This document shows, in pieces, positions 1 to 64,000 of a stretch of 64,000 bases of DNA. Both the position numbers and the translations under genes were made by a program. The notes beneath the pieces are model-generated. The model worked only from the letters and a program-made list of their open reading frames with translations. It did no database searches and had not been told where the DNA came from. Each line of letters opens with the position of its first letter. Within the stretch, counting starts at the first letter, position 1. Where the stretch lies: assembly GCF_048593235.1 (NCBI RefSeq), contig NC_133617.1, positions 627,296,958 through 627,360,957 of the forward strand. The letters run 5' to 3'. Source of the DNA: Sminthopsis crassicaudata (taxonomy: Eukaryota).

Positions 1-149
1 AATAGCTTGGAACAGATGATCAACATTACTTAAGATTTTAACTCCCTGAAAATTAGAATGGGTCTGACAGAAAGCAATGCCTTTCTCATGTGAGAAATAT
101 TAAAGCAAAAATCAGACATAAGGTAGAATAGAAGCGAAGAAAATGTAAG

Positions 150-460
150 TTATGTTACCAAAGGACAATTGACCTAGAAAACAGTTCAAGGAGAGAACTC
201 AGAGTTCTTTGAATCAACAACTATCTGAAAATCATACCTAAAAAATCCTGGCTACCTTCTTTCAAAAAACGTCTTAAATGAAAACAACCCAAATCTTTTA
301 GGACTAGGAGGGTGAAGCAACAACAACAATAGCAAAAGGTTAGATAGAAAGAATCCATTGGTCACCTCCTGAAGGAAACCTCAAAAGAAACACTTCCAGA
401 AACATCAAAGCCAAAAGCCAGTGCTTCCAGTTCAAAGAAAAATTGGACCATTTATTTTAA
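150..460 (+). mobile_element. Degenerate L1/HAL1 ORF1 fragment
   Basis: Decayed sequence resembling marsupial L1 ORF1 (e.g. ggtcacctcctgaagg...ccagaaacatcaaagccaaa), similar to the better-preserved ORF1 piece at 17240-17340; boundaries approximate. Confidence 0.5.
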
Positions 461-1259
461 TGCACAATGGAGCACAGAAAGAATCACAGAAATAATTAGT
501 CCAGCAAGACAGTTTTGAAAGTCACATGTTGAAATTGCTATGTATTTTAAAAGAAATTGGTACCATTTTGTGTGCAATCTTCTTTTTTCTGTTTTGCTGT
601 TATATGGAAAAGCTCATTTATTTTGGTGTTTGTTAAATTCAAAATAAAAATTATTCTTTTTAAAAATGACCATTAAATCCCTAAAATATCTTATCTTTAC
701 TTCATAAATTCCTTGAGTATAGGATCTGTTTTGTTTTAGAGTTTGTATTACTAGAAACACAGTACCATGCACAGAGTAGATATTTAATAAATGATTGCTA
801 TTGAAATGAGAGTTCCAAAATGAAAGGATGTCCAAAATATTTTTCAGTTCAAATATTCTATTATTATTCTCATAGTCTACTCTAATTTTACATTTCAATT
901 TCACAACCATATGCTTACCATATGCTTTTCTGCCATAGAAAAACTTTTTCCTGGGAATCTACTTCTTGATTGGTGACTACTTTTCCCAAACTACTATTTC
1001 AAGAAAAGCCCTAGCTATGTCACTTCATTCCCAATATTCCAGCTATCTTCTCCCCACCAGTCTCCTTGTCCTCCCTTAAATATTCTTTCTCTTCCTTCTT
1101 CCCTTCCTCCCTCAATTCTGGAATCATCATCAAATCAATTTTGTCATTGTTCCTTCTTTATCTATACCTTTCCTCAACACCTGGTCCTATGTATCTAGCA
1201 CATCAGAACATGGAAATTTATAAATAGAGGCCTGCTCATATTTTGTGTTTTTTTTTTTT

Positions 1260-2940
1260 AAACTGGCAATAGAATAGTGAAATAACAATATTCAAGAGAA
1301 AACAATTACAAATATAAAAAGAGGTAAAGTGAGACTAAAGAAAAACTATCTCTATTTGCTGATGACATAACAATGCACAAGAAAATCTTAGGTTATTAAC
1401 AAAGATACTAATTAGGATGGTAACTTCATCAAATTTACAATCTACAAAAGAAATCCTCAAAATTCAATAGCATTTCTAGATGATAATAATAAAATCTAAG
1501 AAGCAATAATAGAAAGAGAAATCCCAAACAAAACAACAACTACTACCACAAAATACATATCTGGGGATCAACCTACCAAACCCCATAAAATACTCGGAGA
1601 TTCAATTCCAAAGTACTCTTTAAATAAAGAAACTTAAGTATCTAGAAATATTCATTGCTTATGACTATCAATATAGCAAAAAAAAAAAAAAAAGAAGAAG
1701 GTAATACTACCTAATTTACAATTACTTTAAGATTAAAGATCATCAATGATGGACAGAAACAACTACACCCAGAGAAGGAACACTGGGAAGTGAATGTAAA
1801 TTGTTAGCACTACTGTCTATCTACCCAGGTTACTTATACCTTCAGAATCTAATACTTAATGTGCAACAAGAAAATGGTATTTACACACATATATTGTATC
1901 TAGGTTATATTGTAACACATGTAAAATGTATGGGATTGCCTGTCATCAAAGAGAGGGAGTAGAGGGAGGGAGGGGGTAATTTGGAAAAATGAATACAAGG
2001 GATAATGTTATAAAAAAAAAAATTACTCATGCATATATACTGTCAAAAAAATTTATAAATAAAACTTAAAAAAAGATTAAAGATCATAATATAAAAAAAA
2101 TTAAAAATTAGAAGAAAAACAGATTATATATCTCTCACAGCTATGGCTAGATGTTTCCTAAACAAAGGATAGAAACAATTAAAAAAGATAAAATAGATAA
2201 TTTTGATTATATGAAATCAAAAACTTATGCAAACACAAAAATAATGCACTTAAAATAAGAAGGGAAGTGGTCAAGTGGGGAAAATCTTTGAATCAAATTT
2301 CTCTGATAAAGGTTTATGGTATTCAAGCTATGTAGACAATTAACATATAATCTATAAGACCACAAAATTAGTTTTTATTTCCCTATAAACAACTGACCAA
2401 AGAGTATGAACAAATAGTTCTCAAAAGAAAAATCACAAATTAATAAACATGCAAGAATGTACCAAATCCTTAATAATAAAAGAAATGTAAATCAAAACGA
2501 CCCTGAGATTTCACCTCAGATCTTGCAAAGTGCCAAAGATGACAAAAGATGGGAACAGTCTATGGCTAAGAAATTGTGGGGTGAAAAGCTCACCATATAT
2601 TATTGATAGAGCTGTGAATCAATACAATCTTGTTTAAAAATAATTTTGAATTGTGTAAATAAAGTGACTAAAATGTCCATACCCTTTTACTGTAAGATTC
2701 CATTGCTAGTTTCATGGTCCAAGAAAGCTATTGTTAAAAAGAAACTCCTTATATGCACCAAAACATTTATAGTCACATTTTTTTGTGATAAAAAAATAAT
2801 TGAAAATAAAATAGATGCTTGTCAACTGAAGAATTGCAAAACAAGTTGTGGACATGAATATAATAATACTATAAAAACAATGAATATAGAGAAACATGTA
2901 AAAATCTACATAAATTGAGGCAGAATGAAACAAGCAGTCA
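1260..2940 (+). mobile_element. Old L1 ORF2 fragments interrupted by a younger L1 3' end
   Basis: Remnants of the L1 RT region (tctatttgctgatgacata = LFADD-like) and C-terminal motifs (gagatttcacctca); many stops and indels. Confidence 0.7.
1744..2072 (+). mobile_element. 5'-truncated young L1 (3'UTR only) with 15-bp TSD
   Basis: TSD aagattaaagatcat at 1729-1743 and 2073-2087; A-rich tail; sequence matches the 3'UTR of the L1 copies at 13455-14299 and 20856-22213. Confidence 0.85.
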
Positions 2941-3289
2941 AGAAAATTTATAAATTTTATAAAATGGGTAGAAAATGTAAGTGGAAAAAAACTACCTTAA
3001 AGAAAAAAAAAAATGTTGCAAATTACAAAGAACAATCATGAGATAATGAAAAAAAATCCCCCAATCATTCTCTTGCAAAAGTGTATGTTGCACATATTTT
3101 CAGAGTTTTTCAATGTATTGATCTGATTTATTCATTTACTTATAGCATCAATTATTTTCCTTTTCTTTTTTTATTTAAAAAAAATGTTATTTATTGTGTG
3201 GAATGGATCTCTAGAAGGGGCTTGGGCAGGAATACTGGGGAAATTATGGTGATGTTTAAGAAAAAACATCATCAATTGTTTTTAAAGAA

Positions 3290-3420
3290 AGAGTACTAGA
3301 TTTGGAATCAGAAGACAGGATTTAAAGTTATGTTCTGCCACTTACTACCTAAGGCAAGTAATCAACCTCTCTGAGCCTTGGGTTCCTCAATTGAAAAATG
3401 AGAGGATTAGATAGCTAAGA
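3290..3420 (+). mobile_element. MIR/CORE-SINE fragment
   Basis: CORE motif ggcaagtaatcaacctctctgagccttgggttcctcaattgaaaaatgag; similar fragments at about 4200-4310, 5290-5460 and 24000-24200. Confidence 0.6.
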
Positions 3421-6109
3421 ATAAGGATTATTAATCTGGTGAGTAGGTAGATTCATGGACTTGGGTGGGGGAAAAAAACTTTATTTCAATAAAATTGGGT
3501 TTCCTTTGTAATCCTTTGTCTTTTTTTTAATGCATATAAAAACATTCTTCTGAGAAAGGGCCCATAGGCTTCATAGGCCTACCAAAGGATCCAATGATAC
3601 AATAAAGACTAAGTATCCCTGATTTGAAAGACCATTTCCATCTCTAAATCTATGTTCCTATGAACACTATGTGGAGACAATTTATATTATTAAATATTTT
3701 ATTTGTATTGTACATTCAGATTTAGTATTTGTATAGTTAGAAAAACATAATAAATTATTAATGTTATTAAATATAATATGATCTAAGAAAATTATCTGCA
3801 AGGATTATTTTGTAAGAAAGGAATGGGGCACAATAATTTTTGTAAAAGGAGGTGTTACTACACAAAATTTGGAAACTAGTGAATACTCTGATCACACTGC
3901 ATCTCATCACAGTTTCAAATTACCATGTACTTCTTGTCAGGGTCCTATTCTCAGGACTATACTTAATTGCTCTTACTGTTCTATCTTAAGTATCTAGGAA
4001 CCAGCTCTCACACTACCTACCCTAAAGAACAATGAGTATAGATAATTAAACTGTATAACATGTATGAGAGTTTTAGAGTCAGGAAAATGCTACCAGTTGC
4101 AGACTTTTATGAATCTCTTCCACACATCTACTTGCCTTCCAAATTGGGTGTCCCCCAGACTCTAACTTCCAATCTCCTGCCCTAGCGAAATAGGAATAAT
4201 AATAGTACCGGTTTCCCAGGGTTGTTGTGATGATCAAGTGAAATGATATTTTTAAAGTACTTAACACAGTTCTCAGCATATGTAGATACTTAATAAATGC
4301 TATTTTCTTCCTTCATTATTCAAACTTTGGGACCTAGTTAGTATTTAGATTGAATAAATGAAAGGTAATTGAGGAGGAAAAAGCACTCAAGACTGGAGAA
4401 ACAGGAAAGACCTCAAATAGAAGGTTTTATTTGAGTTTAACTTTGAAGGAATCCAGAAAAACTAAGAGGAAGAAGATAGGTAGCAGAGCACTAGGACCTG
4501 GGCATAGGAGCATAGGAGATGGAGTGCTGTGTTTATCGATGGAAATAGGCCAGTTTGGATCAGAGAGTATGTGGAAATGAGTCAACTGAAAAACTGGAAA
4601 GATAGGAAGCAGCCAAGTTATAAAGAGCTTTAAATGCCAAAAAGTGTGGTTTATGTTTCATTCCGAAGGTCACAGAGAACCATGGGAGCTTGACAGGGCT
4701 AGATGTACGTTCTAGAAAAAATAAAATAAACAACACAACACCTTAGCAGCTGAGCATAGGATGGACAGGAGCAAGGCAAGGAGACCCATTAGACTTATAG
4801 CAAGAGTCTGGGTGAGAGGGTATGAGAATCTATCTAGGGTTTTGACTGTGTGAAGGAAGAGAAAGGGGATTTAATAAGAGATGTGAAAGAAGAGACAACA
4901 AGACTTGACAAAGGATTGGACATGTGGGATGAACTCTTCTCCCAGATATGGACTAAGCCCAGAGAGGTGGGGTGGGTTAAGAAGAGGGAATATTTGAGAG
5001 GTTACATAAGTCTCTAGAAGCAGGGATGGAGGAGATAAGAGAGAGATTAGGGAGGTAGAGGAAGAGAAAGGAAGATGGACACTCAGGAAAAGGGAAGAGG
5101 TAAGGAAAAAGCTATAGAGAGAAAAACAAAAGGAAAGAGAAAGGCAGGAAAAATGAAGAAATGAAAAGTGACAGTGAAGGAGACAGAAAGTAGAAATAGA
5201 CGGGAGAAAGAAGTAAACAGAGAAAAGGGGCCAGGAAGAGGAAGAAAATAATTCTAGCCCAAGCCTCTGAGGCCCACTCAAAGACCTTTAGGCCAGTGGT
5301 ATAGTAGAAACAGAGTTAGATTTGGAATTAGATGACATGGAATTAAATCCTAACTCTAATACTGATGCATGTTCTTAGGCAAGACAATCCAATTTTTAAA
5401 GCTTCAGTTTCCTTATCTGTAAAATGGTGTTAATACTTGTTCCATCTACCTCATAGGAAGGTTATAAATACAACAGGATTACAATTACAGGATTATAAAA
5501 ATTCAAATTGTTTTTATCAGCTCAAGTCTAGGTTAATGCATTTTCTCTGAAGGGATCTAGGCTACATTCTCTCTTTGACTGGACTGTGTCTGTCCCAAAA
5601 GCTAGTAAACAAAATAAGAGTGAAGGAAATAAAGTTGATACAGAGTACTCCTCCTGTCTACTCTCATTTCTCTTTTGTCTGCCTTGACCTCTTCCCTTGC
5701 TGTATTGAGTCCCAGATCAATTCATTTACATTGAGGTGAGAAAGACTGAATATCTTCTGAGACTTTTAAAAGCCTATAGATTAATGTAAAGAAAGAAATC
5801 ACTAATGGTAGAATGTCAGGCATTGTGAAAAGCAGCATAAGAGAAATTTTGGATAGGGTAACCTTTTCCAATACTTTCAATATCATGCTGTTCAGGCTGC
5901 CCCTTCTTCTATCTTTCTTAGACCTCCCCCTCTGCTGCCCATGACTACTCCACCCCATCATCTTGACTCTTTTTGATCTGGGACCCTGGTTCAGCCAGCT
6001 ACAGTCCTGGAAGAAACCCCAAATTGGGAGGGGACCAGTGAGAGATATCCCCCTCTCTATGCCACACCTGACCCTAATGACTTTATAGTATTTGTTCAGG
6101 AGGTGAAGT

Positions 6110-6198
6110 TCGCACGATAAGAAATAGGGGAGGGTCTGGGCCTGAGATAAAAAGGACTTGGCTTTTCACTAAGTTCCCACTATACCAGGATCTGCCAG
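6110..6198 (+). promoter_or_regulatory. ZG16: Putative ZG16 core promoter and short non-coding exon 1
   Basis: GATAAG at 6116-6121, GATAAAAA at 6146-6153 (TATA position), strong donor CAG|GTGAGG at 6198/6199, acceptor ctcctag at 6435 one base before the ATG. Confidence 0.55.
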
Positions 6199-6436
6199 GT
6201 GAGGGGGTAGGGGATGCCTGGTCCTAAATTAGGAGGATGAGTAATCGCTGTAGATTTGTTAGAGGCATGAGTTAGGGTAATGAGGATACCAGAGTTAGGA
6301 AGGCAGACTTGAAGGGCTCTGAGCCAGGGGGTGGGGGTGCCAGGGTCTGGGGTAGCCGGTTAAAAAGCCTAGGACTAAATTAGGAAAGCAGGGTGGTTGG
6401 ATCTTAATGTTCACTCTTTCCTTCTTGACTCCTAGG

Positions 6437-8705
6437 ATGTTGGCTTTGGTTCTCCTTGCCCTGTTCTGTGTCTCAGCTGAATCCGGTAAGTGATCTGTAG
6501 TATAGGATGCCTAATATCAGAGAAGGAACCTGGTTTTTGAGAAGTGTATGGAATAGACATTCAAGCTTGGGTCTGGAGAGGGGGCAGATCTGTGGAAGAA
6601 CTCCTAGGGATGGTGACAGAGCCTTGGTGGAATTGCCACTTTTTTTATCCCCTTTATCAATTGTTTTGTCTCCAGTTCAGCCACGGTCATCCTCCTACAA
6701 TGGGGAGTATGGAGGAGGTGGAGGAGAACGCTTCTCCCACTCAGGCAATCAGTTAGATGGCCCCATCACTGCCATCCGAATCCGGGTCAACAGATACTAC
6801 ATTGTTGGGTAAGAATCCCTAGTGGGGCTGGCCCTCACTATTCATCCCTCTTTTGTTCTTAGATTTCTTCAGTTAATCTTCCACCCCTCTCATTCATCTT
6901 TCCTGTTGTGTTGTTTTTTAATAAAGCATCTCCTTCCAGGGACATATTCCAATCATGAGTCCCAGTCTACCAAGTCTCAGGCATAGTCAGATTCCTTGCT
7001 TTAGGATCCTTCGTTTTGCTTGTTGCCAATATTTGAGGCATTTATATGTAAATACCTATCACTGGCTTCTACCAGGTTTGTCTCCTGTGAATCTTTGGAA
7101 TCTCTATTGCTGTATTTCCTACATTGGCACTATTTTCTACACTAGCTAGTTTATAAAGTCCGGTAGGCAGTTTTATTTTCCTACTTTATTTTCAGCTTTA
7201 ATCCTTTTGATTATATTTGAAAGCTTCCAGGCAAAAACCTTACCAGTCCTTGTTAGATACTCTCTATCCTTGGCCAAAATCACCATTTCATATATTTTAG
7301 GTTAGGGTCCAAAAAACAAAGCTTATTGCCTAACATCTTCCTAACCAGTCAGCCAAACGAAAATTAAATATTAGTTAAGATCCTACTGTGTGCCAGGTAC
7401 TGTGCTAAATGCTGGACCAGGTGTTTATTTCCCAGAATGGCCTTCTCTTCTGAAACTTTTGCCTTTGATTGACGGCACTGAGAGCCTTCAATTTCTTCTC
7501 CCAAACTTCATTAACCCTGACAATGCTTTGAGATTCCTTCTGGTTGTATCATTGGTGACCACATGCATCATAAGAAGTAGTTAGCAGTCAGTGGGTTTGA
7601 AAAGTCTTTGGAGTTTCTCTGTATTCTCCTGGATTCATACCTTGGTTTGTTCTCCTTATTTTTAGTGCCAAGTTAACAAAGAACTGCCTCAAAAATTCAT
7701 TAGCAAGGAAACAGAAACCAAGATTATTCATTTCTTTCTCCTTCAACCTTGACCTGATGATTTCTCTCCTGATAATATCAGTGGACCCAGGGCTCCTAAT
7801 TTGACCCAATACTTTTTATCACTTCTGTGAATTAAATAATGACATCCCTCATTCACTCCCTGTGATTGATAGATGAAAGAATTAGGATCAGGAAATACTA
7901 TGTGACATAATAGCACCTTCTCCCAGGATTGCTGCAAGGATAAGTTAATATTTGTAAAGAACTTTGCAAACTTTAAGGCACTATTTAGATGCTTGCTTAT
8001 TATTATTAAGGGTATAATATTCTATCTAAATATATATCTCCCCTCTATCTGGTACAGTGTTTTATATAGAGTAGGTGCTTGATAGATGTCTGCCATGTTT
8101 ATAATATATAATATTCGGTCTCCCATGGGAGACAGCTAGGTGGCCCAGTGGATAGAGCACCAGCCTTGAATTCAGGAGGACCCAAGTTCAAATCCAGTAT
8201 CAGACACTTAAAACTTCCTAGCTGTGTGACCCTGGGCAAGTCACTTAACCCCAGCCTCAGGGAAAAAAAAATGATAATAATAATAATAATATTCGGTCTC
8301 CCAGCCAGCACATTATTCTGTTTTTCTTGCTCGTAGGATGCTAAATACTTCCCTCCCTTTTTCTTTTCTCCTTCCTCTCCCAACTCCAGCCTCCAGGTCC
8401 GATATGGCAAGGAATGGAGCAACTATGTTGGGGGTTCTCAGGGTGACCTGGAGGAGATTTTCCTGTACCCTGGGGAATCAATCATCCAAGTGTCTGGCAA
8501 ATATAAGTACTACGTTCGGAAACTGGTCTTTGTGACAGACAAGGGCCGCTACCTGCCTTTTGGCAAGGACACAGGCACCAGCTTCAATGCTGCCCCACTG
8601 TACCCCAACACCGTTCTGAGATTCTTCAGTGGCCGCTCTGGCTCCCTCATCAATGCAATTGGCCTACACTGGGATGTTTACCCCAGTGAATGCAGCAGCT
8701 GCTAA
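6437..8705 (+). CDS. ZG16: Zymogen granule protein 16 (secreted jacalin-related lectin), 165 aa
   Basis: Coding exons 6437-6485, 6676-6808, 8390-8705 (498 nt, GT-AG, phases match). Signal peptide MLALVLLALFCVSAES, GG loop EYGGGGGERFSHSGNQLDGPIT, C-terminus GRSGSLINAIGLHWDVYPSECSSC, closely matching human ZG16. AATAAA at 8778-8783. Confidence 0.96.
8126..8285 (+). mobile_element. WSINE1-type marsupial CORE-SINE with 18-bp TSD, in ZG16 last intron
   Basis: tRNA-derived head (cagctaggtggcccagtggatagagc; gttcaaatcc), CORE gtgtgaccctgggcaagtcacttaacc, A/(AAT)n tail; TSD ataatattcggtctccca at 8108-8125 and 8286-8303. Confidence 0.92.
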
Positions 8706-9039
8706 ACATCCGCAGCAAAGAAGTCCTGTCACCTGAGAGCTTCCCCCTCCCCTGCCCCACCTCTACTAATGGTTTCAAATAAAAGGATGTTGCTAAAGCC
8801 AGTGTGTGGAAGTGTGCTTCTGTTGTATGTCTCTAACCCAGAGCAAGTGTACCTATGTTTGTATATGTCTCAAAGGGCAATAATTCTTTCTGATATCAGG
8901 CCAAAGGACACTTGGGAGTATCTCAAACAGTCTTAATCTCTCTGAGCCAGCTTTCTTTTCAATAAAATGAAGATAACAACATCTCTCTTAATTTTACAGG
9001 GTTATGGTTGGGCTCAGGTGAGATAATATAGAGGATTTT

Positions 9040-9041
9040 TT

Positions 9042-9081
<40 letters not shown>

Positions 9082-9092
9082 TTTTTTTTTTG
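9040..9092. repeat. (CTTT)n microsatellite plus poly-T
   Basis: About 10 perfect tttc units seen directly. Confidence 0.95.
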
Positions 9093-9269
9093 TTGTTGTT
9101 TTTGCTGTTTTACTCAGAATTCAATTTGGACTGTGCTTTTTAAGTTGTTTAGAAGGTTGTGTTGAGAGAGCATGGCAAAAAGTGCTTTCTTTACTCTGTC
9201 ATCTAGCTCCCACCTCTCCCTTTCCCGCCTCTATCCCGTTCTCCTTTTTCCCCTACATTTTCTTTAGTG

Positions 9270-9550
9270 TCAGTTATGCTGAATGGCTTTCCCTCCTCAT
9301 CTCTACCTACCACATTCCCTGTGCTTCTTTGAATCCCAACTAAAATCTCACTTTTTACAGGAATTCTTTTCAAATTTAGTGCTGCTCCCGCTTTATCTAT
9401 TTCTTACTTATGCTTATTTTACATATTTGTTTGCTTGTTGTTTCCCTATTGAATTCAGGCTCCTTAAGGGCAGGCACTTTTATTTATTTTTGTATCCCCA
9501 GCTTTTAGCACAGTTCTGGTACCTAGGTTGGTGATTAATAAATTTTTCTT
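9270..9550 (+). mobile_element. L2 3' end fragment
   Basis: Typical L2 tail: ggctccttaaggggcagg...tttgtatccccagcttttagcacagt...ttaataaat. Confidence 0.65.
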
Positions 9551-11049
9551 GATTGTCCACCCTCTGGGAAATCTTCTTTGGAGCCCAGTGCCTTATTGGA
9601 GATTATCCCTGAATGAAGTAATTCTGAGAATGGAAAAAGGTCTATAAGATGAACCAATTAGTTGACTTTCTGGCTACACTCTATATGGTCATTAGGAATT
9701 TCCGGCACTTGGATTCAGCCAACCAACCTCTTCTCTTCAGTTTCTGCAATAGCTAGAAATATCAAAGTGTTGAGGGGTGAGATACCCTAACAGCGATGGG
9801 GGTCCCCAAGCCAGTGTCACAGGTTTTGCAATTGAATTCACAGTCCCAATCTCCAAACATATTTTTTGGAAAATGGGTTTATTAGACTGAGAAATTCCCT
9901 CAGTGAGCTAGTTCCTGATTAGGAATTAGCCAGGATATTTTCTTAAGAGCAATAAAGACCAACAAGGACCACCATTTCCCCAAGAATGAAGGGATAGAAG
10001 TGTTTACCAAACCTGTAATCTTGTTATAGAGGTTGGTTGGTATAGAGGAAGTACCTTCCTTCAGCTCCTCTCCAAGAATCCTGCTCCCCTACTCTTTGTA
10101 CTCTCCTCTTCATCCTAAGACATATTTGTTAGTTTGTTTTTTCCCCTTGCTTGTTCAGCTTTGAAATGGATAGTCAGATAATAGAGATTCAAATCCTACT
10201 TCTAACATTTACTATTTGTGTAATCATGAGCAAATCACCTAAACTAGAGATTCATTTTCCTCTACTAAAGAATGAACATAATCCTGCCCATTGTCGTATC
10301 ACAGAAGATTGGGATAATGCTTAAATGAGTTAGAGTATATAAAGACCTTTGTAAATCATATAGTGCCATACAAATTATCAACTATTATTAAGATTTCTCA
10401 GTCCACACTTGCTGCTACCTACAGTAACCTTCAAGAGACTATGTGACTTCTCTGCTAGGCTTCTAACTTTATCCTCTCTGTTCTGAATCCTAGATGTTCT
10501 TAACCCCAAACCCAGCAATGGTTTTACTAGAAAGAGCAACCAAGGTTATAGAACCAGTTCCAATCTTGGACAAGATACTTCCCCATACTGAGTCACAGTT
10601 TCCTCATATATAAAAAAGGGAGATTAGATTAGATTATCTCAATGGTTCTTTACAAATCTAACATTATATGTGCCTATGATTATCCTTCCCAGAACTGGAT
10701 CCCTAAGATCACTCTCATTCCAAAATTCAGTCATCCTGATCTCAGAAAAGAAGGATGACAGAGGGGTAACCCCTGACCCACAAAGAGAAGGATGATTTAG
10801 GATGATTTTGTAATTCATGGCTCAAGGATCTCCAAATTCCAGATTCACAAAGACTAAGTCTAATTTAGGATCTGGGCTGTAAAAGCAATTTTCACTTTTG
10901 GTTCATTTGCTCCTACCCAGATTTTCTCTGAGTCACCATATGTAGTTTAAATATAGAATATGTCTAGGTTTCTTCAGATGCAGATAACCAAATCCCTAGA
11001 CATTATACAAATATTCAAAGTAATAAATGCATGTCTAGTACAGGATAGT

Positions 11050-11600
11050 ATTTATGTTATCACATAGAAAATATATATCACCCAGCTTTTGGAATAAGAA
11101 GTCACTATTTGACAAAAATTGCTGGGAAAACTGGAAAATATGTCAGAAAATAGGCATTGACATACATCTCACACCTTATTCCATAAGGTCAAAATGGAAA
11201 CAAATTTGCAGAACAAGGGATAATTTACTTATCAGATCTTTGGAGAAGGGAAAAATTTATGACCAAAGAAGAACTAGAGAACATTATAAAAGGCAAAATG
11301 GGCAACTTTGATTACATTAAATTAAAAGGTTTTTGCACAAACAAAACTATCAGAAACAAGACTACAGGGAAAGTACAAATCTGGGGGGGAAATCTTGGTA
11401 TATATAGGCAAGCTTATAATTATTTCTTCAAGAATTCTTGAAATTCCACTATGGCCCCAGATGCTTCCATGTCTTGGACTGGGAAAGAAAAATCTTTATA
11501 GTAAGTATTTCTGAAAATGGTCTCATTTCTAAAATATATAAAGAACTGTGTTAAATTTATAAGAATACAAGTCATTCCCCAATTGATAAACGGTCAAAGG
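11050..11600 (+). mobile_element. L1 ORF2 fragment
   Basis: Translations [29 protein letters not shown] and [12 protein letters not shown] are L1 ORF2 C-terminal motifs; frameshifted. Confidence 0.8.
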
Positions 11601-11973
11601 AACTATCAGAAATTCTTCCCTCTGACCAAATGAGCAACAAAGCTGTGAGTGAGCACCAGGACTTTTGCATTGTTTCTCATCTCTGAGGAAACTGCACTCT
11701 TGGAATTTTTTATAGACGAAGAGAGAGAGAGAAGAATTTGTGAAACAACATTATCAGAATTGAGACTGTCACAGAGATCAGGGTAAAGTGTTCTTCCCCG
11801 GGTATGTTCTGGAGTAGAAAGATATATGATTGGATGAGGAAAAAGTGAAAGCACTATATGTACACTATGATGTTCACTTCCTCTCTTTTTTCCAATGACC
11901 TTTCTTTTGCAGGTTTCTAGAGTCAGAGGGGAGTAGGCAAATGTATAGAGATAACAATTAACAGAGTCAGCAG

Positions 11974-12122
11974 GGGGCAGCTAGGTGGTGCAGTGGATAG
12001 AGCACTAGCCTTGAATTCAGGAGGACCTGAGTTCAAATTTGATCTCAGACACTTAACACTTCCTAGCTGTGTGACCCTGGGCAAGTCACTTAATCCCAGC
12101 CTCAAAAAAAAAACCACAAAAA
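11974..12122 (+). mobile_element. WSINE1-type SINE with 14-bp TSD
   Basis: Full-length SINE with poly-A; TSD aacagagtcagcag at 11960-11973 and 12123-12136. Confidence 0.92.
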
Positions 12123-12569
12123 AACAGAGTCAGCAGGTCCAGAAGATAAAGTGACTGGAGTCCAGCACATCTGAAAAAGCAGCAGCAGAGACAAGAGCTG
12201 AGAGTCCGAGGAGAAAAAAGATCCAGAGTAGCAGAAACTAGCAGCCACTATGTATCACATTTGGAGTGGTAAGATAGGAAACTGATTTCAACCACTGTCT
12301 TCACTGTCTCTAATTATGAACCCTGAGAGAGGAATAAGAATCTGATTCCTTTCTCATGAGCCACAGATTAGGATGATTAGGATTCATCTCTGAACCACAT
12401 CTGGAAAGATAACTGGGAGACGTTTTAGAAATCATCAGGAAAAGGATGACACCATTCAGAAATATGTTATCTAGCTCTATTTCAGTTTACTCTATTATGA
12501 ATAATAAACTATAAGATCATAACATGTCTCCAAATCTATAGATACAATCTGCAGTGAAATGGGAAATAG

Positions 12570-12780
12570 ATGTCTTAATGAATAGAGTATTGATCCTGGA
12601 GTCAGGAAGAACTGAGTTCAAATCTGGCCCCAGCTATTTAGTAGCTATATAATTGTGGATTAGTCACTTAACTCAGTTTCCTTATCTGTAAATTGAGTTG
12701 GAGAAGGAAATAGTAAACCACTTCAGTAGTACCTTTGCCAAAGAAAATCCCAAACAGGAACATGACTGAACAACAAAAAC
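12570..12780 (+). mobile_element. Mar1-like CORE-SINE with RTE/BovB-like tail
   Basis: CORE followed by ttggagaaggaaatagtaaaccacttcagta...atgactgaacaacaa. Confidence 0.6.
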
Positions 12781-13454
12781 CCATTTCATTCTCTAGATTA
12801 TTATTAGACCAGCTAATGAGGAGTTAACCAAACCACTAAACAACAACAAAAAAAAAAGGCCCTGCTGTAGTAAGAACTTTCTTGAGGTGGGGAGAAGGGT
12901 GGCAAAGATTGAGCATCCCTGTTGTTTGAAGGCTGCTGTCCATGTAGTGGACCATGCAGTTATAGCAGCCTCTATACTAGTCTCTTAGGATAGCTACACA
13001 ACCCAAGGGAGAATTTGAGAAGTCTGAATGAGTAGCTCAGGGCGGATGCCATCTATAGATAATTTAATTATTACATTCTCTTGCTAGACAATTAGTACAC
13101 TGAGACACTTCCTTTCTGTAGTCTTATGGAGAACAGAGTCAAATCACACAACTCAGAGAATCTTATAGGTTGTGGTAAGGATATTCAGCAATTTCACCAG
13201 TCATGTCCTTGTTCCCCAATTTCCAGCAAAAATGCTGCAACAAAATGCTGGACTTAAAGCTGCAATACTTCTACATCGTACCTCCTGGGTGATCTTGGGC
13301 AACTTAGTTTCTCTGGGTCTTACTTTCTAATTATGTAAAATGAGGATCCTGAATTATCAGAGGTTCTCAAAATGTGATCAGAAAATTTCTGATGGCTCCT
13401 TGAAACTCTTTCACAGAGTTCTTGAGGTTAAAATTAGATTTCTAATAATAAGAT

Positions 13455-14299
13455 GACAGGAACAAATAACGATGAATGTTGGAGGGGCTGTGGGAAAACT
13501 GGGACACTGATGCATTGTTGGTGGAGTTGTGAAAGAATCCAACCATTCTGGAGAGCAATCTGGAATTATGCCCAAAAAGTTATCAAAATGTGCATACCCT
13601 TTGACCCAGCCATACTACTACTGGGCTTATACCCCAAGGAACTACTAAAGAAGGGAAAGGGACCTGTATGTGCCAAAATGTTTGTGGCAGCCCTTTTCAT
13701 AGTGGCTAGAAGCTGGAAAATGAATGGATGTCCATCAATTGGAGAATGGTTGGGTAAACTATGGTATATGAATGTTATGGAATATTATTGTTCTATAAGA
13801 AATGACCAACAGGAGAAATACAGAGAGGCTTGGAGAGACTTACATCAACTGATGCTGAGTGAAACGAGCAGAACCAGAAGATCATTATACACTTCAACAA
13901 TGATACTGTACGAGGATGTATGCTGATGGAAGTGGATGTCTTCAACATAGAGAAGAGCTAATCCAATTCCAATTGATTAATGATGGACAGAATCAGCTAC
14001 ATCCAGAAAAGGAACACTGGGAAATGAATGTAAACTGTTATTTTTACCTTATGAATCCAATTCTTCCTGTGCAACAAAAAATTCGGTTCTACACACATAT
14101 ATTGTATCTAGAATATACTGTAATATATTTAACATGTATAAGACTGCTTGCCATCTGGGGGAGGGGGTTGGGGGAGGAAGGGAAAAAATCTGAATAGAAG
14201 TAAGTGCAAGGGATAATGTTGTAAAAAATTACCCATGCATATGTACTGTCAAAAAAAAGTTATAATTATAAAATAAAATAAAAATGTAAAAAAAAAAAA
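13455..14299 (+). mobile_element. 5'-truncated young L1 with open ORF2 C-terminus and 19-bp TSD
   Basis: ORF 13453-13926 (157 aa, CWRGCGKTGTLMHCWW Cys-rich domain) is uninterrupted; 3'UTR and poly-A; TSD agatttctaataataagat at 13436-13454 and 14300-14318. Confidence 0.93.
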
Positions 14300-14559
14300 A
14301 GATTTCTAATAATAAGATTTTTTTCATTTCTATTATGGTAAATATCAATATAAATAACCATATAAACAAAAGCTCCTCAATAATTTTTAAGGTAATATTT
14401 TATTTACCCTAATTGTAGTATAAAGACAATTTAAACTTTTTTTTTTTAATTTTTGAGTTCCAAACTTTCTCCCTCACTATCTTTCTTCCTCCTCATTGAG
14501 TGAGAAAGCAATTTAATATAGGTTTGAAATGTAAATATTAGCATGGATGTTACAGTAAT

Positions 14560-15036
14560 ATGTCACAAATATCATACACTATGAACAGATGCTGTATATA
14601 TAGGATGTTTTAATGTTAGGAAAACTATCATCATAATTGAACATATCAGTAACAAAAACACCAGAAATCATAAAATTATCTCAACAGATGAAGAAAAAGC
14701 TTTTTGACAAAGTACAACACTAGAGAGCATAGGAATGGAGCTTTCCTTCACTAACAGCAATTGTTGTGAGGACAACATAGAAGCCTTTCATATAACATCA
14801 GAGGTAAAGCAAGGATGCACATTATCAACATAATTATTCAATATTATGGTAGAAATATTAGCTATTTAATAATAAGGGGGGGAAAGAAATTGAAGGAACT
14901 AGAAAGGCAATGAGAAAACAAAACTATCTTTTTTTGTAGATGTGCTGATATATGTGGAGAATCCCAAAGAAGCAACTAAACAACTAGTCAAAATGATTAA
15001 TAAATTTAGCAAAGTTGTAGGATTTAAAATAAGCCC
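14560..15036 (+). mobile_element. Old L1 ORF2 (RT) fragment
   Basis: ggtaaagcaaggatgcacattatca (GxxQGCPLS) and tttttgtagatgtgctgatatatgtggagaatcc (LFADDMIVYLENP-like). Confidence 0.75.
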
Positions 15037-15272
15037 NNNNNNNNNNNNNNNNNNNNNNNNNNNNNNNNNNNNNNNNNNNNNNNNNNNNNNNNNNNNNNNN
15101 NNNNNNNNNNNNNNNNNNNNNNNNNNNNNNNNNNNNNNNNNNNNNNNNNNNNNNNNNNNNNNNNNNNNNNNNNNNNNNNNNNNNNNNNNNNNNNNNNNNN
15201 NNNNNNNNNNNNNNNNNNNNNNNNNNNNNNNNNNNNNNNNNNNNNNNNNNNNNNNNNNNNNNNNNNNNNNNN
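15037..15272. other. Assembly gap (236 N)
   Basis: Run of N. Confidence 1.
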
Positions 15273-16488
15273 AATTAACCAATTCCAGGCCAGTTTTACT
15301 CATAGATATCATGGCATCACCTCCCTGATGTCATGATAAACTTTGAGAACAAAAGACGAGCGATTAATTAAGCAATGTTATAAAAGAAGGAGAAAAAAAT
15401 TAAGTAAAGAAAAAGTATGTTTCAATCTGCATTCAGACTACCAGTTCTTTCTCTGGAAATGGAAAGCATATTTTATCATAAGTCCTTCAGAACTGTCTTG
15501 AATCATTGTACTGTTGAAAAGAGCTAAGTTATGCATAGGTGATCATCTTACAATATTGCTGTTACTTTTTACATAATAAATTTCACTTTGCATCAGCTCA
15601 TGTAAATCTTTCTATCCTACTTACCATTTATTACAGCACAATAGGATTCTATTACAATCATATACCACAACTTGTTTAGCCAATTAACAATTGATGCGCA
15701 TCCCCTCAATTTGAATTTCCTTTCCAGGTTCTTAATTTTTAAGAGTGTAAAGAGAATCTGAGATAAAAAATTAAAAGTTTGATAAGCCACTGGACTGATA
15801 ATTTTTTAAACTTTTCTAGCTTTAAACCCTATAAATCTTGTCGACCATTTAATCCATCAACAAGCATTTATTAATTATATGATTGAGGAAAACCATTCTC
15901 TCAGTCTTTGTTTCCTCCTCTGTAAAATGATTTAAATCATATTTATGTAATTTACCTCATAGGGTTTTGAGGAAATAATTTTTTTTAAAGTTTAAAATTG
16001 CTATATGAATTGTTTATTAAATTTCTAATAATAAAAAAAAAAAAAAAAAAACACTGATCTGGGACTGAAAATAAGCGAGGTACAGTTGTGGCTCCGCTCC
16101 TAGCTTGCTTTGTGACCTTGACACTGACCCTGAAGAGAGAAAATCTTCAGTTTTATGTTTGATTCAACAAAATAGTTCAGTGAATGTGTCACAATAGGGA
16201 GAATGAACTTCTTGATAATTAAGACAATGCTGCTGGTGGTGACACTAAATCCTGTGGAGTGGTGGCTCTTGACAAATCTGAGTTTAGAAACATCAATCCA
16301 CTTCTGTATGAGCAGGAATGATGACAGATAGCAAGATCCTCTCAGCCATTACTTCCCAGTATCTAATATCTCAACTTCCTTGATGTTAGTATGAGGTATT
16401 GTGGAAATCTAGTCATGCTCTCCTTAAGTTATGACTTTGGATATGCCCTATTCCAGGCTATAGTTTAGAATAAGTTGTCCTGTCCTGA

Positions 16489-17216
16489 TGAAATAAGTTG
16501 TGGTCCCTTTAAGAAACTATTCCTTTCAGATTGATTTATTCCTTTCTGATTCCCAGCCTCTCCTGGCTGATACATTATCAATTCAGGAAGCTAAGACCTT
16601 TGATTCACAAATCCTGGTCAAAAGCACTCCTTTGAATTCCAATAGAAGATCCAGGCTTGTCCAGCCCCCATCAGATCTGAGCCAACTTGGGACTCCACCC
16701 AGGGGCCCCCTTTAATTAAATCTCTCATTATAACTTGGGCTCTCACAGCCCCCATCAGATCTGAGCCAACTTGGGACTCCACCCAGGGGCCCCCTTTAAT
16801 TAAATCTCTCATTATATAAGAGCCAAACTAAAATCCTCTCTTTGCAGAAGTTCCCAACATGCCAGCCCTATGCTTGGCACGCCAAAGGATCTCTGCCCAC
16901 TGGAATACTGTTTCCAGTGCTATCTTCTCTTTATCCTCACCTACTTCCTTAACTAGACTTTAACCTTACTTCCAGTCCCCATAATAAACCTCTTTTGTCA
17001 ATCTAGGTTTTGGGGTCTGTAAATTCCTTTACAGGGGACTCTTGTGCTACCAGAAGGGAGTCCCCTAAACTCCCTATCCTTGCATCAAATCCACAGGGGT
17101 TGCAAAGGAGCTCCATTTGACTCCCTATTACCTGAACCTGCCACTAGACCTCATTTAACTCTCTGACCACCAGAAACCCTAATTTCATTTAGGTACCCCA
17201 AATCTAAACTTTATCA
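16489..17216 (+). mobile_element. Solo ERV LTR (probably ERV1 class) with 4-bp TSD
   Basis: Starts TG(aaataag), ends (ctttat)CA; TSD ctga at 16485-16488 and 17217-17220; TATATAA at 16813-16819; AATAAA at 16983-16988; internal 71-bp perfect duplication. Confidence 0.8.
16662..16816 (+). repeat. Perfect 71-bp direct repeat (period 84) in LTR U3
   Basis: cagcccccatcagatctgagcc...tctctcattata at 16662-16732 and 16746-16816, identical. Confidence 0.97.
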
Positions 17217-17796
17217 CTGATATTCTAGAACCAGAGGGTAAAATAGAAATTGAAAGAATCCACAGATCACCTCCTGAAAGAGATCCCAAAATGAAAACTC
17301 CTAGGAATATTTTAGCCAAATTCTGGAACCCCTAGGTCAAGGAGAATATATTGCAAGCTCCAGAAAGAAACAATTCAAGTGTAGTGGAGTCACAAATAGA
17401 ATAACACAAGATTTAGCAGCTTCTACTTTAAAGAACCAGGGGACTTGGAATATGATTTTCTGGAGAGCAATGGAGTGGGATTACAACCAAATCACCTACC
17501 TAGCAAAACTGAGTATAATCCTTCAGAGGAAAAGATGTTCATTCAATGAAATAGAGAATTTTTAAACATTTGTGATGAAAAGACAAGGGCTGAATAGAAA
17601 ATTTTGTTTCCAAATATAGGACTCAGGAGAAGCATAAGGAGGTAATCAGGAAAGTGACATCATAAGGGACTTGATAAGGTTTATCTGTTTACATTCCTGC
17701 ATGGGAAAATGATACGTGTGTGTAACTCATTAAAATTTTCTCATTATTATGGCTGTTAGGAGAAGTATATATAGACAGAGGACACACATGTGAGTT

Positions 17797-18359
17797 TGAT
17801 GCGGTTTGAGTGGTCTCAATTCCTGGTGGTCAAGAGGTTAGTGGCAGTAAGAGAGTTGTTAAGAATTCCCTTTAAATCAGCTGCAGGTTTAGAGTGAAAG
17901 AATTCACTCATTACCAAATTATTACTTGCAAAATGAAAGTTTATTGTTGGATAAAAATCAGTTTCCAGTAGGAAATGGAGTTTTGGCACTGAGAATGCTT
18001 TATCAGTGGGCAGAAGATTCCTGGCAGCTGAGAGTTACAGCAATCTTAAGTTATGTAGATCCATCCGCAAAGACCTTAGTTGAAGGAAGCTGTTATATTG
18101 AGTATCTTGGTGGGGTCTGGTACAGTCAAAGCAGATCAAATCAGGTCGGGGTAGGGACAGCCTGGATCTCCTATTGGAATTAACAACACCTCAAAGGGGT
18201 GCTTTTTGACTAGGGTTTCTAATTGAATCAAAGGTTCTAGTATCCTGAAAAGATAACTTGTCTATGGAGGATATGCCTTCCCCAGGAGGGGCTGAGAATC
18301 TGAAAGGGATCATAGACCAAAAGGAAATACAGTTTAGTAAATGAAGCAGTTCCCTCCTA
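17797..18359 (-). mobile_element. LTR-like insertion with 5-bp TSD inside the HAL1-like element
   Basis: gagtt at 17792-17796 and 18360-18364; host sequence rejoins as tgtgagttgaatatgaagggat (as at 20829-20850); minus-strand AATAAA at 17940-17945; right end is TA rather than CA. Confidence 0.6.
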
Positions 18360-19609
18360 GAGTTGAATATGAAGGGATAATATCTTAAAAAAAAAAAAAA
18401 AAAGATGAAATTAAGTGATGAGAGAAGAACATGCTGGGAGAAAGGGAAAGAGAAAAGTGGAATGGTGTAAATTATCTGCCATAAAAAAGAGGCAAGAAAA
18501 AGCTTTCACAGTAGAGGAGAAGAGAGAGAGGAGAGAGAGAGAGAGAGTGAATGAATTGTACTCTCATCAGAATTAGTTTAAGTAGGAAAAAAGATACATA
18601 CATACCCAATAGGGGTATAGAAATCTATCTTACCCTGCAGGAAAATAGGAGGTAAATGGGATATGGGAAAGGGGGAAGGTAATAAAAGGAGGATATACTG
18701 GGGGAGGAAGTGATTGGCACCAAAATACTTTTGAAAAGTAATAGGGTAAAAGGACAAAGAGAATAAATGGGGGAAAATATAGTTAGCAGTAGTAATTGCA
18801 AAAATAATTTTGAAGCAGGTTTCTCTGATAAGCCTTCATTTCGTAAATACAGGGGGAATGGAATAAAATTTACAAAAATTGCTTCATTTGATAAAAGGAA
18901 TGATCTGTGCCCAAAGGGCTATAAATTCATGCATATCCTTTGACCTTACAATACCACTATTTGGCATGAATACCAAAAGAAATTTTTGAGGGAAAAAAAA
19001 GGGAAATGACCTCTATGTACATAAAAAAATATTCATAGCAACTCATTTCTCAGGGCAAAAAAAAAAAAAGGAAATTGAGGGGATTCGCATCAATTGAGAA
19101 ATAGGTCAATAGTCTGTGATGTGTGTTTATGATAGAATATTATTATTCTATGGAAAATGATGAGGAAGATGCTCTCAGGAAAAAAAAACAAAAACACCTG
19201 GAAAGTCCTCCATGAACTCAAGCACAGTGGAATGTACTGTATACAAAGTAATAGCAATGTTCAGGGATAATCAACTATGAATGATTTTGCCATTCTCAGT
19301 AATGCAATCATCCATGACTATTCTGAAAGACTTATATTGAAAAATCCTATCCATCCCCAGAGAAGGAACTGATAGTGTCTGAATACAAATGAAAGTATTC
19401 TCTCTTTCTCTCATCTCTCTTTTTTTAACTTAATTTTTCTTGAAGGTTTTTATTTTCACTAGGATGAGAGATGGGAGATCTATGTTTTTTTGTTTTTTGG
19501 TTTTTGGGTTTTTTTACAACATGACTTTTATAGAAATATTTTGCATAATTTCACAAGTAGTTTCTTAATTTGGGTGAGGATAAGGGAGAAAACCAAGAAC
19601 TCGATTATT

Positions 19610-19766
19610 TATTTATTTATTTATTTTTTTGCTGAGGCAATTAGAGTTAAGTGACTTGCCCAGAGTCACACAGCTAGAAAGTGTTAAGTGTCTGAGATCA
19701 GATTTGAACTCAGGTCCTCCTGACTTCAGACTGGTGGTCTATCCACTGTGCCACCTAGCTGCCCCC
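19610..19766 (-). mobile_element. WSINE1-type SINE
   Basis: Reverse-complement SINE with (ATTT)n tail; short TSD agaactc. Confidence 0.88.
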
Positions 19767-20045
19767 AGAACTCAAAAATTTTAAAAACAACTGAAAAAAA
19801 TTATTTGAAAAAATTATTATTTGAACTGGGGCAAAAATACTAAATAAATAAATGGATTAGGTTGTCACACTTCAAAGGGGTGCTTTTTGACCAGGATTTC
19901 TAATTGAATCAAAGATTCTTGCATCCTGGAAAGATAACTTGTCTAGAGAGCCTGTGCCTTCCCCAAAAGGGGCTGAGAATCTGAAAGGGATCACAGATCA
20001 AAAGGAAATACAGTTTAGTAAAGAAAACAGTTCCCTCCTGGAATT

Positions 20046-20350
20046 NNNNNNNNNNNNNNNNNNNNNNNNNNNNNNNNNNNNNNNNNNNNNNNNNNNNNNN
20101 NNNNNNNNNNNNNNNNNNNNNNNNNNNNNNNNNNNNNNNNNNNNNNNNNNNNNNNNNNNNNNNNNNNNNNNNNNNNNNNNNNNNNNNNNNNNNNNNNNNN
20201 NNNNNNNNNNNNNNNNNNNNNNNNNNNNNNNNNNNNNNNNNNNNNNNNNNNNNNNNNNNNNNNNNNNNNNNNNNNNNNNNNNNNNNNNNNNNNNNNNNNN
20301 NNNNNNNNNNNNNNNNNNNNNNNNNNNNNNNNNNNNNNNNNNNNNNNNNN
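20046..20350. other. Assembly gap (305 N)
   Basis: Run of N. Confidence 1.
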
Positions 20351-20855
20351 ATGCTGGGAGAAAGGGAAAGAGAAAAGTGGAATGGTAAAAATTATCTGCC
20401 ATCTTTCTGGCTGTCTGCAATATAATATACAACATAATACAATAATACAAGAGTTAGCAGTTTCTATATTAAAGGATTGGAGGCCTTAGAATATGAAATT
20501 CCAGAGGGCATAGAAGCTAGGATTACAACCAAGAATCGCTTACCTAGAAAAACTGATTATAATCTTTCAAGGGGAAAAAATGGGTATTCAGTGAAATAGA
20601 GGACTTTAAAGCATTATTGATGAAAAGAACAGAGCTGAATAGAAAATCTGACTTTCAAATACAAGACTCAAGAGAAACATAAAAGGCAAACAGGAAAGAG
20701 AAATTATCTGGGATTTAAGAAGATTAACCTGTTAACATTGCTACAGGGGAAAATGATACTTGTAACTCATAAGAAGTTTGTCATTATTAGAGCAGTTAGG
20801 AGAAATATATGTAGACTGTGAACACAAATGTGAGTTGAATATGAAGGGATGATTT

Positions 20856-22213
20856 TTTCTCCAAGTTTTCTTTTTTTTTTAAATTAATTTTATAATTATA
20901 ACATTTTTTTTGACAGTACATATGCATGGGTAATTTTTTACAACATTATCCCTTGCACTCCCTTCTGTTCCGAATTTTCCCCTCCTTCCCTCCACCCCCT
21001 CCCCTAGATGACAGGCATTCCTATACATATTAAATATGTTATAGTATATCCTATATACAATATATGTGTGCAGAACCGAATTTTTCGAAGTTATTGTTGC
21101 AAAGGAGGAATTGGATTCAGAAGGAAAAAATAACCTGGAAAGAAAAACAAAAATGCAAACAGTTTACACTCATTTCCCAGTGTTCCTTCTCTGGGTGTAG
21201 CTGATTCTGTCCATCATTAGTCAATTGGATCTGTGTTAGATCTTCTCTTTGTTGAAGATAACCACTTCCATCAGAATACATTCTCATATAGTATTGTTGT
21301 TGAAGTGTATAATGATACTCCTAAAGTGTATAATGGGTTCTGCTCATTTCACTCAGCATCAGTTCATGTAAGTCTCTCCAAGCCTCTCTGTATTCATCCT
21401 GCTGATCATTTCTCACAGAACAATAATATTCCGTAACATTCATATACCATAATTTACCCAACCATTCTCCAATTGATAGACATCCATTCATTTTCCAGTT
21501 TCTAGCCACTACAAAAAGAGCTACCACAAACATTTTGGTACATACAGGTCCCTTTCCCTTCTTTAGTATTTCTTTGGGATATAAGCCCAGTAGTAGCACT
21601 GCTAGATCAAAGGATATGCACAGTCTGATAACTTTTGGGGCATAATTCCAGATTGCTCTCCAGTATGGTTGGATTCTTTCACAATTCCACCAACAATGCA
21701 TCAGTGTCCCAGTTTTCCCACATCCCCCAACATTCATTATTTTTTCCTGTCATTTTAGCCAATCTGACAGGTGTGTAGTGGTATCTCAGAGTTGTCTTAA
21801 TTTGCATTTCTCTGATCAATAGTGATTTGGAACACTCTTTCATATGAGTGGAAATAATTTCAATTTCATCAGCTGAAAATTGTCTGTTCATATCCTTTGA
21901 CCATTTATCAATTGGAGAATGTTTTGATTTCTTATAAATTAGAGTCAATTCTCTGTATATTTTCGAGTTGAGGCCTTTATCAGAACCTTTAACTGTAAAA
22001 ATGTTTTCCCAATTTATTACTTCCCTTCTAATCTTGTTTGCATTAGTTTTGTTTGTACAAAAGCTTTTTAATTTGATGGAATCAAAATTTTCTATTTTGT
22101 GGTCAATAATGATCTCTAGTTCTCCTTTGGTCACAAATTCCTTCTTCCTCCACAAGTCTGAGAGGTAAACTATCCTATGTTCCTCTAATTTACTTATGAT
22201 TTCGTTCTTTATG
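20856..22213 (-). mobile_element. Young 5'-truncated L1, antisense, 13-bp TSD
   Basis: ORF2 pieces 21679-22155 and 21321-21737 (GCGKTGTLMHCWW); poly-T at about 20868-20880; TSD gaagggatgattt at 20843-20855 and 22214-22226. Confidence 0.9.
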
Positions 22214-22342
22214 GAAGGGATGATTTCTAAAAAAAAAATAAATAAATAAAATTAAGGGGTAAGAGAAGAATATGTTGGGAGAAGGGGGAGGAGAAAAGTA
22301 GAATGAGGTAAATTAAAAAATAAATAAATAAAAAAGAGGCAA

Positions 22343-22492
22343 GGGAGCAGCTAGGTAGCATAATGTATATAGGTAGTACCAGCCCTAAAGTCAGAAAGAC
22401 CTGTTAAAGTGCATTTAACATTTACTAGCTGTGTGACCCTGGGCAAGTTACTTAACCGCAATTGCCTCAGGAAAAAAAAAAAAAAAAAAAAA
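22343..22492 (+). mobile_element. WSINE1-type SINE
   Basis: SINE head, CORE and poly-A; TSD aggcaag. Confidence 0.85.
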
Positions 22493-23470
22493 GGCAAGAA
22501 AACCTTTTTACAATGCAAGGGAAGAGGGGAAAATAAAGGAGATTCATCAACCCTTACTCTTATCGGAATTGGCTCAAAGAGAGAATAACACACACTCAAT
22601 TGGGTATCAAAATCTATCTTACTCTACAAGAAATAAGAGGGAAAGGGGATAAAAATGGGGATTGGAGATAAAGGGGGTGATAGAAGAGAGGGCAGCTTGG
22701 AGGATGAGTTGTCAGAAGCAAAACTTTTGAGTTAGGGTGAATAGAATAAAAATAAGAGAGGGAATAGAATAAACAGGAATAAGATGAAAGGAAATACACT
22801 TAACAATAGTAATTGTGAAAAAAAAATTGAGTCAAGTTTCTTTGATAAAGGCCTCATTTCTCAAACATAGTGAACTGAGTCACATTTATAAAAATTAGAG
22901 CCATATTCAAATTGATAAATAAAAAAAATATATGAACATTTTTCAGATGAAGTCATCAAAGCTATGTGAAATAGTATTCTCACTATTGATTGGAGAAATG
23001 TAAATTAAATAAATTCTGGGGTATAATTAGATTGGCTAATAATTATATTGGCTAATACTAGATCTGTATACCAAAAGGAGATTCAAAACCATTTTTAAAA
23101 GGAAAAGATCTATATTACAAAAATATTTATAGCAACTTTTTTTTGGAGGCAAAGAATTGGAAATTGAAGGGATGCCCATCAGTTGGGCATAGATGAACAA
23201 ATTGTGCTATGTTATTATGAAATAATAATATTATGAAATGAGTAGGATGTTCTCAGAAAAATCTGGAAAGACTTATACAAGCTGAAGCAAAGTTAAACAT
23301 ACGATGTACAAAGTAACAGTAACAGCAATATTGTAAGATGATCAACTGCAGATGACACCCCTTCCCGGCAATATAATGATGCAAGAGAATTCTGAAGGAC
23401 TTATGATGGAACATACTATCCATTTCCAGAGAAAGAACTGATAGAGTCTGAATGCATATTGAAACATACT

Positions 23471-23616
23471 CTTTTTTTTTGGCTGAGGCAATTGGGGTTA
23501 AGTGACTTGCCCAGAGTAACATAGCTAGAAAGTGTTCAGGGTCTGAGGCCAGAGTTGAATTCAGATTCTCCTGACTTCAGGGCTGGTGCTTTACACTGCA
23601 CCACCTAACTGCCCTC
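23471..23616 (-). mobile_element. WSINE1-type SINE with 12-bp TSD
   Basis: TSD ttgaaacatact at 23459-23470 and 23617-23628. Confidence 0.9.
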
Positions 23617-24225
23617 TTGAAACATACTTTTTAAAAGTTATTCTTCTTGAGATTTTTCTTTTCATATGATTATTATGGAAATGTTTCAAATGACTACACG
23701 TGTATAACCTATATAGAAGTACTTGCCTTCTCAGTGAAGGGAGGTTGAGAGGAAGGGAGAATATGGAATTCAAAATTTAAAAAAAAAAAATGCTAAAAGT
23801 GTTTTATATGTAACTGGGGGAAATAAAATACTAAATAAGTTTAATAAAAGAAAAAATAGGAAAAAAAACAATAATGAAGAAAGTTAGTACAGGACTGTCT
23901 GTTGCCCTGTGTCCTACCTTGCACGTATGCGCTACTATGTAAAATCACAATTTTACCCAGGATAGACAGGAATAGAAGGGGGAAGTGAATCGAAGACTGG
24001 GTCGGGAGTTAGGAACACCTAAACTCAAATCAAGCCTTAATAACTTACTAGCTTGTCACTTACTGACAAGTCATTTAACCTCTGCCTGATTCAGTTTTCT
24101 TAAGTGTAAAATGGGGGTGATAACAATAGCACTTTACCTCTCAGGGTTGTTGTGAAGATAAAAGGAGATATTGGTAAAGTGATATATAAATCTTCGGTAT
24201 CCTTATTATGGGCTGTTGTAATTTA

Positions 24226-25110
24226 CTAAGTGCCTATTATGTGCCAGTTACTGCAACTAGGTACAAATGAGATAAAGGCAGAATAAATTGGGGGTAATTT
24301 AGAGCGGGCAGACGCTAGTTTTAGGAAGGATGGACGAAGGGCTTCTTGTAGAAGGTGGGACTTGAAGGAAGCCAGGAGGTGGAGACTCGGAGAGGATCCC
24401 AGGCTAGGGGAACGGACAGCCAATAACAATGCGTGCAGTCAGGAGCTGGAGCGTCTGCTGGGAGGAACGGAAAAGAGGCCCACGTCATTTGGAGTAAGGA
24501 AAGGAAGGGGAAAAGGGGAAGGTATGAGGTTGATAATGTAGGGAAAGGCAGCTTATGAAGGGCTCTGGAATGCCAGAGCATTTTGTTTGGTACTGGAGGA
24601 TGTGACTGAAGGGTCGGAGAGGCGGCGGAGCCGGGCTTGCACTTCGAAAGTGCGTGGAGGATGGAGAGGAGCGAGGAAAGATTTGCGGCCGGGAGAACAG
24701 ACAGCAAGGACGTTGCAAAAGTCCAGGCGTGAGAAGCTGAGGGCGCGCTCCATGGGAATGGCAGAGTGGAAAGAGAGGAGGAGCTGCGCGCAGGAGATGC
24801 TAAGTTACCCAGGCAGAAATCGCAGGACTGGGTGCGGGGTGGGGTGAGAAGTCCAGGAGGACTGCGAGGATGGACGTTGGTGCTTGCGACTTTAATGGGG
24901 ACGTTTGGAAGAGAGGGAGGGGCAGGAGTGGGAGGAAAAGATGGTGAGTTCTGCTTTGGAATTGCTGAAATCGGGACGTTCAGGGGACACGCAGTTTGGA
25001 AGTCTACAAGGCAGCTGGAGGTGGGGCCTGGATACAGATCCGAGGGGCATCTACACGGCTGAGAGAGCTGCAGCGATGTCCGTGGAGAAAATACGAGACA
25101 GCGAATGCAG
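24226..25110 (-). mobile_element. Ancient L2 (3' end plus RT C-terminal region), CpG-rich, abutting the KIF22 promoter
   Basis: L2 tail at 24226-24260 (aagtgcctattatgtgccag); minus-strand translation SRLDFCNVL resembles the L2 motif SRLDYCNSLL; purine-rich L2 signature gagttctgctttggaattgctgaaat...aggcagctggaggtggggcctgga. Confidence 0.7.
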
Positions 25111-25139
25111 GAGAGTCTGGGCTGTAGCTGGCCCAGGTG

Positions 25140-25474
25140 CCGGAAGTTTAAGCGTCTGCAGCGGACGGCATCTTCTGGGGGTCCTCGAAGGATGTCTGAA
25201 AGTGTCCAGGGATTCGAAGGGCGGAAGAGTGCTTCTTTACCCCAACACCAGAACATTTGACAAGCCGAATACGTCTCAGCTGGGAGGAGGCTGGAGTGGC
25301 TCCGCCCCTTCCGGTGCCTCCACCAGTATGGCGCTCACCATTGGTGGAAAGGACCGGAGGAGGCGGAGCCGCCGGGGAATTCGAACTCCGGGAGGGACCA
25401 CCTCTGTGGAAGAGAAGTTGGGTGGGGGGGGCGGCGGCGGCGACGGCTAGGACTGCGGAGTGGAAACCTGGGAG
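25140..25474 (+). promoter_or_regulatory. KIF22: KIF22 CpG-island promoter (ETS, GC box, candidate CHR)
   Basis: CCGGAAGT 25140-25147; ctccgcccc about 25300-25308; cttccgg 25308-25314; TTCGAA 25380-25385 (a recognised CHR variant) preceded by a GC-rich CDE-like stretch. Confidence 0.6.
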
Positions 25475-36187
<10,713 letters not shown>

Positions 36188-37151
36188 GCGCCGCCTCCTA
36201 TGGACCCGAGGAGACCCTGCATTCTGTCCGTGTTTTACGGGAGGGGGAGGGAGGGTTTTGTAAATAGAGTGTTTTGTCCAGTCGCCTCTGCCTGATTCTT
36301 GGGGGGAGGGGGTCTCCCGGAGTCCACCATCTGCGCATCTGTCCTCGGAACCGGGGGTGGGGGAGAGGAGATGTTGAAGGGTAGTGTCATTGTCGCTCTA
36401 GCGCGGGGACTAATGATCTATTTTTCCAACACAATTTAACATTCGTCTCCTTTTCTCCAAGGGAAAGGTAGGGAGGGTCAACAGCCGCCATCTTTTAGGG
36501 AGAAGGGGGGAGGGGAAGAGCGACAATTGTAAATAAACTCCTGGGGGGGAGGGACGGTGGCCGAAACGCGGCAAAATACTTTAGTGAGGCCTGGAGGGCG
36601 ACGACCGTTAGGCGCGTGCCTAGGATTTTCCTCGCCCCTCCCATCGCTGCGCGCGCGCCCCAGCTCCTCGTTCAGCCAAGGCAGCGACATTATGCGCGTG
36701 CGCGCGGAATAACGGCCGCTGGCGGAGAGGGGAGGGGGGACTCGGTAGAGGGAGGGGGGAGCCGCCCCATCCCCCGCGTGCCCACCACCTGCACCATCCT
36801 AGGCCAATCAGCTCCTGTCTAGAGGGTCTCGCGCTAACGGAGGCCGGGGCAGCTGGGCGCCTCCCCTCCCCCTCCTGCCCGTGTCCCTCTCTCTTCCCCT
36901 CCCCCCTGGGCTCGCGCGCCCGCGCTCGCGCTTGCCCGAGACTCCGTGTGTGTGTCCTCGCGCCCCCCTCCCGCCCGCTCGCCCGCCCTCCCCGCGCGCA
37001 GTGTGTGCTCCGCTCCCCCCCCCATCCTCCTCCCATCCCTCCCGCCCCGCGCGCCTCCCGCCCGCCCTCCTCCTCCCTCTGGTCCCCCCTCCCCCCACCT
37101 CCTCCTCCCGCCCCGGGGTGAGCGCGAGCTGCCTCCCTCCCTCCCTCCGCC

Positions 37152-37187
37152 ATGGATCCAGGCAACTGGAGCAGCTTCATCTTCCAG
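37152..37187 (+). CDS. MAZ: MAZ alternative upstream first coding exon (MDPGNWSSFIFQ)
   Basis: Perfect Kozak ccgccATGG; phase-0 donor CAG|gtaaca; in-frame acceptor cctcag at 38227 inside the main first exon; resembles the alternative human MAZ N-terminus and the VEZF1 N-terminus (MEANWTAFLFQ) as I recall them. Confidence 0.8.
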
Positions 37188-38122
37188 GTAACAACCCCCC
37201 TCCCCCCACCCCCCACGCCTTCTCCTCCCCCCCACCCCATCTCCCTCCCTACACCCCCCTCCCTCCCTTCCGTTCCACCCCCCCCTCCGCGCGCCCGGTG
37301 CGCGCGCAGCTGCCCCCCTCCTCCTCTCCCTCCCTCCCTCCCCGAGGCGCAGAGAGGGAGCGCGCGCGGCGGGGGCAGAGGCTTCTCCCTCGCGCTCCCC
37401 CCTCCCCCCACCCACCCCGGGGATTCCAACCGCCGCAGCGTACCGGGCGCCCAGCCCGCCGCCTCGCGCTGCTTCCCGCGTCGTCTCGCCCTCCATTCCC
37501 GCTCCCTTCCCGGGTCCTGCCCCTCGGCCCCGCCCCCCCCCTCGGCTCCTGCACCAGCTCCTGCTCCCCACCTGAGGGGACTTTTTCCCCCTCCCGCCTA
37601 GGGGGCGTTGCCTCTCTCCGCCTCAGCCTTCCGAGCGGGTGGGGTGGCAGTTGGTCCTCTCGCCTTCTGGGAGGGGATGTGGATGTGACTGTCCCCCAGC
37701 CCCCACTGCCCGGCGCGCTCCCTCAACAATGAGGGGAGGCGGCCTCCCCAGGTCAAAAACGATTGTTCTCTTGCAGTGAGGAGAGTGGTGTGCCACTGAG
37801 GGGGGTCGGGGGGCTGACCCCACAACCCCGGGCTTCTGGCCACCACCACCCGGCTTTCGCTGGCTTGCTTATCCCTTCTTCCGGAGCATACTGCCCTTTT
37901 GGCCACTTTGGAGGCAATTTACGGGGCCATCTCCCCCCCAAGGGGATCTGACCTTTCCCCCCCAATTAAGGGGACGGGCACTTTGATGAGGATTACTCTC
38001 TTTTTTCCAGTTTTATTGTTTATATGACACTTTTAATCCAGGGAGCTCAAGAACCTGTTTTAAGGGGTCGTTACCCCAAGTACTCTCTCCCTCTCTTCCT
38101 AACACCCTACTGGCTGGAGGCC

Positions 38123-41100
38123 ATGTTTCCTGTTTTCCCCTGCACCCTCCTGGCCCCCCCATTCCCTGTACTGGGACTGGATTCCAGGGGGGTTGGCAAT
38201 CTAATGAACTCTTTTCCCCCACCTCAGGGTCACGCCCAGAATCCCCTGCAGGTTGGGGCTGAGCTTCAGTCCCGGTTCTTTGCATCCCAGGGCTGCAACC
38301 AGAGTCCATTCCAGGTGAGTACCAGGTGGAGGTTGTGGGAGGAGGGGGTACACAGGATAGCGGGTTCTGGGAAATTGAGGAGCAGGATGCTTATGTCCCA
38401 CATGTTCTTTCTATTCCCTTCTTTCCCTCTCAGGCTGCCCCAGCCCCCCCACCGACTCCTCAGGCCCCATCTGCTGAGCCCCTCCAGGTTGACCTCCTCC
38501 CTGTCCTCGCTGCAGCCCAAGAATCTGCTGCTGCTGTGGCGGCAGCAGCCGCGGCTGCAGCTGCAGCCGCCGCCGCCCCCCCAGCTACTGCCACAGCTTC
38601 CACAGTGGACACAGCAGCCCTGAAACAACCCCCTGCGCCACCTCCACCACCCCCTCCAACCTCCGCACCAGCTCCTGAAGCTGCACCTCCAGCTACAATT
38701 GCTGCTGCTACTGCCACAGCTGCTGCTGCCCCAACCTCCACAGCTGTTGTTGCTCCTGTAGCTACTGCTTTGGAAAAGAAATCAAAGAGCAAAGGGCCAT
38801 ACATCTGTGCCCTCTGTGCCAAGGAGTTTAAGAACGGCTATAATCTTCGACGGCATGAAGCCATCCATACGGGTGCCAAGGCTGGGCGGGCTGGCCCAGG
38901 TGCTATGAGGATGCCCACCATGGTGCCCCTGAGCCTCCTGAGCGTGCCAGCGACACTGGGCGGAGCTGGTGGGGGTGGGGGTGAAGGGGGAGCTGGGGGT
39001 GGAGGGGCTGGCGTTGCTGGAGGCGGCGTGGTGACTACCACAGCCTCTGGGAAGCGGATCCGGAAGAACCATGCATGTGAGATGTGCGGAAAGGCCTTCC
39101 GGGATGTCTACCACCTGAACCGGCACAAGCTGTCACACTCTGATGAGAAGCCGTACCAGTGCCCTGTCTGTCAGCAGCGCTTCAAGCGCAAGGACCGCAT
39201 GAGCTACCATGTGCGCTCACATGACGGCGCTGTGCACAAGCCCTACAACTGCTCCCACTGTGGCAAGAGCTTTTCCCGGTGTGCACAGGGATGGGCCACC
39301 GGCGGGAGGGGGGGAGGGGGGAGATGCCCATCAGGCAAAGGTGGCTTCCAAGGATGGGGGAGGAGAGAAGGTAGTTTCATGGTAGTTAAGGGCAAAAGGG
39401 AGAGGTCTCACCTAAAGGAGACCTCAAGAAAAGCAAAAAGGGATGACCTCACAGTGGGAAGAAGTTTTGCATGAGGGGAGGGACTTGCTGGGTAAACAGT
39501 TGGCTGGACTTCAAAAAAAGAATGCACTCTAAGGGGAAGAAACACAGTATAGAGTAGGGGAAGTAGGATCACCCACACTTTTAAGGCCAAAGGCCTAACC
39601 CCTTCCCCTAACAAATTCCCCCAGGCCAGACCACCTCAACAGCCACGTCAGACAGGTGCACTCAACAGAACGGCCCTTCAAATGTGCGGTATGGAGACCT
39701 TGATGTACTGCTACCTTTTTCATTATTTAAACCAAACCCCTTTTTACCTATCCAGACAGCCTCTCAGATCTCATTCTCTCAGAATTCTTATTTCTATTTG
39801 GCTTTTAATTCAATTCTTATTCCTTCTTAAAGGACTAATCTCTTCTTTCCTATTTGCCTATGGCTCTAAGATCCCATACTCCACATTTCTGGGGCTTTGA
39901 CTTTTATCCGCCCCATCCCCTGTATTCATCCCCTTTCTCTTAACAGCCTCTTAACTTCTCTGACTTCTCCACTCCAGACATGTGAAGCAGCATTTGCTAC
40001 CAAGGACCGACTCCGAGCACATACGGTGCGGCATGAAGAGAAGGTGCCATGCCATGTATGTGGCAAGATGCTGAGCGCAGCCTACATCTCCGACCACATG
40101 AAGGTGCACAGCCAGGGACCTCACCACGTCTGCGAGCTCTGCAACAAAGGTATGGAGTGAAGGGACTGAAAGGGACTGTGGGAAAAAATAGCAAAGGGCC
40201 CATTACACTGCTGAATTCCATGATAAAAATATAGATCTGCAAGACTAGGTAGAAGGGAATATACAGTTCAAAGGATCAATTAGTTTCCCCTTTGATGAAA
40301 AGAATACAGTTGCATCTAGGGAGAGACAATAGATTATTAAAAGATCTAAAGTTTGAAGAACTACATTTATGTTGTAAGGGAGAAAACACGGCTTATTGCA
40401 GAGAAATGGTGCTCCCATCTTCTAAGTCTTAGTGAAGAAAAGGTGGGTGGGATGCAGTTGCCTCTGGAAAAGAAGTAGCCAAGTAGAACAAACTTCATGG
40501 GAAATTGGGAACTGGTTTCCCTCAGTCTTGAGAAACCAAGGATGCAACCGCTTCTGCAAAGGGAAACAATCCACTGAGAACAAGTTGACTGGATATAATA
40601 GGCCCAACAGGGTTTAAGGAAGAATATGCAACAAATACCATTTGTGGAAGGACATACCAGGCAGAGAATACCCTCTGGGTGATAGTAACTGTAATTGTAT
40701 TGAGAGGTGGGTGATGGAAGACCTGCAATTGAGATAATGCAGGCAACTCTACTTTTAAGTAGAACAAGCTTCCTTTAAATGGAGTAAGTTTCTTTAATAA
40801 TTGGGAACCAAATCCCTAGGTTTTGGGGGGTTGGGGGACACAGCCGTCTCTGGGGAAGGATGCATTCACTTAGACGAAATGCCCTGAGTAACTAGGAATC
40901 CTGCCACCTCTGGAGAGGGTTTTCCAAGTTGGGAAGAGTAAGTTCTGTGGGTCCTGGGGAAAGAGATCACAGCTATCTGGGAAGAAATATCTACTGAGCA
41001 GACAAAAGTTCCAAGTTTGGGGAAATGAAAAGATAATCCCACTTCTGGGCAGAAGGACAGACCATTACCAGAAAGCCATTCCCCAGGTTGTTGGGCATAG

Positions 41101-42021
41101 CTGACCTGACTTATACTGGGGAAGCGAGTCCCCAACCTAGGAGAACATCCCCGTCTCCGGGGTCTCCACTTAGCTGACCCCTGTCCCTGTCCCCATCCCG
41201 GTCACCCCGTAGGCTTCACCACGGCGGCATACCTGCGCGTCCATGCGGTGAAGGACCACGGGCTCCAGGCCCCCCGGCCCGACCGGCTCCTGTGCAAGCT
41301 CTGCAGCGTGCACTGCAAGACCCCTACCCAGCTGGCTGGCCACATGCAGACCCACCTCGGGGGGGCCGCACCCCCTGTCCCTGGAGACGCCCCCCAGCCA
41401 CAACCGCCACCGCCGCAGCCCACCTGCTGAGGGGAACCCCTGCACCCACCAGGCAAGGCGAGGCGCACGGCTGGTGGGGCATGGGAGGTGAGGGGTGGAA
41501 GGGGATCAGAGGACCCCAGGGGTACTTAGTTTAGGAAGGCCCAGAGGGGCAAGGATAGGTCACTAGGAAATATAGGCTAGGGAGGATATTTGGGCTAGGG
41601 AGGGTCTTTGAGGAGAACTTTTGAAGTGTCTCCAAGGGAAAGAATTCAGGCTAAAAAGTGAAAACCCAAACCTCTGGAGAGGGAGCAGGAAATGTGCAAC
41701 GGCTGTGTCCCAGGGGAGGGAATGGTAGAAGAAACAGCTTCCCAGGCAGAGAGGGGAAGCGACAAAGGGACAAAGGGACAAAGATTTGGCCACAGGTTCC
41801 ACACTGATAACTCTGCCTCTCTTTCCCCCCAACTCCCCCCCTCCCTACTTGCTGCAGGTACAGGTGAGGTCTGTCCTATGGCAGCAGCAGCGTCGGCAGC
41901 AGCAGCGGCGGCGGCGGCGGCAGCAGCAGTTGCAGCAGCTACCCCCACAGCTGTGGGCTCCCTTTCTGGGGCAGAGGGTGTCCCTGTGAGCTCTCAGCCA
42001 CTTCCCTCACAGCCCTGGTGA
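38123..42021 (+). CDS. MAZ: Myc-associated zinc finger protein, 478 aa
   Basis: Exons 38123-38314, 38434-39278, 39625-39688, 39978-40149, 41858-42021 (1437 nt). MFPVFPCTLLAPPFPVLGLDSRG N-terminus, poly-Ala/Pro tracts, six C2H2 fingers, C-terminus SSQPLPSQPW; AATAAA at 43003-43008. Confidence 0.97.
41213..41430 (+). CDS. MAZ: MAZ alternative cassette exon (isoform-2 type, two extra zinc fingers, own stop)
   Basis: Acceptor ccccgtag at 41212, phase 1; GFTTAAYLRVHAVKDHGLQAPRPDRLLCKLCSVHCKTPTQLAGHMQTH...PTC then TGA; gives a 496-aa isoform. Confidence 0.92.
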
Positions 42022-43699
42022 GCCCTGAGGTGGGGGTTGGGGTATAGAGGAAAGGCCTCAGTCCCCTCTCTCCTCTCCCACCCCCTTCCCACCAACTCAG
42101 TTCCTTCCCTCACCAACCAAGGAGCCACCAGAAGGAAGGAGTGAAGAAATGTTTTCTTAGGGGAATTCGCTAGATTTTAAACATTTGTTTCTCTTCTCTC
42201 TCTCCCCTCCCTATATGAATCCCATTGTTCCTCTGGTGATTTGGGGGCCCCCTAGATTGATCTCAGGGGTGACAGAGGACATATCAGTGTCTCATTGCCC
42301 TCTCTTCTCCATCGCCCTTCCCATGTTCTCCCAGGGATTCAAGAACATTTCTTCCCTAAAAGTCCTCTTCCTTCCCACCTTTCCAATCCCCTATTTACCT
42401 ACTGTCTGCTGCCCATCCCTGGGGAGTTGGTGCTGTTTAAATGGGGGGGGAGGGGAGGGCAGGGGTTTAAGAGTATGGAGGAAAAGAGAAGGGAAATGAA
42501 AGATTCTGTCCTGGGTGTGGGGAGAAGAGAGATTTGAAAAGAAAGAGGTTAAGGTGAGGAGCAAACAGTAAAGGACTTAAGAGTCACAAGTGGGGGTTTG
42601 TTTGGGGTCCTTGGCCCTAATCTTCTTCCTCTAGAATGTAACATAACGAAGACTGGGTGATTAAGGGGATAAAACATTTTGGGGAGAAGGCAGAGTAAGA
42701 GGCAGGACCTTGGGGAGGGGAGTAGGGTTAAGTAAAGGACAGAATGAGAGGATAGTTTTTTTGGGGGGGTGCCAGAAAAATAAAGGTGCTTCCCAGGGGG
42801 GGAATGCAGCAGCAGTATTTCCCCCATCCCCTCTCATCTCAACTGTAGTTCTGTCCTTTTTTTTTTTTTCTTTTTTTTTTTTTTTTATCCCTTTTTCCCC
42901 CTCCTCTCCCCAACAGAAATTGTGGCCCTAGCCATGACATCGTGTTCCTGTGTCCCCTGCATGTTCCCCACCCTTCACCCCCTCCTTTGCGGACCCCATT
43001 ACAATAAATTTTAAACAAAAACAAATACTTGATTCTGGCTATTTGTCTCTTACCTCACTATCCTCTCAATCACACACGGATACCTACACCTATCAACCTG
43101 GAGTCACAGGCACAGTCCCTATAAAAGGACTCTGCCTTTTGCTGGCTCCCACCCACAGGACCCCAGAGTCTATTTCTTTCCTTCCTCTGGGCCCTGATCT
43201 CAGACTCCTGTCCCTCCTCAGTGGAGGGCACCAGTGGCTACAGCCCAGATGCAGGGTGGAGCAGGGAGGATCCCGAGTCTGGCTAGCAGGCTCTGGGGGC
43301 AATCCCTGCCCACGAGCAGCTAATCCCTATTGGAGGCTTCCACTAGACACTAGCGGCTCTGCTTCGGGCAGCACCGGCTCCCCCCAGCATCCCTGCCAGA
43401 GGGCCTATCTTGGGACCCCACAGTCAAATACCTGCAAAGTCATGTCATCGATGCAAGCTGGAACAGTGGCAGGGCTGGGGAAAGCCTGAGCGCCCCAGGG
43501 CCGGGGGTGGGTGGGGCCAGTGAAGAAGGCAGGTTGCAGTCGGCCCCTACTGACACCCAAATTCCTGCCTTGATCTACCCTGAGGCTCACCAGCCTCCCC
43601 CGAGGTGCTCCTCCACAGCCCCTTTACCTGCGCCTCACCTCCCAAGACCTTCCTTCCCATGTCCTGAGCACACTCTCGGACCCTACTCTCCCTGCCCTT

Positions 43700-44265
43700 T
43701 TGGGCTGCCCCTGGTCCACCTGGGGTGAGCGGTGGGGGCGGGGCCCTCTCTCCTTGCGATCCCCCATGAGTCCCTTCCCTCTCCCACCACCCTGACCCTC
43801 ATCCCGCAGTCTAGCCGATCTCCCCTCTCCGGACACGGCCCCGGCTCCTCTCCCCTTCCCCCCATGCCAGCCTCTCCCGCCTGGTCTCACACCCCGCACC
43901 GCAGCCCTTCAAGCTGAGGGAGGGGGGAGGGGAAGTTCGGTGACCGTTGGGCGGGGGGGGGAGGGGAAAGGGGGCGCGAGGACCTGGGGGGGTCGCTGGG
44001 TGAGGAGGGGGGGGCGAAGCAATCTCCTGGTTGCCAGGGTAACTCGGGGCCCCGGCGCGCGAGGCTCCCCCGGGTCCGGGATGGGAGGGGAGGCGATAGA
44101 GTGCAGGGGGGCGGGGGCGGCGCGCACAAGGCGGGGTGGAAGGAAGGAGGGGGAGCCGCTGCCTCGCTCGCTCTCTAGCTCGCTGCCTCGCTCGCTTGCT
44201 CCCCGGCTGCTGCAGCGGCGGCGGCGGCAGGAGCAGCCCCCAGGGCTCTGGGAAAAGAAGAGCAG
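43700..44265 (+). promoter_or_regulatory. PRRT2: PRRT2 CpG-island promoter and non-coding exon 1
   Basis: GC-rich with G-tracts; strong donor CAG|GTGAGC at 44265/44266; exon 2 acceptor cttattccag at 45272, 63 nt before the ATG. Confidence 0.65.
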
Positions 44266-45335
44266 GTGAGCGGAGGGTGCTGGAGGGGAGGCCCCGGGGA
44301 CCCGTGGGGCCAGAGTGGGAGAGATTCACTCTGTGAATGTGGGGTGCACGGGCGGATGGAGCCTCCGCGCAAGAATGCGGGGTCCCGGCGGGGGGGGGGA
44401 AGGAGGGACTCGGTTCTGGCTGGTGACTGGGGGGGAAGGGTCCTCGGGAATCCGCGATGCTAAGGTAATGTAAAGGCACTGGGGGCCTGCGGGGAGAGCA
44501 GCGGGGGGAGGGGTGGCGCTCCCCTGGGAGAAGGGATTGGAGAGAAATAAGGGATTCCCCTTCCCCGGGGGAGGGGGCTCTTGTACACACGCAGTAAAAA
44601 AAACCACCAGTCTGAGCTGGAGTGAAGTCGGGGAGGAAAAAGGGACGAGAGCGCTACCAGAGAGGGAGGTGGGAACCAGCTGGAGGGGGTGGAGGGAGAG
44701 CGCAGGGCACCTCTCCGGGCACTGCCTGGCTCCTCGGCGCGCCGGCGGGAGCGGCTTTGGTAGGCAAGGCGGCGGTGGCTGCCTGTCTGCCTGCCGCTTG
44801 TGCCAGTCAGCGGCCGCGTCTGTCCGTGCGGCTCTGCAGCCCCGCCGCGGAGGAGTCTTCCCGGATGACACTGGGGAGGGGGCCTTGCAGACGGGGTGGG
44901 GGGCGAAAGGGAGGCGCTCTCCGCTCCTGTCCCCGGAGGCTTAGCCCTCTCTTTCCAGCACAGCGGAGAGGGAGAGCCTCACTTTCTGAGCATCCCGCAG
45001 GCAGCCATCTCCTCACCTTCACCCCCACCGCCGCCCCCACTCACTGCTGCCCCGTCGGGGAGGAAGGAGGCCCGGCCCGAAGCTGCTGGCCTGCCCTCAA
45101 GCTCAGAGGGAAGCGCGGACCTCCGGGGCGGCCTCCCCCAGTCTGTCGACATTTGGCCACCACCTTGCCCCTCTTCAGTCAGAGTTGACCATTCAGATCC
45201 AGCTGAGGCTGCCGGGCTCCGAGTTCTACACTTTCTCTTCCCCAGATCCAGCTGTGTCTCCTCTTATTCCAGGATCTCCTGTTGCTGTTCTCTCCCCTCC
45301 CCCCACTGTCCTTCCCTCCTCTCTCCCATCTCAAG

Positions 45336-47217
45336 ATGGCATCCAGTGGCTCTGAAGGGACAGAGATGAAGGGGGACGAGGAGGGCACCTCAGCCCAAGG
45401 CGAAGGGACTGGAACCGCTGCTCCTGGAGCACAGACTGCCTTTCCCCAGACTCCAGCCGGGGCCCAGGACAGCACAGAAAGCCCCCAAATGGTTCCAGAT
45501 TCCATCAGACCATCAGCGGGTGGCCCAGAAGTGGGGACCTCCCCTGAACAGGCAACAAAAACTTCAGAGGTACCAGAAGGGACCCCAAACCCAGCCAAGG
45601 ATACAGACTCCACACCAGACCCAGGAAGTTCATTAGCAGAACAGACCCCGGGAGTAGACTCCCACCTTCCGATAACACCAGAAACCCACAAAGAGTCTAT
45701 GTCAGCCCCAGAAGGGAGAAAAGAGCCACCCCAAGAAGGGAGCAAAGAGTCGCCCCAAGAAGGGAGCAAAGAGTCTGCCCCAAGCCTAGAAGTCAACAAA
45801 GGACCTTCAGAGGCACCTCAGGGGGCCAAGCAGGAACCAGTCCCTGACCTCAGGCCAGCCTCCCAGCCAACATCTCCTGTCCAAAAGGCAACACCCGAGG
45901 ACCTAACGGGGGACCTGATAGAGAAACAAGAGAATGGGGCGGTAGTGCCCATGAAGGCTGGAGAGGAGGACAAAGGCACAAGTCCTCGGCCTCACTCCCC
46001 TCCTCCACCCAAAGGCCCTCCAGCCAATGGGGCACCCCCAAAGGTGATCCAGCAATTGGTAGATGAGGAGAGGGGAGTTGGGGGGCACGGTGCAAAGCCT
46101 GGCTCTCCCAGAGGCAGTCTGAGCCGCCAGCCCAGCTCTCTGCTGGGGGGGCCAGGAGTGGAGGGGGGTGAAGGGACCCCAAAGCCACGTGACTACATCA
46201 TCATCGCCATCCTATCCTGCTTCTGCCCGATGTGGCCAGTCAACATTGTGGCCTTTGCTTATGCCATTATGGTGAGTCCTTGTGAATCCTTACCTTTCCT
46301 TTATCCTAGCTCCCTTATACTTCAGGTGAAGTGCTCTCCAGGTGCCTGATGCAGAAAACCCGGGGAGCAGAGATGGGAATTGGGTGAGGGCATTTATTTC
46401 TGGGCCGCCTCCTCATGGAGCCTGAGAACCGCATCTTCAAAAAATCCTGGGCCTCTCCCTTTAGATCTGTCCTTCTATTCCTCTCCTTTGATTTCATCTT
46501 TCCCTGGCTTTCTCCAAGAGCCTCTGTTTCCCAGGGAGGGGAAAGGGGAAGAAAAAGTTTTTTACCTCATAGTGACCATTTGTTGTCCTTTTCTCCTTCT
46601 TTCCTCTTCTCTCTACACATCGTGACTGCCGTTCTGACTGACTTCACACTGGGTTACCTGACCCTCACCGTGATCCCCAATGTTGTTGGGGACAGTCTCG
46701 GAACAGTCTACAGCAGGGCGATGTGGATGGAGCTCATCGCTTGGGAAGGGTGGCCAAGCTGCTGAGTATCGTGGCATTGGTGGGCGGGATCCTCATCATC
46801 ATTGCCTCCTGTGTCATCAACTTTGGATGTGAGTATGAACTGGAGTTGGTTGGGGAGCGGAGATGGGGATGGGGAAGAAGGTTGGGCAAATGGTGGGTGA
46901 TTATGGTAGAACCCAGAAGTTTCTAGTTAAGGGAGTTGAGTGGGTGGAGAAGGATTGGTTTCTTTGAAGGACTGTGGCTCTGTGGAAATAGAACTAGATC
47001 TGAGGAAAAGTGGAACTGGTTGTTCGTGGAGGTCCAACATCACTAACTTGTACCTGCTCTCTCTATCTCTCCCACCAACATCTCCCTCTCTCTCTGCCTG
47101 TCCTTTCTCTGTATCTGTCTGCCTGTCTTTCTCTGTCTCTATTATCTGTCTCTCTCCCTCCCCACTTCAACATCTCCCCTCCCATCCCTTTCTCTCCTCT
47201 GAACAGTATTTAAATGA
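45336..47217 (+). CDS. PRRT2: Proline-rich transmembrane protein 2 (CD225/dispanin family), 359 aa
   Basis: Exons 45336-46271, 46696-46828, 47207-47217 (1080 nt). Pro/Glu-rich N-terminus, [62 protein letters not shown]-terminus INFGLFK; AATAAA at 48620-48625. Confidence 0.96.
45705..45776 (+). repeat. PRRT2: Coding 24-bp tandem repeat x3 in PRRT2
   Basis: APEGRKEP / PQEGSKES / PQEGSKES; units 2 and 3 differ by one base. Confidence 0.9.
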
Positions 47218-48522
47218 GAAGCTCTACCCTGTGCCCCTCGGACTTTTTCTTCTGAACTACCAGGGGTCCATCTCTTTCCTGGGGTGAGGCCTAATGCTGG
47301 GCCCCACCAGCAGCTCTTGATCCTTCGGAGACCCAGGGAGCTGGAGCAGGGCCTTGTTTACAGTACTCCTTTCCTCTCCTCTCCCTCCCCACTCCCACCT
47401 CATTCATCTCTCCTGGCCCTTCTCTGCTTACCTGCAATCTTCCCTTTTTCCTTCTTTCTACCTCCTTGTCCACCTTTTCTTACTCCTTCCCCATCTCCCT
47501 TTCCCTTATTCATCTTCCTTATTTTCTTCCTATATTCTCAGCCTCTCTTCCTCTTTTTCCATAGCCTTCTCCCAAACTCTTTTCTTCTCATTTTGTCATT
47601 CCCAGTCTCAATCTAGCCTTTTCTCTCATTTCCCTTTCCATTCCCTGCCTCCATTTCTCACCTTGCCTCTCCCCTGAGCATACTACAAAAAACGAATAGA
47701 CTGAAGTGGGGGCTGGGGTGGGAGCCGGGACCCTGGTCCCCGCCTCCAGGTGACAGACTCACCTTTCTGAGAGCCGGCTCTCCTTCTTTCACAAGAAGGG
47801 GGTGACAGAGGCTTTGCTTTGCCCAGTTCAAATTGGGAAAGGGAAAGATGTGAAGACATCCTCCCAGGAATGATATGCAAAAACAACCCCAGCCTATCTC
47901 TCTGACTGTTCAGTCTCTTCAAAGACGATTCCTGGGAGCAGACTAAATGTCTATCCTCCCAATGTCTCCCTGTGAAGCCGAGTACGGGGAGAAAGCTGCA
48001 TTGAGGGGCATGAGGGAAAGGGAGGGGGGTGGGCCTTAGAGAATCTCCTAATTTCGTGGGGGGAGGGAGCCTGGGGTGCATTGCTGTTTGGTCTGCGATG
48101 CCTGTCTTACGTACCACGCATGAGGGAATGTAACTGGGGCGGGTGGTTCCAACCTGGGCGCGTGCTGGCCCAGGCGAATCACCCAGGCGCTGTGCCCTGG
48201 TCCGCATCCCCCTCCCCTGGCTGCCCAAAGGAGAGGATTTTAACAGTTTATTTATGTATTCGTTTATTTATAGGGGGAGGGTTGTGCCATTCACGTGCTT
48301 TGTAAGAAAAAAAAAAAAAAGCCAAAAAATCGGACCAAATGCCCAGCGACTGAGCTGGAAGCCTGGGCTTGTAAGGGGCGTGTCCTCATGGATTTTTTTT
48401 AAGGGGACGAGGGCGACTTTGCCGCACGAGGCGGGGCAAGAGGGTGGGGGTGGGGGTAGGGAGCTACCCGGTCCAGTTGGTAGATTTTTTCTCAAAAAAA
48501 GCGTGGAAAGAAAAACCCCACG

Positions 48523-48558
<36 letters not shown>

Positions 48559-49824
48559 AGCAAAATTATCTTACTGTTCACCCATTTTGTATGGAGGATG
48601 CTGCATGAATCTGAGCACCAATAAACTTGAGATTGTGCATGAGATGTTGTTCCTTCGGTTTCTTCTGTCCATCTGTTCCTCCGCTCCAACCAAGGGCTCT
48701 TCCCTCTCGCCGCAGCTCCACTCCCCCACTCCCCACCCATCTAGGTGATCTTAGGCACATCCCAATCCCATAATTCAGCCGGGTCCCCCGCAGCCCCCTC
48801 TTCCGAGTCTCAATTCCCTCATCTGCAAAATGGGTAGATGCATGCACTGGCTGCCTCCTAGAGTGGTGGTGAAGAAGCAGCTTTGCAAAGCCTAAAGTGA
48901 TACAGAGAAGCGAACGATGGCCCGTCATCTCTAACTACTCTCAAGACCCTCAGAACATCGCGTCTCTCGGAAGGGGGAGGGGAGACGGAAGGAAGGAGTG
49001 GAGCGTACGGCGCAGGGAGAACGAACGAGTCTACGCCAAGCGCATGCTGAGTGCGGTGCGCACGCGCGGCCGTGGCGGCCATCTTAATTCCTGGCAGGCG
49101 CCAGACCCTCGGGATCACAGAGCTTTTGCCTCATCTCCTGGGCCGCGCCTACCAGGGCTCGAGTTGGGGTTGGGGTGAGAAAGGGGGTGGGTAAGGGGCC
49201 GCGCTAGGCGCGCATCGGACCTCCTCGCGCTAGGGACAGGAATGCGGGTAGCTGTCGCGTGGCTGTGGGAGTTGGCCCCGAGATAGACTTCTCGGGGAGG
49301 CGTGTGGATGCGCGCGCCGCGGTCGCTGGGGCGGAGAGTGGGGAGGGGGTGGAGTTAACGTGGGAGAAGCGCGCGCGCGCGTGGACTCTCCTCGCTCGCC
49401 GGCCCATCCCCCCAGGCTTGTCGGTGACTCCCGGGGGGAAACGGGGAGAGGCTGGAGACTCGTCTAGTCTAGGTGTGTGACCTCTCCCGAGACGGTCTCG
49501 TAAATTGGGGGTGGAGGCGTGGCTTTTGTAAAGAACTACTTCCTCCCTAGGCGCTGTGAGATTCCCTAGTCCCGGGGCTGATGTTGAAGTCCTAGAAGTG
49601 GGAGTCGGGGCTGGGGGTGGGAAAAGGGGAGGGGTGCAGCAAACCCTTTCGCCGCCAGCTTGGAGACCCCTCCCTTCCTGCACTTTCCTTTGGGGTGGGG
49701 GAGCCCCCTTGTTGACTTACCTCCCCCTGAGGGCAGACCAGTGTCCCGGTGGCCCTCGATTCCCTGAGCTGTCAGTCACTTAGGGCTTCCTCCCCTGCAG
49801 CGCCAGGACCCTGGCCCAAGGGCC

Positions 49825-51113
49825 ATGGAGTCCTTGGCAGTGGCCGGTGCAGCGCTGGAGCCCGGGGAAGGGGAGGTGACGTCCGGCCTGGAGGCTTTGG
49901 CTGTGGAAGACCCCGCCGGGGCCCCTTCCCGGACGGACTCGACTCCGGAGGCAGAGGAGGAGGGGAGGGAAAGAGCCGGGGAGGAAGTCCAGGTGGAGGT
50001 GGAAGCGGAGGAGCCCGCTCTCGAAGAGGCTCGGGTAGAACCGGCAGGTACGTCCGAGGAAGAGGAGGAGGAAGACGAAGAAGATGAAGGGAAAAAAGAC
50101 TGGTGTGTGCCTTGCAGCGACGAGGAGCTAGAGCTCCCCCGGGACGGAGAGCCCTGGATGCCGCCCCCTGCGGAAATCCGAAAGCTCTACGAGCTGCTGG
50201 CCAGCCAGGGCACTCTGGAACTGCGGGCGGAGATCCTGCCCCGCAGGCCCCCCACTCCCGAGGCCCAGAGTGAGGAGGAGAAGTCCGACGAGGAGCCGGA
50301 GGCGGAGGAGGAGGAGGAGGAAAAGTGAGTGCGGCGGCCGGGCTCGGGAGGGAGAGGGGTGAGCACCTGCGGGCGGGCCTCGCGCCGGGGCTGGGCTGTG
50401 CAGGGCAGGGAGCTGAGGCAGCCGCAGTTAGGGGGTCCTCAGCTAGGACGTGAGGCCGGGTCTTCTCTCGGGACTCCCACTCCTCTAAAGCAGGACTCAG
50501 CATCCCCAGCGAAGGGCCGGAGACCGAGGGAGCTACCGAGCAGGGAGGGAAGGAAGGGGCCGAGAGACCCAGAAAGCGACCCCCCTACTCCTCGGGGTGT
50601 TTAACCGCGGAAGCTGCCTCAGCGCTCTCTCTCGTCCGCCTCAGACCGCACGTACCCACAGAGTTTGACTTTGATGATGAGCCGATGACGCCCAAGAATT
50701 CCCTGATTGACAGAAGACGTACCCCAGGTACGGCACTGGGGAGAGGGCGCGTGAGGGGTGGGGGGGGAGGGGGAGGACCTGGCATGGTGTGGCGCTCCCC
50801 GGCCGCGGTGGAGTCGGTGTCACTGACCTTAGCTGCTGGCCCTCCGGAGCCCCGGGCGCAAGTGGGCGCGAGGCGCGGGGTCCTCAGCCTTCCCCTCCCG
50901 TGCGCTCGTCTAGGGAGCTCGGCCCGGAGCCAGAAGCGCGAGGCCCGCCTGGATAAGGTTCTCTCCGACATGAAGCGGCACAAGAAGCTGGAGGAGCAGA
51001 TCCTCAGGACGGGCCGAGACCTCTTCAGCCTGGACTCCGAGGAGCCCTCGCCCTCGAGCACTCCAGTGCGACCGAGCGGAGGCGGGCTCTTCCTGAGGCA
51101 GAGGAAATACTGA
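49825..51113 (+). CDS. PAGR1: PAXIP1-associated glutamate-rich protein 1, 260 aa
   Basis: Exons 49825-50324, 50645-50727, 50914-51113 (783 nt). [81 protein letters not shown], ends RQRKY; AATAAA at 51269-51274. Confidence 0.95.
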
Positions 51114-51604
51114 CGGCGGGGGCTCCCCCCCGAAGCCCCCTGGCGCGCGCGCTTGTTCGCGGCCGCTGGCCCGGGAGCCCGAGGAAGCGTGGGGGCCGAG
51201 CGCGTTTCGGTGGGGGGTCTGTCCCGCGCATTGCGTTCTGGGTTTTTATACCAGTAGTTAAGTGTCTGAATAAAGACTGTGCACTCTGCCTCGGCACTTC
51301 CCTCCGCTCCGGGGCCGCGGAGGCTCGTCCGGCGGAGAAAGCCCCACGCTCCGCGGCTTCGCCGCTCCCTCCCCTTCCCCTCCGCGAGCTGGACTAGTGA
51401 GCCCCAGGATTCCCAGGAGATGGATGACCGAGACTCTTGACCAAAACTTTGGCTCTTCCTCCCAGACTCCCAAAATCATGAGTGTGAGAAGTGGAGCCCT
51501 AACAGCCGAGAGCTTCCCCGCGGAGGCAGCGCCTCAACTCGCCCCTCACTCCATGGGCCCTTTAAATGCTCGGGTTCCACCCCTCCCGGTCGGGCCCGAG
51601 CTGC

Positions 51605-51723
51605 CAGGAAGTCTATAAAAGCCGGCCGGGAGGAGGCGGGCGGGGGAAGCTCCGCGACTCTCTAGGCATGAAACGTCGGCCGCGCAGACCGCACCTCCTG
51701 CCCAGTGGCTCCGACACCCCCTC
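51605..51723 (+). promoter_or_regulatory. MVP: Putative MVP promoter and first exon
   Basis: ETS caggaagt 51605-51612, TATAAAA 51614-51620, GC box; donor CTC|GTAAGT at 51723; second strong donor CAG|GTGAGT at 51893. Confidence 0.6.
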
Positions 51724-54700
51724 GTAAGTGTTCTCTGGCTCCTGCTTCACACGGCCCTCTGCCCCCCTACTTTTCTTAAGGAGCCTGGGCGGGGTGGGAG
51801 GATAGACGTCTCTGTGACCCGAGGCCGGAATCCTGGCAGTGCCCGGGAGGCCGGAGAAAGTGTAGCAAGCAGCAGCCGGGAAGGGGCCCCCAGGTGAGTT
51901 GCCCCCGCCCCTTCTCCCCTTCCCCAGTGGCTAATGCCGTAGCCCTCCCTGTAATGGATTCGGTGCTATCTCCAGGGCGGTGCTCTCCTGTTCTGGATAG
52001 GGCCCCTGGAGGAGTGGGTGTGTGCTGAGGGTGAGGGCCTTGGGGGTGCACAGAGAAATCCCGACCTGCCGGGTCTGTAAAAATGACCTCCTAAGGGAAG
52101 GGCCCATCGTCCGGCCTTTATAGTAGAAGAGCTTCCCCCGCGTCTAAGGCGCCAGTTTAATGCTGCTCCCTTTCTCTGTCCTTGGGAGACACTTTTGCAC
52201 TTGGCTCCCCGGCACTCTGTACCGGCCAGACTGAGAAGGAATGCACTGTCTGCCCATCAAGCTCCTGTTCTCCCCTCTCCTAGGAGGGGGTCCCGCTTTG
52301 GGGTCAGCCTCAGGGCTGATTTTAGCAGTCACCCCAGCTAACTTCTTCCTCTTAAACTTGACCCCAAATGGAGCTGACTAGGGAGATTGTCACTTCATGC
52401 TTTTGTATGTCTGTGTAACTGTATTCTCTGAGTTCAGGGTGATATTAGGAAATCCTCTAGAATACTCCTCTGCTCTAATTTTACAGTTTCCTTTATCAAT
52501 CTTTGGCCCACAATCTGGGCCCAAGTCCTCCAAGCCAAGAGTTGTCCCTGGACCCACCCTTTTAATCAAGGTCTCTAATGGTGACTCATTCTGGCTTTCT
52601 CATTGGGTTAGCCCAGAGGAAAAGCAGGAAGTAAAACCGATGGAAATCGAAAGGGCTTTTAGAAATCATATAACTGCATCCTGGGAGGGCCCTTAGAGAT
52701 TATAACTCTCCTTTTGCATATAAGGAAATATCTAAGAAAGAGGAAAAAATATATTATATTCTGACTCGTACTCTTCACCACAATCTCCTCAACAAGTTTC
52801 TCAAGGGTTTCTCAAATCTTAGTCGTCTGATCTATAGCCAATAAGAGGTGTAGTGGGTAGAACTGGGAACTTACTGAGTTCAAATATGGCCTCAGACCCT
52901 TAATAGTTGTGTGAGCCTGGGCACATCACATTACTAATCTCAGGCTCAATTAATTGTATTTTCCTCAGAGGGTGATTCTTCGTTATATATTAAGTATAAA
53001 AAGCTATTGCTAGCTGTAATAATTTGTTTTTAAATGGAACTGCCTGCTCCCAGAAATAAAAGCATATTGAGATAAATGCTATCAGGTGCCCCCAAAGTGT
53101 CTATTGTGAATGTAAAGATGAGGTAGATGGGATGTAATATCTTTCAAAGGCAAGTTATAAACAAGATATTATTAAAAGAAGTTCATGGATCTTTCAACAA
53201 AAGTTTAAAAAAGCACCTGTTGTGTCCTGGGCACTGGGACAGAGCATGAGAGAGCTACTCCAGCATAAAAGATGAAGTGGATTGGGAGTCAAGAAACACA
53301 AAATACCTATTCTGTGCAAGTACTGTGTGCTCTAGATACTAATGGGGGAAAAGTTCTTGATCTTGAGGGATTCCCAGGGGCAGGGAAAACAACTACAGAG
53401 TAAATTGGAGGTAGCATTGAGGAGGACTGGAAAAGTCCCTTGTGAAACTTTTAGGGAATCCAGGAGACAGATATGAAGAAGGATTGCATACTAGACCAAT
53501 GGGAATAGCCAGTGAAAAAGCTTAAGTTCAAGAGGTGAGTGTCTTATTCAAGGAAGAGGAAAGAGGTCAGTGTCTACTGAATTTTAAAATTAGAAGTGAG
53601 TAAAGAAGATTGAAAAGGAAACAGTTTGTGAAGATCCTTAGAAGCCAAACAGAGGAGCCCTGGAAGAAATAGAATTAGAATTGGAATAGAACCATTAGAA
53701 TTGGGGGAAGGAGGTCACACTTGTACTTTAGAAAAATCATTTTGATGATTGAGTACAGGATTTACTGAGGTGGGAGAAAACAAGAAGTAGTGTTATACTT
53801 GATAGTAAAAAGTAAATTAGTAAAAGGAGAGGGGAGAGAAAGATTGAGTTTTAAAAGTCTATGGGACGGACAATTCTAGATGTTCTGTAAAAAGATGGAG
53901 ATGAGGGTAACATTTGTTAGCTATGTTACCCTAGGCTGTGTTGGTGATGGGCCCTTTTCCTTAAAGGGAATATCTCTTCCTCAGCAAGATGGGGGGTAAA
54001 TGGTTCCCAGCAGTATAGGGGTGAATCTTAACTTAAAAGAATTTGAAATTGATAGGGAAGCTTGACCTTTGGAACAGTCTTCTGCAAAAGCTAAGGTACT
54101 GTCCCCTGGGGGGAGGAGAGGAGGTCTGAATCCTTTCCTGATTCTGGCTGATTTCAATTAAAACACTGTGATGGGGGAAACCTGAAATAACTGAGAAAAC
54201 AAAGGTTTGAGCTTCCAAGTATATCAGTTTATTAAGCAAAGCATGTCAGTTGCATGCCAGATCAGAACCAGACTTCCCCAGCTTGACCCTGGACCCTAAA
54301 TAGAAGGGAGATATATTAAAAGAAAACAACAGGATATAAACTAGGATTCAAGATTAGGTAATCTGATTTCTAATTGGAAGAAAGATAAAGGGTTTTTAAA
54401 CTAGGCAGGGGAGAATGAATGGGTACAATTTCCTAAAATCAGGGAAAGAGGTTTCCCCTCTGCCCTAAGTGTCTATATTCAGTCAAAGAAAAAAGAAACA
54501 ATAACTCTTGGACCAGTACTGAATCAGTTTTCAATTTGCTTTAGTCATATAACTATGAGAAAACTCCTTGCATTAGTCTTCAGGTCTGACTGGGTCAGTA
54601 TAACTTGGTCCTTAGTTAAGGGTCTCTAAGCAGCAGATAGAGATAGTCCAGTTTCCCAGCAATGAAGGGCTAGGTTTCAGTAATGCAATAAGTAAATAAT

Positions 54701-55345
54701 AACGCAATAACGTTTTTTCACAAGAAAAATTGGACTAAACCCATAAATGAATAGAAAGGGAAATGAGCCAGATCCAGACTTGTCATAAAATAGTGTGTGG
54801 TTCATTCCATTTCCATATTCTGTGTGTCAGTTTCTTCACTTGTCAGATGTGAGGGTTGAATTCCATAGCCTCAGAAGTCCTTTCCAAATAATAAATCTCT
54901 GAGCCTGTGAATCTTAGCATCATAGTTTGCTGTTACATATGCCAAACGAAAGCAATATTTCAATATGAATGCACTGATGAAGTACCAAGTGCCATGTGAA
55001 ACTCAAGGAGGACAATTGAGGTAAATGGGGTAAAACTTACACAATTTTCATTGTCTTTGAAATGGGCATTAATGGAGGAATAGGGATTCAACAGACTAAG
55101 AGGGACAGAGAAAGCATTCTGGGCATAGGAAACAGTGTAAGCAAAGTATTGGTAGTGAATGAGTAATGAATATTTGGGCTGCTGCCAGATAATGAAAAGC
55201 CTTGAATAACAGAAGAATTCAGGCTTTACCAGTATGAAACCATTGAAGACTTTTGAACAGAGAAAGTGACCTATGGTTATAGAGGTGGAGGAGAAAAAAA
55301 CCTTAGAAGTCATCTAGTTTAACCCCTTTGTTTTTTGTTTTGACT

Positions 55346-55349
<4 letters not shown>

Positions 55350-55380
<31 letters not shown>
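55350..55380. repeat. (TA)n microsatellite
   Basis: About 14 TA units. Confidence 0.95.
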
Positions 55381-55381
<1 letters not shown>

Positions 55382-56441
55382 CTTTATAAATCATTTTGGG
55401 AGAAAAAAATCAGCAAAAGGGAAAACCATGAAAAAGATTTTAAAAAACAAAAAAGAAGTGAGCATAACATGTATTGATTTACATTCAGTCTCCCTAGTTT
55501 TTTTTCTAGATGCAGATGGCATTTTCTGTCCAAAGTCTATTGGGATTGCTTTGGATCACTGAACCCTGAGAAGAATCAAATCTGTCATAGTTGATCGAAC
55601 AGTCTTGCTATTATTGTGTACAATGTATTCCTAATTCTGCTTGTTTCAATCAGCATCAATTCGTATAAATCTTTCCAAGCTTTTCTAAAATCAGCTTGTT
55701 CATTATTTTTTATAGAACAATAATATTCCATTATCTTCATATACCAAAACTTGTTCAGTCATTCCTCAATTGATGGACATTTACTCATTTTCCAGTTCTT
55801 TCCTATCACACATTTTTACACATGTCCCTCCTTTATGATTTCCTTACAAATTCCTTTTTTGTACAGATGAGTAAACTGAATCCTAGGGAAGTTAAGTCAC
55901 ATAGTGAATGAAGATTCAAGCCAACATGTTGAATCTCAAATCTAGCCATCTTTCTTACTACTCTAACCTTCCTTCATGAACCATCAGTTGTGCCTAAGAT
56001 TATTTTGGTATTAGGGATTCAGCACTCAGAAGAGAGAGACAAATTTAGTTTAGGAGTTCTTTTTTTTTTTTTTTCCCCCTATGAAGTAAGTCCTGCCCCC
56101 CCCCCCCCACCAGGTAGGGAATTCCAGAGATCAACCCCTCTCTTTTCCCCCTTGCCTCTTAGAAAAACTTCTGTCCCACTTTTGGAATGCAGCCAAGGCA
56201 ATACTTGGAGAAAGTTTATGTCTCTAAATGTAGAGAGAAAGAGCATATGAATAAAATGAGCATACAGCAAAAAAAATTTTTAAAAAGTCCTAAAAAAAGA
56301 ACAAAATAAAAATCCCTAATTAAACATCTAAATGAAATCCTGAAAATCAAAGAAGAAATTTAAAAAATTGAAAGTGAGCAAATAAATAAAATGCAACTAC
56401 TTTTGTGGGGGGAAATGGTTAATTTGATTTTTTTAATTGTA

Positions 56442-56938
56442 TTTTGTTTTTTGCTGAACACCACTTAATACTTGAGGTTAAGTGACTTGCCCAGGATCAC
56501 ACAGCCAGGAACTATTAAGTGTCTGAGGTCAAATGTGAATTCAGGTTCTCTTGACTTAAGGGCTGGTGCTATATACTACACCAACCAGCCTGCCCCTAAT
56601 TTTATTTTAAAATTTTAAAAAGAAACCAAATTACTAATATCAAATGAAAAGGGTGAATGTACCACCAATGAAAATTAAATTAAAGCAACTATTAGGAGTA
56701 ATTTTATCTAATTATATGCCAGTAAAATTGACAATTTCAGTGAAATGGATGTCTATTTACAAAAATATAACTGGGTTAAGAAAAAATAAAATCTTAAATA
56801 ACCTTTTTTTTTTTTTTTGAGGCAGTTGGGGTTAAGTGACTTGCCCAGGGTCACACAGCTAGGAAGTGTTAAATGTCTGAGGTCTGTTTGAAACCAGGTC
56901 ATCCTGACTGAAAGCTGTTGCTCTATTCACTGTGCCAC
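56442..56938 (-). mobile_element. Two adjacent antisense WSINE1-type SINEs within old L1 sequence (about 56442-56596 and 56804-56938)
   Basis: Reverse-complement CORE ggttaagtgacttgccca...cacacagc and T tails; flanking L1 ORF2 remnants extend to about 57560. Confidence 0.8.
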
Positions 56939-58235
56939 AATAACCCTATCTTTAAAAAAAAGTAATTGAACCAAACCATTCCTAAGAAAAAATCCCCAAA
57001 ACCAGATGAATTCACAGATGGGAAAAAAAAATAGATAAAGAAGGTACCCTACCATTCCTTTTATGACACAGATAAGGTTCTAATACCTAAACCAGGAAGA
57101 GGAAAAAGATTTATAGACCAATTTCCATAAATTTTAAATTAAAACACTAGCAAAGAGATTATTGTAATGTATCACAAAATCATACACTGACCACACAGAA
57201 TTTATATTAAGATTATAGGACTAGTTCACTATTAGGAAAATAGTAGAAAGCATAAAAATCAATGGAGACTTTTAAAAAATAAGTAGTGTCCAAAATCAAG
57301 AGCAAGTATTGTCTGTAATAGGTATAAACATTGTTTCCCCAATAACATCGGGGTAAAGCAAGGATGCCCGTTATCACCATTATTATTCAATGTTATACCA
57401 GAGATGCCAGGAAAAAAAATTAAAGGAATAAAAATAGGCAGTGAAGAAATAAAATCATAATTCTTTGCAGATGTTATGATGATATACTTAGAGAACCCTA
57501 GGGAATCAACTAAAAAAACAGTTGAAACAATTAGCAAACTTTAGCAAAGTTGCAGGATATTGTTGCAGGTAAACTCAACTGAGATAAATTGAGGTATATA
57601 CTACAAGCAAAATCACTTTATTAACAGTGATACATATAAGTGGATTAGATTGGCTACTTCAGTAAAATCACTAACTCCAATGAAAAGGAGGTTACTCTCT
57701 TTATTGACATTCAGGAAATAAGGGGTCTTGATAGTCAGGACACATTACAATTGGCTATGCTAAGAAAAGTGGGCTGATATTTCAGGTGAAACTTAGTTTC
57801 CTGTTGGAAGTCAATTTTTCATTTTTATGACATTGATTTGCCATGCTCAGCACCTTTCAACTTATTTTTGGAAAAGAGCATTCATAATATTTTGTTCTGA
57901 GTTTTCAGAATAGGATATAAATCTTTAATCATTTTAATTTCTTCAACCTGAATGCCATTCTCGGTACCTACTTTTACAATGGAGTCACCAAATATCAAAG
58001 TTTCTTTTAGCTTAGTTTGAAGTTCACGTCTGCAGTGGATGTCAATGTATTAATTATCCCACTCTCTAAATGGTCTTTTTTTGCTTATGGTCATTAAGAT
58101 AATCTACAAGATAATATGACCAAGTATCCCAGGAAATTTTGATTTTTACTTATTTTGGGGCACCTAATGAATGAAACAATCTCTGATTCTTTTGTCTTTT
58201 GGAGAAGAATATATTTGCTATCCTTCCCATTAGCT

Positions 58236-58422
58236 CAGAGGTTCTCAAACTACAGCCCGCAGGCCAGATGCGGCCTGCTGAGGATGTTTATGTGGCCCGA
58301 GTTATGGCAAATGGGCTGAGGGTCGGAGACAGTGTGAGTTTTTGTTTTTACTATAGTCCGGCCCTCCCACAGCCTGAGGGACAGTGAACTGGCCCCCTAT
58401 TTAAAAAGTTTGAGGATCACTG
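58236..58422 (+). mobile_element. Non-autonomous hAT DNA transposon (OposCharlie1/OC1-type MITE), 187 bp
   Basis: Perfect 8-bp TSD cattagct (58228-58235, 58423-58430); TIRs CAGAGGTTCTCAAACT / reverse complement CAGTGATCCTCAAACT (13/16 match); subterminal gagggacagtgaactggcccc...aaaaagtttgagga as I recall for OC1. Confidence 0.88.
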
Positions 58423-59334
58423 CATTAGCTTAACACTTTTGTTTCAGTTTGTGAGACAATCACTATATGATATGAATCAGCTTATCCAAAAGTATTTCAA
58501 ATCATTGCCATTGGACACACAATCCCACATTTAGAATATCTACTCGAGTTCTTTTTAAGTTTAAAAGTTGTATTTCTTAGCAGCTTCTGCCCCCTTTTTT
58601 TATCACTCTACTGTAAGTGTATTTATGTGAGGGAGCCACACAAGAATGTTTTATTTTCTCTTTTGAGGTTGACTTGCCAGAGAATCTTGTCACTTAGTGG
58701 GCAACCAGCTGGTGATGAGCCTTCCTATATGTAGTAGCTACTTTGGTACGCAGTCTGTCACCAAAACTGTATGTGAAGCTTTTCTAGTATAGCAAAGTCT
58801 TCCAGAACTCAAGATTTATTGGCAGAACCTTCCAAGAACCAAGATCAGCTCCATGAAATAAGACAGTAGAGAAGGATTTTGCATAGTTTTTTTATTATTT
58901 TAAAAACTTGAAATTGGACTAGCTAAGAGTAGGCTTGAGAGAGTTTATGTAGGGTTTTAAGGCTAATTAGGAGTCTCATTGGTCATCTAATCCATACCTG
59001 AACAGAAATTTCCTAGACAACATCCCCAACCAATAGTCATCAGTTGGAAGAATTGCACTGAAAGAGAGTCACCTGCCTCCTGCAACAATCCATTCCTTTT
59101 TTGAGCAATTCTTAATTGCTAAGGAGTTTTTACTTAAACTAAAATATGCTTTCCTGAACTTAGCTGTGGTTCCTCATTCCTCCCTTTGGAGCCAAGCAAA
59201 ATAAGTCAAATCTTTGCCTCTTCCACATGTACTTTGAATTCTTACAAACATACTGACATATTACAAACAAACATGTCAAGAAGTGGCAGGAGATGGGGTG
59301 GTCTTAAATAGAATGAAGAGTACTCATTTTCTGC

Positions 59335-59454
59335 TTTTTATTTTGGTTTTGGGTTTGTCAAGGTTAAATGACTTGCCCAGGTTCACACAGGTAGTAATTG
59401 CCTAAGGCTATCTTTGAACTCAGGTCCTCTATCTACTATGTCATGTAGCTGCCT
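59335..59454 (-). mobile_element. Partial WSINE1-type SINE
   Basis: ggttaaatgacttgcccagg...tttgaactcaggtcctc...tagctgcc. Confidence 0.75.
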
Positions 59455-60399
59455 TTTTTGTTTTTGTTTTGCTGGTCTGTGTTGAAAAAGGAAGAAACCA
59501 AAGTTTTTACCAAGAGCCTAAAATCCTTTTTTCTTATAAGCTTTGGTTCTCTCCCTCCCTTCATTTTTCTTTGTTCTCTGTGGCTCCTTCCCTATCATTT
59601 ATTTGTTGTTTTTTTAAGCATCTATTTCCAATATATTTATATTTTCATAAATCATATAAACATACAGCAATAGTAGTAATCATATATTATTTTTAATATA
59701 TTTTTGTTTTTCCAAATACATGTAAAGATAGTTTTCTTTGGAAAATATTGTGCTCCAAATTTTTCTCCCTCCCCCAGCCTCCCATAGACAGCTGCTAATG
59801 CAATATATGTTAAGCATATGCAATTCTTCTAAACATATTTCCATATTCGTCATGCTGCACAAGAAAATTGGGTCAAAAGGTGAAATAAAATCAACAATAA
59901 AAAATTAAAATGCTATGTTGTAATCCACATTCAGTCCCCACAATATCTCCCTGGATGCAGAAGGCTCTCTCCATCTCAAGTCTATTGGAATTGCCCTGAA
60001 TCATCTCATTGTTGAAAAGAGCCACATTGATCTTCACATAATTTTGTTGCTGTGTACAATGTTCTCTTGGCATCAGTTCACACAAGTCTTTCCAGGCTTT
60101 TCTGAAACCAGCCTGGTTGTAATATTCCATTACACTCATATGCCATAACTAATGCAGCCATTCCCCAACTGATGGGACTCAATTTTTAGTTCCATGCCTT
60201 TACAAAAAAAAAGGCTGCTTATAACTATTGTTGCATAAGTAGGTCCTTTTCACTTTTTGGGATGCAGACAGTATCCAGAAGAAACACTGCTGGATCAAAG
60301 AATATGTACAGTTTGTCATTCATTTTTATTCTTTCTCCCCACACCAGAGATCCTGTATTAACCACTCCTGATTCCAGCCATCTTGACTCTGAAGTCACC

Positions 60400-61031
60400 A
60401 TGGCAAATAAGGGAGATTCTATCATCCGAATCCCCCCATACCATTTCATCCACGTGCTTGATCAGAACAGCAACGTGTCTCGGGTGGAGGTTGGACCCAA
60501 GACCTACATCCGGCAGGACAATGAAAGGTTGGTATTGAGTCCTGAGAAGGAAAGAGGTAGAGAAGAAGGAAAGTCTGGGATAGGAAGGGATAGACCTTGT
60601 TGATGGGGCTCTCCAGATCACTCATTCTGTCTTCATGTCCAGGCAAGAGTAAATCCTCATTCGGGCCAGAATGTGGCAGGCAGACAGCTTTTGGTCGATT
60701 GGAGGCCTGTATTCCTTGCTGGAACACTCTTTATCTGGATAACTGAGCTTACCTCTCAGGGCTGTGTCTGGCTGGGTGGGAAGGCTTAGAGGAAGATCTT
60801 GGCAATCCCTCATATTTCCCTCTGTTCCCCAGGGTGCTGTTTGCCCCGGCACGGATGGTGACAGTCCCACCACGACATTACTGCATTGTAGCTAACCCTG
60901 TAGCCCGAGATAAAACGGGCTCTGTGCTGTTTGATGTGGCTACTGGGCAAGTGCGCCTTCGTCATGCGGACCTGGAGATCCGGCTGGCCCAGGACCCCTT
61001 CCCACTGTACCCAGGAGAGGAGCTGGAACAG
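60400..61031 (+). CDS. MVP: Major vault protein, first two coding exons (gene continues beyond window)
   Basis: Exon 2 acceptor at 60347, Kozak gtcaccATGG at 60400, coding 60400-60527 ([43 protein letters not shown]); exon 3 60833-61031 ([26 protein letters not shown]...[14 protein letters not shown]). Confidence 0.96.
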
Positions 61032-62116
61032 GTACCCAGAATGAGTCCTTCCTTTGCAAGGAAGTGATGCATGAGGGGCAGGGCACTGGCTAGCACTAAA
61101 ATTAAGCTGTGTAAAATTGAATTTTCAAGGAATTCCCTTCTGCCCTCTAACCTCCTCTCCACTTTTGAGCATCAGTATTCTCTTGTCATTCCTTTAACAC
61201 ATTCATGCTTTCTCACTGCCATATTTTTGCTTTCAGTTCTCAATAGCCCTCTTTGCCTGTTAGTAATTGATCACCAATAACTAAATTATTTCACATGCTG
61301 TTGTGAAACTGAATTCTCACAGAGTTTTCCTGGGGACAATGGCAACATTCAATTAGTCCTTTTAAACATTTCACTTTACCCATTTATCGACACAGATCAC
61401 ATGATACTAATAGAATTATTTAAAACAATAAAGTGGGATAAAATCAGGAAGGGAAGAAATCTCTGGGTGGGATTTCCCCATTGTCATGACCTAAACTATG
61501 TATATAAGTCATTTACTTCTAGACTTTATCATCTTTATTTTTTAAAACATTTTTACTTAAGGTTTTGAGTCCATATCCAATCCTTTTTCTCTCCTTCCTT
61601 TCCTTTCTCCCTGAAATTGTAATCAGATATGTTATAAATGTGAAGCAATTACATAAAACATTTCCATATTAGTCATTTTGTACTCAAATACTCGAAAGGA
61701 AAAAAAAAATTAAAGTGGAAAACAGCATAGTTCAGTTAGTATTCAGGCAGTATCATTTTTTTTCTGGAGGTGGAAAACATGCTTCATCATGTATTGTTGA
61801 GAATAGCTAAGTTATTCACAGTTCATTAAACAATATTGCTGTTACTCTACAAATGTTCTCCTGCTTCTATTCACTTTACTATGTATCAGTTCATTTAAGG
61901 CTTTCTGAAATAATCTTGCCTGTCATTTCTTATGGCACTATACTATTCCATTACAACCATATACCTCAGGTTATTTAGCCATCCCCCAATTTCATTTCCA
62001 ATTCTTAGCCACCGCAAAAAGAGCTGCTCTCAATATTTTTGTACAAATTGGTCCTTTTCCATTCTTTGGATGTCTTTAGGATATAGCCTAGCACTGGTAT
62101 TGGCTGGATTGCAGAG

Positions 62117-62286
62117 GTTTTTGTTGTTGTTGTTGTTTTGGGGTTTTTTGGCTGAGGCAGTTGAGGTTAAGTGACTTGCCTTAGTATCACACACTTAGGA
62201 AGTGTTAAGTGTCTAAGGTCAGATATGAACTCAGGTCCTCCTGACTTCAGGGCTGGTGCTATATCCACTTCGACACCTGGCTGCCC
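62117..62286 (-). mobile_element. WSINE1-type SINE inside an older antisense L1/HAL1-like remnant (about 61550-62860)
   Basis: Near-perfect TSD ctggattgcagag / ctggattgaagag; (GTT)n tail. Confidence 0.85.
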
Positions 62287-64000
62287 TGGATTGAAGAGTT
62301 TTATAGCCCTTTGGGTACAGCTCCAAATTTCTTTCCAAAATGATTAAATCAGCTCACAACTGCATCAATAGACATTAATGTCTCAGTTTTTCCACATTCC
62401 TTCAACATCCAACATTTTCCTTTTTTGTCACATTAGCTACTCTGATAGGTATGAGGTAATACCTCAGAATTGTTTAAATTTGCATTTCTTTGATAAATGA
62501 TGACTTAGAGCATTTTTTCATGGCACTATAGATAGCTTTGACTTTCTTGTCTAAAAACTGCCTCTTCATATCCTTTGACCATTTATCAATTGGGGAATGA
62601 CTTATATAGAGAACTGAGTCAAATTTATAAGTATATTTGAGAAATGAAGATTTATCAGAGATACCAGTTGCAAATTTTTCCTTCACTTTTCTGCTTTCCT
62701 TATAATTTTGGTTAAACTGATTTTGTTTGTGCAAAAACTTTTTAATTCTATATAATTAAAATTTCTATTTTATATTTTGTAATACTCTCTATATCTTCTT
62801 TAGTCCTAAATTCTTTCCTTATCCATAAATCTAATAGACTATTCCATGCTCTCTTACTTTGCTTAATTCATCATTTTAAAATGAAGGCATTGGACCAGAA
62901 TGGCATTAATGTCCCTTCCCATTGTTAGGCATCTGTGAGTCTATGACTATGCTGCACAGAATAGTGGCAGAATAAATGTATTTAGAGCAGACCATATTGC
63001 CTACCCCATTCTTTTATCCTGGATCCCCTTTCCCTAATGTGTGATTTATTATTAATTTTTATGTATTATTACAATCTTTCCCTCCCCCTAATTTCCATAA
63101 TTACTTTTTTCCTCAGGTAGAAACATCTCACCTCATATTACTATTTCTGAAGGATTTTCCTAAAACAATAACTTGTTTGGGTTAACTGGCTCCTAACCCT
63201 CTCCAGTGACTTCTGCATAGTACTTCTATCTCTGGGAGACATACTGATGTGGTAGAACCTAAAGTAATGTACATAAAGTAGGAGAAGCTTGAATTGGAAA
63301 TTACTTCACCCTTAAAGATTGAGTCAGCAGGGAGATGAGGTCTCCAAAGCCATCAATTTTAATCTAATCAGAAGCATTTATTAAATACTTGCTGTATGCC
63401 CCGCTGGGCACTAAGTATCTGGAATATAAAGACCAAGATGAAATATGACTTGCCTTCAAGAAATGGGAGGCTGAGTGTTTGATACTAATGCAGTGGGATG
63501 ATTATGGAAGCTGGGGAGAGGAGGAGGCAGCATTTAGACTGTGTTGTTGGGGAGGGGAGTTTAGGGTGGAGGAAGCAAGGTTGAGCTCCTTGCCAACAAC
63601 AGTTGTGGGTTCACAGGAGCCCTCAGTGGAGATAGCAGAGACCTTTAAAGCCGTATCTATTGCAGCCTCTGGTTATATTCCAATGGGAACACAACATATA
63701 TGTACCTATAGGGATAAACAAATCAAATACAAATTAACTGTGTGGAGGTAGGGAAGCTTTAGTAGCTCAGGGGCCTCATACAGAAACTGCCTGAGTTTAC
63801 AAGGAAATAAGTTTCAAGAGGAAGAGCATTTGAGGGGGAAGTGAAACAATCAGTACAGGCGTATGTGATGACAGAGCATCATGGGCAGTGCAACAGTAAA
63901 TTCCCCTCTAAGATATTCAGCTAGAAGTTTTTCCAATAATGAGGCAATTCCTTATTTTGTTTTTTTCCCCTTTATTTTTTCTCAACTTTATTAGAATTTT

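What the first reader, a model, noticed from the sequence alone, without database searches (positions are those of the whole stretch)
8652..8654. ZG16 naturally carries Asp-to-Asn at the mannose-binding residue
The binding loop reads GRSGSLINAIG (codon AAT, Asn149), where human has GRSGSLIDAIG. Human Asp151 is the key jacalin-type mannose-contacting residue, and as I recall D151N is the standard mutant used to abolish mannose binding. The GG loop also reads GGGGGERF versus human GGGGGKRF, which loses a basic residue linked to heparin/GAG binding. The gene is otherwise intact (signal peptide, terminal Cys pair), so this lectin may have shifted ligand specificity, which matters for gut mucus-bacteria interaction. 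ATC AAT could derive from ATC GAT by CpG deamination (inference).
Basis: partly seen in the sequence, partly recalled or inferred. Interest (0 to 1): 0.7.

Follow-up and report, generated by a model that had tools for sequence, protein, structure and literature searches.

The report
Marsupial ZG16 lectin with natural Asn149
The gut lectin gene ZG16 in this marsupial really does carry asparagine where human ZG16 has its sugar-gripping aspartate, but this holds for many mammals (other marsupials, bats, cats, rabbits), so it is a widespread natural form of the protein and not a quirk of one species.

Summary
Codon AAT at 8652-8654 is in frame in the last exon of an intact three-coding-exon ZG16 gene (165 codons). 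It aligns with Asp151 of solved human ZG16p. The GG loop has Glu where human has Lys36.

The base is not an assembly slip.
- The window is most likely fat-tailed dunnart, not Tasmanian devil.
- The devil orthologue encodes the identical 165-residue protein.
- All 18 coding differences between the two are synonymous. One is in this codon: AAT here, AAC in devil.

The change is not specific to this animal.
- Asn is also present in Antechinus, bilby, opossum and the KIF22-adjacent ZG16 of platypus and echidna.
- It is present in 36 of 120 ZG16 cluster representatives, including bats, carnivores, rhinoceros, lagomorphs, several rodents, a colugo, a whale, snakes and two frogs.
- Dromiciops and diprotodont marsupials keep Asp.

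The ZG16 papers I could search call Asp151 conserved, and the engineered D151N diminishes mannose binding. I read this gene as a constrained, functional "Asn-type" ZG16 with a weakened canonical mannose pocket. That reading is inference.

The parts
6437..6485 (+). ZG16 coding exon 1: ATG and hydrophobic signal-peptide-like N-terminus (MLALVLLALFCVSAES), phase-1 end, donor GT at 6486
   Evidence: Sequence read; translation. It matches residues 1-16 of RefSeq protein P0121. An in-frame upstream ATG at 6407 gives the Sminthopsis isoform X1 N-terminus.
6676..6808 (+). ZG16 coding exon 2: start of the jacalin domain with GG loop GGGGGERF; Glu34 codon GAA at 6726-6728 (human Lys36); Arg35 and the two Arg of IRIR kept
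   Evidence: Acceptor AG at 6674-6675 and donor GT at 6809-6810 were read.
8390..8705 (+). ZG16 coding exon 3: rest of the jacalin domain, binding loop, C-terminal CXXC (Cys162, Cys165), stop TAA at 8703-8705
   Evidence: Translation. Pfam Jacalin PF01419 E 2.9e-16. 83% identical to human ZG16p chains, E 1.9e-58.
8640..8654 (+). Binding loop G-S-L-I-N: a GXXXN in place of the GXXXD motif of mannose-type jacalin-related lectins; Asn149 codon AAT at 8652-8654
   Evidence: The devil orthologue has AAC at the same codon.
8778..8783 (+). AATAAA polyadenylation signal, 73 nt after the stop codon
   Evidence: sequence only; transcript end not shown by reads.

Best explanation
This is the single KIF22-adjacent ZG16 orthologue of a dasyurid marsupial. 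The species is most likely the fat-tailed dunnart; the protein is identical to the Tasmanian devil's. It encodes an intact, secreted, jacalin-fold lectin under strong purifying selection. Its canonical sugar pocket keeps every mannose-contacting element of human ZG16p (Gly of the GG loop, Gly-Ser-Leu of the binding loop, Tyr104 equivalent) except the carboxylate: Asp151 is Asn149. The neighbouring heparin-site Lys36 is Glu34. The Asn state dates back at least to the common ancestor of dasyurids, and probably of dasyurids plus bilby. It is one instance of a recurrent Asn-type ZG16 found in many mammal orders, some snakes and frogs. It probably arises easily because ATC-GAT contains a CpG. Inferred mechanism: the protein still folds and works as a secreted gut/pancreas lectin. 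Binding of neutral alpha-mannose in the canonical pocket is weakened, as in the engineered human D151N. The selected function therefore rests on something else: polyanion or bacterial cell-wall binding, or partners of the conserved Tyr-Pro-CXXC tail.
For: Shown here:
- Gene structure and in-frame Asn codon.
- Jacalin domain.
- Alignment to human ZG16p structures with Asn opposite Asp151.
- Synteny ZG16 > kinesin motor exons at 32.2-32.9 kb > C2H2 zinc-finger ORF at 38.3-39.5 kb > CD225 ORF at 45.3-46.3 kb. Platypus and wallaby also have ZG16 just upstream of a kinesin gene.
- Only one ZG16 copy in the window.
- Window versus devil: 18 differences in 498 coding bases (495 codon bases plus the stop), all synonymous (dS 0.167; P about 9e-12 under site-proportional neutrality). 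The Asn codon is AAT here and AAC in devil.
- Asn in Sminthopsis, Sarcophilus, Antechinus, Macrotis and Monodelphis. Asp in Dromiciops, Notamacropus (two genes), Petaurus and Vombatus.
- Census of 120 cluster representatives: D 69, N 36, T 7, S 4, H 2, Y 1.
- At least 11 Asp/non-Asp changes on the gene tree.
- The platypus Asp-type copy reads ATC GAT, a CpG.

From the literature:
- The Asp151 side chain binds mannose O4 and O6. D151N diminishes mannose-probe binding and enhances heparin binding (PMC4059138).
- Human ZG16B lacks the GXXXD Asp (Lys177 instead). That paper's abstract reports that it binds commensal bacteria, and its title presents it as a cell-wall polysaccharide probe (PMC10235990).

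Suggestive:
- Non-Asp ZG16s also more often lose Gly147 (24/42 keep it, against 53/54 of Asp types), Ser148 and Lys36.
Against: No binding was measured, and Asn can still donate and accept hydrogen bonds. A natural Asn-type pocket might therefore retain useful mannose affinity, perhaps through compensating changes. In the dunnart the rest of the loop is unchanged, which fits continued use of the pocket as well as it fits indifference to it. Glu34 removes a basic residue, so the 'enhanced heparin binding' seen for human D151N cannot simply be transferred. The associations with positions 36, 147 and 148 are raw counts. The phylogenetically independent-pairs test had only 4 usable pairs and was not significant (median p 0.25 to 1). 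The species assignment rests on an exact match to the Sminthopsis isoform X1 N-terminus and about 91% non-coding identity to devil, not on a genome record.
Confidence: 0.6

Rival explanations
1. Functionally silent variant: the Asn-type pocket binds mannose-type glycans about as well as the Asp type in its native context, so Asp and Asn are near-neutral alternatives that flip back and forth at a mutable CpG site.
For: There are many independent Asp/Asn changes (at least 11 on the gene tree). The dunnart keeps every other pocket residue. The paper describes human D151N binding as 'diminished' and gives no measured residual affinity. The Asp-type codon context contains a CpG.
Against: Engineered D151N in the 83%-identical human protein clearly reduces binding to mannose probes. 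Outside mammals and snakes the Asp is almost invariant: lizards, turtles and most amphibians keep it, which argues against neutrality. Non-Asp lineages also tend to lose Gly147 and Ser148.
Confidence: 0.2
2. Ancient paralogy: mammals inherited two ZG16 genes, an Asp/Lys type and an Asn/Gln-Glu type as seen in tandem in platypus. Lineages differ in which copy they kept, so the dunnart gene is an old Asn-type paralogue rather than a substituted orthologue.
For: Platypus and echidna each have both types. In platypus they lie 16 kb apart in tandem, and the Asn type sits next to KIF22 as in the dunnart. The mosaic of Asp and Asn among placental orders is hard to map on the species tree.
Against: A tree with the four monotreme sequences held together is slightly better than the free tree (lnL +6.3, AU p 0.60), so a monotreme-only duplication is fully compatible with the data. 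All nine marsupial sequences, Asp and Asn types together, form one supported clade (96 SH-aLRT). Human Asp-type ZG16 is also the KIF22 neighbour, though this last point is my own knowledge and was not tested here.
Confidence: 0.12
3. Artefact or decay: the AAT is an assembly or sequencing error, or the gene is a lectin on its way to becoming a pseudogene.
For: No raw reads could be laid on the codon.
Against: Two independent devil assemblies encode Asn with a different codon, AAC. Four further marsupial RefSeq proteins have Asn. None of the 18 coding differences from devil is non-synonymous. The open frame, splice sites, CXXC tail and poly(A) signal are intact. Independent samples hold 0.78-0.79 of the stretch's 31-mers.
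Confidence: 0.02

Closest known systems
Human ZG16p (zymogen granule membrane protein 16; PDB 3APA, 3VZF, 7O3I)
   Same: Same three-coding-exon gene next to KIF22. 83% identity over exon 3. Same jacalin beta-prism domain, Gly-rich GG loop, Gly-Ser-Leu-Ile binding loop, Tyr104 equivalent, Arg37 and Arg55 equivalents, and Tyr-Pro plus CXXC tail.
   Different: Asn149 in place of Asp151, the mannose O4/O6 ligand. Glu34 in place of Lys36, a heparin-site residue. Two residues shorter.
Engineered human ZG16p D151N mutant (Tateno 2012 as cited in, and Kanagawa 2014, PMC4059138)
   Same: The dunnart binding loop SGSLIN is letter-for-letter the loop of the human D151N mutant.
   Different: The natural protein also has Glu at position 36 and about 17% other differences, and it has been kept by selection. 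The mutant's phenotype (less mannose binding, more heparin binding) is a lead for the natural protein, not a measurement of it.
Human ZG16B / PAUF
   Same: A jacalin-fold paralogue that lacks the GXXXD aspartate, yet its paper reports binding to commensal bacteria and presents it as a cell-wall polysaccharide probe (PMC10235990). This is a precedent for a working family member without the Asp.
   Different: ZG16B is only distantly similar (E 7.9e-10 to exon 3). It has a rebuilt loop with Lys at the site, not a single Asp-to-Asn change, and sits at another locus.
Mannose-specific jacalin-related plant lectins (BanLec, Heltuba, artocarpin, griffithsin)
   Same: Same fold, same three-loop sugar site, Ca-independent.
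   Different: They carry the GXXXD motif. This protein has GXXXN.

Membership tests
Jacalin-like lectin domain (Pfam PF01419, beta-prism I) | Significant match to the family profile | tested here: met
   Exon 3 translation: E 2.9e-16, 60.6 bits against a cut-off of 22, profile positions 39-136. Exon 2 alone (43 aa) gave no hit, as expected for a short piece.
ZG16 orthologue | Close full-length similarity to characterised ZG16p | tested here: met
   E 1.9e-58 and gap-free alignment of all 104 exon-3 residues to human ZG16p chains. 100% identical to RefSeq ZG16 of Sminthopsis and Sarcophilus.
ZG16 orthologue | Conserved position upstream of KIF22 (then MAZ, PRRT2) | tested here: met
   Kinesin motor exons at 32.2-32.9 kb. 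zf-C2H2 ORF at 38.3-39.5 kb and CD225 ORF at 45.3-46.3 kb. ZG16 is followed by a kinesin gene in wallaby and platypus.
ZG16 orthologue | Secretory signal peptide and C-terminal Tyr-Pro...CXXC tail | tested here: met
   Hydrophobic N-terminus and YPSECSSC tail read from the sequence. The tail conservation is described in PMC9291870. No signal-peptide predictor was run.
Mannose-binding-type jacalin-related lectin | GXXXD motif in the binding loop (the Asp binds O4 and O6 of mannose) | tested here: not met
   The loop is G-S-L-I-N (window 8640-8654), with Asn opposite Asp151. The motif definition is from PMC4059138.
Mannose-binding-type jacalin-related lectin | Gly-Gly loop supplying main-chain NH to O3/O4 | tested here: met
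   GGGGG is kept, and the Gly35 equivalent is invariant in all 96 aligned sequences.
Mannose-binding-type jacalin-related lectin | Measured binding to alpha-mannosides | not testable with these tools
   Needs recombinant protein, then glycan array or ITC.

The most novel reading that the evidence does not exclude
ZG16 exists across mammals in two recurrent functional forms. One is an Asp151/Lys36 form that binds mannose and heparin. The other is an Asn151 (usually Glu/Gln36) form that has given up canonical mannose recognition. The second form arises repeatedly at a CpG and is then followed by loosening of Gly147 and Ser148. If so, mannose binding is not the conserved function of ZG16, and species such as cat, rabbit, bats, opossum and dasyurids are natural D151N 'knock-ins' for working out what ZG16 really does in gut mucus.
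Probability: 0.35. Interest if true: 0.6.

Novelty: new variant of a known kind. Interest (0 to 1): 0.4.

Why it matters
ZG16 is thought to help keep bacteria away from the colon epithelium and is studied as a mannose- and heparin-binding lectin. Its Asp151 is repeatedly described as conserved and essential (PMC4059138, PMC9291870). Whole mammalian orders carry Asn there in an otherwise tightly constrained protein. This means either that the canonical mannose pocket is dispensable for the selected function, or that specificity differs between species. Either case affects how mouse and human results are generalised. It also offers ready-made natural variants for testing. For this one gene in this one marsupial the point is modest: an annotated, ordinary orthologue carrying the state typical of its order.

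Tried and rejected
- Read-level confirmation and expression. The look-up of sequencing runs listed 20 holders in 8 studies.
- DNA of other marsupial orthologues, to read their codons. Wallaby, opossum and sugar glider loci came back without DNA. Only devil and platypus DNA was obtained.
- Covariation of position 151 with positions 36, 147 and 148. Raw counts are striking, but the independent-pairs test had only 4 pairs on supported branches and was not significant. I reject it as a demonstrated result and keep it as a lead.
- Ancient-paralogue reading. The AU test did not reject a monotreme-only duplication.
- tblastx of platypus KIF22 5' exons against the window gave nothing convincing. The kinesin was found by a Pfam scan of ORFs instead.
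- Tasmanian devil as the source of the window, suggested by the best UniRef name. Rejected: only about 91% identity in introns and flanks.
- The spliced model was never searched as a joined sequence. Exons were searched apart by reference, and the identical database protein P0121 stood in for whole-protein alignments. Exons were concatenated only inside a script, to count synonymous and non-synonymous differences.

Full report
**What is in the sequence**

The + strand of the window carries a compact ZG16 gene.
- Coding exon 1 runs 6437-6485. It holds the ATG and a hydrophobic leader, with donor GT at 6486.
- Exon 2 runs 6676-6808 and holds the Gly-rich GG loop.
- Exon 3 runs 8390-8705 and ends in TAA.
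- The borders are canonical AG/GT, and an AATAAA lies at 8778-8783.
- The three pieces add up to 165 codons.
- The codon at 8652-8654 is AAT. It is in frame and is number 149, inside the loop G-S-L-I-N.
- Exon 3 alone matches Pfam Jacalin (E 2.9e-16).
- Exon 3 aligns without gaps to the solved human ZG16p chains (E 1.9e-58). Asn lies opposite the Asp of S-L-I-D-A-I-G, which is Asp151.
- The GG loop reads GGGGGER against human GGGGGKR, so Glu34 stands for Lys36.

**Which animal, and is the base real**

The best-named database hit was a Tasmanian devil entry, but the window is not devil.
- Two devil assemblies (loci L001 and L002, 99.97% alike) are only about 88-93% identical to the window in introns and flanks.
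- An in-frame ATG at 6407 reproduces exactly the N-terminal extension of Sminthopsis crassicaudata ZG16 isoform X1. It does not reproduce the devil's extension.
- Earlier notes of this scan on the same genome also speak of the fat-tailed dunnart.

The mature 165-residue protein is identical in dunnart and devil (P0121). Across the 498 coding bases the two species differ at 18 positions, all synonymous. This gives dS 0.167 and no non-synonymous change in about 375 non-synonymous sites. The chance of that under site-proportional neutrality is about 9e-12. One of the 18 differences is the third base of the codon in question: AAT in the window, AAC in the devil. Asn has therefore been kept through a synonymous change. 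This rules out an assembly slip more firmly than read depth would.

Raw reads could not be consulted. The run search found 20 holders in 8 studies, including independent samples with 0.78-0.79 of the 31-mers. Nothing from those places was used afterwards. Expression in this species therefore remains unshown.

**Orthology**

- Only one ZG16-like sequence exists in the 64 kb window (tblastn).
- Downstream on the same strand lie kinesin motor exons at 32.2-32.9 kb, a C2H2 zinc-finger ORF at 38.3-39.5 kb and a CD225-domain ORF at 45.3-46.3 kb.
- This fits the ZG16-KIF22-MAZ-PRRT2 order. The gene names come from my own knowledge; the domains are from the calls.
- Wallaby and platypus ZG16 are likewise followed within 4-7 kb by a kinesin gene.
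- No second dasyurid ZG16 protein appeared among the 124 database relatives found (120 listed). This is not a whole-genome proof.

**How widespread the Asn is**

Among marsupials:
- Asn is present in Sminthopsis, Sarcophilus, Antechinus, the bilby Macrotis and the opossum Monodelphis.
- Asp is present in Dromiciops, wombat, sugar glider and both wallaby genes.

In monotremes both platypus and echidna have two genes. In platypus they are a tandem pair.
- An Asp/Lys-type "ZG16-like" gene (codons ATC GAT) lies 16 kb upstream of an Asn/Gln-type "ZG16" (codons ATA AAT).
- The Asn/Gln-type gene in turn lies 4 kb upstream of the kinesin gene.

Among 120 representatives of 90%-identity clusters, the Asp151 column reads D 69, N 36, T 7, S 4, H 2, Y 1, plus one misaligned fragment. 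Asn occurs in:
- all four bats;
- felids, a sea lion, panda and hyaena;
- white rhinoceros;
- rabbit and pikas;
- kangaroo rat, beaver and gundi;
- a colugo and a blue whale;
- snakes and two frogs.

Lizards, tuatara, turtles and most amphibians, together with primates and murid rodents, keep Asp.

A quick maximum-likelihood tree of 96 full-length sequences needs at least 11 Asp/non-Asp changes. It is poorly resolved inside mammals, as expected for 165 residues. The nine marsupial sequences form one supported clade whatever their residue (96 SH-aLRT). Holding the four monotreme sequences together gives a slightly better likelihood than the free tree (AU p 0.60). Recurrent substitution is thus a better reading than sorting of two ancient paralogues, though the latter is not excluded.

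The Asp-type codon context ATC GAT contains a CpG. It remains inference.

**What the substitution probably does**

Kanagawa et al. 2014 (PMC4059138) report the following.
- The Asp151 side chain accepts hydrogen bonds from mannose O4 and O6. Gly35, Ser148 and Leu149 supply hydrogen bonds to the other mannose oxygens (for Gly35 and Leu149 through main-chain atoms), and Gly147 is listed among the residues that contribute to mannose binding.
- The D151N mutant shows diminished binding to mannose probes.
- Heparin binding of that mutant is rather enhanced.
- Lys36, Arg37 and Arg55 form the heparin site.

The dunnart loop S-G-S-L-I-N is exactly the loop of that mutant, and all other pocket residues are kept. 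Glu34 removes one of the three basic residues, so the heparin result cannot simply be transferred.

Across the family, non-Asp ZG16s keep other pocket residues less often than Asp types do (raw counts).

| Residue | Kept in non-Asp types | Kept in Asp types |
|---|---|---|
| Gly147 | 24 of 42 | 53 of 54 |
| Ser148 | 13 of 42 | 44 of 54 |
| Lys36 | 3 of 42 | 41 of 54 |

This is what one would expect if the canonical mannose pocket is under weaker or different constraint once the Asp is gone. The phylogenetically independent-pairs test had only four usable pairs and was not significant, so I report it only as a lead.

Human ZG16B has Lys at this position. Its paper reports that it binds commensal bacteria and presents it as a probe of cell-wall polysaccharide (PMC10235990). 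This shows that the fold can serve as a lectin without the Asp.

My best reading is a functional, constrained Asn-type ZG16 whose neutral-mannose binding is weakened. Its selected role would lie in other ligands or in the conserved Tyr-Pro-CXXC tail discussed by Javitt et al. 2021 (PMC9291870). The identity and constraint of the gene are shown. The change in binding is inferred.

**Comparison with what is known, and novelty**

The gene itself is annotated in RefSeq, so it is not new. It passes the tests for a jacalin-fold protein and for a ZG16 orthologue. It fails the one sequence feature that defines mannose-type jacalin-related lectins, the GXXXD motif.

In the papers I could search, Asp151 is called evolutionarily conserved. 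Five full-text searches found no mention of natural Asn at this site. That library lacks many subscription papers, so this is absence of evidence only.

I class the finding as a new variant of a known kind. It is of moderate interest as a family-wide pattern and of low interest as a property of this single species.

- The spliced model was not searched as a joined sequence. Exons were searched apart by reference, and the identical database protein P0121 was used for alignments and trees.
- Exons were concatenated only inside a script, to count synonymous and non-synonymous differences.
- The human protein returned by the search (P0023) served only as a numbering reference in protein alignments.
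- No human contig was fetched.
- A metagenome-derived fragment identical to the human C-terminus (P0028) was left alone.
- The N runs at 15037-15272 and 20046-20350 were left as they are.

Noticed in passing
window 8108-8303: A tRNA-derived SINE with an A-rich tail (8126-8287) sits in ZG16 intron 2, about 100 bp upstream of exon 3. It is flanked by a perfect 18-bp direct repeat (8108-8125 and 8286-8303). The devil locus appears to have the empty site, because the blastn blocks abut there, so this would be an insertion in the dunnart lineage.
   Followed up: partly
L003:10001-11342 and L004:10001-12498 (platypus CM014201.1, 26.649 and 26.667 Mb): Platypus has a tandem pair. An Asp/Lys-type ZG16-like gene lies 16 kb upstream of an Asn/Gln-type ZG16, which is followed by a kinesin (KIF22-like) gene. 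Echidna has the same two types. The AU test does not reject a monotreme-only duplication (p 0.60).
   Followed up: partly
proteins P0044, P0105, P0107, P0110-P0112, P0114-P0116, P0119 (rabbit, one contig): Rabbit has at least ten ZG16(-like) protein clusters on one chromosome. They carry Asn, Thr or Ser at the Asp151 column, and many have a Pro/Ala-rich C-terminal extension in place of the CXXC tail. This is a lineage-specific expansion of non-Asp ZG16 genes.
   Followed up: no
protein P0052 (Monodelphis, GCA_027887165.1): The same 160-residue Asn-type ZG16-like protein is encoded at two places on one opossum chromosome, which suggests a recent duplicate.
   Followed up: no
window 6407-6436: An in-frame ATG 30 bases upstream of the main start reads through the exon-1 acceptor and gives the RefSeq isoform X1 N-terminus of Sminthopsis crassicaudata. 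This helped to identify the species. The devil differs here.
   Followed up: yes
window 9040-9095: A (CTTT)n microsatellite followed by a T run lies about 260 bp downstream of the ZG16 poly(A) signal.
   Followed up: no
Two N runs lie between ZG16 and the kinesin gene. None of these was touched further.
   Followed up: no
window 8800-32200: The gap between the end of ZG16 and the first recognised kinesin motor exons is about 23 kb here, against 4-7 kb to the start of the kinesin gene in platypus and wallaby. Earlier KIF22 exons were not located, and the stretch holds the two N runs.
   Followed up: no

Follow-up and report, generated by a model that had tools for sequence, protein, structure and literature searches.

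An Upstream ATG in Marsupial MVP Exon 1 and the Conserved Splice Donor That Places It in Frame with the Canonical Start

Introduction

Does the first exon of marsupial MVP encode an N-terminal extension of the vault subunit, does it control the canonical product through a short upstream open reading frame (uORF), or is its ATG of little consequence for translation? This question is raised by the MVP locus of Sminthopsis crassicaudata (the fat-tailed dunnart), the promoter and first exons of which are covered by the window, that is, the whole stretch of 64,000 nucleotides analysed here. We compared the locus among eight marsupials, namely dunnart, antechinus, Tasmanian devil, koala, wombat, wallaby, bilby and Dromiciops, and considered it together with public gene annotation and codon statistics.

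The MVP Locus and Its First Exon

Open reading frames (ORFs) in the window follow the gene order PRRT2, PAGR1, MVP, and the same order was found at seven marsupial loci. On the forward strand, which carries the features described below, the PAGR1 stop codon is located at 51111–51113, its ORFs matching Sminthopsis crassicaudata PAGR1 (XP_074138855) at 100%, and an AATAAA poly(A) signal of PAGR1 lies at 51269–51274. The product at the MVP position carries PF01505, PF17794–6 and PF11978 in the gene tables of the dunnart and six other marsupials; the gene table of Dromiciops lists no MVP coding range starting within the 10-kb flank. The canonical MVP start, ACCATGG, together with the remainder of exon 2 (60400–60527) is 71–97% identical to other MVP N-termini, and exon 3 (60833–61031) was matched by tblastn at 85–100% to antechinus, wallaby and bilby and at 100% to the dunnart's own record L003.

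Upstream of the coding exons, a promoter block, CCTTTAAATGC...CCCACCCC (51559–51583), is conserved in an alignment of seven marsupials and holds an ATG at 51566–51568. A counterpart of this block was found by position in sloth (L010:13559–13583), and at the echidna and sloth loci no exon 1 could be aligned beyond the short promoter block. Cross-marsupial comparison further delineated an element, CCAGGAAGTC, followed by a TATA box, TATAAAAG (51614–51621; both within 51603–51621), which in the dunnart lies 54 nt 5′ of an ATG at 51668–51670. Given a start ~30 nt after the TATA box, transcription is predicted to begin near 51645, which in the dunnart would leave ~20–25 nt before the AUG. ATG 51668 is the sole ATG within 51600–51893, and its context, CTAGGCATGA, is middling, with G at −3 and A at +4.

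Two consensus donors, 170 nt apart and both with good intronic consensus, can end the exon that this ATG opens. The first (GTAAGT after CTC, 51724–51729) ends a short exon at 51723, of which ATG 51668 and the following 53 nt form the coding part (51668–51723; 18 codons plus 2 nt). The second (GTGAGT after CAG, 51894–51899) would add an optional 170-nt extension (51724–51893), a long leader that is delineated from sequence only. Exon 2 begins at 60348, after the acceptor AG at 60346–60347, with a 52-nt leader (60348–60399) that is open in the frame of ATG 51668. In the short splice form, 56 + 52 = 108 nt without a stop thus run in frame into the canonical ATG 60400 and specify a 36-residue extension. 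When donor 1 is not used, ATG 51668 instead opens a 19-codon uORF, MKRRPRRPHLLPSGSDTPS, closed by an in-frame TAA (51725–51727) that lies inside donor 1. The first-pass annotation had described both forms, and all of its coordinates, for ATG 51668, the donors after 51723 and 51893, the TAA, the acceptor and ATG 60400, were reproduced from the sequence.

In a single genome such an in-frame open leader lies within the reach of chance, with a probability of ~0.14, the product of 1/3 for the frame and ~0.41 for 105 nt of shuffled sequence staying open. The arrangement is more than coincidence, since the same ATG, the 56-nt spacing and the GTAAGT donor are found in five further marsupials. We also considered 18 sequencing runs that contain the stretch, each of which holds at least 88% of the words of 51560–51960. 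Because promoter, exon and intron words are carried alike and none of the 18 runs is recorded as RNA, these runs look like DNA and are silent on splicing; at a guess, some of them are chromatin or methylation libraries from dunnart studies.

Conservation across Marsupials

The upstream ATG is retained in seven of the eight marsupials, bilby being the loss, and every one of the eight has a donor at the 51723 position. The sequence CGTAAGTG at donor 1 is unchanged in seven species, and bilby has GTGAGT at that site. From ATG to donor the length is 56 nt in six species, with no indels across this spacing and flanks full of them. The exon 2 leader is 52 nt long and open in five species and has a 15-nt deletion in bilby; the canonical ACCATGG is invariant in six marsupials. 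In Dromiciops a 2-nt deletion turns the upstream ATG into the start of a 12-codon uORF, and the in-frame arrangement is therefore gone in two of the eight lineages. The TATA box is kept in six of the eight, 45–56 nt ahead of the ATG, and is degenerate in Dromiciops and lost in bilby.

Donor 2 was found in five of seven species (dunnart, antechinus, devil, koala and wombat) and is missing from wallaby and Dromiciops, and the 170-nt extension that precedes it is indel-rich and aligns poorly between species. The donor after 51893 had been proposed as the stronger site. A rough position-weight score agrees (8.5 bits, versus 2.3 bits for donor 1), whereas conservation favours the donor after 51723 and lends no support to donor 2 as the main one. 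Conservation of the ATG, the frame and both donors across marsupials, a check suggested in the first-pass annotation, holds for the ATG in seven of eight species and for donor 1 but not for the frame, which two lineages have lost, nor for donor 2.

Public Annotation of the Extended Form

N-extended MVP is a modest variant that is already annotated: it is predicted in the public annotation of six marsupials. The MVP coding range starts from the homologous ATG in devil (908 aa), tammar wallaby (907), koala (907), antechinus (905) and wombat (907), and the longest annotated dunnart product has 941 aa, starting from ATG 51566 (L003:12325), 102 nt 5′ of ATG 51668. Bilby MVP is annotated at the canonical 871 aa, with its start in exon 2. 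Since 907 − 36 = 941 − 70 = 871, the gene models join 51723 directly to 60348, and the annotated ranges and lengths of the six genomes, each equal to 871 plus the extension, are compatible only with this junction. These lengths argue against a frame-breaking exon in between, in agreement with the short form as first described. Because the dunnart model begins at 51566, at least one transcript model contains ATG 51668.

Annotation pipelines favour long ORFs, however, and an annotated extension is therefore no proof of translation. Our literature search found no paper that discusses the predicted N-extended marsupial isoforms. A short-fragment search of protein collections with the exon 2 piece and an exhaustive representative search gave no marsupial transcript-derived fragments among their matches, which comprised only unspliced exon 2 ORFs from placentals and other animals, the human and great-ape entries being set aside; two apparent protein matches to the leader (P0003 and P0037) were rejected as chance extensions derived from the intron.

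Coding Constraint on the 36-Residue Tail

If the tail were under selection as protein, variable sites would be expected to gather at third codon positions, as they do in canonical exon 2 (0/1/16 by codon position). In the tail the distribution is 11/11/14, so that the coding signature appears almost absent and the sequence seems to evolve near-neutrally. The ratio pN/pS is 0.50 in the frame of ATG 51668 versus 0.94 and 1.18 for the remaining two frames (column-shuffle P = 0.033, nominal), and an open frame in five species is readily obtained when the observed differences are placed at random (P = 0.35). Constraint on the tail is thus weak at best, and the tail appears to be dispensable, since bilby no longer has the AUG and in Dromiciops it survives only as the start of the 12-codon uORF.

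A basic cluster at residues 2–7 is retained in five of six species, in the forms KRRPRR, KRRQRR and RRRPRR, and is weakened in koala (KRWQRQK). The core consensus of the classical monopartite nuclear localization signal (NLS) is K-(K/R)-X-(K/R), and no window in any of these four clusters fits the strict core. A dedicated targeting function of the tail is unlikely, because the tail is near-neutral and has been discarded in two lineages, the isoform had been annotated beforehand, and the first donor is the conserved one.

Possible Readings of the Upstream ATG

On balance, and with modest confidence, we favour the view that this region comprises the MVP promoter and exon 1, and that splicing at the conserved GTAAGT yields a default mRNA with two in-frame starts. 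Transcription would be set by the TATA box, which is common to most Australasian marsupials and, in degenerate form, to the South American Dromiciops, and which stands 54 nt before the AUG; the donor 56 nt past the AUG would then splice exon 1 in frame onto exon 2. We infer that donor usage makes the short mRNA the default form. Its cap-proximal AUG 51668 is middling and its canonical AUG 60400 is a perfect ACCAUGG; ribosomes starting at the former would make a 907-residue MVP, and those scanning past it would make the usual 871-residue MVP. The 36-residue tail, basic and then acidic and rich in Pro, Ser and Thr, would presumably be flexible and lie inside the vault at the waist. In dasyurids, as in koala and wombat, the leader could be extended by use of a second consensus donor 120–180 nt downstream, in which case AUG 51668 would open the 19-codon uORF that ends ~220 nt before the main start. 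The long leader may then be an optional means of dampening translation, in analogy with the long-leader variant in humans.

A tentative alternative, to which we give real but lesser weight, is that AUG 51668 is translationally unimportant, that the extension is an artefact of longest-ORF annotation, and that essentially only the 871-residue MVP is made. Conservation would then attach to the core promoter together with the 5′ splice site and not to coding sequence, and the start of most transcripts would lie at AUG 51668, beyond it, or too near to it for scanning ribosomes to use it. The missing third-position bias in the tail, the likely neutral retention of an open frame, the appreciable a-priori chance of an in-frame leader and the perfect, invariant ACCATGG at the canonical start are all as this alternative would have them, as are the leader of only ~15–25 nt that the TATA spacing suggests and the fact that bilby and Dromiciops manage without the extension. 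It is opposed by the presence of the ATG in seven of eight species, by a 56-nt spacing free of indels in six species despite indel-rich flanks, by the lowest pN/pS being that of the ATG 51668 frame, and by a dunnart gene model that begins 102 nt 5′ of this ATG, so that the transcript model includes it.

The first-pass annotation had gone further and read the locus as a regulated donor switch between a functional N-tagged vault subunit, its NLS-like tail acting on cargo, RNA binding or localization, and a uORF-repressed canonical mRNA. We regard this reading as improbable. The good intronic consensus at both donors, the basic cluster in five of six species, the lumen-facing position of MVP N-termini at the vault waist and the human precedent of leader splicing with a repressive uORF speak for a switch. 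Donor 2 is absent in wallaby and Dromiciops, however, so that any switch would be lineage-restricted. The basic cluster is weakened in koala, and CpG-island sequence encodes an Arg/Pro-rich peptide by default. A functional NLS or cargo tag is not supported, given the near-neutral codon positions, the loss in bilby, the frame break in Dromiciops and the mismatch of the clusters to the strict monopartite consensus. A uORF that stops ~220 nt ahead of the main AUG also has a geometry that usually permits reinitiation.

The least probable alternative is that the dunnart in truth makes the 941-residue protein, from transcripts starting 5′ of the TATA box. The dunnart gene table does start the coding range at window position 51566, and the 102 nt between there and ATG 51668 keep the frame without a stop. 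ATG 51566 lies, however, within the conserved promoter block, on the 5′ side of the conserved TATA box. Devil and wallaby lack this ATG, antechinus, koala and Dromiciops have it in another frame, and it is in frame only in the dunnart and in wombat, where it is unannotated. With the PAGR1 poly(A) signal just ~300 nt upstream, the model probably stems from a 5′ end that is rare or due to read-through.

To return to the favoured default mRNA with two in-frame starts, a far-reaching consequence would be that the 907-residue form is a major vault subunit in most Australasian marsupials, with up to 78 tails per vault inside the waist that alter the contents of the particle. We consider this very unlikely. 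Were it true, the flexible, basic-acidic tails could alter particle contents, for example through direct binding of vault RNA, or could shift how easily the vault halves come apart. If the long form is translated, marsupials would offer a natural experiment on how the vault's inner waist can be decorated, and the locus would provide a second, differently wired control of the MVP 5′ leader after the human uORF variant. The present value of the analysis is mostly corrective: the isoform is already annotated, the first donor and not the second is the conserved one, and the tail evolves nearly neutrally and has been discarded in two lineages.

Comparison with Known Systems

A human MVP splice variant with a long leader and a small repressive uORF has been described (Holzmann et al., FEBS Lett 2001; 494:99; PubMed 11297743; cited in PMC3875758 and PMC3483550), as the first-pass annotation had noted. 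The human arrangement is taken here from the title of that paper alone, and no human sequence entered the comparison. As far as that title goes, the two systems are alike in that the gene is the same and two consensus donors would allow an alternatively spliced leader, the longer one with a uORF. They would differ in that the marsupial AUG lies 5′ of both donors and is hence present in both forms instead of the long one only, and in that the marsupial short form places this AUG in frame with MVP instead of lacking it.

The predicted marsupial MVP isoforms share the same ATG, junction and 36-residue extension (905–941 versus 871 aa); they are computational models, and the longest one for the dunnart gains another 34 residues by starting at ATG 51566. 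Proteoforms with alternative N-termini produced by leaky scanning, such as PTEN-L, likewise arise from two in-frame starts on one mRNA, which yield a long and a short protein set apart by a small N-terminal tail. In marsupial MVP, in contrast, the upstream AUG is put in frame by a splice, coding constraint is marginal and translation is putative.

It had been supposed that no N-extended vault subunit was known; extended isoforms do stand in public annotation, and basic N-terminal tails are common in animal MVPs. Among ~100 animal MVPs, in an alignment headed by a 921-residue invertebrate MVP and containing no marsupial entries, a variable segment of 8–26 residues, often rich in Lys/Arg, precedes the first conserved strand. 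The extended marsupial tail would place 45 residues before the conserved R-I-P-P motif, and only 2 of 111 motif-bearing MVPs have a longer tail. These natural tails are constitutive, whereas the marsupial extension would be optional and longer.

The N-terminus of MVP is located in the vault interior, at the waist, and subunits with an N-terminal fusion 12 to 31 residues long (CP peptide, 12 aa; NS5A, 31 aa) still assemble (PMC7916137). Engineers thus already decorate the inner waist with such 12- to 31-residue fusions, and the engineered proteins (CP peptide, NS5A and pVI) resemble the putative marsupial tail in length and sit inside the waist, where the marsupial tail would also be expected.

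A candidate in-frame upstream start in the MVP leader

ORF scanning placed PRRT2 and PAGR1 upstream of MVP, and the first exon of PAGR1 matched XP_074138855 of the fat-tailed dunnart at 100% identity. PAGR1 (49825-51113; annotated in dunnart with two isoforms, of 260 and 270 aa) ends at 51113 and is followed by AATAAA at 51269, which puts the MVP promoter within the next ~350 nt; a TATAAAAG box (TATA box) lies at 51614-51621, 54 nt 5' of an upstream ATG at 51668. With only ~350 nt between this poly(A) signal and the TATA box, transcriptional read-through from PAGR1 into MVP exon 1 is plausible. ATG 51668 (context CTAGGCATGA) is the sole ATG found by sequence scan in 51600-51893. Short exon 1 ends at 51723, directly before GTAAGT, and a second donor, CAG/GTGAGT, follows 51893; the acceptor AG (60346-60347) begins exon 2 at 60348, and the canonical MVP ATG at 60400 has a perfect ACCATGG context. 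Translation of 56 nt of exon 1 plus 52 nt of exon 2 leader gave 108 open nt that continue into MANKG. A TAA within the first donor (51725-51727) is in frame with ATG 51668, and every transcript not using that donor would therefore carry a 19-codon uORF. The ATG, both donors, TAA, acceptor and 108-nt open frame, which the first-pass annotation had read as a splice switch between an N-extended MVP and an inhibitory uORF, were all reproduced. In one genome, such an in-frame open arrangement is unremarkable, with a chance of ~0.14 (frame 1/3 x open 0.41, by shuffling). In the long form, an MVP-continuous frame without an ATG is open from at least 51640 through 51893 and across 60348-60399, which is probably a by-product of GC-richness. 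In MVP intron 3, 62130-62290 contains an apparent marsupial SINE-like element, recognised on visual inspection by the motif ...GTGACTTGCC...GAACTCAGGTCCTCCTGACTTCAGGGCTGGTGCTATATCCACT.

Marsupial gene models

Homologous marsupial loci and their gene tables (L001-L008) were retrieved via PAGR1 orthologues; the tables record only the longest product per gene, and their ranges were taken as coding because the PAGR1 range spans ATG to stop. MVP coding starts coincide with the homologous upstream ATG in Tasmanian devil (L001:11814, 908 aa), tammar wallaby (L002:12072, 907 aa), koala (L004:12168, 907 aa), antechinus (L006:11962, 905 aa) and wombat (L007:12173, 907 aa), whereas the bilby model (L008, 871 aa) starts in exon 2, and no MVP coding range was found in the gene table for the 10 kb after PAGR1 in Dromiciops (L005). 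The dunnart model (L003, 941 aa) starts at 12325, window position 51566, an in-frame ATG 102 nt upstream of 51668. Since 907-36 = 941-70 = 871, the models splice the first donor straight to exon 2, and the frame-breaking intervening exon that could have undone the proposal does not appear in them. At the level of gene models, the in-frame extension is real and conserved in six species; the models show that annotation pipelines built this junction and are not proof of translation. These starts and lengths also mean that the N-extended isoform is already predicted in public records, which corrects the earlier statement that no N-extended vault subunit was known, and a literature search found no paper discussing such a marsupial isoform.

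The segment 51566-51667 opens with the dunnart start, an ATG that lies within the conserved promoter block and 5' of the TATA box. Devil and wallaby lack a counterpart of this ATG; antechinus, koala and Dromiciops have one out of frame, and wombat has one in frame that is not annotated. The 941-aa model looks as if it was built from a 5' end that is rare or arises by read-through.

Conservation of the ATG and donors

Across marsupials, alignment gave a mixed answer to the proposed conservation of ATG, frame and donors: the upstream ATG is kept in seven of eight species, and every one of the eight has a first-position donor (CGTAAGTG in seven, GTGAGT in bilby), but the second donor, present in dunnart, antechinus, devil, koala and wombat, is absent from wallaby and Dromiciops, and the frame is broken in Dromiciops, where a 2-nt deletion makes the upstream ATG open a 12-codon uORF ending within exon 1. 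Spacing from ATG to first donor is 56 nt in six species, and the canonical ACCATGG context is invariant. The donor after 51893 had been called the stronger, and a rough position-weight score agrees (8.5 versus 2.3 bits, the exonic side of the first donor being weak), although its patchy distribution does not; the first donor, found in every species, is the ancestral and probably the constitutive one. In bilby, GTG replaces the upstream ATG, and the TATA box was lost together with it (L008:11384-11800); in its exon 2 leader (L008:19152-19202), 15 nt (a multiple of three) are deleted despite the ATG loss.

Evolution of the tail

An NLS-like role had been suggested for the 36-residue tail. The strict monopartite NLS core is absent from the tail, and koala has KRWQRQK; together with near-neutral codon positions and loss in two lineages, this argues against such a function. 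The Arg/Pro richness of the tail is what CpG-island sequence gives. Variable sites per codon position were 11/11/14 in the extension versus 0/1/16 in the canonical part of exon 2, and pairwise dN/dS was 0.23-0.72 versus ~0-0.03. Summed pN/pS of the extension was 0.50 in the coding frame versus 0.94 and 1.18 in the two alternative frames, and a column shuffle (P = 0.033, from non-independent pairs) gives a weak hint of coding constraint. When the observed difference counts were placed at random, all five sequences stayed open in 35% of trials. The near-even codon positions, weak pN/pS signal, neutral openness and two losses point to a tail that is tolerated and under weak constraint at most, not one serving as a dedicated signal.

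The promoter beyond marsupials

The TATAAAAG box is conserved in marsupial MVP promoters, unlike the human promoter, which a review describes as lacking a TATA box (PMC7916137). In the sloth locus (L010), the promoter block CCTTTAAAT...CCACCCC...CCGGGAAGT is recognisable, with neither a TATA box nor an ATG downstream of it, so the TATA-plus-ATG arrangement is not common to sloth; in the echidna locus, nothing aligned to the exon 1/promoter region. The shared form CCTTTAAAT...CCACCCC...CC(A/G)GGAAGT lies at equal distance after PAGR1 in marsupials (51559-51612) and sloth (L010:13559-13615), and may be an ancestral therian MVP core promoter. Two candidate sloth donors follow the block ~160 nt apart (L010:13629, CCG/GTGAGG; L010:13789, CAG/GTAAGA), and no ATG separates them; the tandem-donor arrangement of exon 1 may accordingly predate marsupials.

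Proposed reading and comparison with other vault proteins

None of the public sequencing runs containing the stretch was on record as RNA, all having promoter, exon and intron words alike, and searching the protein collections found no fragments of marsupial transcripts from the MVP 5' region; which donor is used, where transcription begins and whether ribosomes initiate at either AUG are here inferences from sequence. The reading we favour, as slightly more likely than not, is that one short mRNA with two in-frame starts would yield both the 907- and the 871-residue MVP, and that some lineages can also make a long-leader form bearing the uORF. The first-pass interpretation gains partial support. 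Any splice switch would be lineage-restricted, and the tail bears little sign of specific function.

A review (PMC7916137) places MVP N-termini inside the vault particle at the waist and reports that assembly tolerates N-terminal fusions of 12 and 31 residues. Two papers (PMC3875758, PMC3483550) cite a human MVP variant whose leader contains a small repressive uORF. Searches returned 122 full-length animal MVPs, and the conserved R-I-P-P motif was located in 111: it falls at residue 8-26 in 108 of these and at 38-55 in the other three, and the tails before it are often Lys/Arg-rich. Across animals (P0307-P0425), the segment ahead of the first conserved MVP strand ranges from 8 to 55 residues; in fishes and echinoderms it is frequently rich in Lys/Arg. 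The marsupial long form would have the motif at residue 46, a long tail by comparison with other animal MVPs, though a feature of a familiar kind. The proposed arrangement would be a modest variant of 5'-leader control and N-terminal proteoform diversity of kinds already known.
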